Source: Octopus sinensis
Taxonomy: Eukaryota
Length of the DNA: 64,000 nt
Direction: 5' to 3'
Assembly: GCF_006345805.1 (NCBI RefSeq)
Contig: NC_043020.1
Location: forward strand, 15,252,001 to 15,316,000
Part shown: positions 1 to 64,000 of the stretch, piece after piece
Layout: every line of letters starts with the position of its first letter
Position numbering within the stretch: the first letter of the stretch is position 1
Made by a program: the position numbers and the translations under genes
Notes under the pieces: generated by a model
Databases searched by the model: none
What the model was told of the DNA's origin: nothing
The model's input: only the letters and a program-made list of their open reading frames with translations

Positions 1-137
1 AATAAATCCTTTCTGCCTTGTAGAAGCCATAAATCAGATAAACATCATGCCTGAAATGTTTAAGTAGTAGTTAAGTTTTATAATGTACTTGTACACTTTG
101 TACGGTACACCAACACCTTCACAGATATTCCAAAGTT

Positions 138-605
138 AGGGCGGTGAGCTGGCAGAAACGTTAGCATGCTGGGCGAAATTCTTTGCAGTATTGCGTCTGC
201 CACTACGTTCTGAGTTCAAATTTTGCCAAGGTCAACTTTGCCTTTCATCCTTTCAGGTTCGATTAAATAAGTACCAGTTACGCACTGGGGGTCGATGTAA
301 TCGACTTAATCCGTTTGTCTGTCCTTGTTTGTCCTCTCTGTGTTTAGCCCCTTGTGGGTAGTAAAGAAATAGAAGGTGGCGAGCTGGCAGAAACGTTAGT
401 ACGCTGGGCGAAATGCTTAGCAGTATTGCCTCTGCTGTTATGTTCCGAGTTCAAATTCTGCCGAGGTCGACTTTGCCTTTCATCCTTTCAGGGTCGATAA
501 ATTAAGTACCAGTTTCGCACTGGGGTCGATGTAATCAACTTAATCTGTTTGTCTGTCCTTGTTTGTCCCCTCTGTGTTTAGCCCCTTGTGGGCAGTAAAG
601 AAATA
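138..605 (+). mobile_element. Two tandem tRNA-derived SINEs with Meta-type domain
   Basis: ggcggtgagctggcagaaacgttagc...gcctttcatcctttcaggg tcgataaattaagtaccag; further copies at about 20333-20570 (-), 32350-32560, 32820-33028, 33655-33870, 35955-36570, 36845-36995 and 50665-50870 (-). Confidence 0.85.
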
Positions 606-609
606 GATA

Positions 610-1450
610 TTCCAAAGCCTCTTATAGAGTTTGCCAAAAGCTGTGTTTGCTCTTCCTCTTCATGTTTTTTTAATCTCTTTATCAAGCTTGTCATCATTTG
701 TCACTGTGGAGTGAAGATGAATGAAAACATTGACTGTCTTATTATTTTTACCTTCAAGGATACACTCTAGGCATAACCTTGATTACTACCAGAATGTGAC
801 TGCAACAGAAGCTCCGTCTTCTTTGTGCTTATGGGGGAAGCCAAAACATCTGACTGCTGAAATAAATATATTGACAGTCTGTTGAATATCTTCAAGGGAA
901 TTAGCAAACGGTGCACAGACATCATCATCATCATCATCATCATCATTTAGCGTCCGCTTTCCATGGTGGCATGGGTTGGACGGTGCATCTGGGGTCTGGG
1001 AAGCCAGAAGGCTGCACCAGGCCCAGTCTGATCTGGCAATGTTTCTACAGCTGGATGCCCTTCCTAACGCCAACCACTCTGAGAGTGTAGTGGGTGATTT
1101 TATGTGCCGCCGACAGGTGCCAGACGAGGCTGGCAAACGGCTATGCTCGGATGGTGTTTTTTATGTGCCACCGACACAGGTGCCAGACGAGGCTGGCAGA
1201 CGGCCACACTCGGATGGTGTTGTAAAAAATAAGTCTCTGGTAGTTTGAAAGGAAGACCTTATTTTTTCCTCTTTTTTTTCGTTTATTTCTTCTTTTTGCT
1301 TAATATGGTGCTGATTAAAGATACCACCAGAGGTGCAATTTTTCCACAGGGATCATCAACAAAGACATACTCTAGCATAACTGCAAAGAATAAAGCAAAT
1401 AATACTGGTGCCAACACACATTCTTGCTTTGTACTATTTGTCACTTAAAA
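610..1450 (-). mobile_element. Degenerate RTE LINE RT fragment, split by an insertion at 920-1225
   Basis: Minus strand encodes VTNSTKQECVLAPVLF and ANSLEDIQQTV...RANTAFGKLYKRLW. Confidence 0.65.
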
Positions 1451-2554
1451 AAAGGATGAATCATTTGAGATGTGTGTGTGTAAATATGTATGCATGCATA
1501 TGCCTGCATGTATATATATATGAATGTATGTATGTATTATGTATTTATATGTTAACATATATGTAAGTATATGTATGTATATATGTGTGTGTGTGTGTGT
1601 ATGCATGTGTATTTATATGTATGTAATGATGTGTGTATGTGTATATATACATATATCATCATCATCATCATCATCGTTTAACGCCCGCTTTCCATGCTAG
1701 CATGGGTTGGACGGTTTTGACTGAGGGTTGGCAAACCAGATGGCTGCACCAGGCTCCAATCTTGATTTGGCAGTATATCTACAGCTGGATGCCCTTCCTA
1801 ACGCCAACCACTCCGAGAGTGTAGTGGGTACTTTTTATGTGCCACCGGCACGGGGGCCAGTCAGGCGGTACAGGCAACGACCTCGCTCGAATCCTTTTAC
1901 ACATGCCACCAGCACAGGTGCCAGTAAGGCGACTTTGGTAATGATCATGCTCGAATGGTGCCCTTTTACGTGCCACTGGCACGGAAGCCAGTTGGCTGCT
2001 CTGGCAACGATCACACTCGGATGGTGCTCTTGGCATCCTACTATATATATATATATGTATGTATGTCTTTCTGCTTGTGTTTGTTCCCTACCACCACTCA
2101 CTGCATAGCCAGTGTTGGTGTGTTTACATCCCTGAAACTCAGCTGTTTGGCCAAAGAGACTAATAGAATAAATGCCATGCTTAAAAAAAAAATAAAAGTC
2201 CTGAGGTCAATCCATTCAACTAAAAATTCCTTAAAGTAGAGCCCCAGCATTGCTACAGTCTAATGACTGAAACAAGTAAAATATATATATATATAGTTCC
2301 AGCATGACCGCTGCTGTATAGCTGAAACAAATAAAAGAATAGAAGAGTATATATATTTGTATGTATGTATATGCCTATATATATATGTATAGCGATAATG
2401 ATGCAAATAAACAATAATCACACTTGGTCTTGATATGTAAAATGTTCATATATACATGTAAATATAGGTGGTGGGTGTTTTTTTTCAATGATATATATAG
2501 AGAAAAAAACCAAAAATGAAAATATTCACATGTACATTTATGTATCAACATATA

Positions 2555-2719
2555 GGCGCAGGAGTGGCTGTGTGGTAAGTAGCTTGTTTACCAACCACAT
2601 GGTTCCAGGTTCAGTCCCACTGCGTGGTACCTTGGGCAAGTGTCTTCTTTTATAGCCTTGGGCCGACCAAAGCCTTGTGAGTGGATTTGGTAGACGGAAG
2701 CTGAAAGAAGCCTGTTGTA

Positions 2720-2761
<42 letters not shown>

Positions 2762-2975
2762 TGTGTGTGTTTGTGTGTCTGTGTTTGTTCCCCTAGCATT
2801 ACTTGATAGCGGATGCTTGTGTGTTTATGTCCCCGTTACTTAGCGGTTCGGCAAAAGAGACCGATAGAATAAGTACTGGGCTTACAAAAGAATAAGTCCC
2901 GGGGTCGAGTTGCTTGATTAAAGGCGGTGCTCCAGCATGGCCGCAGTCAAATGACTGAAACAAATAAAAGAGTAT
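2555..2975 (+). mobile_element. tRNA-derived SINE (ggcgcaggagtggctgtgtgg family) with internal (TA)n(TG)n
   Basis: A/B-box head; further copies at about 4573-4990, 5897-6265, 26066-26470, 42568-42975, 49690-50175 (-), 52010-52467 (-), 58330-58520, 63005-63410 (-) and 63730-64000 (-). Confidence 0.85.
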
Positions 2976-3554
2976 ATATTTATATATTCGCAGAACGTAT
3001 TTACGTGGAGTGCAAAAGATACAGAAAATTAAGGAGAGGGGCATGTTGTTTCAGGTCTGACTGTTGTTTCTGGGGGCTGAGAAATACATAGCAGTAGTTA
3101 ATGTTGGTAGATAGTGTGTGCAAAATGTCAGATATGCAACCTGTAGTGGATGCATATAAACATTACCGTAAATCCAGAGTCCATCTTCAGGATGGAGAAA
3201 TTGGCATCCTCCTGTCAAGAGTTCCAGATGAACCTACTGTCTGGCAAGAAAGGCAGATAAGGGCAGCAACATCAAAATCCCTTGTTCAAAAGAAGTTTCA
3301 AGTAGCAAAGCTACGGATGGTGCCCCAACATGGTTGCAGCTCTTGAGCTGAGAATAGCAAAGGATAAAGAAAGGTTAAAGGACATATATGTATATATGTA
3401 TGTATTAGTTACAGGATTCAAAGGTCTGCTTTGGCCTGGTTTTTACAGCTGGGTGTCTTTCCTAACAACAAACACTTTACAGAGGGGACTGAGTGCTTTT
3501 TACATGGCACCAGTACCATCAGACTGGATGACATGATCATCTCATCAGGAACAT

Positions 3555-3638
3555 ATGTATGTATATATGTGTATGTATATATATGTGTGTGTATATATAT
3601 ATATATATATGTATGTATATATATATGTGTGTGTGTAT

Positions 3639-3683
<45 letters not shown>

Positions 3684-3960
3684 CATGTATATGTGTGTAT
3701 ATGTTGTATGTGTGTGTATGTATATATATATGTGTGTGTATGTATATATATATGTGTATGATGTATGTGTGTATATGATGTGTGTATATATATATATATG
3801 TATGTATATATGTGTATGTATATATATGTGGTGTGTGTGTGTATATGATGTATATGTGTCTATATGATGTGTGTGTGTGTATATGATGTATGTGTGTATA
3901 TAAGTGCATATGTGTGTATATATATGTGTATATGTGAGTATATGTATGTATATATATTTG

Positions 3961-4003
<43 letters not shown>

Positions 4004-4070
4004 TATATATATTTGTACATGTATATATATGTGTGTGTGTGTGTGTATATATATTATATATATATATGTG
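3555..4070. repeat. Compound (TA)n/(TG)n microsatellite
   Basis: Direct inspection; similar tracts at 11400-11570, 30385-30600, 37860-38060 and 44035-44340. Confidence 0.97.
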
Positions 4071-4744
4071 AGTGAAGAAGACAGTTTTGTAACTGTTGAA
4101 TGCAATCAACATTAATGAGCATGCACATGTAATGAAAAAAGCAGTGAGAAACACAAGGAGAGGATTAACCTCACAATAAATATTCCCAGCGTCTTATGAA
4201 TATCAGAAATTTACACAAACCAATATTGGTATTCTTTATGGTGTCTGGCCACTAATTCTTAATTCCCACTAAAATGTATTTTGCAAAATATGGACATCAA
4301 GAGAAAAATCTCACCCCTGGCGCTTACCTAAGTTCCTGAAGATTCTTCATCTAAATGCGTGTGCTCATTTGGATGTTGTTTGTATTGAATGCAGTTACTA
4401 AACTTTGTTTTCCTTCCATCAGCTTGATAAATGGTGAAATAAATTATATTGACCAAGAAACCCTGGGTAGTTGTATTTCACAAGGCTTCATGTGGTTTTC
4501 ATTATAATATCTTTACTCTCTTAACTGACTGAGTGCCACATTACTTGTTGAAAATCATACCTCGCTTATATATGGCGCAGGAGTGGCTGTGTGGTAAGTA
4601 GCTTGCTAACTAACCACATGGTTCCGGGTTCAGTCCCACTGCGTGGCATCTTGGGCAAGTGTCTTCTGCTATAGCCCCGGGCCGACCAATGCCTTGTGAG
4701 TGGATTTGGTAGATGGAAACTGAAAGAAGCCTGTCGTATATATG

Positions 4745-4779
<35 letters not shown>

Positions 4780-5256
4780 ATTTGTGTGTCTGTGTTTGTC
4801 CCCCTAGCATTGCTTGACAACTGATGCTGGTGTGTTTACGTCCCCGTCACTTAGCAGTTTGGCAAAAGAGACCGATAGAATAAGTACTGGGCTTACAAAG
4901 AATAAGTCCCGGGGTCGATTTGCTCGACTAAAGGCGGTGCTCCAGCATGGCTGCAGTCAAATGACTGAAACAAGTAAAAGAGTAAAGAGTAAAAGAGTAT
5001 ATAAATATATGTGAATGCATATCATCATCGTCTTCATCGTTTAACGTCCACTTTCTATTGCTAGCATGGGTTGGACGGTTTGACAGGGCTGGCAAGTCGG
5101 AAGACTACACCAGACTCCAATCTGATCTGGTAAAGTTTCTACAGCTGGATGCCCTTCCTAACACCAACCACTCTGAGAGTGTAGTGGGTACTTTTTACAT
5201 GCCACCAGCACAAGGGCTAGTCAGGTGGTGCTAACATCAACCACGCTTGAATGGTG

Positions 5257-5305
<49 letters not shown>

Positions 5306-5339
5306 CATGTATATATATACGTGTGTGATGTGTGTGTGT

Positions 5340-5880
5340 GTGAGTCCCAGTTGAGAAGGGTGTTAAGCAAGGAGATATCATCTCTCTAAAGCTCTTTACC
5401 ACATATTTAGAAATGGTCATCAAGGATATTGACAGGTGTCATGAACACCAATGGCAAGTAACTGACACACCTCTGATTTGCTGATGACATTGCACTCATT
5501 GTTGAAACCACAGAGCAGCTGCAGACCATGCCAACCAAGCTGGACACTCAGAACTTAGCAGTAGGTCTTAAAATGAACTGCATGGAAACAAAATATCTGC
5601 GTTTGCTAGGCATAACACAAGGCCAAATAGAGGTGGGAAGTAATGAAATCAAGGAGATTAAGGAGCACGTCTTCTTAGGGAACACAGAGAAAATGCACCG
5701 AGATATGAATGCTGAGATCTCAATGAGAATAAGGGCTGGATAGAGGGCACTTGATAAAAGGTGTTCAAAACAATACCAGACAATACAACATTTATCAGAC
5801 TCTTCAATAACACCATCCTACTATTCTCTTATATGCAAATGAGACCATGAGATACTATGAAGAGGACAGCACATCAATTG
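5340..5880 (+). mobile_element. RTE LINE RT fragment
   Basis: VKQGDIIS.KLFT, FADDIALI and EISMRIRAGW-like motifs. Confidence 0.75.
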
Positions 5881-7081
5881 GCTATGATGTAAATATAGGC
5901 GCAGGAGTGGCTGTGTGGTAAGTAGTTTGCTTACCAACCACATGGTTCCGGGTTCAATCCGACTGCGTGGCACCTTGGGCAAGTGTCTTCTACTATAGCC
6001 TCGGGCCGACCAAAGCCTTGTGAGTGAATTTGGTAGACGGAAACTGAAAGAAGCCCGTCGTATATATGTATATATATATATATATATGTGTGTGCGTGTG
6101 TGTCTGTGTTTGTCCCCCTAGCATTTCTTGACAACCGATGCTGGTGTGTTTATGCCTTCGTCACTTAGCGGTTCGGCAAAAGGTACTGATAGAATAAGGC
6201 TCAATTAAAGGTGGTGCTCCAGCATGGCTGCAGTCAAATGACTGAAACAAGTAAAAGAGTAAAGAGTATATATTTTTTCTTATACACTCACACATGCCCA
6301 CACAAAGAAAGCTAGCTTATCAGATCACCAGAATATGGTTACACAAACGATGCAGCTCTTATCTGCATTGAATCAATGTAGATAAAGAAAGCTGGCTTTC
6401 TTTATTTGCATTGATTTGTGAATATACAATTGTAAATATATTAGTGCAGACATGTAAACATAATTTATTATATGCTGCAATTATGGTTACATGGAGAAGG
6501 CTGTGAAGTGGCTGAAATGCTAAGGATAAGAAGTGGTTAAATAAATACATTTGTCTTTCATAATCTTAACTCTTCATGAAGTAATCTCATTGATCAGATC
6601 TTTCAGATTTAAGCTGCATGAAACTCTGCATTATAGATTACTTTATAGCATGATAGCCAGGTCCATTAGAGGAGCTTTCTGTGATAACCACACAATTCTA
6701 TGAATCCATATATTACACTACAAATTTATATGTATGTATGTGTATATATGTGTAGATACACACACACACACATTCATATATATATATTTGCCTATGCATA
6801 TATATATATATCCCATTCTGTATGTGTGTAAAAGATTATAATGGCTGTATTTTTCAACTGATCCTGCTGAAATTTTACACATAGATAAAAGGCATCACAG
6901 TGGGTGCATCATTTAAATTTCATAACATAATCGTTGGTTTCAAAGTGAGATTTACCCTTTTTTAATCAAAATCTTGATAAAATATCTGATTTCAATAGCG
7001 CTTATTGGCTATCATTCTGCAAATCATGTATGAACGGCCGCTATGTTCATACAATCAGCATCAGAGCATTAATTGCATTAA

Positions 7082-7300
7082 CCCTTTAGTATTTAAACTG
7101 GCCATATCCGGCCAAAATATTTAATCTGTTTTATGTTCAAACTGATCAGATCCAGGCCCTCACACCTACCCTACAATGTTATTCTGCATTAAGTAATTAC
7201 ACCATCAAGATCTTGAAGATATGAGATAATGCATGATTAATTCAAATCAATGGGAATCAATAAGCATTATGTTTGATAGAATAATCTGAACACTAAAGGG
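7082..7300. mobile_element. piggyBac-type MITE (CCCTTT TIR, TTAA TSD)
   Basis: ttaa|ccctttag...ctaaaggg|ttaa; same family at 14201-14420, 17520-17742, 38235-38464 and 58932-59151. Confidence 0.85.
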
Positions 7301-8494
7301 TTAAGCTTTCTAAGCAATTTCATGAAAGAACATATGTGATTGTGATAAAAATCGATATCATTCTAGAATGAACTGTACTTGAACACGTGCATCCAGACTT
7401 GTCATTCTCTATTTAATAAATAAGCTGACACAAAAGAGTAAGAAGACAAGGCAATTACTTTGAATAAATAAGAATGAAATAAAATATTAACTTTAAGGAA
7501 TAATTGGTACTAATTGGCGATCAATCAACTGTGTGAATATTTTCTCACAACAAACTTCAATTGACAGTAGAAAATGACAAATTGATTGGTTATCGAATGT
7601 GGAAATTTGGGGGACAAATATCTAAAACTTCAGCTATCAGTTTCTTATATAGAACAAAAAATGAGCGGTATTTTTTGACTTTTGCGTGACTCACTTGATC
7701 TGACATGGACATGCCAGTTGTTTGTTCTTTAATTCCATTTCATGAAGAAAGAGTATTAGTATTAACATTTCAAATTATGAGTTGTTTTTATTGGTAAGCA
7801 TAATGGAACACTAATTTGGCAAATTCTAATCATTTTTACGAATTTTACGGATCAAATTTATCGGTTATATTTTAAAATGCACTATTTGGTCAGTTCTGGT
7901 ACCTTTTTCATCCACAAGGTTTGCTACTTTATCAGTCAACATCGCATATTGCCAAACCCTATATCCCATTTGAAGTTGTCCAGTTACATGGACTTTAAAT
8001 TTATTTACAAAGAAGTTTCATTCTTCCAAGTTAATATAAGGTCATTTTAATGCTAACATCCTTTTTTTCCCCAAAGGAAGCCCGGTTTTGGCTGTCTTTC
8101 ATTTTCAGAGAAGTCTTAGAAACTATTTCGATTTGCACATTCTTTTTATTGAATTTCTTACTTAAGTGTGATATTTCTTAGAAATACCCTTTACCTTCTG
8201 CTACCTGTCAGTACACTGGTGTTTGCATTGATCGTTTATATTTTATCATAATTGCACTTTTACTCAATAGAATATCGATTTTCTTGAAATATATTCTGTC
8301 CACATGTGCTTATAGATGTGAATGCTCATTCACAGCTGTCTGCATCCACATGCCATTTGGTGCTTACAATACCATTGTAAATAATTCTGCACTTTAGTGT
8401 TGTGGGAATTTTTTGTGTTGAAATACCATATTTAGCAACAAGGTAAATTTGATTTTTTTTTCAAAGATTCATCCAATTACAGATTTTTGATAGG

Positions 8495-9245
8495 ATGCCT
8501 CAAAAAAGTAAGAGTTACATTATCAGAAAAACAAAAAAATGCTTCTGTTTTGCGTTCCTTGTGGGCCAGCAAAACAGAAGAACAATGCTTGCAATGCTAC
8601 TTTGACTTCAACCACCAGAACATCACAGACAGCTCAACAAGCAGAACTCTGGCGTGCTTGCAATGCTGCCTCTAATTTGATCGCCAGATCATCACAGACA
8701 TCTCAACAAGCAGAACTCTGGCGTGCTTGCAATGCTGCCTCTAATTTGATCGCCAGATCATCACAGACATCTCAACAAGCAGAACTCTGGCGTGCTTGCA
8801 ACGCTGCCTCTAATTTGATCGCCAGATCATCACAGACATCTCAACAAGCGAACTCTGGCGTGCTTGCAACGCTGCCTCTAATTTGATCGCCAGATCATCA
8901 CAGACATCTCAACAAGCAGAACTCTGGCGTGCTTGCAACGCTGCCTCTAATTTGATCACCAGATCATCACAGACATCTCAACAAGCAGAACTCTGGCGTG
9001 CTTGCAACGCTGCCTCTAATTTGATCACCAGATCATCACAGATACCTCAACTAGCAGAACTCTGGCGTGCTTGTAATGCTGCATCTAATTTGATCACCAG
9101 ATCATCACAGACAGCTCAACTAGCAGATCTTCAGCATGCTCCCAATGCTGCTTCAACTGTAGTCGTCAGAGCATCACAGACAGAAGCGGAGTTACACTAT
9201 TTTAGACTCCAGTCCTATCACGAACTTACATCATCCAACAGATGA
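8495..9245 (+). pseudogene. Frameshifted ORF of 23-aa STPR-like repeats (QTSQQAELWRACNAASNLIARSS)
   Basis: ATG at 8495 (MPQKSKSYIIRKTK...), about 8 tandem 69-bp units, 1-nt deletion near 8850 and frameshifts in the 5' part. Confidence 0.65.
8620..9185 (+). repeat. 69-bp tandem repeat array (about 8 units)
   Basis: Unit starts at 8647, 8716, 8785 and 8853 (one 68-bp unit), continuing to about 9180. Confidence 0.95.
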
Positions 9246-9574
9246 GGGAAGGGTTTGCTAGTATATATATATATATTCTTTAATTCTTTCACTAGTTTCA
9301 GCTCAACAGTTGCAGCCATACTGGGGCACTGTCTTATATGTATATAAGTATATATAGTTGATGATGTTTGTTGAGAATGTTTTCCTATCTGTGAATAGAA
9401 TTTTGAGGGTTTTGCCAAAGCAGAGTTTATAGAATTTCCCAATACCATTATAGGATTAGGCTTTAGCCATAATGGACCGTTTGATATCATAGTTAATGTT
9501 TTTTTACTTGAGTGAATGAATATGTTCTGCTAATATTAGAATAATTATAATATTAGAATAATACTCGTCTGAGC

Positions 9575-10330
9575 CTATGGTACAACTCCAGCAAAGTCAT
9601 TAATTGGTTCATTAAGCTTACTAGCAAAATTAATATATCATTTCATCCAGTTTGACATAGACAGTTATTATTCTTTGATTTCATCAATTCTATTGAATAA
9701 GGCCCTGATTTTTGCAACAAAATTTTTTAAAATCTCTGATGGAGTAGTGCATACACTTATGAGTTTCCAGGGTAAATTATGGTGCCGTCTCACCTGAAAC
9801 AATGAGCTTGACATTACAATGGCTCATCTGACTCTGTCCAAATTACAGACCTCATGGGGCTTTACCTTCAATATGAACTCCACAAATTCTTCCCAATTAT
9901 CCAGATGACACTCTGCTTACTACAGTCAATCATTTCTCCTTGCCCTTCAAAAAATTAAGGAAGAAGTTACACAAGTTCTTCCAAAATTTTAACCTAACAA
10001 TCTTCTTTGGAAAGGGAACCACTAAAGTCAGCTACCCAGACTTAACCCTAGATTTGAGTTCACAAGCATTTAGTCCCTATCATAAACTCAACAAAAACTT
10101 AAATTATGTCCATAGATCTTCTAACGATCCACTTTCAGTTAGGAACAGTATTGTTAAACCATATCCATTAGAATCTCTAATATTTCTGCTAACCAAAATA
10201 TGTTCCAAAATCATGCCAAATACTACAACCAGCTCTTAAAAGAAGTGATTATGACCAAATTATAATCATACTGCAATAATGCCAAACTTAAACAGGCCAC
10301 ATTTACCAATAGTTTGACTACTTGAATTAA
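9575..10330 (+). mobile_element. Penelope-like element RT remnant
   Basis: Across frames: LWYNSSKVINWF, FIQFDIDSYYS..LLNKALIFA, DITM.SSDSVQITDL.GLYL, RDD, PYHKLNKNLNYVHRSSNDP. Confidence 0.75.
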
Positions 10331-11536
10331 CAGTTCTTTGGATTCATCTTCTAAACCCCACAACTCTAGAAATAGTTTGGTCACCCATAAACATAACAAC
10401 CACCACTATAATGTTTGATTAAATAATAGGAAAGACAGATGAGGAGCTTGTGGTGAATCTCAGAATTTGGATCTTTCCACTGATACACCAAACCCTGGGA
10501 CCATCTGTACGATTACAAATCTGGCACCCTGTTGGTTACTGTGATGTTGATGTGCACTCCAGTTGATCCATTCACTGGAACAGCCTGCTCATGAAATTAC
10601 TGTGAACATGGCTGAGCACTCCAAAGATACATGTACCATTAATGTAGTTCTCAGAAAGACTGAGCATGAGATGGAATGTGACAAGGCTGGCATTTAGAAT
10701 TGCAGGTACAACTCATTTTTGCCAGATGAGTGAACTGGAGTAATGTGAAATAAAGTGTCTTGCTCAAGGGAAGAACACCCCCCTCCAGGAATTGAACTCA
10801 CAACCTTACAACCCTGAGTCAAATACCCCCTAATCACTGTCATGTGTCTTCACTGTACAATTACAAACAAACCAAGGAAATACCAAATATGTCGGTATAA
10901 CCCTCCCTATGCTAACATGAATGAAAATTTCTAACTCAAAGGCCTTTAATAGTATGAGATAAAAATGTGTATGTATGTGTGTGTGTGTGTGTATATATAT
11001 ACATGTATAATATCATCATCATCATTTAATATCCATTTTCCATGCTGGCTTGGGTTGGGTGGTTCAACAGAAGCTAGCAAGCCAGACAGAGAGCTGCACC
11101 AGGTACCAATTGTCTGTTTTGGTAAGGTTTCTATGGTTGGATGCTCTTCCTAACGCAACCACATTCACCATGCTGTACTTGTTGGATACACATACATTTC
11201 ATTTTGTCCAATTTTTCTTTTCTGTCTGTTCTTTCTGTGTTTGTCCTATCTGTCAGAATAAGAGTAAATGCTTGAAACATTAAAAACATTTCGCTCTCCT
11301 TTTCCCTTCTCCTGAACATCAAACCAATACCAGTTCTCTGTTTATTCTCACCTCCTCTCCATGTATTTTTTATCACCTTTGCCCCATGTATATATACAAC
11401 AGTACATACATACATACATACATACATACATACATACATACATACATACATGTGTGTGTGTCTGTAAATAGATAGCTACTTGTGTATACATGTGTATCTA
11501 GGTTTCTCTCTCTATATGTGTATGTGTGTATATATA

Positions 11537-11569
<33 letters not shown>

Positions 11570-12106
11570 GAGTATGGTAAGCAATCAACTCTGAAGATGA
11601 AGTATATTTACAAAAAAAAAACCATATTTATTCATCATAAATTTCCATTTAACAGAAATTGTATTTATTTGAATTCATCTGCAAAATGACATTTGTTTTT
11701 AAGCAGAAATCACTCCTTGATAACAACTGATTGGTTCCTTTCAGACAGAATAAACAGAATTGTATTGTTTGCTTGTTGTCTTATTGGCAATAGATATGCA
11801 TTTGTTTGTCTCTAAATACTTCTCCTTGGTTTATAGTTTGTATTAGAAAAATTTTGAAAAAAAGAAACACACACAAGAAAACACCCAATATTCTTTTATT
11901 TTAGATGGTCTTTTATGGCCAGTACTGATGCACTGTAATAGTACTATTTTAAATTTTGGGACTGTAAGAAGTGAAATGTTCATAAAATATAAATTCTAAA
12001 TTCTTTCACTAACAGCTGTCCTGGATAACAAATTAGATGGGTGGCGAAATTATCACCAAACTAATTGACACGGCTCAAGTTTAAATTCATTTTGTATCAT
12101 TTAGAC

Positions 12107-12374
12107 CAGTGGTCCTCAACTGGGGTCCATATGATCTTTGAGTGGGGTCCACATAAAATTTTGTTGTTAAAATTTATGTACAATAAATTGGATTATTATT
12201 CTACACAACACAAAATATTTTAACAATTTTTTTAGTACAATTTCTTGTAACATTTAATTATAAAAATGTAACAGGATTTTTTTTTTTTTTGAAACATTGA
12301 CCAGCTATGAGGGTCTAACTGATTAGAATAGGAATCAGAGGGGTCCATAAAAAAAAAATGCTTGAGAATCACTG
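12107..12374. mobile_element. hAT-type MITE with 8-bp TSD
   Basis: TIRs cagtggtcctcaac / cttgagaatcactg; TSD atttagac on both sides; relatives at about 21782-22100 and 23087-23322. Confidence 0.85.
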
Positions 12375-12699
12375 ATTTAGACACTTGTACATGTAGTGAT
12401 ATTTTTGCTTTTGAGAGATTGGAGTGGACTCAGTAGATGTTGAGAATGTGTAAAGTATTTAGTATAGTTGACTATTTTAGCAATATTGCTTATGGAGTAG
12501 GCATTCATGCTTATGAATCCCTTGAGCCCCTGTTGACACATTTGTAATACGGCATTGATTTACTTCCAGTCTATTTGAATGAAATTATTGGACGTTGAAC
12601 TCAAGAGGATATTGCAATGTTGGTCACTGCCTTATCATGTGTAACTCTGACTTTCCAATTCACTTGTCTTTTGATAATGTTAAAAATATTTGAAATATA

Positions 12700-12750
<51 letters not shown>

Positions 12751-14560
12751 GTAGTAGCAGAAAAGAGGAATTTCGATTATCCCCACTTGGTGAGTTGTAA
12801 TGTCTATAAGAAATAAAAAAGGGAAAATATGCACACTTACATAGTTTTAATATAATTTTTAACATATCGACCGGTTTTGCTGTCGCTATTCATGAATAGC
12901 GATAGCGAAACCGGTCAATATATTAAAAATTATATTAAAACTATGTAAGTGTGCATATTTTCCTTTTTTAATTTCTTATATATATGCATGTATGTATGTG
13001 CGTGTATATTTGTTTGTGTATGTTTCCTTACACAGACACATGTATATGTACATATAAATATGTGTATATAAAACCCTTGATACATAATTCAAAGTGCTCA
13101 ATACATGAAGGAAGAGCAATAAAAACACACATAGACACTCACTCCTATGCACCTAAATTCTAAAGAGATGTATTATTTTGTAGCAAGGAATCTTTTCTTC
13201 GCTGATAAATTCTACACCAGAAATTTTTTTCACTATAGATCTAAGGTAGGATTTGAGTTTCTCCCTTTATGAAACTGCCAATGAGAAAGAGAGCGCGAGA
13301 GAGAGAGAGAGAGAGGGAGGGAAGTTGCTTTTGTTTAATGTTTGTTACCAAATTTATATTTGACAACATTAATATTTATTTTTTGCTATTTTTTTTTTTT
13401 TTTTTTCTGACATGGTACTTTTGCTCTCTCCCATTTGATGCTGTGCGAAAATGTTGTCGCAGATGTTGGTGATTGAATTGTGTAGTCTGCCTCATTGCGC
13501 TTCATGTGAGTTACTTACACAACTGCCTATGATTTTTCTAGCAAGAAACAGCATAACTGCAGAAGAAACCAACAAGGGTTTGACAGATAATTCTTGAACA
13601 ATTAAAAGAAGTCTGCTGCTCAACAATGCTGCACCAAAATTTTGCACCAATATACTGCAGTTTCCTTGTTTGTTTTTTTCCTCGATCTCATCTTTTCCCC
13701 ATCTGTCCTCTTCTTTCTATTCTTGCTTCAGCTTGCTAATCCAGAGCATTGGAATCTGGTTGTCAGCCTTTCACAAAATCTCCGTGTTTCAACATGCTTA
13801 CCTTCTAGTTTGATCCATTTCGTCTCCTTAGAGAGTCTGTTTTGTTCTCCCTGTGCCTCAACACTTTCTTTGCCTTTTCTAGGTAACCTCCATTGCATCT
13901 ATATCAAATATTGAGAATAAAAGTTCCTTAAATAAATAAGGCTTTGTTTTGCTAAGTGATTTAATTTTTTGTTCATTATTGAAGTGTTAATTTTATTTTT
14001 GTCTCCATATCAATGTATGTGCTGGGTTGCTGTATTCCAAATGGATTCCCCTGATGGATCTCTACTATGATGTTTGTACTGGTGGTAGGTTTATATACTC
14101 TTGATGGGTTATACATCAAAGGGTCTTATTTTTTTTTTTTTTTTTTTACAGTATTAACTTCATGATAGCTTCAACTATTGAATATTTGCGCAGAATTTAA
14201 CCCTTTAGCATTCCGATTACTCTGTCAAATACGATGCCTATTCATTAATACTGTTTTGAGTTACCCATGCATTGTAGCTTGTAGCTTCAAGATTTCGATG
14301 ATGTAATTGTTTGTTTTAGAATGACATTATAGGATTAGTGTGAGAGGCCAGATCTTGCCAGTTTGAACATAAAACAGTAGAATATTTGAGCCTGATTTGG
14401 CTAGTTTAAATGCTAAAGGGTTAATAATCTTTTGACCATAAATGTTTGTGAATGTAATAACTGTTATTGTTGTTGAGTTTGTCAGCTCTGCTTGAGAATG
14501 GTTGTGTGTCCAATCTGTAACAGTTTTCTCATCTTTATAGTATAAGTGAAGGCATATGGC
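12157..14560 (+). repeat. Segmental duplication, copy 1 (~2.4 kb)
   Basis: Colinear with 15531-17904. Confidence 0.92.
12805..12980. repeat. Near-perfect palindrome with 88-bp arms
   Basis: Centred on tcatga (12890-95); a second copy lies at 16176-16341. Confidence 0.92.
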
Positions 14561-14885
14561 TCAGTGGTTAGAGTGCCTGGCTCGCAATCCTGAGGTAATG
14601 AGTTCGATTCCCAGGCCAGGCTGTGTGTTGTGTTCTTCAGCAAGTCACTTTATTTCATGTTGCTCCAGTCACTCAGCTGTAGAAATGAGTTGCGACATCA
14701 CTGGTGCCAAACTGTATCAACCTTTGTTTTTCGCTTGGATAACATCAGTGTGCAGAGAGAAGAGGCTGGTATGCATGGGCGACTGTGGGTTTCCATAAAC
14801 AACTTTGCCCGGACTTGTGCCTCAGAGGGTAACTCTCTAGGTGCAACTCCAGGGTCATTCATGACAGAAGTGGGTATCTTTACCT
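14549..14885 (+). mobile_element. tRNA-derived SINE, distinct family
   Basis: tggctcagtggttagag A box and gagttcgattccc B box, followed by a conserved-looking body. Confidence 0.75.
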
Positions 14886-15530
14886 TTTACCTTATTATGT
14901 TGGATATGCTGTTTCCAAACTGGGGTTGTATTTTGTTATGAATACATTGCCAAAAATTTTGAACTAAAATTGTATTATGCTTCATCTTTATAAAAAAAAA
15001 AGAGTTTATTAAAAGGAATTTGGCTACTATATTGAAGATGTAGTGTAGTTACAGAGGAATTGTCTTAAATAATGGCTGTTAGTCTTTGAGACTGTGTAGT
15101 AAACTTTTTGAGGCTCTGCTCAGTTTTACTATCTGAATTGTTTTTGGCAAACAGTTCAGTGTTTCTATGAAAATATTCTGTGAACTAATATAACCAGCAA
15201 TTCTCCTAATTGAACATTCAGCCATTCTGTTGTTCTACTACTCCCTTTTGTTTTACTACATTTAATAAAATCTCTTCAATTTCTTTCACAGCTTTTTCCT
15301 ATGCTTCCAAACTATTTCATTATCTCATTTTGCCCTTACCTCTCTGATTAACCCTTTTGTTACTGTATATATTTTGAGATGCTCTGTGTTTCTTTCAATT
15401 AATTTAAAATATAACAAAGAATTTAGGAAAATAACTTAGTTATCATTAAGCTAGTGTTAGGAACATAAATTGTGACTAAGGTTTGATGGAAGATTTTGAT
15501 ACCAAAACTTATGAAAAGAAGACATTTGTA

Positions 15531-16080
15531 AAATTTTGTTGTTAAAATTTATGTACAATAAATTGGATTATTATTCTACACAACACAAAATATTTTAACA
15601 TTTTTTTTTAGTACAATATCTTATAACATTTAATTATAAAAATGTAACAGGATTTTTTTTTTGAAACATTGACCAGCTATGAGGGTCTAACTGATTAGAA
15701 TAGGAATCAGAGGGGTCCATAAATAAAAAAAAATGCTTGAGAATCACTGATTTAGACACTTGTACATGTAGTGATATTTTTGTTTTTGGGAGAGATTGGA
15801 GTGGACTCAGTAGATGTTGAGAATGTGTAAAGTATTTAGTATAGTCGACTATTTTAGCAATATTGCTTATGGAGTAAGCATTCATGTTTATGAATTCCTT
15901 GAGCCCCTGTTGACACTTTTAGAATTCTGTATTGATTTACTTCCAGTCTATTTGAATGAAATTGTTTGTTGGACGTTGAACTCAAGAGGATATTGCAATG
16001 TTGGTCACTGCCTTATCATGTGTAACTCTGACTTTCCAATTCACTTGTCTTTTGATAATGTTAAAAATATTTGAAATATA

Positions 16081-16121
<41 letters not shown>

Positions 16122-17904
16122 GTAGTAGCAGAAAAGAAGAATTTCGATTATCCCCACTTGGTGAGTTGTAATGTATATAAGAAATTAAAAAAAGGAAAAT
16201 ACGCACTTTTAATATAATTTTTATATAACGACCAGTTTTGCTATTGCTATTCATGAATAGTGATAGCGAAACCGGTTGATATATTAAAAATTATATTAAG
16301 ACTATGTAAGTGTGCGTATTTTCCTTTCTTAATTTCTTATATATATATATATGCATGTATGTATGTGCGTGTATGTTTGTTTGTGTATGTTTCTTTACAC
16401 AGACACATAATTCAAAGTGCTCAATACATGAAGGCAGAGCAATACAAACACACATAGACACTCACTCCTATGCACCTAAATACTAGAGAGATGCATTATT
16501 TCATAGCAAGGAATCTTTTCTTTGCTGATAAATTCTACACCAGAAATTTTTTTTTTTACTATAGATCTAAGGTAGGATCTGAGTTTCTCCCTTTATAAAA
16601 CTGCCAATGAGAGAGAGAGAGGGGGAGGGAAGTTGCCTTTGTTTAATGTTTGTTACCAAATTTATATTTGACAACATTAATATTTCTTTTTTGCTTTTTT
16701 TTTATTTTTTAGTTTTTTTTCTGGCATGGTACTTATGCTCTCTCCTATTTGATGCTGTGCGAAAATGTTGTCGCAGATGTTGGTGATTGAATTGTGTAGT
16801 CTGCCTCATTGTGCTTCATGTGAGTTACTTACACAACGGCCTATGATTTTTCTAGCAAGAAACAGCATAACTGCAGAAGAAACCAACAAGGGTTTGGCAG
16901 ATAATTCTTGAACAATTAAAAGAAGTCTGCTGCTCAACAGTGCTGCACCAAAATTTTGCACCAATATACTGCAGTTTCCTTGTTTGTTTTTTTCCTCGAT
17001 CTCATCTTTTCCCCATCTGTCCTCTTCTTTCTATTCTTGCTTCAGCTTGCTAATCCAGAGCATTGGAATCTGGTTGTCAGCCTTTCACAAAATCTCCGTG
17101 TTTCAACATGCTTACCTTCTAGTTTGATCCATTTCGTCTCCTTAGAGAGTCTGTTTTGTTCTCCCTGTGCCTCAACACTTTCTCTGCCTTTTCTAGGTAA
17201 CCTCCATTGCATCTATATCAAATATTGAGAATAAAAGTTCCTTAAATAAATAAGGCTTTGTTTTGCTAAGTGCTTCAATTTTTTGTTCATTATTGAAGTG
17301 TTAACTTATTTTTGTCTCCATATCAATGTATGTGCTGGGTTGCTGTATTCCAAATGGATTACCCTGATGGATCTCTACTATGATGTTTGTACTGGTGGTA
17401 GGTTTATATACTCTTGATGGGTTATATATCAAAGGGTCTTATTTTTGTTTTTTTTTTTGTTTTTTTGCAGTTTTAACTTCATGATAGCTTCAACTATTGA
17501 ATATTTGTGCAGAATTTAACCCTTTAGCATTCAGATTACTCTGTCAAATATGATGCCTATTCATTAATACTGTTTTGAGTTACCCATGCATTGTAGCTCG
17601 TAGCTTCAAGATTTCGATGATGTTGTAATTGTTTGTTTTAGAATGACATTATAGGATTAGTGTGAGAGGCCAGATCTTGCCAGTTTGAACATAAAACAGT
17701 AGAATATTTGAGCCTGATTTGGCTAGTTTAAATGCTAAAGGGTTAATAATCTTTTGACCATAAATGTTTGTGAATGTAATAACTGTTGTTGTTGTTGAGT
17801 TTGTCAGCTCTGCTTGAGAATGTCTATAACACAAAGCATAATGGTTGTGTGTCCAATCTGTAACTGTTTTGTCATCTTTATGGTATAAGTGAAGGCATAT
17901 GGCT
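15531..17904 (+). repeat. Segmental duplication, copy 2
   Basis: Begins inside the hAT MITE and ends at aaggcatatggct (SINE head). Confidence 0.92.
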
Positions 17905-18290
17905 GATCACGAGCAGAAGTAGTGGGGAGCATCATAGCCATGTGTTGAGAGGGATTCTTTGGGGTTTGAATAATTCACCTCTGGAAACATGGGTGGTTCT
18001 TTCAACATCCTTAAACAACCCTTATTCAGGGACCTTTTGAGCGGGATGGGCTACTCAACCTGAAGAAAATTCTTACTGGGCCCCACCTGCAAGGTCATGT
18101 GCTGTTTATCTTGATATGAGATCACCATGTCGCGCACATATGGTTGTGATGCATGTGCCTGGTGTACCCTTATCAGACGGGTAGTCATGATGGGTATATT
18201 GGGCTTCGTATATTTTACCCCAGTGTCACTTTGATGGCATGAACTGCTCTCTCACTCAATAATAATAATAATATTGATAATATTAATAAT
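17905..18290 (+). mobile_element. Unclassified retroposon-like fragment with (TAA)n tail
   Basis: GC-balanced body ending in ctctcactc(aat)n. Confidence 0.45.
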
Positions 18291-19319
18291 AATAATATAA
18301 ATAATAATAATATTAAAAATAATAATAATATTAATATTAATAATGATAATAATAATATTAATCATCATCGTTTAGCCTCCGCTTTCCATGCTGGCATGGG
18401 TTGGACGGTGCAACTGGGGTCTGGGAAGCCATTAATAATAATAATATTAATGATAATAATAATAATAATCCTTTTTACTATAGACACAAAACCTGAAATT
18501 TTAGGGGAGGGGAAAGTCGATCACATCAACCCCAGCCTTCAACTGGTACTTAATTCATTGACCCTGAAAGGGCAACTTATAATGTTGGAAAAGAACACAT
18601 TGGAAAATACAGACTTTCGTGTTCTGTGCCTGGGGAAAAGAGAGGATGGTCCTGGTTGGACTGCCTTTGATTATAGATAGGTATGCTTGATTGACAACAA
18701 TGCTAGTTGTCTCGTTCTATAATTTATTAATTGCCTCACGTAAGTTCCACGTACCTTTCTTTTAATCATTTTAAATCATAAGAAAAAATAAAATTTTCCT
18801 CAACCATCTAATGAATTATTCACGATTGTTGTTGCAGAATTGCCATTGCATTGTTGTTGTTCTTGTTGTTGTTGTACCCATTGTTGTTGTAGCTGTTGTT
18901 GTTGTTGTTGTTGCCGTTGTTGTTGTTGTTGTTGTTGCTAGATGCTGATAAATGGTCCGTTCTGTTTACCAGAGCAGTATTGTACAGTTTCCAACACGAG
19001 CGACCCACAAGATCAAAATACTCTTGTTATTGCTGTTGGATGAAACATGCCTGGCTTTTCTCCACGCTGAACACCTTGTGCTCCTGTAAATGGACCATCC
19101 GCAAGATCCTTCCGCCACCCATTTCCGGAACTTTGAGGAATGGTCATGCTACTGCCGGCTGCTGCCTCTTATATTTTCTTTTGTTTTCTTCTTTTCTTTT
19201 TTTTTTTTACTTTTCTGTTTACTTAAATATATAAACCTAATATATTGAAACCTTCTCGAAAACTATTGTTTTTATTTAATAAAAACAGTTTTATGTATTT
19301 TAACCATTATCTTTTTATG

Positions 19320-19580
19320 TTAACAATCCTTGGCTCCTCCTCCTCCTCCTCTGACTCCCCTCCCCCGCTTCCTCCTCTGGCTCCACCTCCCCTCTTCCCC
19401 CTCTGGCTCCTCCTCCCCTCTTCCTCCTCTGGCTCCTCCTCATCATCGTCCTCCTCCTCCGACACCCCCTCCTCTGGCTCACCTCCTCTTCTTCCTCCTC
19501 CTCCCCTTCCCCCTCTGATTCCCCCCTTCCCCCCTCCTCATCCCACACCACCTCTCCTCTCCCCTCATCTCACGTGCTGA
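19320..19580. repeat. (CCT)n-rich polypyrimidine/polypurine tract
   Basis: Almost purely C/T on the plus strand. Confidence 0.95.
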
Positions 19581-19610
19581 ACTTGTTTTGGCGATTTTTT
19601 GGTGGGGTAT

Positions 19611-20010
19611 ACATCATCATCATCATTGTTCGACCGCGGTCGAGACAATGGAATTTACCATGCTACGCCAGACTTTACGGTCCATCATAGCATTACGGAG
19701 GTCCTGTTGCTGGATGCCTGTATCCCTGGAGATTACATCAGGGTAGGAGAGTGTGTGCCCTCTGGTATTGCAAGTAGATGGCTTCCAGAGGAGAAAAGTA
19801 GAAATTGCCTCGTTTTCAGCTCTACAACAATGTCCAGCAAACTGGACTCTCCTACCTTTCACAAGAGATGACACGGGTGGTAGTTTCCCATATATTTGCA
19901 TTTTGGTTGGATGACGCTTCCACGAGAGATTTTGAGCTCTCATAAGGAAGCGAGTGTAGGTTCCATCCAACCGCTTCTCAAGCTTCTTTGATAACGTCCA
20001 GGTTTCTGGG
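19611..20010 (-). mobile_element. RTE LINE 3' end
   Basis: ETWTLSKKLEKRLDGTYTR...RRVQFAGHC, stop codon, then (TGA)n tail. Confidence 0.9.
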
Positions 20011-21239
20011 CCACATACACACACATGTAGAAATATACTCATACAGATAGAGTGAGTGAGAGAGATTACTATTTATTTATGGAATCCAGTTGACATAAAT
20101 ACTCACCCTTTTTTCATACATCATCATCATCATCAACATTTAACATCTGCTTTCCATGTTGGCACGGGTTCAATGGCTTGACAGGAACCGGCAAGGCCAG
20201 GGACCACACCAGGTGCCATAGTCTGTTTTGGCTTGGTTTCTACTGCCAGATGCCCTTCCTAATTCCAACCTCTCTACAAAGTGTACTGGGTGCTTTTTAC
20301 ATGGCACCAGCTCCCATACCAATGCTTTTTATATGTATTTCTTTATTGCCCACAAGGGGCTAAACATAGAGGGGGCAAACAAGGACAGACAAATTGATTA
20401 AGTCGATTATATCGACCCCAGTGCGTAACTGGTACTTATTTAATCGACCCCGAAAGGATGAAAGACAAAGTCGACCTCGGCGGAATTTGAACTCAGAACG
20501 TAGCGGCAGACGAAATACTGCTAAGCATTTCGCCCGGCGTGCTAACGATTCTGCCAGCTCACCGCCTTATATAATGCTTTTTATATGGAATGCTCACACA
20601 CACACACATAAACAGAGAAGAAGAGAGAAAAATGTTGAATTGTATTAAATGACCCTGAATTGCTACAAACATGTCCCCTCTTAATATACATATAAGGAAA
20701 ATGCATATGCATAAATAGAATGAGGGAAAGTCTGTGATCAACTAGAATAAGAACTAAATTTTCATGGGGCCAAAATGTCTCAAGAAAAATATATAATGCC
20801 AAGTAAATCAACATTGAGGAGGAAGCACTCCGTCGGTTACGACGACGAGGGTTCCGGTTGATCCGAATCAACGGAACAGCCTGCTCGTGAAATTAACGTG
20901 TAAGTGGCTGAGCACTCCACAGACACGTGCACCCTTAACGTAGTTCTCGGGGATATTCAGCGTGACAAGGCCGGCCCTTTGAAATACAGGTACAACAGAA
21001 ACAGGAAGAAAGAGTGAGAGAAAGTTGTGGTGAAAGAGTACAGCAGGGATCACCACCATCCCCTGCCGGAGCCCTGTGGAGCTTTAGGTGTTTTCGCTCA
21101 ATAAACACTCACAACGCCCGGTCTGGGAATCGAAACCGCGATCCTATGACCGCGAGTCTGCTGCCCTAACCACTGGGCCATTGCGCCTCCACAAATCAAC
21201 ATTGAATCAGTGATGTCAATGGGTAGGGCCAAAATGTCT

Positions 21240-21700
21240 CATATATACATGGTGGCTGCCCCCTCGTTATCGAGTATGGCCATTGCATGAAGCTTAATCA
21301 ATGTTGTTATCGTGCAATGCCTGTGCAAGAAGATTTTTTTTAAAGTGAAGAAAGGCTGTGCACTGAGTCAATCCCACTCACTAAGCAACAGCAGCCATAA
21401 TCCGAAAAGAAGAACAAGTCAACATCATCGGTGACCACTGAGCTGCAGGGTTTATGTCGGAGTTATCCCAGTTACCTGAGTTACCTTCTCCTAGAAGGAT
21501 GCCCTAACAAAGGCTAGGAGACCTTCACTCCCAATGGTTTAACCGCGCGATCGGGTATTCAGTCCGATTATTTCTATGTCCCCGCGCATGATACAGCCTT
21601 AAGACATTTATTGGATGGCCGTTGACTCTCAAGAGTTCCTCCGACCCGACCATGCAACAGGTTGTACTGGGTTACATGTTACCAGTAGCACTCAAAAGTG
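21240..21700 (-). mobile_element. Probable RTE-type 5' UTR fragment
   Basis: Minus strand reads gggagtgaaggtctcctagcc...ctaggagaaggtaactc...aaacc, resembling RTE 5' ends as recalled. Confidence 0.4.
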
Positions 21701-21717
21701 ACCTGACATACATATAT

Positions 21718-21751
<34 letters not shown>

Positions 21752-22339
21752 TTCTTACTGAAGAAACTGGAAGATTTTGAGCTGTGGTTCTCAATCAGAA
21801 TCCACATGACCCCTGAGGGCCCATGCTGCCAAACTAGTAAATTGGGGATTCACAGTGTTATTTTAAAGGTCCATGAAAAGTTTTGGTTTCAATGTGTGTA
21901 TTGCAAGAAATAGCTTGGTTTCTTTCTCTGACATTTTACATAATTCAACCTACGCAAGTGAAAGAGGGAATAGCACAATAGGAAATTTGAGAAAAAGTAT
22001 CGGTAAAATTAGTTTTTAAACATCGAATGGCTAAGGGTTTCACCTGAATGAAATAGCAAACAAAGGGGTCCATAGGTAAAAAATGGTTGAGAACCACTGA
22101 TTTAGGGAAACAAAACCTTGAATGAAGAGGGCTCAGAGTAAACTTAGTGGGGATTAAAATTTTTATAAGAAGGAAAGAAGACAGGACTCTGATAGCATCA
22201 GGGGAAATGACCATGCTCACTCTGTAGGGGAAAAAAAGGGTTGAAACTCCTTACAGTATACTCTGCATGATCTGTGGGTAAACAGGAGATGTAGTGGAAT
22301 AAAAAACAGTCTGTCCATAGATTGAAACTTTACCTCTAT

Positions 22340-22960
22340 AATAATAATAATAATAATAATGATGATGAAATTATTGTATACAGTGCTCAGGTGCACCACA
22401 ACTCGTCAGAAAGTGCGTATAAAGTGTATGCAGTAATGTACAAATGTCTGGAAAGCAAACAATGTATGAGTCAGATACATGCTTGTGTGTGTATGGAGGG
22501 GAGAAAATCAGGTGTAGTGTTGGCGAATCTCAGGAAGCATGGAAGTTTTGAAGGATGCAGTGCTCCGACAACTAACAACTGATGCCGGCAGTTTGTTCCA
22601 TGCTTCAGCAACACTGAGCGTGAAAAAATGTTTCCGAAAGTCATGGGAGCTGTGCTGTTTTCTGACTTTGTAAATATGTCCACGGGTGTTAGACAGATGG
22701 AGTTTGAAAAGGTGCTCAGAGTTATTGTTTGTAAGATGGTTAATAATTTTATGGGTGTCTGCCAAGTCAGCTGCCAGACGTTGAAGCTTCAATGTATCCA
22801 TGCCCAGGGAAGTAAGGCGTTCAGAATATGGCAAATGCCCGATGGAGGGTATGTGTTTGGTTGCACGTCGCTGAACGGCTTCCAGACGATTAATATCCTG
22901 GGCAAGATAGGGGTTCCAGACCGGTGAAGCAAATTCCAGGTGAGGTCTTACCATAGCTAT
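22340..22960 (-). mobile_element. CR1-clade LINE 3' end
   Basis: VRPHLEFASPVWNPY...LEAVQRRATK...TRGH...WNKLP, then (ATT)n tail. Confidence 0.92.
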
Positions 22961-25489
22961 ATAAAGCCGCAGCTAGATAGCCGGAGAGCGGCTCACGTCC
23001 ATAGCAAAGTATGATGGATATCAGAATTCTCTCTCTACTATGCATGACAGTGTAATGTGAACTTCCAGCTGTGTACGAGTGTAGGTCAGTAGTTTTCAAC
23101 CAGGGCGCATATAAGATTTTGTTGTTAGAATTTATCTGCAATAAATTGCTTATACTTCTACAATACACAATATATTTTAACAATTTTTAAAAAATAAAAT
23201 TCTTAATATTTAATTATAAAACTACAATATGATTTTTTTTTAAACACCGAATGGCTGGGAGGGTCCATTTGAGTAAAATAGGAATCAAAGGACTTTATGA
23301 ATAAAAAATGCTTGGGAAACACGAGCGTAGACTATGATGCTAAGGGGCATAACTTTGTTTATTATCTCCCTTAGATCAGCCAGTTAAGTAATCACTTCTG
23401 AAATTCTTTCAAATTATTGAAGTTTAAATTATATTGTGTATGTTTTAGAGTGGTGAATCCATGAATCTCATAGATTTCACTGAGAATGGCAAATATGATA
23501 TCTTCAAAATGGATATTTAGAATTATTTGGTTAAAGAATTATTTTGTTTTAACAGAAGGGTGAGAAGATGCTAGTATAAGTGTACTATAGATGAACATTA
23601 AATTAATTCTTGGAAAGGTCAAAAACTCCCAAAATCCAGCTCCCTAATCAGGGCAAAAATAATTCCACAGTACAACAGTTGGCAATAAGAATAGTATAGC
23701 TCGAGGATGTAATAAAAAGATAAAAGATGGACAAACACGTATATACAGTGTTATATTGTTTTACAAAAGATGTTATCTAGCATCTTTTTTGTTTGGACAG
23801 CAGTTTTTTCTAGCGGTGTCATATGAAATTGTCACCCATAATTATGACCCTAGTATCGATCTATTGCATTTCAATTTGTTTTAGAGTTAGGGGTGGGGGG
23901 AAGGGTATCTTTTTTCTTCAGAAATGTAAATAAACCCAATCTGTTTCTTAAACGAGGGACATATTCATACGGCACAGAATGTTTTCACCTCAATAGATGT
24001 CATTGATTGGTCGACATTGCAGAAATTGAAGAAAAAAAATATCTTACAAACTATAGAATTTTCTCAATAAAGCCAAGAGAAAAAGATGTTTTATAAACAC
24101 ATTCTACCAGTATACGAAGTTTAAAAGTGTTTAGTTACGTGGAAATTATTTTAAAAAACTGCAGTTCAAACCAAAAAGATCCGTTATCTAAACATAACCA
24201 TAAAGATAGCAATAATACTCCAGGATAGTTCTCTATGACTTTTGCAAAGATTTGCGTACCTGTTTGCATAATATACATCATTGCGTTGTCGTTTTTCTAG
24301 AGAATAAAGGTCGAGCGTCTTCAGCCTTCACATCACATTTTCTTCTTGCCTTTTTCTGATTTTTTTCCTACTTGTATTTCACATGAATGTTTTTTCTTCA
24401 GGCACAGAACTTTCTCTAGATTTTCCTCTGGCTCAAACAATGTTGCAACATATATGCATGCATATATTCAAGACCACACATGTACCCTTGTACCTGTATA
24501 TTCAGTGATTATTTCCAGATCTGTGACAACCAGAAGCTCTCATTCCCAACACTGTGTCTGTTGGATGTTGCAACTGGTGCTAGTTCACACTGCATTAATT
24601 CACTTTTCATATGCATTCAAATTTGACACACAGACTATGCTGACTAAACTCATTAACACCGCTTACCATAATAAAGAAAGCTGCCTATTAACTAATTTGA
24701 AGTACTAAAAGAAAACAATTATTAAAGTTTACACTGTCTAGAAAATTTTTATAAATTTCAATTTTAATATATTTGAAAAAAATTAAAGTGTAGTTTACAA
24801 GGTTCTTTTATTATTAGAAATTTCAACAACGTGATTCAATCACAAAACTAATTTTTATTCACTGCAACATAGTTATCTTGCTGCAAGATAGCATTTTTGA
24901 TATCTCTATATTTCTTCTGGAAATATAAAGTTTGCCTAAATATTTGAAATGATACCTTCTACTGACATATCAGTAAGAATATTTCTCCAAATTATAAATG
25001 TATTTCAGCATCAGCCAAATTATGTTGATTCCAGTGTTCTTTCATATTTGTTGGATGTTGTTGCAGAAATTGAGAACTGAATAAGAAAAGTGGTTTTAAT
25101 TTCCTTTCATCAACTGTACCAAATAAAATCTAAGCTTATTTTCTTTCAGCTAAAGTATTTGATCATTGTACTCAATGTTTTAAAAAAGAACCATTTTAGA
25201 TGCAGGTGTGGGTGTGGGGTAAGAAGCTTGCTTCCAAACCACATGACTCCGGGTTCAGTTTGAATGCATGGCATCTTGGGCCAGTGTCTTCTTCTATAGC
25301 CTCAGGCTGACAAAAGCTTTGCGAGTTGATTTGGTAGACGGAAGCTGAAAGGAACCTGTTGTGTATATGTATGTATATATATGTGTGTATGTGTGTGTGT
25401 GTGTGGCTTTGTGTTTGTTTTTGTTCTCCGCCACTGCTTGACAACCGGGGTTGGTGTGTTTGCATCCCTGAGTGTTGGCTGCGGGGTCG

Positions 25490-25750
25490 CTCTGAAAATC
25501 TCTATCTGCGACGATTTCATCTCAATCGAATGAGAGGGGCTTTCTCCATCCGGGTTGCGGATCCGTGGAATAAGCTACCGGATGAGATAGTGAAGATGCC
25601 GACGACTGCTCGGTTCAAAGTTTCTCTTGACCAGAAATGGCCTGAACTCTTTGCATGAACACCCTCCCTGTACATAACTCCATGTCCCCCTACATGGCCT
25701 TGCTTTTTGCTTTTTGAGCAAAAAAATTAACTTAACTTAATTTAACTTAA
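25490..25750 (+). mobile_element. CR1-like LINE 3' end
   Basis: FSIRVADPWNKLPDEIV...FKVSLD*, then (AACTT)n-like tail. Confidence 0.8.
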
Positions 25751-26259
25751 CATAGTGGTTCAGCAAATGAGATTAATAGAATAAAAATTAGGCTTAAGAA
25801 AAGAAAAAATAAATCAAGGCACGATTCATTTGACTGAAAATTCTTCAAGATTGTGCCTCAGCATGGCCACAGTCAAATGACTGAGACAAGTAAAAGATGA
25901 AAGATAGGCAACTGTTATGGTACATGATAAGAACTAAAGTTAATTCCTTTGCTGAGACTGCCACTGTTCGTGTTACTGTAGGTCTTATGCTGAATTGGAA
26001 TAAAAGAAATTAATTTTCTATTTCTGTACATCTATAATTGTGTGTTTATATAGGTTGTTAATAGGCATATGAGCGGCTGTGTGGTAAGTAGCTTGCTTAC
26101 TAACCACATGGTTCTGGGTTCAGTCCCACTGCGTGGCACCTTGGGCAAGTGTCTTCTACTATAGCCTTGGGCTGACCAAAGCCTTGTGAGTGGATTTGGT
26201 AGATGGAAACTGAAAGAAGCCCATTGTATATATGTATATATATATATATATATACACAC

Positions 26260-26331
<72 letters not shown>

Positions 26332-27204
26332 CTTAGTGGTTCATCAAAAGAGACCGATAGAATAAGTACTAGGCTTACAAAGAATAAGTCCTGGGGTCAA
26401 TTGATTCGACTAAAAAGAATTCTCCAAGGCAGTTCCCCAGCATGGCCATAGTCTAATGACTGAAACAAGTAAGTGTTTGTTCCTTCTCGAGCCATGCCTG
26501 GCTCATAAGGGCTGGTTTCCCGGTTTCCTTGGCGCATAGGTTCCCCACCTGGATGGGACGCTGGTCCGTCGCAGGTGAGCTGCAAGATGCAGGAGGAAAG
26601 AGTGAGAGAAAGTTGTGGCGAAAGAGTCAGCAGAAGTTCACCATTACCTTCTGCCAGAGCCATGTGGAGCTTAGGTGTTACACTCATAAACACACACATC
26701 GCCCGGTCTGAGATTCGAACCCGCAATCCCTCGACCGTGAGTCCGCTGCTCTAACCACTAGGCCATGTGCCTCCACGAAACAAGTAAATAAAAAAAAAAA
26801 AAAATTTATATATAAATCAGCAGAAAAGTAATAATTTCATAAGCAAAAAAGTTAATTCTAAAATCTCTCTAAGAGATGAACACAATAGTTGTACTAGCAA
26901 GTAATGTTCATAACCACTTCAACATGACTGTTCCATTTGAACGAACTTTACTGTGTTTTTTAACCCTAAGAGGACTTCTCCTCTAGCTGGTTAACGATGC
27001 ACACTTGCATTCGATATATTGCGAGTAGGGTGGCAAACCCCTACCACCTTCTAGCGATGGGACCAGCCTAGAAGTCTGGTTTTTGGGCTATTTCATATGT
27101 ATTTGAACCTACAATAAAGTTTTCAGTATGATTTTTTTTTCAGTTCAAATAAGGTGTGCAAGATGGTTCACTGCCATGCAAAGGTACAAAATCTGATATG
27201 TATA

Positions 27205-27591
27205 TCTCTCTCTATATATAAACGGCAGTTTGTCTGTGCGTGTTTCTGTGTGTCTGTTTGCTTGTACCCTCACCCTGACCACGGCTTTCAACCGATTCTG
27301 ATGAAACTTGACACACACATAGCCCAATGTCATAATTCAAAACTAACGCAACGAAAATTTTGAAAAGTTCCCCCAGTTCTGAAAAAAATCGATAAATTCG
27401 ACATGGGGTCGACAATGAGAAACACAAACCACAAACTGTCTAGGGGACGCAACTCCACCTTTTTTAAATCTCAAAAAAAAATTTACCATCATTTTTTTCC
27501 ATTTTTTTGCTATTTTTTGGCTATAACTCTCTAAAAATGCTTTATAGTTATTTCCCTTACAAACCTGAGCAACGCCGGGCGATACTGCTAG
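27205..27591 (+). mobile_element. Non-autonomous Helitron
   Basis: A|TC 5' end, subterminal gcaacgccgggcgatactgc hairpin, CTAG|T 3' end. Confidence 0.8.
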
Positions 27592-29139
27592 TATACAATA
27601 AACTGAGGACTTTTAAGTGGCTAACATAAGTCAACATAATACCTAATTACTTTAAAGACAGCATTAAATTTTAATGCTATCCTCAAGTGCTTTGTATTAT
27701 CATAAATTTATTTACAGAGTAAGTGTATACTATTAAATAAAGGATATGAAAGAAAATTAGATGTAACATATCAGAAAAACTACAGAAATTAAGAATCGTC
27801 GTTTAACGCCTGCTTTCCATGCTGGCATGGGCTGGACTATTTGACTGAGGACTGGCAAACCAGATGGCTGCACCAGTCTCCAATCTGATCTGGCAGAGTT
27901 TCTACAACTGGATGCCCTTCCTAATGCCAACCACTCTGATAGTGTAGTGGGTACTTTTATGTGCCACCGGCACGAGGGCCAGTCAGGCAGTACTGGCAAC
28001 ACCCACTCTCAAATAGTGCTTTTTTAAGTGTCACCTGCACAGGAGCCAGTCCAGCAACACTGGCAACGACCTTGCTCGAATGTTTTTTCACGTGCCACCA
28101 GCACAAGTGCCAGTAAGGTGACGCTGGTAACAATCATGCTTGAATGGTGCTTTTTACGTGCCACCAGCATGGAAGCCAGTTAGCTGTTCTGGCAACGATC
28201 ACACTCAGATGGTGCTCTTAGTGCTCCACTAACACAGATGCCAGTCATCGAATTTGATTTCGATTTCACTTGCCTCAACAGGTCTTCACAAGCAGAGTTT
28301 AGTGTCCAATAATCATGTGTGTAAATATAACTTAACCCTTTTGATACCCATCTGCCTGAGACTGTCCCATGTTCGATGAAATAAACTTACCATTCTATAG
28401 TGCTTTAAATTATAATCTTCCATCAAAATTTTATCCTAATTTGTCCCAGATCCCAGCTTAATGATGAGAAAGTTATGTTACTAATTTTTTTCTTATTTTC
28501 AAAATTAATTCAAACAAAGACAGCATATGTTAACAGAAATATAGTAACAAAAGGGTTAACAACTAGCAGAAAATCACTTGGAGATGGTATTTCAGCTATT
28601 TTCAATAAAAAACACAGACCATGCTTTCTGCACTGTTTTCTTTCAGCTGTTTATTATTGTCCATCTATATGATCTCCCCCTGGTCACAGTGTACGCAGAA
28701 AAGGTTCAAACACATCAAGCTTGTTGTATTCACTTTATCCTCAACAATTATCTCTGACCACAGGGCTAGAAACACTTGGCCTTTGCACTTCCTTTTCAGT
28801 TCCTGCATAAACTGCACACACAACAAGTGTTCCTGTTATACTATGAATTGAGATTTAAAAAATCTGGTTTCTTTTTGTTCATGGATTTTTTTTCGTTTTG
28901 AAAGTTAAGGCAGAGATTTGCTACAAATAAAATCAGAATACAAATGTAGCATGCTCTGCTACTGAGGCTAATGGATTCTACAGAGAAATGGCAAATAAAG
29001 AATGAATACGAAAACTTTGATATAGTTTTCAAAGTTTACAAGAAAAGATGAACATTGAAAGGTAGATGTGATGCCAAATCTTAGATAACAGGTGAGAGAG
29101 AATCTGAACAGCTTTACACAGGAATGTGCAATAGGTGTG

Positions 29140-29822
29140 TGTGTTGAGGGGAACCTGTGGAAGAGGTAGACCCAGGAAGACCTGGGATGAGGTGGTGAAG
29201 CACAACCATCGAACATTGGGCCTCACTGAGGCAATGACAAGTGACAAAGACCTTTGAAGATATGCTGTGCTTGAGAAGACCCGGCAAGCCAAACGAGACC
29301 ATAACCAGCGCATTTAAGAGTACCCTTCAATCATTGGACAATAAACTATGCTTGCGAAGACCTGTTGAGGCAAATGAAATTGCTGTCATGGCTGATGACA
29401 GTACCGCCTGATTGGCAACCTTGCCAGTGGAACATTATAAGCACCATTCGAGTGTGATCATTGCCAGGGCTGCTGACTGGCTCCTGTGCTGGTGGCACAT
29501 AAAAAAAAACCGCACCATTCGAGCATGGTCATTGCCAGTGCTGCCGGACTGGCTCCTGTGCAGGTGGCATGTAAAATGCACCATTTGAGCGTGGCCGATG
29601 CCAGTACCGCCTCACTCGCCCTCATGCTGGTGGCATATAAAAGCACGCATTACACTCTTGGAGTGGTTGGCATTAGAAAGGGCATCAAGCTGTAGAAACT
29701 TTACTTGATCAGAATGGAGACTGGTGCAGCCTTCTGGCTCGCTAGCCCTCAGTCAAACCGTGCCACCCATGCCAGCATGGAAAACGGACGTTTAACGATG
29801 ATGATGATGATGATGATGATTA
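29140..29822 (+). mobile_element. RTE 3' end: ORF2 C-terminus, hairpin-repeat 3' UTR and (GAT)n tail
   Basis: EGTCGRGRPRKTWDEVVK, then gtggcac..aaaagcacc units, ggagtggttggcattagaaagggcatc and (gat)n. Confidence 0.85.
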
Positions 29823-30129
29823 TACTTGTTATTGTGAGGATATAGATACCTTTTAAAGGGATGTTAGCATCCAAGTTTCACCAGTTAATCCTATGTATTG
29901 GTGAAATAATAAAAGGATGTTAGTTTTTCATTGATACAAATGGGTATATTTTTATTTGTGTACAAGATAGGAAGAAATTATTATTTGTAATTTGAATGAA
30001 TTGAATATGGAAACAATTGTAGGTAATTTGAAATTCTCATTATGTTAATAAATTGATATTTATCTGTCGATCTTTCCATTTTCTTCTTACCTTATGCATA
30101 AATGAATATATATATATATATATATATAT

Positions 30130-30384
30130 GGATCTTTTCAATCTGACAGACTTGTTCGCAAACAGCAGCACTAATTTTCTTCAGCTGAATACATGTCATT
30201 GATTGGTTAAAATTACCCAAATATGACAACTTTCACATGAAATAATTTCTAAAATACAAAATTTTGTCAACAATGTTTAGAGTAAACCCTGTTCTATGTG
30301 ACACATTTTACCAGTATCCGAAGTTTCAAAGTGTTTAGTTAAAGAAATTAATTAAAAAATCTGTCGGTCAGATTGAAAAGATCC
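30130..30384. mobile_element. MITE with GGATCTTTT TIR inserted in microsatellite
   Basis: ggatcttttcaatctgac...gtcagattgaaaagatcc; a related element lies at 23780-24182. Confidence 0.8.
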
Positions 30385-31139
30385 GTATGTATGTATGTAT
30401 GTATGTATGTATGTATGTATGTATGTGTGTGTGTATGTATGTATGTATGTATGTATGTATGTATGTATGTATGTATGTATGTATGTGTGTGTGTATGTAT
30501 GTATGTATGTATGTATGTATGTATGTATGTATGTGTGTGTGTATGTATGTATGTATGTATGTATGAATGAGTATATGTATGTGTGAGTCTGTGCATGTGT
30601 GTGTGTTTTCGTGTCTGTATTTGTCCCCCACCACCGCTTGACAACTGGTGTTGGTGTGTTTACGTCCCCCGTTTCTAGCGCTTTGGCAAAAGGGGATGAT
30701 ATAATAAGTACCAGGCTTAACGAAAAAAAAAAGTACTAAAAATTTTTCAAGGCGATGCTCCAGCATGGCCGCAGTCTAATGACAGAAACAAGCGAAAGTT
30801 AAAAAGATTTAACACTAGATCAGTCCTAACCGAGTAAGCCTACGATTAAAGGCATTCCATCCATGACTGTCTTTTTTACATCAGGCATTATGTTATCCTC
30901 TATGCATTTGTCTGTTTTAAGACAATAATGTGTGATTCGACGAGATGTGACTGCTATTTCTAGCAGGAAGAGTTCTCAACCTTGTTCGAGCCAGCCAATG
31001 ATCCCAAACATTCTAGTTGTGACTGTCCCACTTTTCAGTCTTAGTGTATATATGTATCTAAATGTATACTATCTAATATGTTCTTTCTTGTTTTAAGTAA
31101 GTAGTGCATAATTAAAAAGAAAATAGTAATTTGGTTGTT

Positions 31140-31390
31140 ATTTCTAGCAAGTCTAACAATCAGCTGTGAAGCCGCCTCCACACCCCGGCCGTGACAAGTT
31201 GCGCGCGCAAATGTAGATTTCAACCATTGAAAGTGTTTCACACGACGTTTGAAAAAGAAAGCAACGAACTTGATGTCTGTTTATTTTACTATAATTCTCA
31301 CTGTCTCCATAATATTATGGACTATTTAACGAAAGGGATTAAGGCTGGCAAATAGCCATGTTGACCACCTGTTCTTAAAAGGTATTTTGT
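31140..31390 (+). promoter_or_regulatory. Putative POLQ promoter and non-coding first exon
   Basis: Local CpG/GC enrichment in a CpG-poor window; TTGCGCGCGCAA palindrome at 31199-31210; TTTGAA (CHR-like) at 31248-53; possible donor AG|GTATTT at 31382. Confidence 0.4.
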
Positions 31391-31784
31391 CTCTTTTCCT
31401 ATTTTCTTTTAACACCAAAAACGTGTTCTAAGATCCGCAAACCATAAACAACATCTTACGTATGAAGCAAGGAAGAACGTTTATAAACAATAACTTCGTT
31501 GGCTTCGAACAGGTCATATTTCTTTGAATGATATTGTTTCACGAACAAATCTTACGGAGATTATTCAGAAATCTTTTCGGAATAAACTTATAGTAAATAA
31601 TGACCATCACCACCTAAGTACAGAACGTGGCGGAATTCTGGTTTAAGCACCTCATATAAACCCTTATAACTTTTCCATTTTTTGGAATTTTCAGAAAACT
31701 TTTGCGCATTTATGGGCGTAACTTCGGTATAGGTACCGGAAGTACCGGATACATTTCAAAAAGGTGTTTTTTTTAATATATATA

Positions 31785-32052
31785 TATATATATGGGGGTT
31801 AGGGTTAGGGGTGGGAGAAAAGGGTTTCTGTTATCTTCAGAAATGTAAATGGGTGATCCTTCGGTAAAGGTACCGTAAGTACCGGGAGCCACTTCCCTAT
31901 ATATATATAGGGTTTGGGTTAGGGTTAGGGGTGGGAGAAAAGGGTTTCTGTTATCTTCAGAAATGTAAATGGGCGATCCTTCGGTAAAGTACCGTAAGTA
32001 TCGGGAGCCACTTCTGGTACTTACGGTACTTATACCGAAGGATCGCCCATTT
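31785..32052. repeat. ~120-bp tandem duplication with GGGTTA-like repeats, plus an inverted repeat
   Basis: gggttagggttagggg occurs twice; hairpin at 31966-32052. Confidence 0.85.
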
Positions 32053-32349
32053 ATGTTCTACACATGGGAATTCATACGATTATTAAAAAAGAAGAAAAAA
32101 AATTTTAACCCCTTCCGACCTCCCCATAAATCAGTGAAAGTTCCACTCTTTTTCGAATTTCTTTTTTAAATCAGAGTTTTACAATACGGACAGTCCGAAT
32201 TTTTTGCCGAGATCCCGGCAATGGACCGCCCTTGAATGCATCATCATCATCATCATTCCATTTATTGTGTTTGTGGAGAGAAAAAAATATCGAGAAACAT
32301 CAAAACATGCCAGGGTGGCAAAGAAACGAAAGAAGGTATCAGAGGCATC

Positions 32350-33262
32350 GAGCTGGCAGAATTGTTAGCACGCCAGGCGAAATGCTTAGCGGTATTTCGT
32401 CTAGCATTACGTTGTGAGTTCAAATTCCGCCGAGGTCGACTTTACCTTTCATCCTTTCGGGGTCGATAAATTAAGTACCAGTTACGCCCTGGGGTAGATG
32501 TAATCGACTTAATACCTATGTCTGTCCTTGTTTAGCCCCTTGTGGGTAGTAAAGAAATAGGTATCAGAGACATCAGGTAATCGTGAGATGTGCTAAAAAT
32601 AACAGCTAAATCGCCCTTAAATCACACACACAAATATTTTTTTATAATCGTATGAATTCCAGTGTGGAGAACACAAATTAGCAAAAATTTTCTGAAAATT
32701 CCCCAACATAAAAACAAATGTTATGAAGGTTGATACAGTCGCCTGGTGGGGGTATAAGAGGGAGATGGCATGGTTGGGTTGTCTGTTGGAGCCCTGTGAG
32801 TTGGGAAGAAGTAGGTCAGAAACGCTAGCACGCCAGGCGAAATGCTTAGCGGTATTTCGTCCGCCACTATGTTGTGAGTTCAAATTCCGCCGAGGTCAAC
32901 TTTACCTTTCATCCTTTCGGGGTCGATAAATTAAGTACCAGTTACGCACTGGGGTAGATGTAATCGACTTAATCCCTTTGTCTGTCCTTTTTTGTCCCCT
33001 CTATGTTTATGGGTAATAAAGAAATAGGTATCAGGTGATCGTGAGATGTGCTAAAAATAACAGCTAAATCACCCTTAAATCACACACACACAAATATTTT
33101 TTTATAATCGAATGAATTCCTGTGTGGAGAACACAAATTAGCAAAAATTTTCTGAAAATTCCCCAACATAAAAATGTTATGAGGGTTGATACAGTCGCCT
33201 GATGGGGGTATAATTGAGAGATGGCATGGTTGGGTTGTCTGTTGGAGCCCTATGGGGGACGG
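32350..33262 (+). repeat. ~465-bp tandem duplication (SINE + unique flank)
   Basis: 32350-32805 matches 32815-33262. Confidence 0.9.
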
Positions 33263-34139
33263 GGAAGAAGTAGGTATAATGCATGTGGTAAGGGAGCTAT
33301 TGTTCTGGTTTAATCTATTTTATTAACTCTGGCTACAATTAAATCATCTGGATTTGCTAAAAACATTAGTGAAATCACCCTCAAATCACATCCCACTATC
33401 AAAACAAGATAATGGCATAGGGGAAGGCAAAATTAACCAAATACTTCCAGTTTGCTTGGTAAGTCTGCCACTTTCATTAGACATGTCACTCAACTGTACA
33501 ACAAGATGAGATGCAAATATTGTGGTTGGCAATGGTGAGAGAAATGTGAGGGGTGAAGCTGTAGTTAAATCCATGCCCGACCGTGGGTCATCTAGAGTTA
33601 TCTACAGTTGCCTACAAAGCTGTTTCATAAGAGGAGGACTGAACTGGAGGAAAAGAAGGCGGCACGCGGGGCGAAATGCTTAGCAGTATTTCGTCTGCCG
33701 TTACGTTCTGAGTTCAAATTCCGCCAAGGTCGACTTTGCCTTTCATCCTTTCAGGGATCGATAAATTAAGTACCAGTTACGCACTGGGGTTGATGTAATC
33801 GACTTAATCCCTTTGTCTGTCCTTGTTTGTCCCCCCTGGGTTTAGCCTCTTGTGGGTAGTAAAGAAATAGGAGATGTACTGTAACTGCTCATAAACTAGG
33901 TGTGACTATGATGTGTATTTATCCATTTGATGGGTGAATAGAGATCAGTGATGATGGAAGATCTTCTGCAGCAGCAGTGTTTCAACATCCACATTTCCAT
34001 GCTCACATGAATTGGATGGAACTTGTATCACAGTGATGCTTGTTTACAACTATCATATAATGTCAAATACAAGGAGACAGAAAAGCACACACAAAATTCT
34101 GGGTGGGCAGCAGAAGTAAAGTAGGTGGTGTAGCTAATC

Positions 34140-34545
34140 TTCTGGTGGAGAAATGTGTGACTAAGGTGATTGAGGTAGCCAGATTGTGTGTGATAGGATT
34201 ATTAAGCTAAGGATAATCTTGTTTAATGTAACAGCGGCATTTATCTCTGCATTTGCTCCACATGTCAGACTGGCAGATGTTCAGAGGGACTGTTTCTATG
34301 AATTTCCTCTGCAGACTACCTTGACAGCAAAAGACAATGCTGTTATCATCATGATTGGGGGACTTCAATGGTCATGTTGGGAAACACTCTTGATGGATTT
34401 TATGGTGTGCAGGGAGTTTGTGGCTTTGGTTCCAGAAATGAGGAGGGAACAAGGCTTCTGGAGTTTTGTAATGCAAATGGCTTGTTGGTCTGCAGTACAT
34501 CATTTGTTGAAGCCACCAGCCATGGTGATAACATTTGATGATGAT
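34140..34545 (+). mobile_element. RTE APE-endonuclease fragment
   Basis: FISAFAPHV and, across frames, GDFNGHVG and RNEEGTRLLEFCNAN. Confidence 0.7.
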
Positions 34546-35142
34546 GCTGATGAGCAGGGATCAAACTATTTGAAACATCATCATCATCATCGTTTAGTGT
34601 CCACTTTCCATGCTAGCATGGGTTGGACGGTTCAACTGGGGTCTGGGAAGCCAGAAGGCTGCACCAAGCCCAGTCTGATCTGGCAGTGTTTCTACAGCTG
34701 GATGCCCTTCGTAACGCCAACCACTCCGTGAGTGTAGTGGGTGCTTTTTACGTGCCACCGGTACAGGTGCCAGACGAGGCTGACAAACGGCCACGATCGG
34801 ATGGTGCTTTTTACGTGCCACCGGCACGAGGCCAGTCAGGGGCGGCGCTGGCAACGGCCACGTTCAGATGGTTCTCTTACGTGCCACCGGCACTGGTATC
34901 ACAGCTGCAATTTCCATTGATGTTGATCGAAATATATATTGTAAACATACATTCTAATAACAATCTTATTGAAATCTAATTTCAGGGTGGTGAATGACGG
35001 AATCGGTAAAATGGTAAGTAAAATTCCTGACAGTATTTAGTTTCATCACTTTGCAGCCTCAGTTCAAATGCCATTGAGATCAACACCTTTCAATAAATAT
35101 CAATTGTATTCTAGAGTCAGTTAAATTAATTTTACTCTTAAA

Positions 35143-35657
35143 CCCTTTCGTTACTGTATTTATTTTGAGATGCTCTGTGTTTCTTTCAATTACTTTAAAT
35201 ATAACAAAGAATTTAGTAAAATAACTTAGTTATCATTCAGCTGATGTTAGGAACATAAATTATGACTAAGGTTTGGTGGAAGATTTTAATTCAGAACTTT
35301 TGAAAACAAGACATTAGTACTACTGAGCCAGAGGTGGTTTCAGGCGGGTTGGTATCAAAATGGTTAAGACAGGAAGAACTAGCAGTGGCCCAAGTGTCTT
35401 CATACTTATGTATCATTCATTTTTACATCTGTTTTAACACTTTTGTTACCATATTGCTGTTGAGATGCTCTGTGTTTCTTTCAATTACTTTAAATATAAC
35501 AAAGAATTTAGTAACACAACTTAGTTATCATTCAGCTAGTGTTAGGAACATAAATTGTGACTAAGGTTTGGTGGAAGATTTTAATTCAGAACTTATGAAA
35601 ACAAGACATTTATACTCAGAGCCAGAGCCGGTTTCAGCTGGGTTGGTAACGAAAGGG
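35143..35657. mobile_element. Two adjacent piggyBac-type MITEs of a second family (35143-35363, 35438-35657)
   Basis: ccctttcgttac...gtaacgaaaggg|ttaa; a related element lies at 28336-28555 and a truncated copy at 15350-15530. Confidence 0.75.
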
Positions 35658-36574
35658 TTAAGCCTCATAGCTTTGTCAGAAATTCTTGCTAAAACCCTAA
35701 TTCTATTTTTTTTCAGAAATGATATGAAAATGACAGAAATAGAAATGTATTTCTTCTCCCATTACAAGTAATTGTCTGTTACTTGAATCATTCTAAGATG
35801 TCAGTGTCAAAGACTGGACAAACAGGCCAACGCTTCCTTGGTCGCTTTGCTGTTAGCAGCACATGCAGATCTCTTCACAGGAAAACTTCACGAATTCCAA
35901 AGACACACAGAAAACAAAAACGGTATTTTTGACCTCTGTTATTATTATCATTAGAAAGGCGGCGAGCTGGCAGAATCGTTAGCATGCCGGGCGAAATGTG
36001 TAACCGTATTTTGTCTGCTGCTACGTTCTGAGTTCAAATTCCGCCGAGGTCGACTTTGCCTTTCATCCTTCTCTGGGTCGATAAATTAAGTACCAGTTAT
36101 GCACTGGGGTCGATGTAATCGACTTAATCCCCTTTGTCTGTCCTTGTTTGTCCCCTCTATGTTTAGCCCCTTGTGGGCAATAAAGAAATAAAAATTGTTA
36201 AAATGCCAGGCAAAATGCTTGGCAGCATTTCATCTGTCTTTGTTCTGAGTTCAAATTCCACCGAGGTTGATTTTAACTTTCACCCTTTTGGATTTGATAA
36301 AATAAGTACCAGTTGAGTACTGAGGTTGATATAATTGACTCGCCCCTCCCACCAAAATTCAGGCATTGTGCTTTCAGTAGAATGGATTATCATTATTATT
36401 ATTAAGGTGATGAGCTGGTAGAATTGTTAAAATGCTCGGCAAAACACTTAGCGGCATTTTGTCTGTCTTTATGTTCTGAGTTCAAATTCTGCTAGGGTCG
36501 ACCTTGCCTTTCATCTCTTTCAGTGTTGATAAAATAAGGACCAGTTGAACACTACTGGAGTTGATTTAATTAAT

Positions 36575-36750
36575 TAGCCTTTCTAGTTGATCTGTAGTGA
36601 GTGATTGAGCTTCTTCATTCTGATGGACACAATGGGTCCTGATGCCTGAGGTGGCTGTTCAGGCCAAGGCCTGTATAGAAGAGCCGCGGGCATTTATCGC
36701 AGGGAACAAAAATGTGTGAGTCACTCTTTACCTCTTTGATGTCTAGTAAT
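36575..36750 (-). mobile_element. RTE 3' end with C-terminal C2H2-like finger (CDKCPRLFYTGLGLNSHLRH)
   Basis: ORF 36615-36803 on minus; a second copy lies at 37010-37075 + 37370-37495. Confidence 0.7.
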
Positions 36751-37941
36751 TGACTTACCCACTCCCCTGAAATTACTGGCCTTGTGCCAAAATTTGAAAT
36801 CATTTTTATTATTGTTAGTTATAAGACTGCTTATTGCACTACCATGGTAGAGCTATTAGATTGTTATAAAAAAAAATGTTTTGTGGTAGTTCTTTTGGCT
36901 CTTTGTGTTCTGAGCTCAATTCCTGCTGAAGTCAACCTTTCCTTTCATCTTAGCAGAATCAATAAAATGCCAATTATGTACTGGGGTTGATTTAATTATC
37001 AATTAAATTAAGCCTTTCTAGTTGATCTGTAGTGAGTGATTGAATGTCTTCATTCTGATGGATGCAATGGGTCCTGATCGTTTGTTCCTTCTTGAGCCAT
37101 GCCTGGCTCATAAGGGCCGGTTTCCCGGTTTCCTTGGCGTATAGGTTTCCCACCTGGATGGGATGCCAGTCCGTCGCAGGTGAGCTGCATGGTGCAGGAG
37201 GAAAGAGTGAGAGAAAGTTGTGGCGAAAGAGTCAGCAGAAGTTTGCCTTTACCCTCTGCCAGAGGTGTTTCGCTCATATACACACACATCGCCCGGTCTG
37301 AGATTCAAACCCGCGATCCCTCGACCACAAGTCCGCTGCTCTAACCACTAGGCCATGTGCCTCCACAATAGGTCCTGATGCCTGAGGTGGTGGCTGTTCA
37401 GGCCAAGGCCTGTATAGAAGAACTGGGGGGCATTTATTGCAGGGAACAAAAATGTGTGAGTCACTCTTTGCCTCTTTGATGTCTAGTCTCTACCTCTTGA
37501 CGTCTGTTATTTTCCATCAAGTCCGTTCCCTTGACGGAAATCTTCCTTCTATTATTCTTTTACTATTTTCAGTTACTAAAACTGTGACCATGCTGGAGCA
37601 CCTTCAGAAGTTTTAGTCAATTATATCACCTCCAGTACTATGTAAGGTACTTATTTCATCAGTATTGTATAGTACAAAATGAAAGAGGAGATAACTTGAC
37701 CAGACATTAATACCACATGGTATTTCTGTTTGAATACACCAGTTCTCATCCAGTACTGATATTACATCTATACAGACACATAATGATGGACTCTCTCTCT
37801 CTCTCATCAGTTTCAACACACAAGGATTAGTGTTAGTACTTAATGCTTGTGTTTTACAATGATACACACACACACATATACATCCAAACATGTACATATA
37901 TGTGTATGTATGTATGAATCTGTATGTATGTATGTATGTAT

Positions 37942-38018
<77 letters not shown>

Positions 38019-38131
38019 GTAATATATATGTATATATATACACACACATGTATATATAGTTAAAAAGTAAAAGTGGAGATATGTTTAAAGATTTTTTAAT
38101 ATTTGTTATATTAAGTGACTTTTATAAAATA

Positions 38132-38755
38132 CTAGCAGTATCGCCCCGTGTTGCTCAGGTTTGTTTCGACCCTTTAGAATTGAAATTTTTGAAAAGTAAA
38201 AATTTAGCCTTATGTAGCTTGTTATTCTCTTTAACCCTTTAGTGTTTAAACCGGCCATATCCGGCTCAAATATTCTACATGTTTTATATTCAAACTGGCG
38301 ATATCTAGCTTCTCACACCTCCCCTAGATTGACACTCTAAAAATAAATAGTGACATTATTGAAACCTCAAAGCTATAAGATAATGCATGATTAATTCAAG
38401 TTGATGATGATGAATTTGAATGAAGAAGTATTACATTTAACAGAATAATTTAAACACTAAAGGGTTAAGTGAACATTTTTCTGGTTGAAATACACCAAAA
38501 AATGGCGACACAGCAGTAAAAAAATCATAAAAAATAGGGATTTTTATAGAAAAAAAGCACCTTTCTGATGTAAATAATTTTTGGTGTTAACATGGTCCGA
38601 TTTGAATTTTATCTTCTTCGGAATGAAGAGCAAGCCTTCTTCTATCATACTCTCAATTTTGGTCAACTTGCACCGCAGGGTCTCGGAGGAGATAGTGTTA
38701 GCTGAAGGCTACCAAGCCTGTCACACGCAAACAACTTCGGCTTTATATATATAGA
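38132..38755 (-). mobile_element. Non-autonomous Helitron, interrupted by a piggyBac-type MITE
   Basis: Same termini as the element at 27205, in reverse orientation. Confidence 0.75.
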
Positions 38756-39369
38756 TTGATTGCTGGTTTCAGTATGTCTGTCCAGTTTATCAAAAATATT
38801 AAAAATAGAAATTCAAAGATTAGGAAATAAGAAAAAATTAGAAATTAAAAACAGTTTGTCCTCATATTTTGTGTGTAGTTAAGAACATGTTTGGAATTTC
38901 CTTTTAGGGTCTCTTGACGATGATGATGAGATGATGTGTAGTTCATCTTCAAAAGTTGTAATGAAATACCTGGTCGACATGCTACAAGGCAGATTGGGAA
39001 AATGATGGCCGTGTGGTTAGGGAGCTTGCTTCCTAGCTACATGGTTTCGGGTTCAGTCCCACTGCGTGGCACTTTGGGTAGGTGTCTTCTACTATAGCCC
39101 CGAGCCGACCGGAGCTTTGTGATTGAATTCGGTAGGTGGAAGTTACTGCCGTGTGTGTATGTGTGCGTATAGCTGCTCAGTGCCTCTCCGAAAGAGAGAG
39201 AGGGGAAAACAATAATGAATGCATTGCCCACTGCAGCTTGTATTTTTTTAAATAGATATTTAATAATATTATTTGTTCAATATTTGTGTAGCACAACGTT
39301 GATGAGTCAGTATGTCTCTGTCTAATGTAAACATGTTGCTGTAGATAATGTCTTTATTACAGGAAAAGC

Positions 39370-39417
39370 ATGGAAAACAGTCAGAGAAATGATTCAAAGT
39401 CGGGGAAACTAATACAT
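39370..39417 (+). CDS. POLQ: POLQ candidate first coding exon (MENSQRNDSKSGKLIH)
   Basis: ttacAG acceptor at 39361-62, ATG at 39370, GTAAGT donor at 39418. Phase 0 matches the next exon. No recognisable homology, so support is splice signals and phase only. Confidence 0.5.
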
Positions 39418-40166
39418 GTAAGTTATTTCTAAACATTATTTCATATTGTATTATCCTTTTATCTTGTACTTATTTCTGTTATTAGACTGTGGCCATGCTG
39501 GGGCACCATCTTGAAGAACTTTTAGTCAAATGGATTGACCGCATTGCTTATTTTCTTTTATGGCTTGAACTTATTTGCTGATTTGCTCAGTTTTGGGGAC
39601 GTAAACAAACCAACAAGCAATGGTGAGGGACACAGACACAAAGACACATCATACATATATACATATTTACATACATATATATATATATATATGCCAACCA
39701 CTTTGCAGAGTGTCCTGAGTGGTTTTTATGTGGCTCTGGCTCATATATATAAGTTTTTGTATTTGGTTTGTAAGGTTCTTGATGTGTGGTGTAATGATGT
39801 TCTCAAGACACAAGGTTCATAATCGTCATTTAACATCCATTTTCCATGCTGGCATGGTTTCGACAGTTTGATCAGAGCTGGCTTGGTTTCTATGGCATGG
39901 CTGGATGCCCTTTGTAATGCCAACCACTTTATAGAATGTACTGGGTGCTTTTTATATGATACCAACACCAGTGCTTTTACCTGGCACCAGCACAGGTGCT
40001 ATTACATGGTACTGTCATAGGTGTTCTTCACTTGGCACCAGTGCAGAGCTCTTGCAGGCCAACCTTCTTCAGCAGGGGAGCAGCATTAACACTTCTGCTA
40101 TGGATTACGGACCTTCTTGAGTACATCAAAGCACTATATATAAGCATATTTAGTTATGTTTTTAGT

Positions 40167-40548
40167 GGAGGCACAATGGCCCAATGGTTAGGGCAGCGGA
40201 CTCGCGGTCGTAGGATCGCGGTTTCGATTCCCAGACCGGGCGTTGTGAGTGTTTTTTGAGCAAAAACACTTAAAGCTCCACGAGGCTCCGGCAGGGGATG
40301 GTGGTGATCCCTGCTGTACTCTTTCACCACAACTTTCTCTCACTCTTACTTCCTCTTTCTGTTGTACCTGTATTTCAAGGGACCGGCCTTGTCACTCTCA
40401 GTGTCACGCTGAATATCCCCGAGAACTACGTTAAGGGTACACGTGTCTGTGGAGTGCTCAGCCACTTACACATTAATTTCACGAGCAGGCTGTTCCGTTG
40501 ATCGGATCAACCGGAACCCTCGTCGTCGTAATAGACGGAGTGCTTCCA
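40167..40548 (+). mobile_element. tRNA-derived SINE (cephalopod OR1/Ceph-domain-like)
   Basis: ggcacaatggcccaatggttagggcagcggactcgcggtcgtaggatcgcggtttcgattccc head; related copies at 20820-21193 (-), 10540-10860 (-), 26475-26777 (-), 37080-37366 (-) and 62213-62480 (-). Confidence 0.85.
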
Positions 40549-41175
40549 CACAGTTATGTTGTTATTCTTGCTAGAGAAAATGGAACAATCAAACTAATGT
40601 TTTCTTTCCAAAGAAGTAAAATGAAACTTTTACTTTCCTGTGTAAAACAGTAAAATGCAGAGAAACTAGTGATGCTCTGTGTTAGCAAATAATAAACACA
40701 AAGAGTTGGAAATATGAATTAAGTGAAGATATCTGGCGCCTTGCTGTACTCATGAAGATCCATCTGCCACAACAGAACTGAAATCAGTGTTGGCACCACA
40801 TAAATAGCATTTGTGCTGATTGTACGTCTAAAGTACTGGTGCTGGATTAAAAGCACCCAGTACACTCTGTGGAGTGGTTGGCATTAGGAAGGGCATCCAG
40901 CCATAGAAACCATGCCAGAACTGACAATGGAGCTTGGTGTGGCCCCTGGCCTTACCAGTTCCGGTCAAACCATCCAAACCATTAAAATGGCATTAAAAAT
41001 GGACATTAAATGATGATGATGATGATGACGATGGTGGTGGTGGTGGTGATGATGATGATGGTGGTGGTGGTGGTGGTGGTGGTGGTGGTGATGATGATGA
41101 GGAGGAGAAGGAGGAATCTGACATTTAGAGCAAGACCCTTTTTTTTGTTTATTAGTTATTCTGTTTTTATTTAAG

Positions 41176-41374
41176 GAATTTTCTAATGTGAAGAGATCGT
41201 CTGTCTGTGCTTTACCCAGTCAAGATATTTGTAATGATGGGCCAACCACTCTAACAAGATATCCTCTTTCAACTGAGAAAATATGCCAGGTTCAAGACGA
41301 AGATTCACCTCTTAAAAATCCCAATGAAGGTTCATTTATTAGTCTTCAGAAGCTGGAAGAATACCAAAACACAA
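41176..41374 (+). CDS. POLQ: POLQ exon, low-conservation N-terminal region (EFSNVKRSS...EEYQNT)
   Basis: Polypyrimidine tract + AG at 41174-75, open frame, GTAAGT donor at 41375. Its phase-1 end joins the phase-1 start of the conserved exon at 43074. Confidence 0.65.
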
Positions 41375-41599
41375 GTAAGTTCTTATTTAATAAAGATATT
41401 GAAGGCAAGGGTTGGCACAACCATACGACTGTCAGGCACAATGACTGTGATATTTGTTTTAAGTCTTTACATACTGAATTCAAATTCTACCAAGTTGAAC
41501 TTTTCCTTTGTTCTACCAAAGAAACAAATGCAGAACTTTGTTTCCTTTCAGGGTTGATAACAATACCTGTTAGTTACTGGGGATCAATTTAATCTATTG

Positions 41600-41928
41600 T
41601 TTTCTCCTTGATGAATTCTGATATTGTATTTATACTAGAATGCTTTGCTGATGTTCAATAAGGTTATTATAGCAGGCAGCTGTCTTGATTTAACTCCTTC
41701 TATGATATGCTTTAGGGCTAAGATTTGAGATGTTATGAATTTCCCTGGTCTAAATCCATTTTGATTTGATCCCAGATGGCTATCAAGCATTGGTTGAATC
41801 CCGTTGAGGATCGACAACTTGATTGTAAATGCTGGCCTGCAATGTATTCAGGACCTTCAGGCAGTGATGATGGGCTGAGAAGTGTGGTGGGTAGACTTTG
41901 CTACTGCAGCCTGGGTTGGAACCTGGCT

Positions 41929-41960
<32 letters not shown>
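41600..41960. mobile_element. RTE fragment: RT part on minus, 3' end with (TAA)n tail on plus
   Basis: NQNGFRPGKFITSQILALKHIIEGVK on minus; ctggcctgcaatgtattcaggacctt... on plus. Confidence 0.7.
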
Positions 41961-41965
<5 letters not shown>

Positions 41966-42205
41966 AATTATTGTGTACAGTGTTCTGTGCACCACAACTT
42001 GTCAGAAAGTGCATATAAAGTATATGCAGTAATGTACAAATGTCTGGAAAGCAAACAGTGTATGAGTCAGATACATGCTTGTGTGTGTATGGAGGGGAGA
42101 AAAATCAGGTGTAGTGTTGGCGAGTCTCAGGAAGCATGGAAGTTTTAAAGGATGCAGTGCTCTGACAACTAACAACTGATGCTGGCAGTTTGTTTCATGC
42201 TTCAA
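41935..42205 (-). mobile_element. CR1 3' end (same family as 22340)
   Basis: Near-identical to 22340-22610, including the (ATT)n tail. Confidence 0.85.
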
Positions 42206-43073
42206 AATATACCAACAAAATAGTTGGAGGAATGCAGTTGTGTTGGTACCACATTAAAAACACCCAGTACACTCTGTGGAGTGGTTGGTAGAAAACATGT
42301 CAGCTGTAGAAACCATGTCAGAACAGACAATGAAGTCTGGTGCAGCTGCTGGCCTTACCAGCTCCAGTCAAACCATTCAGCATGGAAAGTGGATGTTAAA
42401 TGATGAGGATGATGATGAATGGTACTACTACCGATATTCCAAACATACCAGAAATGGACATTACATACAAAGTAGTGAGCCATTGAGGAAGCTTTTATTT
42501 GGTCACTCAGTATGCTAGAAAAAGTACCCAAATCTCTGTCAAATTACAGTCATCCTAAAAAGAAAGGCATCGGAGTCGCTGTGTGGTAAATAGCTTGTTT
42601 ACCAACCACATGGTTACGGGTTCAGTCCCACTGCGTGGCACCTTGGGCAAGTGTCTTCTACTATAGCCTTGGGTCGACCAAAGCCTTGTGAGTGGATTTG
42701 GTAGACGGAAACTGAAGGAAGCCCGTCGTATATATGTATGTATATATATGTGTGTGTGTGTGTGTATATATTTGTGTGTCTGTTTGTCCCCCTAACATCG
42801 CTTGACAACTGATGCTGGTGTGTTTACGTCACCGTAACTTAGCGGTTCGGCAAAGGAGACTGATAGAATAAGTACTAAGCTTACAAAGAATAAGTCCTGC
42901 GGTCGATGTGCTTGATTAAAGGTGGTGCTCCTGCATGGCCACAGTCAAATGACTGAAACAAGTAAAAGAGTAAAAGGGAGTACTTATTGAAGAATGTTGC
43001 TGAAATCTGGTTTAAATGTTTGGTCTTCCGTTTCTTGTGGCATTGAACTAATTTTCTCTGTTGTTCCTTCCAG

Positions 43074-43208
43074 CCAATGTTGGAAACAGCAAACTATTGC
43101 TCTCGAGCTGGAATTTGCCACAACCTATATTACAACAGTATCATATTCTTGGAATACGTGAAATGTTTCAATGGCAAGCCGAGTGTCTTTCAACTGGACA
43201 AACTCTGA
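43074..43208 (+). CDS. POLQ: POLQ exon (KLLLSSWNLPQPILQQYHILGIREMFQWQAECL)
   Basis: Matches the POLQ segment LLLANWGLP...MFEWQAECL; ttccAG acceptor and GTAAGT donor; phase 1/1. Confidence 0.9.
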   Translation, partial: PMLETANYCSRAGICHNLYYNSIIFLEYVKCFNGKPSVFQLDKL

Positions 43209-43399
43209 GTAAGTTCAGCTTTTGTTCTGCTTATACTTTTTCTTTCCAGATTCTTATTATGGACACCATCACTGAAAGGTCACTACAAAACACACACACA
43301 CACAATCTCTTGGTCTGTTCTAGTTCTTTATGCTTAATTAACTATTAGTTAATTCGAATTATTTCTTATTAAGCTCAGGCATGGCTGTGTATATACAAG

Positions 43400-44035
43400 G
43401 AGTAAATTCTGGAAGACTCATCTTGCAATGGAAAAGTCCAATGAGTTAGATTTTCCAAAGACTTCTGTTCTTGGTTGTTTAGATTGAAGAATTTCATAAA
43501 GACTATAAACTAACTTCTGTTTCTAATTTGTATAATATTAATTTAGAAGGAAAAAATATTATAAACAGATTAAAATTGTGGGATAGAACAGAACCTTATT
43601 CACCTAAAATGTCTCACATAAACTTAGAAGACCACAAACCCAACTTTGTGAATTGTCTTTCTGTTAGATTAATTTGCCATTGGAGGTAGAATAAGCAAGC
43701 AGATTATCAACCAGATTTGTACCAATGCTGACAAAGGAAACTGAATTAAGTTTATGATCTAACTCCTTCAAAGTAATAAACTAGTTTAAAGCTATTAAAA
43801 ATCAGACACTAAATTTATACAAATAGATATTTCAAACTATACGACTCATCTGTTACCCCTATTTTCCTCAACAAAGCTCTTATCTTTACTAAGAAAAATT
43901 CACGATTAACTAGGCAATATATTGACAATGCTACTTTTATTTAATTTGAGGATAGCTACTAGATTAGAAAATCTTAACAATTTTGACATAACAATGGGTT
44001 CAAGTAACTCAGTACAAATTACAGGTCTAGTAAGT
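43400..44035 (+). mobile_element. Penelope-like element RT remnant (same family as 9575-10330)
   Basis: KFIQIDISNY, LNKALIFTKK and [19 protein letters not shown]; it runs into a (TA)n tract. Confidence 0.7.
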
Positions 44036-44091
44036 GTATATATATATATATATATATTATACACATATATATATATACATATACATATATG

Positions 44092-44142
<51 letters not shown>

Positions 44143-44166
44143 ATTATATATATACATATGCATATA

Positions 44167-44198
<32 letters not shown>

Positions 44199-44199
44199 A

Positions 44200-44343
<144 letters not shown>

Positions 44344-45364
44344 CCGGTGGCACGTAAAAAGCACCATCTGATCATGGCCGTTTGCCAGCCTCGTCTGGCA
44401 CCTGTGCTGGTGGCACGTAAAAAGCACCCACTACACTCATGGAGTGGTTGGCGTTAGGAAGGGCATCCAGCTGTAGAAACATTGCCAGATCAGACTGGGC
44501 CTGGTGCACCCTTCTGGCTTCCCAGACCCCAGTTGAACTGTCCAACCCATGCTATCATGGAAAGCGGACGCTAAACGATGATGATGATGATGATGATGAT
44601 ATTACACTGTATCAAATAATGAATTCTCAGGAATAATGGTAGTGCGGGTCTCCATAGAGATGGAACTCTTCATTTTATAAATGTAGCAGAGAGAAAAAGG
44701 AAAAGAAAAAAACTTTTTGAAATTTAGGACTGTGGCATAGTGAATTTTCTGGACATTAAAATATTTGAAATATTTAATAGACATACTCTGAAATTTGCAT
44801 GCTCTACTACATCTAGTTTAGCAGCTGTCAATATTAAAAAATTGAACACCACCAGAATGAAGGAATGTATGGATATCTATTCTGAACCTTTTGATAAATC
44901 AAGGTCCATCAAAGAATAAGGAAACCAGGATTAAGTTCAATGATTTATTCAACCTGTTGAAAAGTGTTAAGATTGCAAAGCTGTAGAAATACATCTTGAA
45001 GGAATGGTCAGAATATATACACAATGGTTTAACAAGCACATGGTACATAGTGATGGTGTATGCTGGATAGAACAGGAAAAATGAGACGTAACTTCTGCTG
45101 GTGGACAGGAACAAACGTATGCGTCGAAGGATAGCAGAGGCTGCTTGTGGAATAAAACTCACTCTGTGCTGAAGATTTTAACACCACACAACTCACCTCA
45201 CTGAAGAAATAGCAGAAAGACTTTCCTTCTATAGCTAATGGTGGTGCACTTGGCTGGTCTGTCATGTGATGGGATGGACAGCCTGAGTAAAGCTAGAGGG
45301 ACCCAACCATCTGTGATGAGCCAAAATGTGAGTACTTAAGAGTAGAGCCAAACTGAACATGCTT

Positions 45365-45396
<32 letters not shown>

Positions 45397-45609
45397 TATC
45401 GTTTAATGTCCGTTCTTCATGCTAGCATGGGTTGGACGGTTCGACTGGGGTCTGGGAAGCCAGGAGGCTGCACCAGGCTCCAGTCTGATCTGGCAGTGTT
45501 TCTACAGCTGGATGTCCTTCCTAATGCCAACTACTCTGAGAGTGTAGTGGGTGCTTTTACGTGCCACCGGCATATTTATGGATATATATATGTGTGTGTG
45601 TGCATGTGT

Positions 45610-45652
<43 letters not shown>

Positions 45653-45966
45653 CATACATATATACATACATAATTAAAATTTAGGGCTCAGCCACACACC
45701 GAACCTAGAAATTGGAGCTAAAATCCCTTTCTGCTACTATAAGAATAGTAGCAGAAAAGGAATCCCAAATCTCACCTCCAAGTTCGGCATATGGTGAAGC
45801 AACTAGCTGAACCCCAATTATAATTATGCTTACTGCATTGAAAATCTGAAAGCTACAAGATAATGCATGAATAAATAAGTATGATAGAATAATCTGAATG
45901 CTAAATGGTTAAAGAACATGTTTAGGAATTCATTTACTTAGCAGTCATTAGTTTCATTTATGTTGA

Positions 45967-46344
<378 letters not shown>

Positions 46345-47002
46345 TAAAAGCAAGGTACCATGTAAAAAGCATTGGTGTGGGTGCTAGTGCCACATAAAAT
46401 GCACCCAGTACACTCTGTAAGTGGTTGGCATTAGGAAGGGCACCTGGCTGTAGAAATCAAGTCAAAACAGACTATGGTACTTGGTGTGGCCCCTGGCCTT
46501 ACCAGCTCCTGTCAAGCCATCCAGCTCATGCCAGTTTGGTAAATGGCCATTAAATGTTGATGGTAATGAGATGATTGTGAAACCCACAGTGGGATACTGC
46601 TCCCATATCTTGGATGGTAGGTACTGCTGTTGTGCACACACACACACACACACACACACTAATGCATGTACATAAGTGTGTGCATATATATATAATGTAT
46701 GTATGTATGTTTTTGGTTGGTTGGTTGTAAATGACAGAAAAATGTATTGACAAAATTTTATGTAACAATAAGAAATCCTAATATTACAACAAAACATGTA
46801 AATAATTTATATTATTATTTTTGATAATAAATTACCGTCATGTCTGCATTAATGCAAAATGCAAAGAATTTCTTCAAAATAATCCAGAATTTAAGCTTTG
46901 GACTAAGAAACTCTTTCTTAAATACTAAATAAAATTTCATCAAATTATTTCTTTGTCATTTATGACTTTATTGTATTCTCTTGTATCATTCTGTATATTC
47001 TA

Positions 47003-47479
47003 CTAGCAGTAGAATTGCTCGGGTTTGTAAGGGAAATAACTATATAAGCATTTTTAGAGAGTTACTTAGCCATTTCTGTTTTGGTGTCTTCAAGCCATGA
47101 AGTCGTTCTAAAAGAACGCTGGTCTCCTTGACAACGCATTACGACGTTGATTTCCTTAAACTCCCTTCCCACAGCTTCACGAGGGAGGGAAGAAGGGGGA
47201 GAAGCAAACACAGGTGCAGGTGTTTGAGCGTGGACGCCAACTCCGCCGCCATCGACACACAAAAAATTATGCATTAAAATGGAATAAAAAATGATGTTAA
47301 ATTATTTTTAAAATCGTAGACTCATCGTAGACGCGCGCTAATAGCCAGAAGGGCTCGATATTAATCACGACTATAAGATACCCGAATTTGGTTAAACTGC
47401 ACCTCAAAATGTGGGAGGAGTTAGGAATCTAAATCGAAGGAGACAGACACTCACACAACTACAGTTTTATATATATAGA
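47003..47479 (-). mobile_element. Non-autonomous Helitron
   Basis: Same termini (atctatatatat...actgCTAGt on the minus strand) with CpG-rich internal sequence. Confidence 0.75.
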
Positions 47480-47676
47480 TATGTTTTGTAGAATGATACA
47501 TTAAAGAGTTTTTTTTATGAGTACTACCGGATTACTTGAATCCATATATTGTCCCTTAAATATGTATATATTGGTAAAAACAGTAAGATAACAAAAGAAA
47601 GAAAGAGACCTCAATATTATGTAAATAGAGGAAATTTATCTGTAAATTAATATGTGACAATTATACAATAGCCAAG

Positions 47677-47744
47677 ATAAAACTCTGAGTTTCGGATGCT
47701 GAGGTGGAAATCTGAGTGTATTTACCTTAATTTTCATCAGTTAT
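47677..47744 (-). ncRNA. Hammerhead motif with intact core and decayed stem II
   Basis: Minus strand reads ataa-CTGATGA...catcc-GAAA-ctcagagt-t-ttat; the base of stem II is mismatched. Confidence 0.5.
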
Positions 47745-48115
47745 GGAACTTACAGGTAAAATAGAACCATTTTTTTTGGAATTATTCTTTGAAATATCTT
47801 CCTATACCATCTAGAAAGGAATTTATTTTTAGACTTATTAATAATATTAAAGATTTTATTACCAGGATTAAAAGGAAAGCCTACTATACGTTTTATTTAT
47901 TATTTTGCACATTACTTCTATGTTTTATCTTATATATAATCTTTCTATAAGATGTAATTTTTCTAAATGGTATAATTTAATTTTTCATTATTGAATTGAT
48001 AAAAGGTAGTTTTTTTCTAATTTATATATATATATATATATATATTTTGTGAAATTTGAATTAGTATTTCTAAATTGAATTTTTCCTTGTAAGTTTGGAA
48101 TAATATTCCCTCATG

Positions 48116-48157
<42 letters not shown>

Positions 48158-48158
48158 T

Positions 48159-48190
<32 letters not shown>

Positions 48191-48220
48191 ATATGTATGT
48201 ATATATCAATATAATTTCAG

Positions 48221-48377
48221 TTTTTATGTGATGAAGTTGGTATCCGTGTTGGTGGTTTCCTTGGCAGCCAGACCCCTAGAGGAGGTTTTAAAAATGTTGA
48301 TATTGCAGTATGTACTATAGAAAAGGGCAATAGTCTTGTTAATCGTTTACTAGAAGATAAACAACTCGACCAGCTTG
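48221..48377 (+). CDS. POLQ: POLQ exon (FLCDEVGIRVGGFLGS...DIAVCTIEKGNSLVNRLLE)
   Basis: Too short for the ORF track; translated by hand. DIAVCTIEK motif Ib; ttcAG acceptor and GTTAG donor; phase 0/1. Confidence 0.95.
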
Positions 48378-49260
48378 GTTAGTATATTATTTTATTTGTA
48401 TTATAATTTTAGGGAGAATGGATAATATACAGTAATTTAGGTAAATTTTAAAGTAACTTAAGTACAGGCATGGCTATGTGGTTGAGAAGTACATTTCACA
48501 ACCATATGGCTTCAGGTTCAATCCAACTGCATTCCATCTTGGACAAGTGTATTCTCTCTTACTTTCAAGCTGACCAATGCTTAGTGAGTGGAATTTTATT
48601 AATGAAATCTGCAGAAATTCATCATAATTAATCATGATTGTTTTTTTTTCCCCTTCCATACTGGCATAAGTTAGATGGGATTCTTTGAGGCAGTTTTACG
48701 ATTGGATGCTAACCCTTCATGATATTCAAGGGTATAACATACTGATTTTGAAAACTGCAATCATCATCATCATCGTTTAACGTCCGCTTTCCATGCTAGC
48801 ATGGGTTGGATGAATGACTGAGGGCTGGCAAACCAGATGGTTGCACCAGGCTTCAATCTTGATCTGGCAGAGTTTCTACAGCTGGATGCCCTTCCTAACA
48901 CCAACCATTCCAAGAGTGTAGTGGGTGCTTTTACATGCCACCGGCACGGGGCTAGTCATGCGGTAATGGCAACGACCTCGCTCAAATCTTTTACACATGC
49001 CACCAGCACAGGTGCCAGTAAGGTGATGCTGGTAATGATCATGCTCGAATGGTGTCTTTTACATGCCACTGGCATGAAGGCCAGGTAGCCGCTCTGGCAG
49101 CGATCATGATATATATATATTACAGAGATGTACTTGCATAGCAAGTGACCTGATCTGAGATTGTGTGCTGGAATGAAAACAACTGCAACATGGAAGGTGT
49201 TTATAAGCCATTTAAGGAACGCACAAAAACTGTTAGATTCACTTCAACATTTAAATTTAA

Positions 49261-49310
49261 TTTGCCAAAATATTTTCGGCGCTTTGAGACCGCGACCTGT
49301 TCACTGACAA
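49261..49310 (-). ncRNA. Hammerhead-like motif with G3:C8 core variant
   Basis: Minus strand reads tttgtca-GTGAACA-ggtcgc(ggtctcaaa)gcgcc-GAAA-atatt-t-tggcaaa. Confidence 0.6.
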
Positions 49311-50945
49311 AATTTTGTGCTGTATATATGTGTGTGTGTGTGTGTCTGTGTGTGTAATTGTGTGTTTATTTACATTTGAATGTCTCCAAAAATTGTAAGC
49401 TACAAGCAGTGTTCTTGGCATTTCTTCTGTTTGCTAGCACTATGCTTTTAGAGACATGTGAAATAAGAGATTCCTTATTTAAGAACAGATAAGGACATGC
49501 CTCAGTGATATAGGAACAGGCATAGTTGTGTGCTAAGAAGCTTGCTTCCCAACCACGTGGCTCCGGGTTCAGCCCCACTGCATGTCACCTTGGACAAGTG
49601 TCTTCTACAATAGTCCCAGGTCAACCAAAGTCTTGTGAGTGAATTTGGTAAATGGAAACTGAAAGATGCTCATTGTTTATATGTACATTATATATTTATG
49701 TGTGCGTGTGTGTGAATTTTTTAGTCAAATGAATTGATCCTAGTACTTTTATAAGCCTGGTACATCTATTGATCTCTTCTGTCAAACTGCTAAGTCATAG
49801 GGAATCTAAACACATCAATGCTGGTTGTCAAGCAGTGGTGAGGGACAAACACAGGCACTAAGACCACTACCCTGCGCCATATATATATATGTATGTATGT
49901 ACAAAAAATCCAGTGAGATCCGTGAAAGTAGAGTCAGTATATCCAGTGGTAATCTGGGTGGAGTGCTGGTATGTAGATGAGGGGAGACACAAACATATAT
50001 ATATATATATATATACAATGGTCTTCTTTAAATTTCTGTCTACCAAATCCACTCACAAGGCTTTGGTCAGCCTCTAGGTTATAATTGAAGACATTTGCCC
50101 AAGGTGTCATGCAGTGGGACTGAACCTAAAACCATGTGGTTGGTAAGCAAGCTTCTTACCACGCTGTTATGCCTGCCCCTGTATGAATTCATAATAAATG
50201 TTCAGCTCACTCAATAATGTAATTATGGATCATAATGAGAAACTAATTTTTTTATCACCTCTAATTAATATTGTAACTATTGTTAAAATATTAATGACAG
50301 CCACTCCTATATCTCTCACCTTAATTGTGGCTGTCCATGTATACAGGTATACAGTCACGTCCTCAACATCCCTGTGTCAGTCGAGGGATCCTAGTCTTGG
50401 CTCGTGGATCCTGGTGCCATGTAAAAACACCCAATAGACTCTGTAAAGTGGTTGGTGTTAGGAAGGGCATCCAGCCATAGAAACCATGCAAAAGGAGACA
50501 ATGGTGCCTGGGTGGCCCTCACGTTGACCAATCCCTGTTGAAACCTACAGCCCATGTCAGCATGGAGAACAAAGGTTAAAAGAAAGGATAATGATAATGC
50601 TGATGATGATGGTGTTCTGAGACAGCAATCCACCCTGTACCCTCTCATACCACAGCTATTTGTTATTTCTTTATTACCCACAAAGGGTTAAACACAGAGG
50701 GGACAATCAAGGACAGACGAAAGGATTAAGTCAATTACATTGACCCCAGTGCGTAACTGGTACTTAATTTATCGACCCTGAAAGGATGAAAGGCAAAGTT
50801 GACCTTGGCGGAATTTGAACACAGAACGTAACGACAGACGAAATACCGCTAAGCATTTTGCCCGGTGTGCTACCACAGCTATTTGTATAGATATTGCACT
50901 CTATAGATGACAGGTTAAAGACAAGATAAGAAAAATAAGGACTGA

Positions 50946-51287
<342 letters not shown>

Positions 51288-51598
51288 TAAGTGGTATCGT
51301 CTTGGCTCAACAGCCCCTCACCGTTTGTTTTTACTGTCTTGTTCTCACTGTCCTGTTCTTGTTATCACTTTCACCCTCCGCAAAAAAATCCCAAATTTTA
51401 TTTAATTTGCTTTGCGTGAAGGACTGTTTCAACGAAGTCGTGTATTGTCCTTGCCTTCGAAACGCGGAGTAGATGAAACAGGGACAACTGATGAAGGGGA
51501 ATATTCTCTATGTTGCATGTCTTGTTTCTCTGTTTGTTTGTTTTTGTTGTTTTTCCTCTTTTTTTTTTTAATAAATATATTTTAAAATTTGTTTACAG

Positions 51599-51972
51599 AA
51601 TCAAAGACGCGCCAAATAAAAATGTCCAAGTCCAGATTATTGGTATGAGTGCCACTTTACCAAACCTTCACGTCATTGCAAAATGGCTTGATGCCTCTTT
51701 ATACACAACTAACTTCCGACCGGTGCCTCTTACGGAATGTATCAAAATTGGTCAAACGATTTTTAACTCTGCAATGGTGAAGTTACATGAGCTTAATATT
51801 AACACCAAATTGAAAGAAGATGCTGACCATATTGTTTCTCTCTGTCTGGAAACGGTCTCTTGTGGTCATAGCGTCCTTATATTCTGTCCAACAAAACTGT
51901 GGTGTGAAAAGTTGGCTGATAATATTGCCAGAGAATTCTATCATATCCTGCGACAAAAGACTGTTGACCAAG
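51599..51972 (+). CDS. POLQ: POLQ exon, motifs III and IV (QIIGMSATLPNL...VLIFCPTKLWCEKLAD)
   Basis: GMSATLPN, FRPVPL and FCPTK; tacAG acceptor and GTGAGT donor; phase 2/1. Confidence 0.96.
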
Positions 51973-53269
51973 GTGAGTCTCGATTAACGAATAATTGTCT
52001 TCTATCTTTTACTTGTTTCAGTCGTTAGACTGTGGCCTTGCTGGGGCACCACATTCTCTATTACTCTTTTACTTGTTTCAGTCATTTGACTGTGGCCATG
52101 CTGGAGCACCGCCTTTAGTCGAGCAAGTCGACCCCCAGGACTTATTCTTTGTAAGCCTAGCACTTATTCTATCAGTCTCTTTTGCCGAACCGCTAAGTTA
52201 CAGGGACGTAAACACACCAGCATCGGTTGTCAAGCAATGTTAGGGGGAGAAACACAGATACACAAACATATACACACACACATGCATACATATATATATA
52301 CATATAGACGACAGGCTTCTTTCAGTTTCCATCTACCAAATCCACTCACAAGGCTTTGGTCGGCCAGAGGCTATAGTAGAAGACACTTGCCCAAGGTGCC
52401 ATGCAGTGGGACTGAACCCAGAACCATGTAGTTCATATACAAGCTACTTACCACACAGCCACTCCTAAGGAATTTTTGCTTGGTCGAATCAAGCCCAGTA
52501 CTTTTTTTTTAAAGCCTGATTCTCATTCTGTTGGTCTCATTTGTGGAACCACTGAGTCATGGGGATATAAACACACCAACACCAGTTGTCAAGCAGTGCT
52601 GGGGGGGACAAGCAAAGACACACACACACATACACACACACAAACATGAAGGGCTTCTTTTCAGTTTCCGTCTTCTCAAAACACACTCATGGCTTTAGTT
52701 GGCCTGAAGCTATAGAAGAAGACACCCAAGATTCCACGCAGTGGAACTGAACCCGGGACCAAGTGGTTTAGAAGCAAACTTCTTATCACACAGCCATGCC
52801 TGCATCTATGTTATTGATACAGGTGTAGGGATGGCTGTCCGGTTAAGAAGTTTGCTTGGAAATTGTTTGGTTTTGGGTTCAATCACTTTGTACAGCATCT
52901 TGGGCATATTATGTCATAACATAGCCTCTGGTTGACCAATGCTATACAAGTGGAATTCAATAGATGGAAACCATGCAGTATTATGCTGTGTCTGTGTCTG
53001 TGAATATATGTGTGTTTGTGGTGGAGGGATGCATATCAATGAGAAACTTACATTTCAGTGAGAAAATCAATGAACTTATGTCATGGGTGGAATTAATACC
53101 TTGTATTTATTTCACCTAAGTTGCACAGACCCTCTGTTGTCATAAATATAGTTCACTGGTAATTAGACTATTGAACACCTACAACCAATGATTTTATTAC
53201 CCACAAAATGCATAATATAAATTAATAATTATAAGAATGGCTGACAACTTCCTTGCTTTCTTGGTAGGT

Positions 53270-54190
53270 ATCATGATTATGTTTTTAGCCACTTCTTAAG
53301 TGTTAAATCTTACGACAGCTTGATTTTGATTCTCCTGGGTAATTTGGAGTTACAGACCTTCTTTAGTTTGTGATAGGCTGTTCATGCTTGTGCCTTCCTG
53401 ATCTTGATGTTTACTTCCAAACTGCTCACCCAACCGCCTAAGTACTTGAAGTTTTCAGGCAAAGGTGGCTGCAACTACCTGGTCACTGCATGCACCACCC
53501 TGAACAAGAAGCATCCAAATTAGTTTTGTAGTGCCCGCTTCATGGTGAGGAGGAAAAGGTCACACTTCATCATCATCATCATTGTTTGACTGTGGTTGAG
53601 ACAATGAAATTTACCATGCTACACCAGACTTCACAGTCTATCATAGCATTACAGAGGTCCTGTTGCTGGATGCCTGTATCCCTGGAGATTACATCAGGGT
53701 AGGAGAGTGTGTGCCCTCTGGTATTGCGAGTAGATGGCTTCCAGAGGAGAAAAGTAGAAATTGCCTCATTTTCAGCTCTACAACAATGTCCAGCAAACTG
53801 GACTCTCCTACTTTTCACAAGAGATGACACAGGTGGTAGTTTTCCATATATTTGCATTTTGGTTGGATGATGCTTCCACGAGAGATTTTGAGCTCTCATA
53901 AGGAGGCGAGTGTAGGTTCCATCCAACTGCCTCTCAAGCTTCTTTGATAACGTCCAGGTTTCTGAGCCATATAGTAGAATTGGTTCGACTGTGGCTTTGA
54001 AGATTTTAAGTTTGAAGTCTCTACTTAGATTTGATGACCAGATCTTATGCATGTCATAAGGTCACACTTACATCGACAACTTGGTCACAGACACTGGCCT
54101 GGAATGTATCCAGGACCTACAAGCAGTAATGTTGGACCGAGAAGTGTGACGGGTGGACTTTGTTGCTTTGACCTGGGTTGGAACCCTGTT
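53270..54190. mobile_element. Older RTE copy (minus part 53270-53460, plus part 53480-54190) hosting the nested insertion
   Basis: NFKYLGGWV...IKIRKAQA on minus; TYIDNLVTDTGLECIQDL on plus. Confidence 0.6.
53568..54057 (-). mobile_element. RTE LINE 3' end with 12-bp TSD
   Basis: KATVEPILLYGSETWTL...; TSD aaggtcacactt at 53556-67 and 54058-69. Confidence 0.92.
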
Positions 54191-54766
54191 GATAAAAAAA
54201 AATAAAAAATTATAAGTTGTGATGGTTATTGTTGTTGAACAGAGTAATCTGCTATTAAAAATATTCCAGCCTTGACCATCTCATCTTTTTAGGTGCCAAC
54301 AACAACAATAACAACAAAATAATTGTAAGAGATTGAAAGTTTTAAAACTGTACTTGCTAAAGCAAAGAAGGAAGAAATATACATTAATGGATATATTTGG
54401 AAACACTGCTGCTAATTTTTGGCATTAAAAACACGGAATCTCCAAACTGGACCACTGCAACAGTAGAGAATGCTAAATGTTTCTTTTTGTGGTTCCAGGT
54501 TAGAAATATTTTATCCCCATCATGATATATTTAACCCAATTGCAGTTTTTTCTGGCACTAAAAACATCAGAAATAACCAAAACTACCAATTTAATGTTCC
54601 TCTAATTTCTAATAATAAGCATATCACAGGCTGGATATCTGTTAGAATGATTCATTTGACTAGAATGTGCCGTAGCATGGCCACAGTCTATCTACTGAAA
54701 CAGGTAGAAAGATGGAAAAGATAAAGATTTAAAATGTCTTTTTTGTTTCTTATTTCTCATGATCAG

Positions 54767-54907
54767 AAGAGGAAGCCACCACCTCTTTGCTGCCCATCGA
54801 CAAAGAAGCAACTCATGACATCAAAGTTCAGCTTGAGAGAAGTCCTGCTGGTTTGGATTTTGTTTTAGGAAAAACTGTTCAATGTGGAGTAGCTTTTCAT
54901 CATGCAG
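54767..54907 (+). CDS. POLQ: POLQ exon (LERSPAGLDFVLGKTVQCGVAFHHAG)
   Basis: Translated by hand; GVAFHHAG motif; atcAG acceptor and GTTAG donor; phase 1/1. Confidence 0.93.
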
Positions 54908-55969
54908 GTTAGTTCTAAATTGGTTTTAATTTACTTTTATTGAAATCATCATCATCATCGTTTAGCGTCCGCTTTCCATGCTAGCATGGGTTGGACGGTT
55001 TGACTGGGGTCTGGGAAGCCAGAAGGCTGCACCAGGCCCAGTCTGATCTGGCAATGTTTCTACGGCTGGATGCCCTTCCTAACGCCAACCACTCCATGAG
55101 TGTAGTGGGTGCCTTTTACATGCCACCAGCATAGGTGCCAGACGAGGCTGACAAACGGCCACGATCGGATGGTGCTTTTTACATGCCACCTGCACGGGGG
55201 CCAGGCGAGGCTGGCAAACGACCACAATCGGATGGTGCTTTTTACGTACCACTGGCACGAGGCCAGTCGGGGCGGTGCTGGCAACAGCCACGTTCGGATG
55301 GTTTTCTTACGTACCACCGGCACTGGTCTCACAGCTGCAATTTTCATTGAAGTTGATCGATTTCGATTTTGATTTTGATTTTTGAAATCGATTTTTTATT
55401 TTGCTTCCATTTGTGGTTGCAAACTTATATCAAAGAAAACTGAAACAATTCTTTACTTTTTAAGATGAAACTTACTTTAGAGAAATCCTTAGTTGGTTTT
55501 GATAATCAACGTTTTATAGTAGATTTGTCAGTTTGGTAAAATAACATCCTTGTGTATCTCCATCATATGAATTTATCTGTGGTGTCTAACATTCTATCAT
55601 ATTTCCCGGGATTCTTTGAGCTTAGTGTTAAGGTTCTTTCTTCAAAGGAATCCTTTAGTCTTGGGCTATGATCTACCTTCAGAGCTTTGATATAGGTCAC
55701 TTTGAGCACCAGCTTAATTCATTATCATCACCTGGTTAAGCTTGCTAGGACATTTTTGACCTGCATGTGTCATCCATCTCAGTCCTGCGTTAAAAAAGAA
55801 ATGTCGAACTTGCAAAAACAAAGGCTCTGTAAACAGATGCCTTCTCTCTGGAAATATGTGGACATTATATGTACTGTTCCTAAGAAGAAGTCATGTAGAT
55901 GCAGTGTGGACAGCAGCAGCTGAATGGTGATCTTTTTTGGATATGACACAGATCATTGAAAGGCAGCTG

Positions 55970-56760
55970 ACTTGGTTTCATCAGACATTGAGTCAGAGAA
56001 ACACATACCAGCACTCAAGACCACTGTAAACAACAAAAGATCCAGGATGGCCACCTCTGACACCTCCACAAATATCAAACCAGTGGCTGCTACTGAGACC
56101 CCATATGTTACACCAATGTTCCTGCTGAATGTCAGGGGCCTTGTTATAACCCACCTGAGCAAAACCCCATACCTGAGAGACCTAGTTACCTGTAATCAAG
56201 TAGTATGTATGACACTAGGAGAAACACATCTAACTGCTGACCTGGCAGATGCTGAGATACACAAAGCAATTTCCATTTCAAACTGACAGGAGAAAAAAAT
56301 CTGTGTAGTTGTCACCCCTGTAGGCCTACAACCACACTCAAACTCAGTTTGTGGACACACTAATAGTATATATTGAAAAAATCAAAATAGTAATATGTAT
56401 TACATATCATCCACTAGATGGTCCCAGTTCTGGGGACTCATTTGAAGAGAGCCTAAAAAATATGGAGGACAACAGCCTTCACATATTTCTTCTTGGAGAC
56501 ATCAACCTTCTTAATACTGAATGGCTTGTGGGCCACCTCCTCTCAGGTATGTCACTACATGACTAGAGGTGAGCAGAGTCTCTGCTTGACCTTACAAATC
56601 TGCTATTCATGGAGTAAATAATGTTCCACCCAACAAGAGGTAAAAATGCTCTGGACCTCTACTTTACAAATAATGTGGCACTCATCCATAATGTTAATGT
56701 GAAATTGATGATTTTCTTGGACTATTATGTCGTAGAACTAACAATGTATGGTGCTTCAAA
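55970..56760 (+). mobile_element. Degenerate LINE ORF2 APE-endonuclease region
   Basis: LNVRGL, LGETHL, FLLGDINL and PTRGKNALDLYFTNN, with stops and frameshifts. Confidence 0.8.
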
Positions 56761-56847
56761 GTGTCATTTCCAGGTTGGGTTCATGCATTTGTATTTGCTT
56801 GAGAGACCTGCATGTTCCTGCTTTGATCCAGGTGTAGCATGTGGCTG

Positions 56848-57128
56848 GGGACCTGAAAGATGATAACCCACGCTCAGTTGGGATGAAGCCAGAGGAAACT
56901 CTGGTGAAAGTTTGAAGCACTTCTGATGTGCAAATTGATCATTGGAACCAGGTGTAGGGGTGAAAGACCAATTGAGCCAAATAGTAGCTGGTTCCCTCCA
57001 AAGCTTCCCTCAGGATAGCTGGCACCAACAGGAGAATGACATGCAATTCCATCCCATAAAGCTAACAATTGGAGGCCCTGGGGATGTTGATGGCCTTAAT
57101 CTACTCTTGAACTCAGAATGGGCAAAAC
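56848..57128 (+). pseudogene. Degenerate 28S rRNA fragment
   Basis: Colinear with conserved LSU motifs (GACCCGAAAGATG; GAAGCCAGAGGAAACTCTGGTG; TAGTAGCTGGTTCCCTCCGAAGTTTCCCTCAGGATAGCTGG); most CpGs are converted to TpG/CpA. Confidence 0.88.
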
Positions 57129-57168
57129 AAGCTAAACCTATCCCGAGTGGAAGTAGCTGTATATTACA

Positions 57169-57210
<42 letters not shown>

Positions 57211-57212
<2 letters not shown>

Positions 57213-57615
57213 TAAGGGCTAAAAACCACTATGTGGATAGCCATATGCTAGAAATAGATCATCTATGATCAAACTACAAAGACATTTGAAATTAACCCCC
57301 AATGTAATCGGTGGAACTAAGCACGTGTCTGTTTTTATACGGAAAACTGGTAGTTAGTTTTACAAATTATATTGCTTTTGGAACGATTGTACTGATGAGT
57401 CCTACGGACGAAGGATTATGTAAGTGATTTATTCGTTATTAGATGAAACCGGTATGCGATTAATTCTTGATTTTTATATAATTTTCATCTGTCTTGCCCG
57501 CCTATTGTTCTGGTGTCCGTTGAACTTTCTCTAGAGAACATTCTTTCTTTGTAGTTTGATCGTAGATGATCTATTTCTAGCATATGGCTGTCCACAGTTG
57601 TTTTTAGCCCTTAAA
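57211..57615. mobile_element. ~400-bp element with ~70-bp inverted repeats enclosing the hammerhead (PLE pLTR-like, non-autonomous)
   Basis: 57211-57282 is the near-exact reverse complement of 57546-57615; it abuts a (TA)n tract. Confidence 0.65.
57385..57461 (+). ncRNA. Type I hammerhead ribozyme motif (PLE-type, palindromic short stem III)
   Basis: CTGATGA at 57392-98, long stem II with GTAA loop, GAAA at 57445-48, A-CCGG-T stem III, GUA triplet at 57452-54, 7-bp stem I (GATTGTA/TGCGATT, with wobbles). Confidence 0.75.
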
Positions 57616-57859
57616 ATATGCACACGTATTAGAATTTTCTCTGATTTTTCAGATTTTTGTATGCTAGGCTACTGGTTTTAAATTGCTATTAATTAAATTA
57701 ATATTCAATTTATCTCCTTCATTATTTAAATGCATACACACACACACACATACACACACACACACATACACACATATAGTTTTAGAATATTTGCTTGTTT
57801 TGGTTTATGTATTTTTTGGCATAATTAACCACATACATTTTCTATGATGACATCATTGA

Positions 57860-58120
<261 letters not shown>

Positions 58121-58492
58121 TGATGTGTGCATGACTATGGTGGATGTTTTATGATGAAACTTCATGGGGTATCTTTTCATTAAAATATATTTTAATATGA
58201 TTTTGGGTGAGTAACATAACCTTAGATAGAATTACCATAGAGCAATGTCTCTCAGCCCTTTGCAACTTAGTGCTCCCTTTCAAGTGGCACTTTACCCCCT
58301 TTACATGTTTTGTCAAAAAACAAAAAGGGGTATAAGTGGCTGTGTGGTAAATAGCATGCTTACGAACCACATGGTTCCAAGTTCAGTCCCACTGTGTGGC
58401 ACCATGGGCAAGTGTCTTCTGCTATAGCCTCGGGTTGACCAAAGCCTTGTGAGTGGATTTGGTAGATGGAAACTGAAAGAAGCCCGTCGTAG

Positions 58493-58536
<44 letters not shown>

Positions 58537-58618
58537 AGACTTTACGAAAAAAACAAAAGACGAAGACAGGTGGTGTACAAAACAAACAGATGTATTAGTA
58601 TAACGCTCAGGAATAGAA

Positions 58619-58658
58619 GTCTTTTACATTTCGAGCCTGTGCTCTTCTGCAGAAAGGG
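58619..58658 (-). ncRNA. Minimal hammerhead-like motif, A6C variant or degenerate
   Basis: Minus strand reads cttt-CTGCAGA-a-gagc(acag)gctc-GAAA-tgt-a-aaag. Confidence 0.45.
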
Positions 58659-61342
58659 ACACAGAAAAAACAAGGAAACAAGGAGAGAAAAAAATGTGTG
58701 TAGTGGCTAACAATCTATCATAGTGATTGACTTGGACAGAACTTTGATATTTGCTACCCCTTTCTGAGCTCAACTTTGAGCTAGTTGACTATATTAACCC
58801 TAGTGACTCATAAAAGGATGACAGTAGACTCAACCTCAATAACATCTGAACTCTGAACATAAAAAGCTGGAAGAAATCCCATTAAGCATTTTGTCTATTG
58901 TGCTAATGATTCTGCCTGCTTTCTGGTTTAACCCTTTAGCGTTCAGACTACTCTGTCAAATGTAATGCTTGTTTATTCACACTGTTTTGAATTGACCACA
59001 TGTTATCTTATAGCTTTGAGATTTCGAAGATGTGATTGTATATTTTTAGAATGACACTTTGGAGTAGGTGTGAGAGGCCAGATCTGGCCAGTTTGAACAT
59101 AAAACAGGTAGAATCTTTTGGCCAGATATGGTCAGTTTAAATGCTAAAGGGTTAAGCCTAATTTTAATAATAGAAAGAAAGGATTCTCTTTTGACTATTT
59201 CATTGACTATTTCATCCCAGAAGGACGTAAAGTAGATTTTGGTTAGATTTAAAACCTAGGAATGTATGATTTTTTTTTTTGTAACATTTATAATTTATAA
59301 TTTTTTGTTATGTTCTTCTGTTTGTGACATTTATAATTTGTAGCCTGTTGTAAATTCAAACACGTAGCTTTGTTTCACATATAGGTCGTACAGGTCTGCT
59401 ATTGTAAAAACTATTATAGAAATCAACTTCAGTTTTGAAAAGTTACCAAAACATGTAGAAAATAGAAAGAATTGTGTTAGTTTACTAAATATTGTGCAGG
59501 TTCTGACACAACAAACCTGTTCTTCACTTTTACAAAATTAATTAGAACTCATAGATTGAAGGTTAAATTACTACGAATTTGGCACTTGTTAATTTAAAAT
59601 TAAAAGGTTTGATTAAAGTACATTTCATATGCAAAGCATATTTAGTGCTCATTAACTAAAAGCTAAACTATTTAATTTAAGTACATATGTTAATTTAAGT
59701 TCATATGTAGAGTGACTTGCTGTTCTTGAGGATCCGAAGATCCGACAAATGAAGTGAGATTAAGCTCGCAGGACAGCCTGCTGTGCTAACCTTGGATCAT
59801 AGAGTGACCTGCTGTTCTTGAGGAGACCTATTGAGTCAAGTACGTCAACATCAAAAAATTCAAATGGAAATTGTAGTTAAGAAACCCGTGCCGGTGACAC
59901 GTAAAAAGTACCATTCGAGCGTGGCAGTTACTAGTGTCGCCTGACTGGTGTCCGTGTCAGTGACATGTAAAAGCACCAACCGATCGTGGATGTTTGCCAG
60001 CCTGCTCTAGCTCCTGTGCCGGTGGCATGTAAAAAACACCCACTACACTCATGGAGTGGTTGGTGTTAGGAAGGGCATCCAGCTGTAGAAACACTGCCAA
60101 ATCAGACTAGAGCCTGGTGCTGCCTCCATGGCTTACCAGACCCCGGTTGAACCGTCCAACCCATGCTAGCATGGAAAATGGACATTAAATGATGATGATG
60201 ATGATGATGATATTATTTCTTAATTGAAAGCTAAATTACTCATTGAGAGTATATTTGGTTCATACTTTGGTGAGGAACTGCAAGTTCATTCCCATGTGCT
60301 TATTATGTAAGCTATACACTTTGCTTTGTTCCTTACTTCACAACTTTTCCTCAAACTGAACTGAAGAGATTTACTAAGACCAAAACATGGTCCAGAGTTG
60401 CTAACCCCATCTACTAAAGTTTAGGCTATCCTTCCCTTCATAGCATTACTTATTTCATCTCTGAATATGTGATCCCATCTTCTGAAGTTAAGTCTGTCTT
60501 ACTCATCACCACATTACTTATTTAACATTTTAATTAAGACTGTTGGGTATCAACTTATTAAAATCATCATCATCATCATTTGACGTCCATTTTCCTTGCT
60601 AGCATGGACGGTTTGACCGGGATCTGGGAAGCCAGGAGGCTGCACCAGGCTCCAGTCTGATCTGGCAGTGTTTCTACAGCTGGATGCCCTTCCTAACGCC
60701 AACCACTCCGTGAGTGTAGTGGGTGCTTTTTACGTGCCACCGGCACATGTGCCAGGGGAGTCTGGCAGCAGCCACGATCGGATGATGCTTTTTACGTGCT
60801 ACCGGCACGGGGGCCAGACGAGGCTGGCAACGGCCACAATCGGTTGGTGCTTTTACGTGTCACTGACATGGGCGCCAGTCAGGTGGCGCTGGCATCTGCC
60901 ACATTCGGATGGTACTTTTTACGTGTCACCGGCACGGGTATCTTAACTACAGTTCCCATTTGATTTTTATTTTGATGTTGGTGCTGACGTACTTGACTCA
61001 ATAGGTCTCCTCAAGAACAGCGGGTCACTCTACGATCCAAGGTTAGCACAGCAGGCCATCCTGCAAGCCATGAACTCACTTCATTTGTCAGGTCTTCACA
61101 GTCACAGCATATCTCAGAGATTCAGTCTTCGTCATTTTCAAATATATTATTTTCATTTTGAAGTGTCCCCTTTTTCCATTCTTTGGATATTAACTAAACA
61201 ATGCTAAATGCCCCACATCTCGGTTTATCAAAGTTAAGTTCACTGCATTAAATACATTTGTGTTCACTGTCCAATGAAATCATTTTACTTTGATGTGTTC
61301 TGTGATCTGTGTACAAACTAAAGGTTGCACGTTTTATTTCAG

Positions 61343-61485
61343 GTGAGAGCATTCTTATATGTAAAGTTAATGAGAAGGCCCGTGCTTATGAACTGCTCAA
61401 TGCTGCCCTACCTCCTATCAAAAGTTCTTTTATGAAGTGTTTACAAGATGGACCGACTACATCTTTGAAAAGAGCAATCTTGGAA
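61343..61485 (+). CDS. POLQ: POLQ exon (GESILICK...SLKRAILE)
   Basis: GESILICK and RAILE match POLQ; ttcAG acceptor and GTAAT donor; phase 1/0. Confidence 0.93.
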
Positions 61486-61534
61486 GTAATTGGATAAGAT
61501 TCTTGAGATTTTTCTAACTTTACTTTTTGAATTA

Positions 61535-61540
61535 TTATTA

Positions 61541-61635
<95 letters not shown>

Positions 61636-61660
61636 GATCATCATCATCATCATCATTATT
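61535..61660. repeat. (ATT)n/(CAT)n microsatellite
   Basis: Direct inspection; (AAT)n also at 18260-18470 and (GTT)n at 18825-18940. Confidence 0.95.
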
Positions 61661-62797
61661 ATTTGCCAGTGCCAGTGGCACATAAAAGAACCATCCGAAC
61701 GTGACTGTTGCCAGTGCCGCCTTGACTGGCCTCCGTGCCGGTGGCACGTAAAAAGCACCAGCCGATCGTGGCTGTTGCCAGCCTCACCTGGCACGTAAAT
61801 AGCACCCACTACACTCACGGAGTGGTTGGCGTTAGGAAGGGCATCCAGCTGTAGAAACACTGCTAGATCAGACTGGAGCCTGGTGCAGCCTTCTGGCTTC
61901 CCAGACCCCAGTCGAACCGTCCAACCCATGCTAAATTGGAAAACGGACGTTAAACGATGACGATGATGATTATTGTTATCATCATTTAATATCAAATTAT
62001 TCCATTATTTCTCAAATCATCTGAAACACAAAGGATTTGGGAATCTTTGAAAAATATTGAAAATAGTGTTGGCACAATTCACATAACCCTTTCAATATGA
62101 GTCACATCAAGAATGTGTGTGTGTGTGTGTGTGTGTGTGCGTCCATACACATACACACACATTGTACCAAAAGCTATTCACCAAAACACTTTTTTACTAT
62201 GTTTATATGTGTTTGTTCCTTCTCAAGCCACGCCTGGGTCATTAGGGCCGGTTTCCTTGGTGTATAGGTTCCCCACCTGGACGGGACGCTGGTCTGTCAC
62301 AGGTGAGCTGCAAGATGCAGGAGGAAAGAGTGAGAGAAAGTTGTGGTGAAAGAGTCAGCAGAAGTTTCACCATTACCTTCTGCCGGAGCCGTGTGGAGCT
62401 TAGGTGTTTTGCTCATAAATACACACATTGCCTGGTCTAAGATTCGAACCCACAATCCCTCGACCATGAGTCTGCTGTGTATGTGTGTGTGTATAATTAC
62501 GTAAGAAGCACCATCCGATCGTGGCCGCTGCCAGCTTCCCCTGGCACCTGTGCTGGTGGCACATAAAAAGCACCCACTACACTCACAGAGTGGTTGGCAT
62601 TAGGAAGGGCATCCAGCTGTAGAAACACTGCCAGAACAGACTGGGCCTGGCGCAGCATCCTAGCTTCCCAGACCCCAGTTGAACCGTCCAAACTATGCTA
62701 GCATGGAAAACGGACGCTAAACGATGATGATGAAGATGATGATGATGATGTATGTAATCTAACTAAATCTAGCTAATTAATGCAATTTTCTTTTCAG

Positions 62798-62984
62798 ATA
62801 ATTGTGAGTGGTGCTGCTATTAGTGTGTCAGATGTCTCCCTCTATTCAGCCTGCACACTTCTTTCTGCATCTGTCGAAGATGAAGAGAGAAGAGAAAACA
62901 ATGTTAGCCTGGTCTCGGAATGTATCGACTTTCTTAAAGAAAATGAATTTATTTCTGCCCGAAACATCACAAAGGAAGATTCTG
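62798..62984 (+). CDS. POLQ: POLQ exon (IIVSGAA...ACTLLSAS...FLKENEFI); gene continues past the window end
   Basis: Matches POLQ IIVGG...ACTFLAAS...WLLENEFI; ttttcAG acceptor and GTAAA donor; phase 0/1. Confidence 0.9.
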
Positions 62985-64000
62985 GTAAAAAGAATAATCA
63001 TGTCTTCTTTACTCTTTTACTCTTTTACTTGTTTCAGTCATTTTGACTGTGGCCATGCTGGAGCACTGCCTTTAGGCGAGCAAATCGACCCTGGGACTTA
63101 GTTTTTGTAAGCCCAGTACTTATTCTATTGGTCTCTTTTGCCGAACCGCTAAGTGACGGGGACGTAAATACACCAGCATCGGTTGTCAAGCAATGCTAGG
63201 GTGACAAACACAGACACACAAACATATAGACACACATACATATATATATATACGACAGATTTCTTTCAGTTTCCGTCTACCAAATCCACTCACAAGGCTT
63301 TGGTTGGCCCGAGGCTTTTGCAGAAGACACTTGCCCAAGATGCCACGCAGTGGGACTGAACCCAGAACCATGTAGTTGGTTAGCAAGCTACTTACCACAC
63401 AGCCACTCCTGTTAAAATTATTCTAGTTTTTTTGTGCTTTCTTTTAACGCTGTTGTATATCTTGGTTTAAGTTATCACATGTATATTCTGGTTTTAGATT
63501 AGATACTCTAATGCCTGCCGAAGTAACCAGGAAGGTTGGCAATTCATAACACACTGGCTCAGAAAAACCACCCAACATAGGCCTCTGTGTGAAAAAGCAA
63601 ATACGAAACATTACTGCTGCTCGTGGTGGCAGTGGTATAGAGGACTCGTAGTAGTAGTAGTAGTAGTTGTAGTTGTAGTAGTAGCAGCAGCAGCAATGAT
63701 AGTAGTTGTACAATATTTTTCATCTATTTACTCTTTTACTTGTTTCAGTCATTTGATTTTGGCCATGCTGCAGCACTGCCTTTAGTCGAACACATCGACT
63801 CCAGGACTTATTCTTTGTAAGCCTAGTACTTATTTTATTGGTCTCTTTTGCCAAACCGCTAAGTTATGGGGATGTAAATACACCAACATTGGTTGTCAAG
63901 CGATGTTGGGGGGGACAAACACAGACACACAAACATATACACACACATACATATATACATATATACGATAGTATTCTTTCAGTTTCCGTCTACAAAATCC

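What the first reader, a model, noticed from the sequence alone, without database searches (positions are those of the whole stretch)
57385..57461. Complete hammerhead ribozyme motif on the sense strand of a POLQ intron
Seen: all catalytic core residues are present (C3-U4-G5-A6-U7-G8-A9, G12-A13-A14, A15.1-U16.1, GUA triplet with predicted cut after 57454). Stem I has 7 bp, stem II is long with a GUAA loop, and stem III is the self-complementary ACCGGU. It lies ~415 nt upstream of the motif V/VI exon. Established: PLE-associated type I hammerheads often have palindromic short stem III and cleave best as dimers. Inference: POLQ pre-mRNA could be cut co-transcriptionally, tuning expression or truncating transcripts within the helicase. 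The 10.1-11.1 pair is G.U, which may weaken activity.
Basis: partly seen in the sequence, partly recalled or inferred. Interest (0 to 1): 0.85.

Follow-up and report, generated by a model that had tools for sequence, protein, structure and literature searches.

The report
Insertion-split hammerhead relic in POLQ intron
The hammerhead ribozyme motif is really there and is not a chance match, but it looks like a single, insertion-disrupted copy left by a Penelope-like or retrozyme-type mobile element inside a POLQ intron, so it is an ordinary transposon relic and probably does not regulate POLQ.

Summary
A type I hammerhead descriptor hits only this site in the window, and 0 of 600 shuffles match at helix I >=6 bp and helix II >=3 bp.

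- Right after CUGAUGA lies a textbook helix II plus core: GUCC-UAC-GGAC-GAA (57399-57412). Its expectation is 0.004 per window. Removing 35 nt (57413-57447) leaves a canonical metazoan type I hammerhead.
- The motif sits inside a 407-bp inverted-repeat element (73-nt arms, 93% identity). Its arms end in A-runs and it abuts a (TA)n microsatellite.

A metagenome scan found 18 loci with intact hammerheads of this design. Helix I covaries among 11 of them. Two lie about 750 nt 3' of RT+GIY-YIG ORFs (Penelope-like elements) and one contig carries tandem copies.

The copy here is single. Its helix III is one base pair plus a CCGG loop, a dimer-dependent type. The 10.1-11.1 pair is G.U. In its native context the predicted hammerhead pairings have probability near 0. 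No hammerhead was found in the POLQ introns of two distant relatives. Cleavage of POLQ pre-mRNA is therefore unsupported but untested. No further copies of the element could be retrieved.

The parts
57385..57391 (+). Helix I, 5' strand (positions 2.7-2.1), GAUUGUA. A possible 3-bp extension pairs 57380-57382 with 57464-57466 across a 2x2 internal loop.
   Evidence: Read. Descriptor hit. Pair probabilities are 0.12-0.72 in the isolated 77-mer and near 0 in native context.
57392..57398 (+). Catalytic core C3-A9, CUGAUGA
57399..57409 (+). Canonical helix II hairpin GUCC-UAC-GGAC with a G10.1-C11.1 closing pair. This is the probable ancestral helix II.
   Evidence: Aligned as helix II by Rfam Hammerhead_3 and by model R1. 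Half-hammerhead expectation is 0.004 per window.
57410..57412 (+). First GAA, the probable ancestral G12-A13-A14. It is now followed by G instead of A15.1.
57413..57444 (+). Putative 32-nt insert flanked by the GAA direct repeat. It contains GUAAGU at 57420-57425.
   Evidence: Unique in the window. Fold. That it is an insertion is an inference.
57445..57447 (+).
   Evidence: R1 gives a separate 8.2-bit match at 57445-57453.
57448..57453 (+). Helix III, palindromic ACCGGU. In a monomer it is A15.1-U16.1 plus a CCGG loop. It forms a 6-bp helix only in a dimer.
   Evidence: The same hexamer occurs in 18 intact metagenomic hammerheads.
57454..57455 (+). H17 is A57454. The predicted scissile bond is 57454/57455.
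   Evidence: Cleavage was not tested.
57455..57461 (+). Helix I, 3' strand (positions 1.1-1.7), UGCGAUU
57210..57282 (-). Left arm of the inverted repeat. Read on the minus strand it ends GCCCTTAAAA plus six more A (A10). Interpreted as a 73-nt, 5'-truncated inverted copy of the element's 3' end.
   Evidence: (73 nt, 93% identity)
57283..57545 (+). Unique 263-nt centre of the element, which carries the hammerhead motif
   Evidence: No other copy in the window.
57546..57616 (+). Right arm of the inverted repeat, ending GCCCTTAAAA. Interpreted as the 3' end of the plus-oriented copy.
   Evidence: The whole 416-nt stretch folds at -166.8 kcal/mol, z = -15.
57164..57205 (.). (TA)n microsatellite immediately 5' of the element. 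It is the probable insertion target. The right flank resumes with TATGCAC.
   Evidence: Microsatellite insertion bias of Penelope-like elements is described in PMC8557442.
54908..57875 (+). The 2,968-nt intron that hosts the element. It has a GT donor after ...AFHHAG and an AG acceptor before GLTFDERE.
57876..58089 (+). POLQ-type helicase exon with motifs V/VI: ...[19 protein letters not shown]...[12 protein letters not shown]...
   Evidence: Three of the listed hits (71-79% identical) are named DNA polymerase theta, and the neighbours in L002 hit PF21099 POLQ_helical.

Best explanation
The motif is a hammerhead ribozyme by descent. It is a single copy of the canonical metazoan type I design: helix I of about 7 bp, helix II GUCC/GGAC, and a palindromic ACCGGU helix III. 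Penelope-like elements (PLEs) and their non-autonomous retrozyme derivatives carry this design near their 3' ends.

It reached the POLQ intron as part of a roughly 407-bp insertion at a (TA)n microsatellite. The insertion most likely consists of two head-to-head, 5'-truncated copies of the element's 3' end: one of 73 nt inverted and one of about 334 nt direct. Both end in A-runs.

Later, or already in the source copy, 32 nt were inserted with a GAA duplication between the GAA core and helix III. By accident this keeps the motif topologically complete. The old helix II, the old GAA and the insert now fold as a long irregular stem II closed by a G.U pair.

In its parent elements the ribozyme is thought to process tandem or multimeric transcripts as a dimer. 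Here it is a lone monomer with a 1-bp helix III, so it is expected to cleave POLQ pre-mRNA negligibly and to be a neutral relic.

Shown: the motif, its non-random nature, the nested canonical half, the inverted-repeat carrier, and the PLE or tandem context of intact look-alikes. Inferred: the insertion event, the PLE or retrozyme origin of this copy, and its inactivity.
For: - Unique descriptor hit in the window, with 0 of 600 shuffles matching at helix I >=6 and II >=3.
- The nested half-hammerhead CUGAUGA-GUCC-N3-GGAC-GAA has an expectation of 0.004 per window. The 3' module plus helix I >=7 also has 0.004 per window. The joint expectation is about 6e-7.
- Rfam Hammerhead_3 and my model R1 both align 57392-57412 as core, helix II and GAA. 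R1 scores 57384-57426 at 21.7 bits, the best hit in the window, and matches GAAACCGGU separately.
- The pattern made by deleting 57413-57447 finds 18 metagenomic loci. Helix I was not in the pattern and shows changes on both sides at all 6 pairs in 11 of them (87% of cells paired; 0 of 500 shuffles reach that).
- In L015 and L006 the intact ribozyme lies about 750 nt 3' of an RVT_1 + GIY-YIG ORF on the same strand, within roughly 4.8-kb partial tandems. L009 has 4 tandem copies.
- The carrier has 73-nt arms at 93% identity, ending in A10 and A4, and abuts (TA)n. PLE insertions are described as often having an adjacent inverted 5'-truncated copy and a microsatellite bias, with (TA)n named for the Naiad clade (PMC8557442).
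- A hammerhead monomer with a single-bp helix III and a palindromic tetraloop cleaves only 6% in 1 h (PMC7229834).
- G10.1-C11.1 is highly conserved (PMC4209133).
- There is no second motif in the window.
- The hammerhead helices have probability near 0 in contexts of 263 nt or more.
Against: - No other copy of the element or of the insert could be retrieved. Family membership, the insert-free ancestor and the PLE link of this particular copy are therefore untested.
- No RT or GIY-YIG ORF was found among the ten large window ORFs tested, of 26 of at least 110 aa.
- The inverted repeat with TTAA or TA at its ends fits a MITE equally well.
- I am not aware that PLEs carry A-tails. That is from memory and was not checked.
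- In the isolated 77-mer the long stem II is predicted to form (P = 0.69-0.84) and the canonical short one is not (P = 0.03).
- Rfam's curated models do not call it. They also miss 9 of 10 loci with intact look-alikes.
Confidence: 0.6

Rival explanations
1. The motif is an active intronic hammerhead with a long stem II. It cleaves POLQ pre-mRNA co-transcriptionally, possibly as an intermolecular dimer, and so tunes or truncates POLQ expression.
For: - All core residues and three helices are topologically present.
- The long stem II closure is predicted in the isolated 77-mer with P = 0.69-0.84.
- The competing downstream partners (57484-57536) are transcribed only after the motif is complete, which leaves a short kinetic window.
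- From memory, sense-strand intronic hammerheads are known in amniotes. The reference appears in the reference list seen.
Against: - Single copy with a dimer-type 1-bp helix III. An axolotl monomer of that type cleaves 6% in 1 h.
- G.U at 10.1-11.1, whereas G-C is conserved.
- A 5x4 internal loop follows only 3 bp of helix II, and 3 of the 7 helix I pairs are wobbles.
- C3-G5 are sequestered by CGG of helix III with P = 0.96-0.99.
- The hammerhead helices have P near 0 in the native context.
- The motif lies in a transposon-like insertion.
- No hammerhead occurs in the equivalent introns of two distant relatives.
- Vertebrate retrozymes are depleted from introns, which suggests active copies there are selected against (abstract read).
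Confidence: 0.05
2. The long stem II is not an accident. It is a lineage-specific hammerhead variant of an octopod PLE or retrozyme family, functional for that element in tandem transcripts. This locus is merely a solo copy of it.
For: - PLE min-hammerheads have a larger than usual helix II (PMC4209133).
- PLE cores with 35-50-nt spacers between the half-cores have been catalogued (PMC8557442).
- The insert pairs with the old GAA region (ACGAA/UUCGU) to give a continuous hairpin.
Against: - A canonical GUCC-N3-GGAC-GAA nested inside a designed long stem II would be a coincidence of roughly 1e-4 per site.
- The fold is not more stable than shuffles (z = -0.95).
- G.U at 10.1-11.1.
- No family copies are available for a covariation test.
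Confidence: 0.17
3. Chance resemblance. An AT-rich intron happens to contain CUGAUGA, GAAA and complementary flanks.
For: - No Rfam hit at gathering.
- The 77-mer fold has z = -0.95.
- If many windows of a multi-gigabase genome were screened, single-descriptor hits at about 1e-3 per window are expected somewhere.
Against: - The joint expectation of the two largely independent modules at one site is about 6e-7 per window, or roughly 0.02-0.03 per 2.5-Gb genome.
- The deleted form is identical in all 24 fixed positions to natural PLE hammerheads.
- Rfam's gathering score misses 9 of 10 loci with intact look-alikes, so its silence carries little weight.
Confidence: 0.06
4. About the carrier only. 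The 407-bp unit is a MITE or foldback DNA transposon with 73-bp TIRs and a TTAA or TA target duplication that happens to carry a hammerhead-derived segment. It is not a head-to-head pair of truncated retroelement ends.
For: - The arms reach the very ends of the unit.
- TTAA or TA is present at both junctions.
- Another palindromic MITE-like family is present in the window.
- TIR elements and MITEs are annotated in Octopus vulgaris (PMC13282606).
Against: - From memory, the termini GGGCT...AGCCC do not match the piggyBac (CCC...GGG) or Tc1/mariner TIR starts.
- The unequal A10 and A4 runs at the outer ends look like retroelement tails.
- Hammerheads are known from PLEs and retrozymes, not from DNA transposons.
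Confidence: 0.3

Closest known systems
Hammerheads of Penelope-like elements, located in the pseudo-LTRs (Cervera & de la Pena 2014, PMC4209133; Craig et al. 2021, PMC8557442)
   Same: - Type I topology, a palindromic short helix III (ACCGGU) and no evident loop-loop contacts.
- The carrier has an inverted-repeat structure and sits at a microsatellite.
- Intact ribozymes identical in all fixed positions lie 3' of RT+GIY-YIG ORFs in L015 and L006.
   Different: - No RT/GIY-YIG ORF or second pseudo-LTR here.
- 35 extra nt separate the first GAA from helix III, giving G.U at 10.1-11.1.
- Single copy.
- No sequence similarity to the PLE loci beyond the core.
Metazoan non-LTR retrozymes, i.e. tandem repeats of 170-400 nt with type I hammerheads expressed as circRNAs (Cervera & de la Pena 2020, PMC7229834)
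   Same: - Type I hammerhead with a weak palindromic helix III.
- Unit size is about 370-410 bp, similar to the mussel repeats of 350-390 bp.
- Low GC and a strongly self-paired unit.
- L009 shows the same ribozyme design in short tandem repeats.
   Different: - Not tandem and only one ribozyme, so no monomer can be excised or circularised.
- The self-pairing comes from 73-bp near-perfect terminal inverted repeats rather than a viroid-like rod.
Amphibian satellite and axolotl HHR_Amex1 hammerheads
   Same: Helix III is one base pair capped by a palindromic tetraloop. Such monomers cleave poorly (6% in 1 h) and dimers cleave well.
   Different: Those have a 4-bp helix II, conserved loop 1-loop 2 contacts and tens of thousands of tandem copies.
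Conserved intronic hammerheads of amniotes (Rfam Hammerhead_HH9 and HH10)
   Same: Sense-strand, intronic location in a protein-coding gene.
   Different: - From memory, those are ultraconserved and have stable helices and tertiary contacts.
- Here there is no Rfam match to that clan beyond a 14.6-bit partial hit and no conservation in two relatives.

Membership tests
Hammerhead ribozyme, type I | Conserved core C3-U4-G5-A6-N7-G8-A9, G12-A13-A14, A15.1-U16.1 and H17 (not G) | tested here: met
   CUGAUGA at 57392-57398, GAA at 57445-47, A57448/U57453 and A57454
Hammerhead ribozyme, type I | Three helices around the core, with the open end in helix I | tested here: met
   Helix I has 7 bp (3 G.U). 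Helix II closes with 3 bp and then becomes irregular. Helix III is 1 bp in a monomer and 6 bp in a dimer.
Hammerhead ribozyme, type I | G10.1-C11.1 closing pair of helix II | tested here: not met
   The pair is G57399.U57444 in the complete reading. A G-C pair exists only in the nested hairpin 57399-57409, whose GAA is not followed by A15.1.
Hammerhead ribozyme, type I | Score at or above the curated Rfam threshold (RF00163, 34 bits) | tested here: not met
   No hit at gathering and only a 14.6-bit Hammerhead_3 partial match. This is a weak test, because only 1 of 10 loci with intact look-alikes passes.
Hammerhead ribozyme, type I | Covariation supporting the helices among homologues | not testable with these tools
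   No homologous copies of this locus were found. Covariation is shown only for the look-alike set A1.
Hammerhead ribozyme, type I | Site-specific Mg2+-dependent self-cleavage | not testable with these tools
   Needs in vitro transcription. The thermodynamic proxy did not discriminate.
Penelope-like element (PLE) hammerhead | Located in a pseudo-LTR flanking an RT + GIY-YIG ORF | tested here: not met
   No such ORF among the ten window ORFs tested, of 26 of at least 110 aa. A heavily 5'-truncated copy would lack it, so this does not exclude a PLE origin.
Penelope-like element (PLE) hammerhead | Palindromic 15.2-16.2 / loop 3, i.e. a dimer-type helix III | tested here: met
   ACCGGU at 57448-57453. 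The criterion comes from PMC4209133.
Penelope-like element (PLE) hammerhead | Insertion architecture: an adjacent inverted 5'-truncated copy and a microsatellite target | tested here: inconclusive
   The 73-nt inverted arms and the abutting (TA)n fit (PMC8557442). A MITE gives the same picture.
Non-LTR retrozyme | Two or more tandem repeats of 150-450 bp, each with a type I hammerhead | tested here: not met
   One motif and no direct repeat of the unit in the window
MITE / TIR DNA transposon | Terminal inverted repeats, a target-site duplication and multiple genomic copies | tested here: inconclusive
   TIR-like arms are present. TTAA or TA is ambiguous because it is palindromic. Copy number cannot be tested and there is no second copy in the window.

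The most novel reading that the evidence does not exclude
The 32-nt expansion did not kill the ribozyme. On this reading the element is a hammerhead with an unusually long three-segment helix II and a G.U closing pair. It still self-cleaves, alone or by pairing ACCGGU between two nascent transcripts, so that an octopod POLQ intron carries a working transposon-derived ribozyme that lowers or truncates POLQ mRNA. The flanking 73-bp dsRNA clamp might gate it.
Probability: 0.04. Interest if true: 0.6.

Novelty: new member of a known kind. Interest (0 to 1): 0.2.

Why it matters
As it stands this is one more degenerate transposon-borne hammerhead, of the kind found in thousands of copies in invertebrate genomes. 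It is useful mainly as an annotation of this intron and as a caution. A motif can be complete on paper because an insertion with a 3-nt duplication regenerated the core junction.

It would matter only if the copy cleaved. That would be an invertebrate example of a transposon-derived ribozyme acting on a DNA-repair gene's pre-mRNA.

A methodological point also emerged. Rfam's type I model at gathering recovers only 1 of 10 loci with intact ACCGGU-type PLE hammerheads, so a negative Rfam scan says little for this class.

Tried and rejected
- **Rfam at gathering and at E <= 10.** No usable hammerhead call. The positive control showed the model is insensitive to this class, so this was not used as evidence against the motif.
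- **MFE z-score of the 77-mer.** It is -0.95, which is uninformative.
- **Fraction of the ensemble in the hammerhead-competent fold.** It is 3e-4 for the native sequence. It is also 4.5e-4 for the deleted form and 6e-4 to 7e-3 for intact natural look-alikes. The measure does not discriminate, because CUG/CGG mispairing is generic to ACCGGU-type monomers.
- **Orthologous introns.** The best POLQ exon relatives are only 83% and 79% identical in protein, and only exons align. They contain no hammerhead but are too distant to test insertion polymorphism.
- **Fishing for copies of the element.** Translations of its ORFs and a 22-mer from the arms in metagenome, prokaryote-genome and viral collections all returned nothing.
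- **Possible relation to the GAAACCGGT-containing palindromic elements at 12.8 and 16.2 kb.** Only short AT-rich matches and no CUGAUGA, so rejected.
- **Similarity of the element to the metagenomic PLE loci beyond the core.** None.
- **RT or transposase ORFs in the window.** None among the ten ORFs tested. One call failed on coordinates.
- **A source for the 32-nt insert in the window.** None.

Full report
**Observation**

The sequence at 57385-57461 (+) reads GAUUGUA-CUGAUGA-GUCCUACGGACGAAGGAUUAUGUAAGUGAUUUAUUCGUUAUUAGAU-GAA-ACCGGU-A-UGCGAUU.
- C3-A9 at 57392-57398
- G12-A14 at 57445-57447
- A15.1 at 57448 and U16.1 at 57453
- GUA ending at 57454
- a 7-bp helix I (57385-57391 with 57455-57461; four Watson-Crick pairs and three G.U)
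- G57399.U57444 at positions 10.1-11.1

RNAfold reproduces the long, irregular stem II. It has 3 bp, a 5x4 internal loop, 6 bp, a bulge, 6 bp and a GUAA loop.

**Gene context**

The gene context is also right. The exon at 57876-58089 (+) encodes ...[41 protein letters not shown]...[15 protein letters not shown], which are helicase motifs V/VI of the POLQ type. Three database relatives are named DNA polymerase theta. A related locus has POLQ_helical exons downstream. The previous exon ends at 54907 with ...AFHHAG. The motif therefore lies on the sense strand of a 2,968-nt intron (54908-57875), 415 nt before the exon.

**Is it more than chance?**

I wrote a deliberately loose type I descriptor. 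It required helix I >=4 bp, CUGANGA, a helix II closure of >=2 bp with up to 60 nt in total, GAAA, a palindromic or hairpin helix III, and H17. On both strands of the window it hits exactly once, at this site.

In 600 dinucleotide-preserving shuffles of the window the loosest setting gave 0.027 hits per window. Nothing matched at helix I >=6 with helix II >=3.

Rfam does not call a hammerhead at gathering. In a permissive scan of 57300-57550 it gives only a 14.6-bit partial Hammerhead_3 match against a threshold of 48.5. I do not weigh this heavily. Of ten loci holding intact natural hammerheads of the same design, Rfam's type I model passed only one, at 34.8 against 34 bits.

The partial Rfam alignment and my own covariance model both read 57392-57412 as CUGAUGA, then helix II GUCC-UAC-GGAC (G10.1-C11.1, 4 bp), then GAA. 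That is the textbook 5' two-thirds of a hammerhead. Such a half-hammerhead is expected 0.004 times per shuffled window and occurs once, here.

The 3' module is GAAA, the palindrome, H17 and a helix I of >=7 bp, with no helix II condition. It is also expected 0.004 times per window. There are about 27 CUGANGA sites per shuffled window. Both modules at the same site are therefore expected about 6e-7 times per window, or a few hundredths per multi-gigabase genome.

Removing 57413-57447 (35 nt) gives GAUUGUA-CUGAUGA-GUCC-UAC-GGAC-GAA-ACCGGU-A-UGCGAUU. This matches the published description of canonical metazoan type I hammerheads: helix I of about 6 bp, helix II of 4 bp, and helix III of 1-2 bp capped by a small palindromic loop (PMC4209133).

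The extra segment is 32 nt flanked by a GAA direct repeat. Such a duplication automatically regenerates a GAA next to helix III, and that is why the motif still looks complete. The alternative is that a designed long stem II happens to contain a canonical helix II plus GAA. That costs about 1e-4 per site, so I favour the insertion, as an inference.

**Natural look-alikes**

I scanned JGI metagenome contigs for CTGATGAGTCC-N3-8-GGACGAAACCGGT and found 18 loci. Eleven of them were aligned with their flanks. Helix I was not part of the pattern. It shows changes on both sides at all six pairs, with 87% of cells paired, and 0 of 500 shuffles reach that. These are real type I hammerheads.

- In L006 the same arrangement is on the minus strand.
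- Both contigs show direct repeats with a period of about 4.8 kb.

This is the defining architecture of endonuclease-positive Penelope-like elements with pseudo-LTRs. L009 carries four copies in short tandem repeats with spacings of 185 and 607 nt, which is retrozyme-like. Beyond the ribozyme core, none of these loci resembles the window.

The motif sits in the centre of a 407-bp unit. Its ends, 57210-57282 and 57546-57616, are inverted repeats of 73 nt at 93% identity. The unit folds at -166.8 kcal/mol with z = -15.

Aligned, both arms end ...GTTTTTAGCCCTTAAAA. The left arm, read on the minus strand, continues with six more A. Both are then followed by TAT.... The unit directly follows a (TA)n microsatellite at 57164-57205, and the right flank resumes TATGCAC.

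Craig et al. describe PLE insertions as often having an inverted 5'-truncated copy next to the upstream pseudo-LTR, which forms inverted repeats. They also describe an insertion bias for microsatellites, naming (TA)n for the Naiad clade, and place the hammerhead near the 3' end (PMC8557442).

A head-to-head pair of truncated 3' ends (73 nt inverted, about 334 nt direct, unequal A-runs) at a (TA)n site fits that description. It also puts the hammerhead in sense about 155 nt from the 3' end of the direct copy.

A MITE with a TTAA or TA duplication gives almost the same picture. I cannot separate the two without other copies. The unit has no second copy in the window. None could be fished from the available collections through translated ORFs or a 22-mer of the arms. 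No RT or GIY-YIG ORF was found among the ten window ORFs tested, out of 26 of at least 110 aa.

**Does it act on POLQ pre-mRNA?**

Nothing here supports that, though nothing here can formally exclude it. The points against are:
- Helix III is A-U plus a CCGG tetraloop, the dimer-dependent type. An axolotl retrozyme monomer with such a helix III self-cleaved 6% in one hour, whereas dimers were efficient (PMC7229834).
- There is no second motif within 64 kb. A dimer would need two separate pre-mRNAs.
- The 10.1-11.1 pair is G.U, whereas G-C is highly conserved.
- Helix II is interrupted after three pairs.
- In the isolated 77-mer the core C3-G5 pairs with CGG of helix III (P = 0.96-0.99). The competent fold is about 3e-4 of the ensemble. 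The same is true of intact look-alikes, so I do not count this.
- In contexts of 263 nt or more the helix I and II pairings have predicted probability near 0, because the core pairs with 57484-57536. Only a brief co-transcriptional window remains.
- The equivalent introns of the two nearest available relatives have no hammerhead. These relatives are distant (83% and 79% protein identity in the exon), and their introns do not align.
- A 2026 preprint reports that vertebrate retrozymes are depleted from introns. That is consistent with surviving intronic copies being inert.

**Verdict**

The class assignment (a PLE-type, dimer-style type I hammerhead) is supported by comparison with intact elements. 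The functional inference is not supported.

The best explanation is a transposon-borne hammerhead relic, split by a 32-35-nt insertion and carried into a POLQ intron at a (TA)n site. It is a new, degenerate member of a very large known class. Interest is low.

Noticed in passing
window 56850-56991 (+), probably about 56840-57160: A diverged 28S/LSU rRNA-derived fragment lies on the sense strand of the same intron. Rfam RF02543 scores 101.6 bits over 56850-56991, and 131.9 bits in truncated mode over 56600-57300 (model positions 431-1106). By eye the rRNA-like sequence runs right up to the (TA)n that precedes the hammerhead-bearing element. The rRNA piece, the microsatellite and the element might be one composite retro-insertion.
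   Followed up: partly
window 12805-12985 and 16171-16341 (within the duplicated segments 12708-13041 and 16079-16408): A palindromic MITE-like element of about 180 bp is present twice (89% identity over 340 bp). Its arms contain GAAACCGGT/ACCGGTTTC, which explains the excess of that 9-mer in the window. It has no CUGAUGA and is unrelated to the hammerhead.
   Followed up: partly
window 57210-57282 with 57546-57616: A 73-bp near-perfect intronic RNA duplex lies about 260 nt upstream of the helicase exon. In a cephalopod it would be an obvious candidate ADAR substrate. It could also affect local splicing or folding independently of any ribozyme.
   Followed up: no
window 57420-57425: A consensus 5' splice-site hexamer, GUAAGU, lies on the sense strand inside the putative 32-nt insert.
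   Followed up: no
L015 976-3096 with 3847-3876; L006 1500-3365 (-) with 713-742 (-): Metagenome contigs carry apparently intact Penelope-like elements: an RT + GIY-YIG ORF, a partial tandem of about 4.8 kb, and an ACCGGU-type hammerhead about 750 nt 3' of the ORF. Rfam's Hammerhead_1 model at gathering does not detect the ribozyme in L015 or L006.
   Followed up: partly
L009 35-64, 642-671, 827-856, 1434-1463 (-): Four identical type I hammerheads at alternating spacings of 607 and 185 nt occur in a 1.5-kb lake-metagenome contig. This is a retrozyme-like tandem array with two ribozymes per 792-nt unit.
   Followed up: partly
window 57733-57784: A (CA)n-rich microsatellite lies between the element and the exon. 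(TA)n tracts are very frequent across the window, as shown by the many hits.
   Followed up: no
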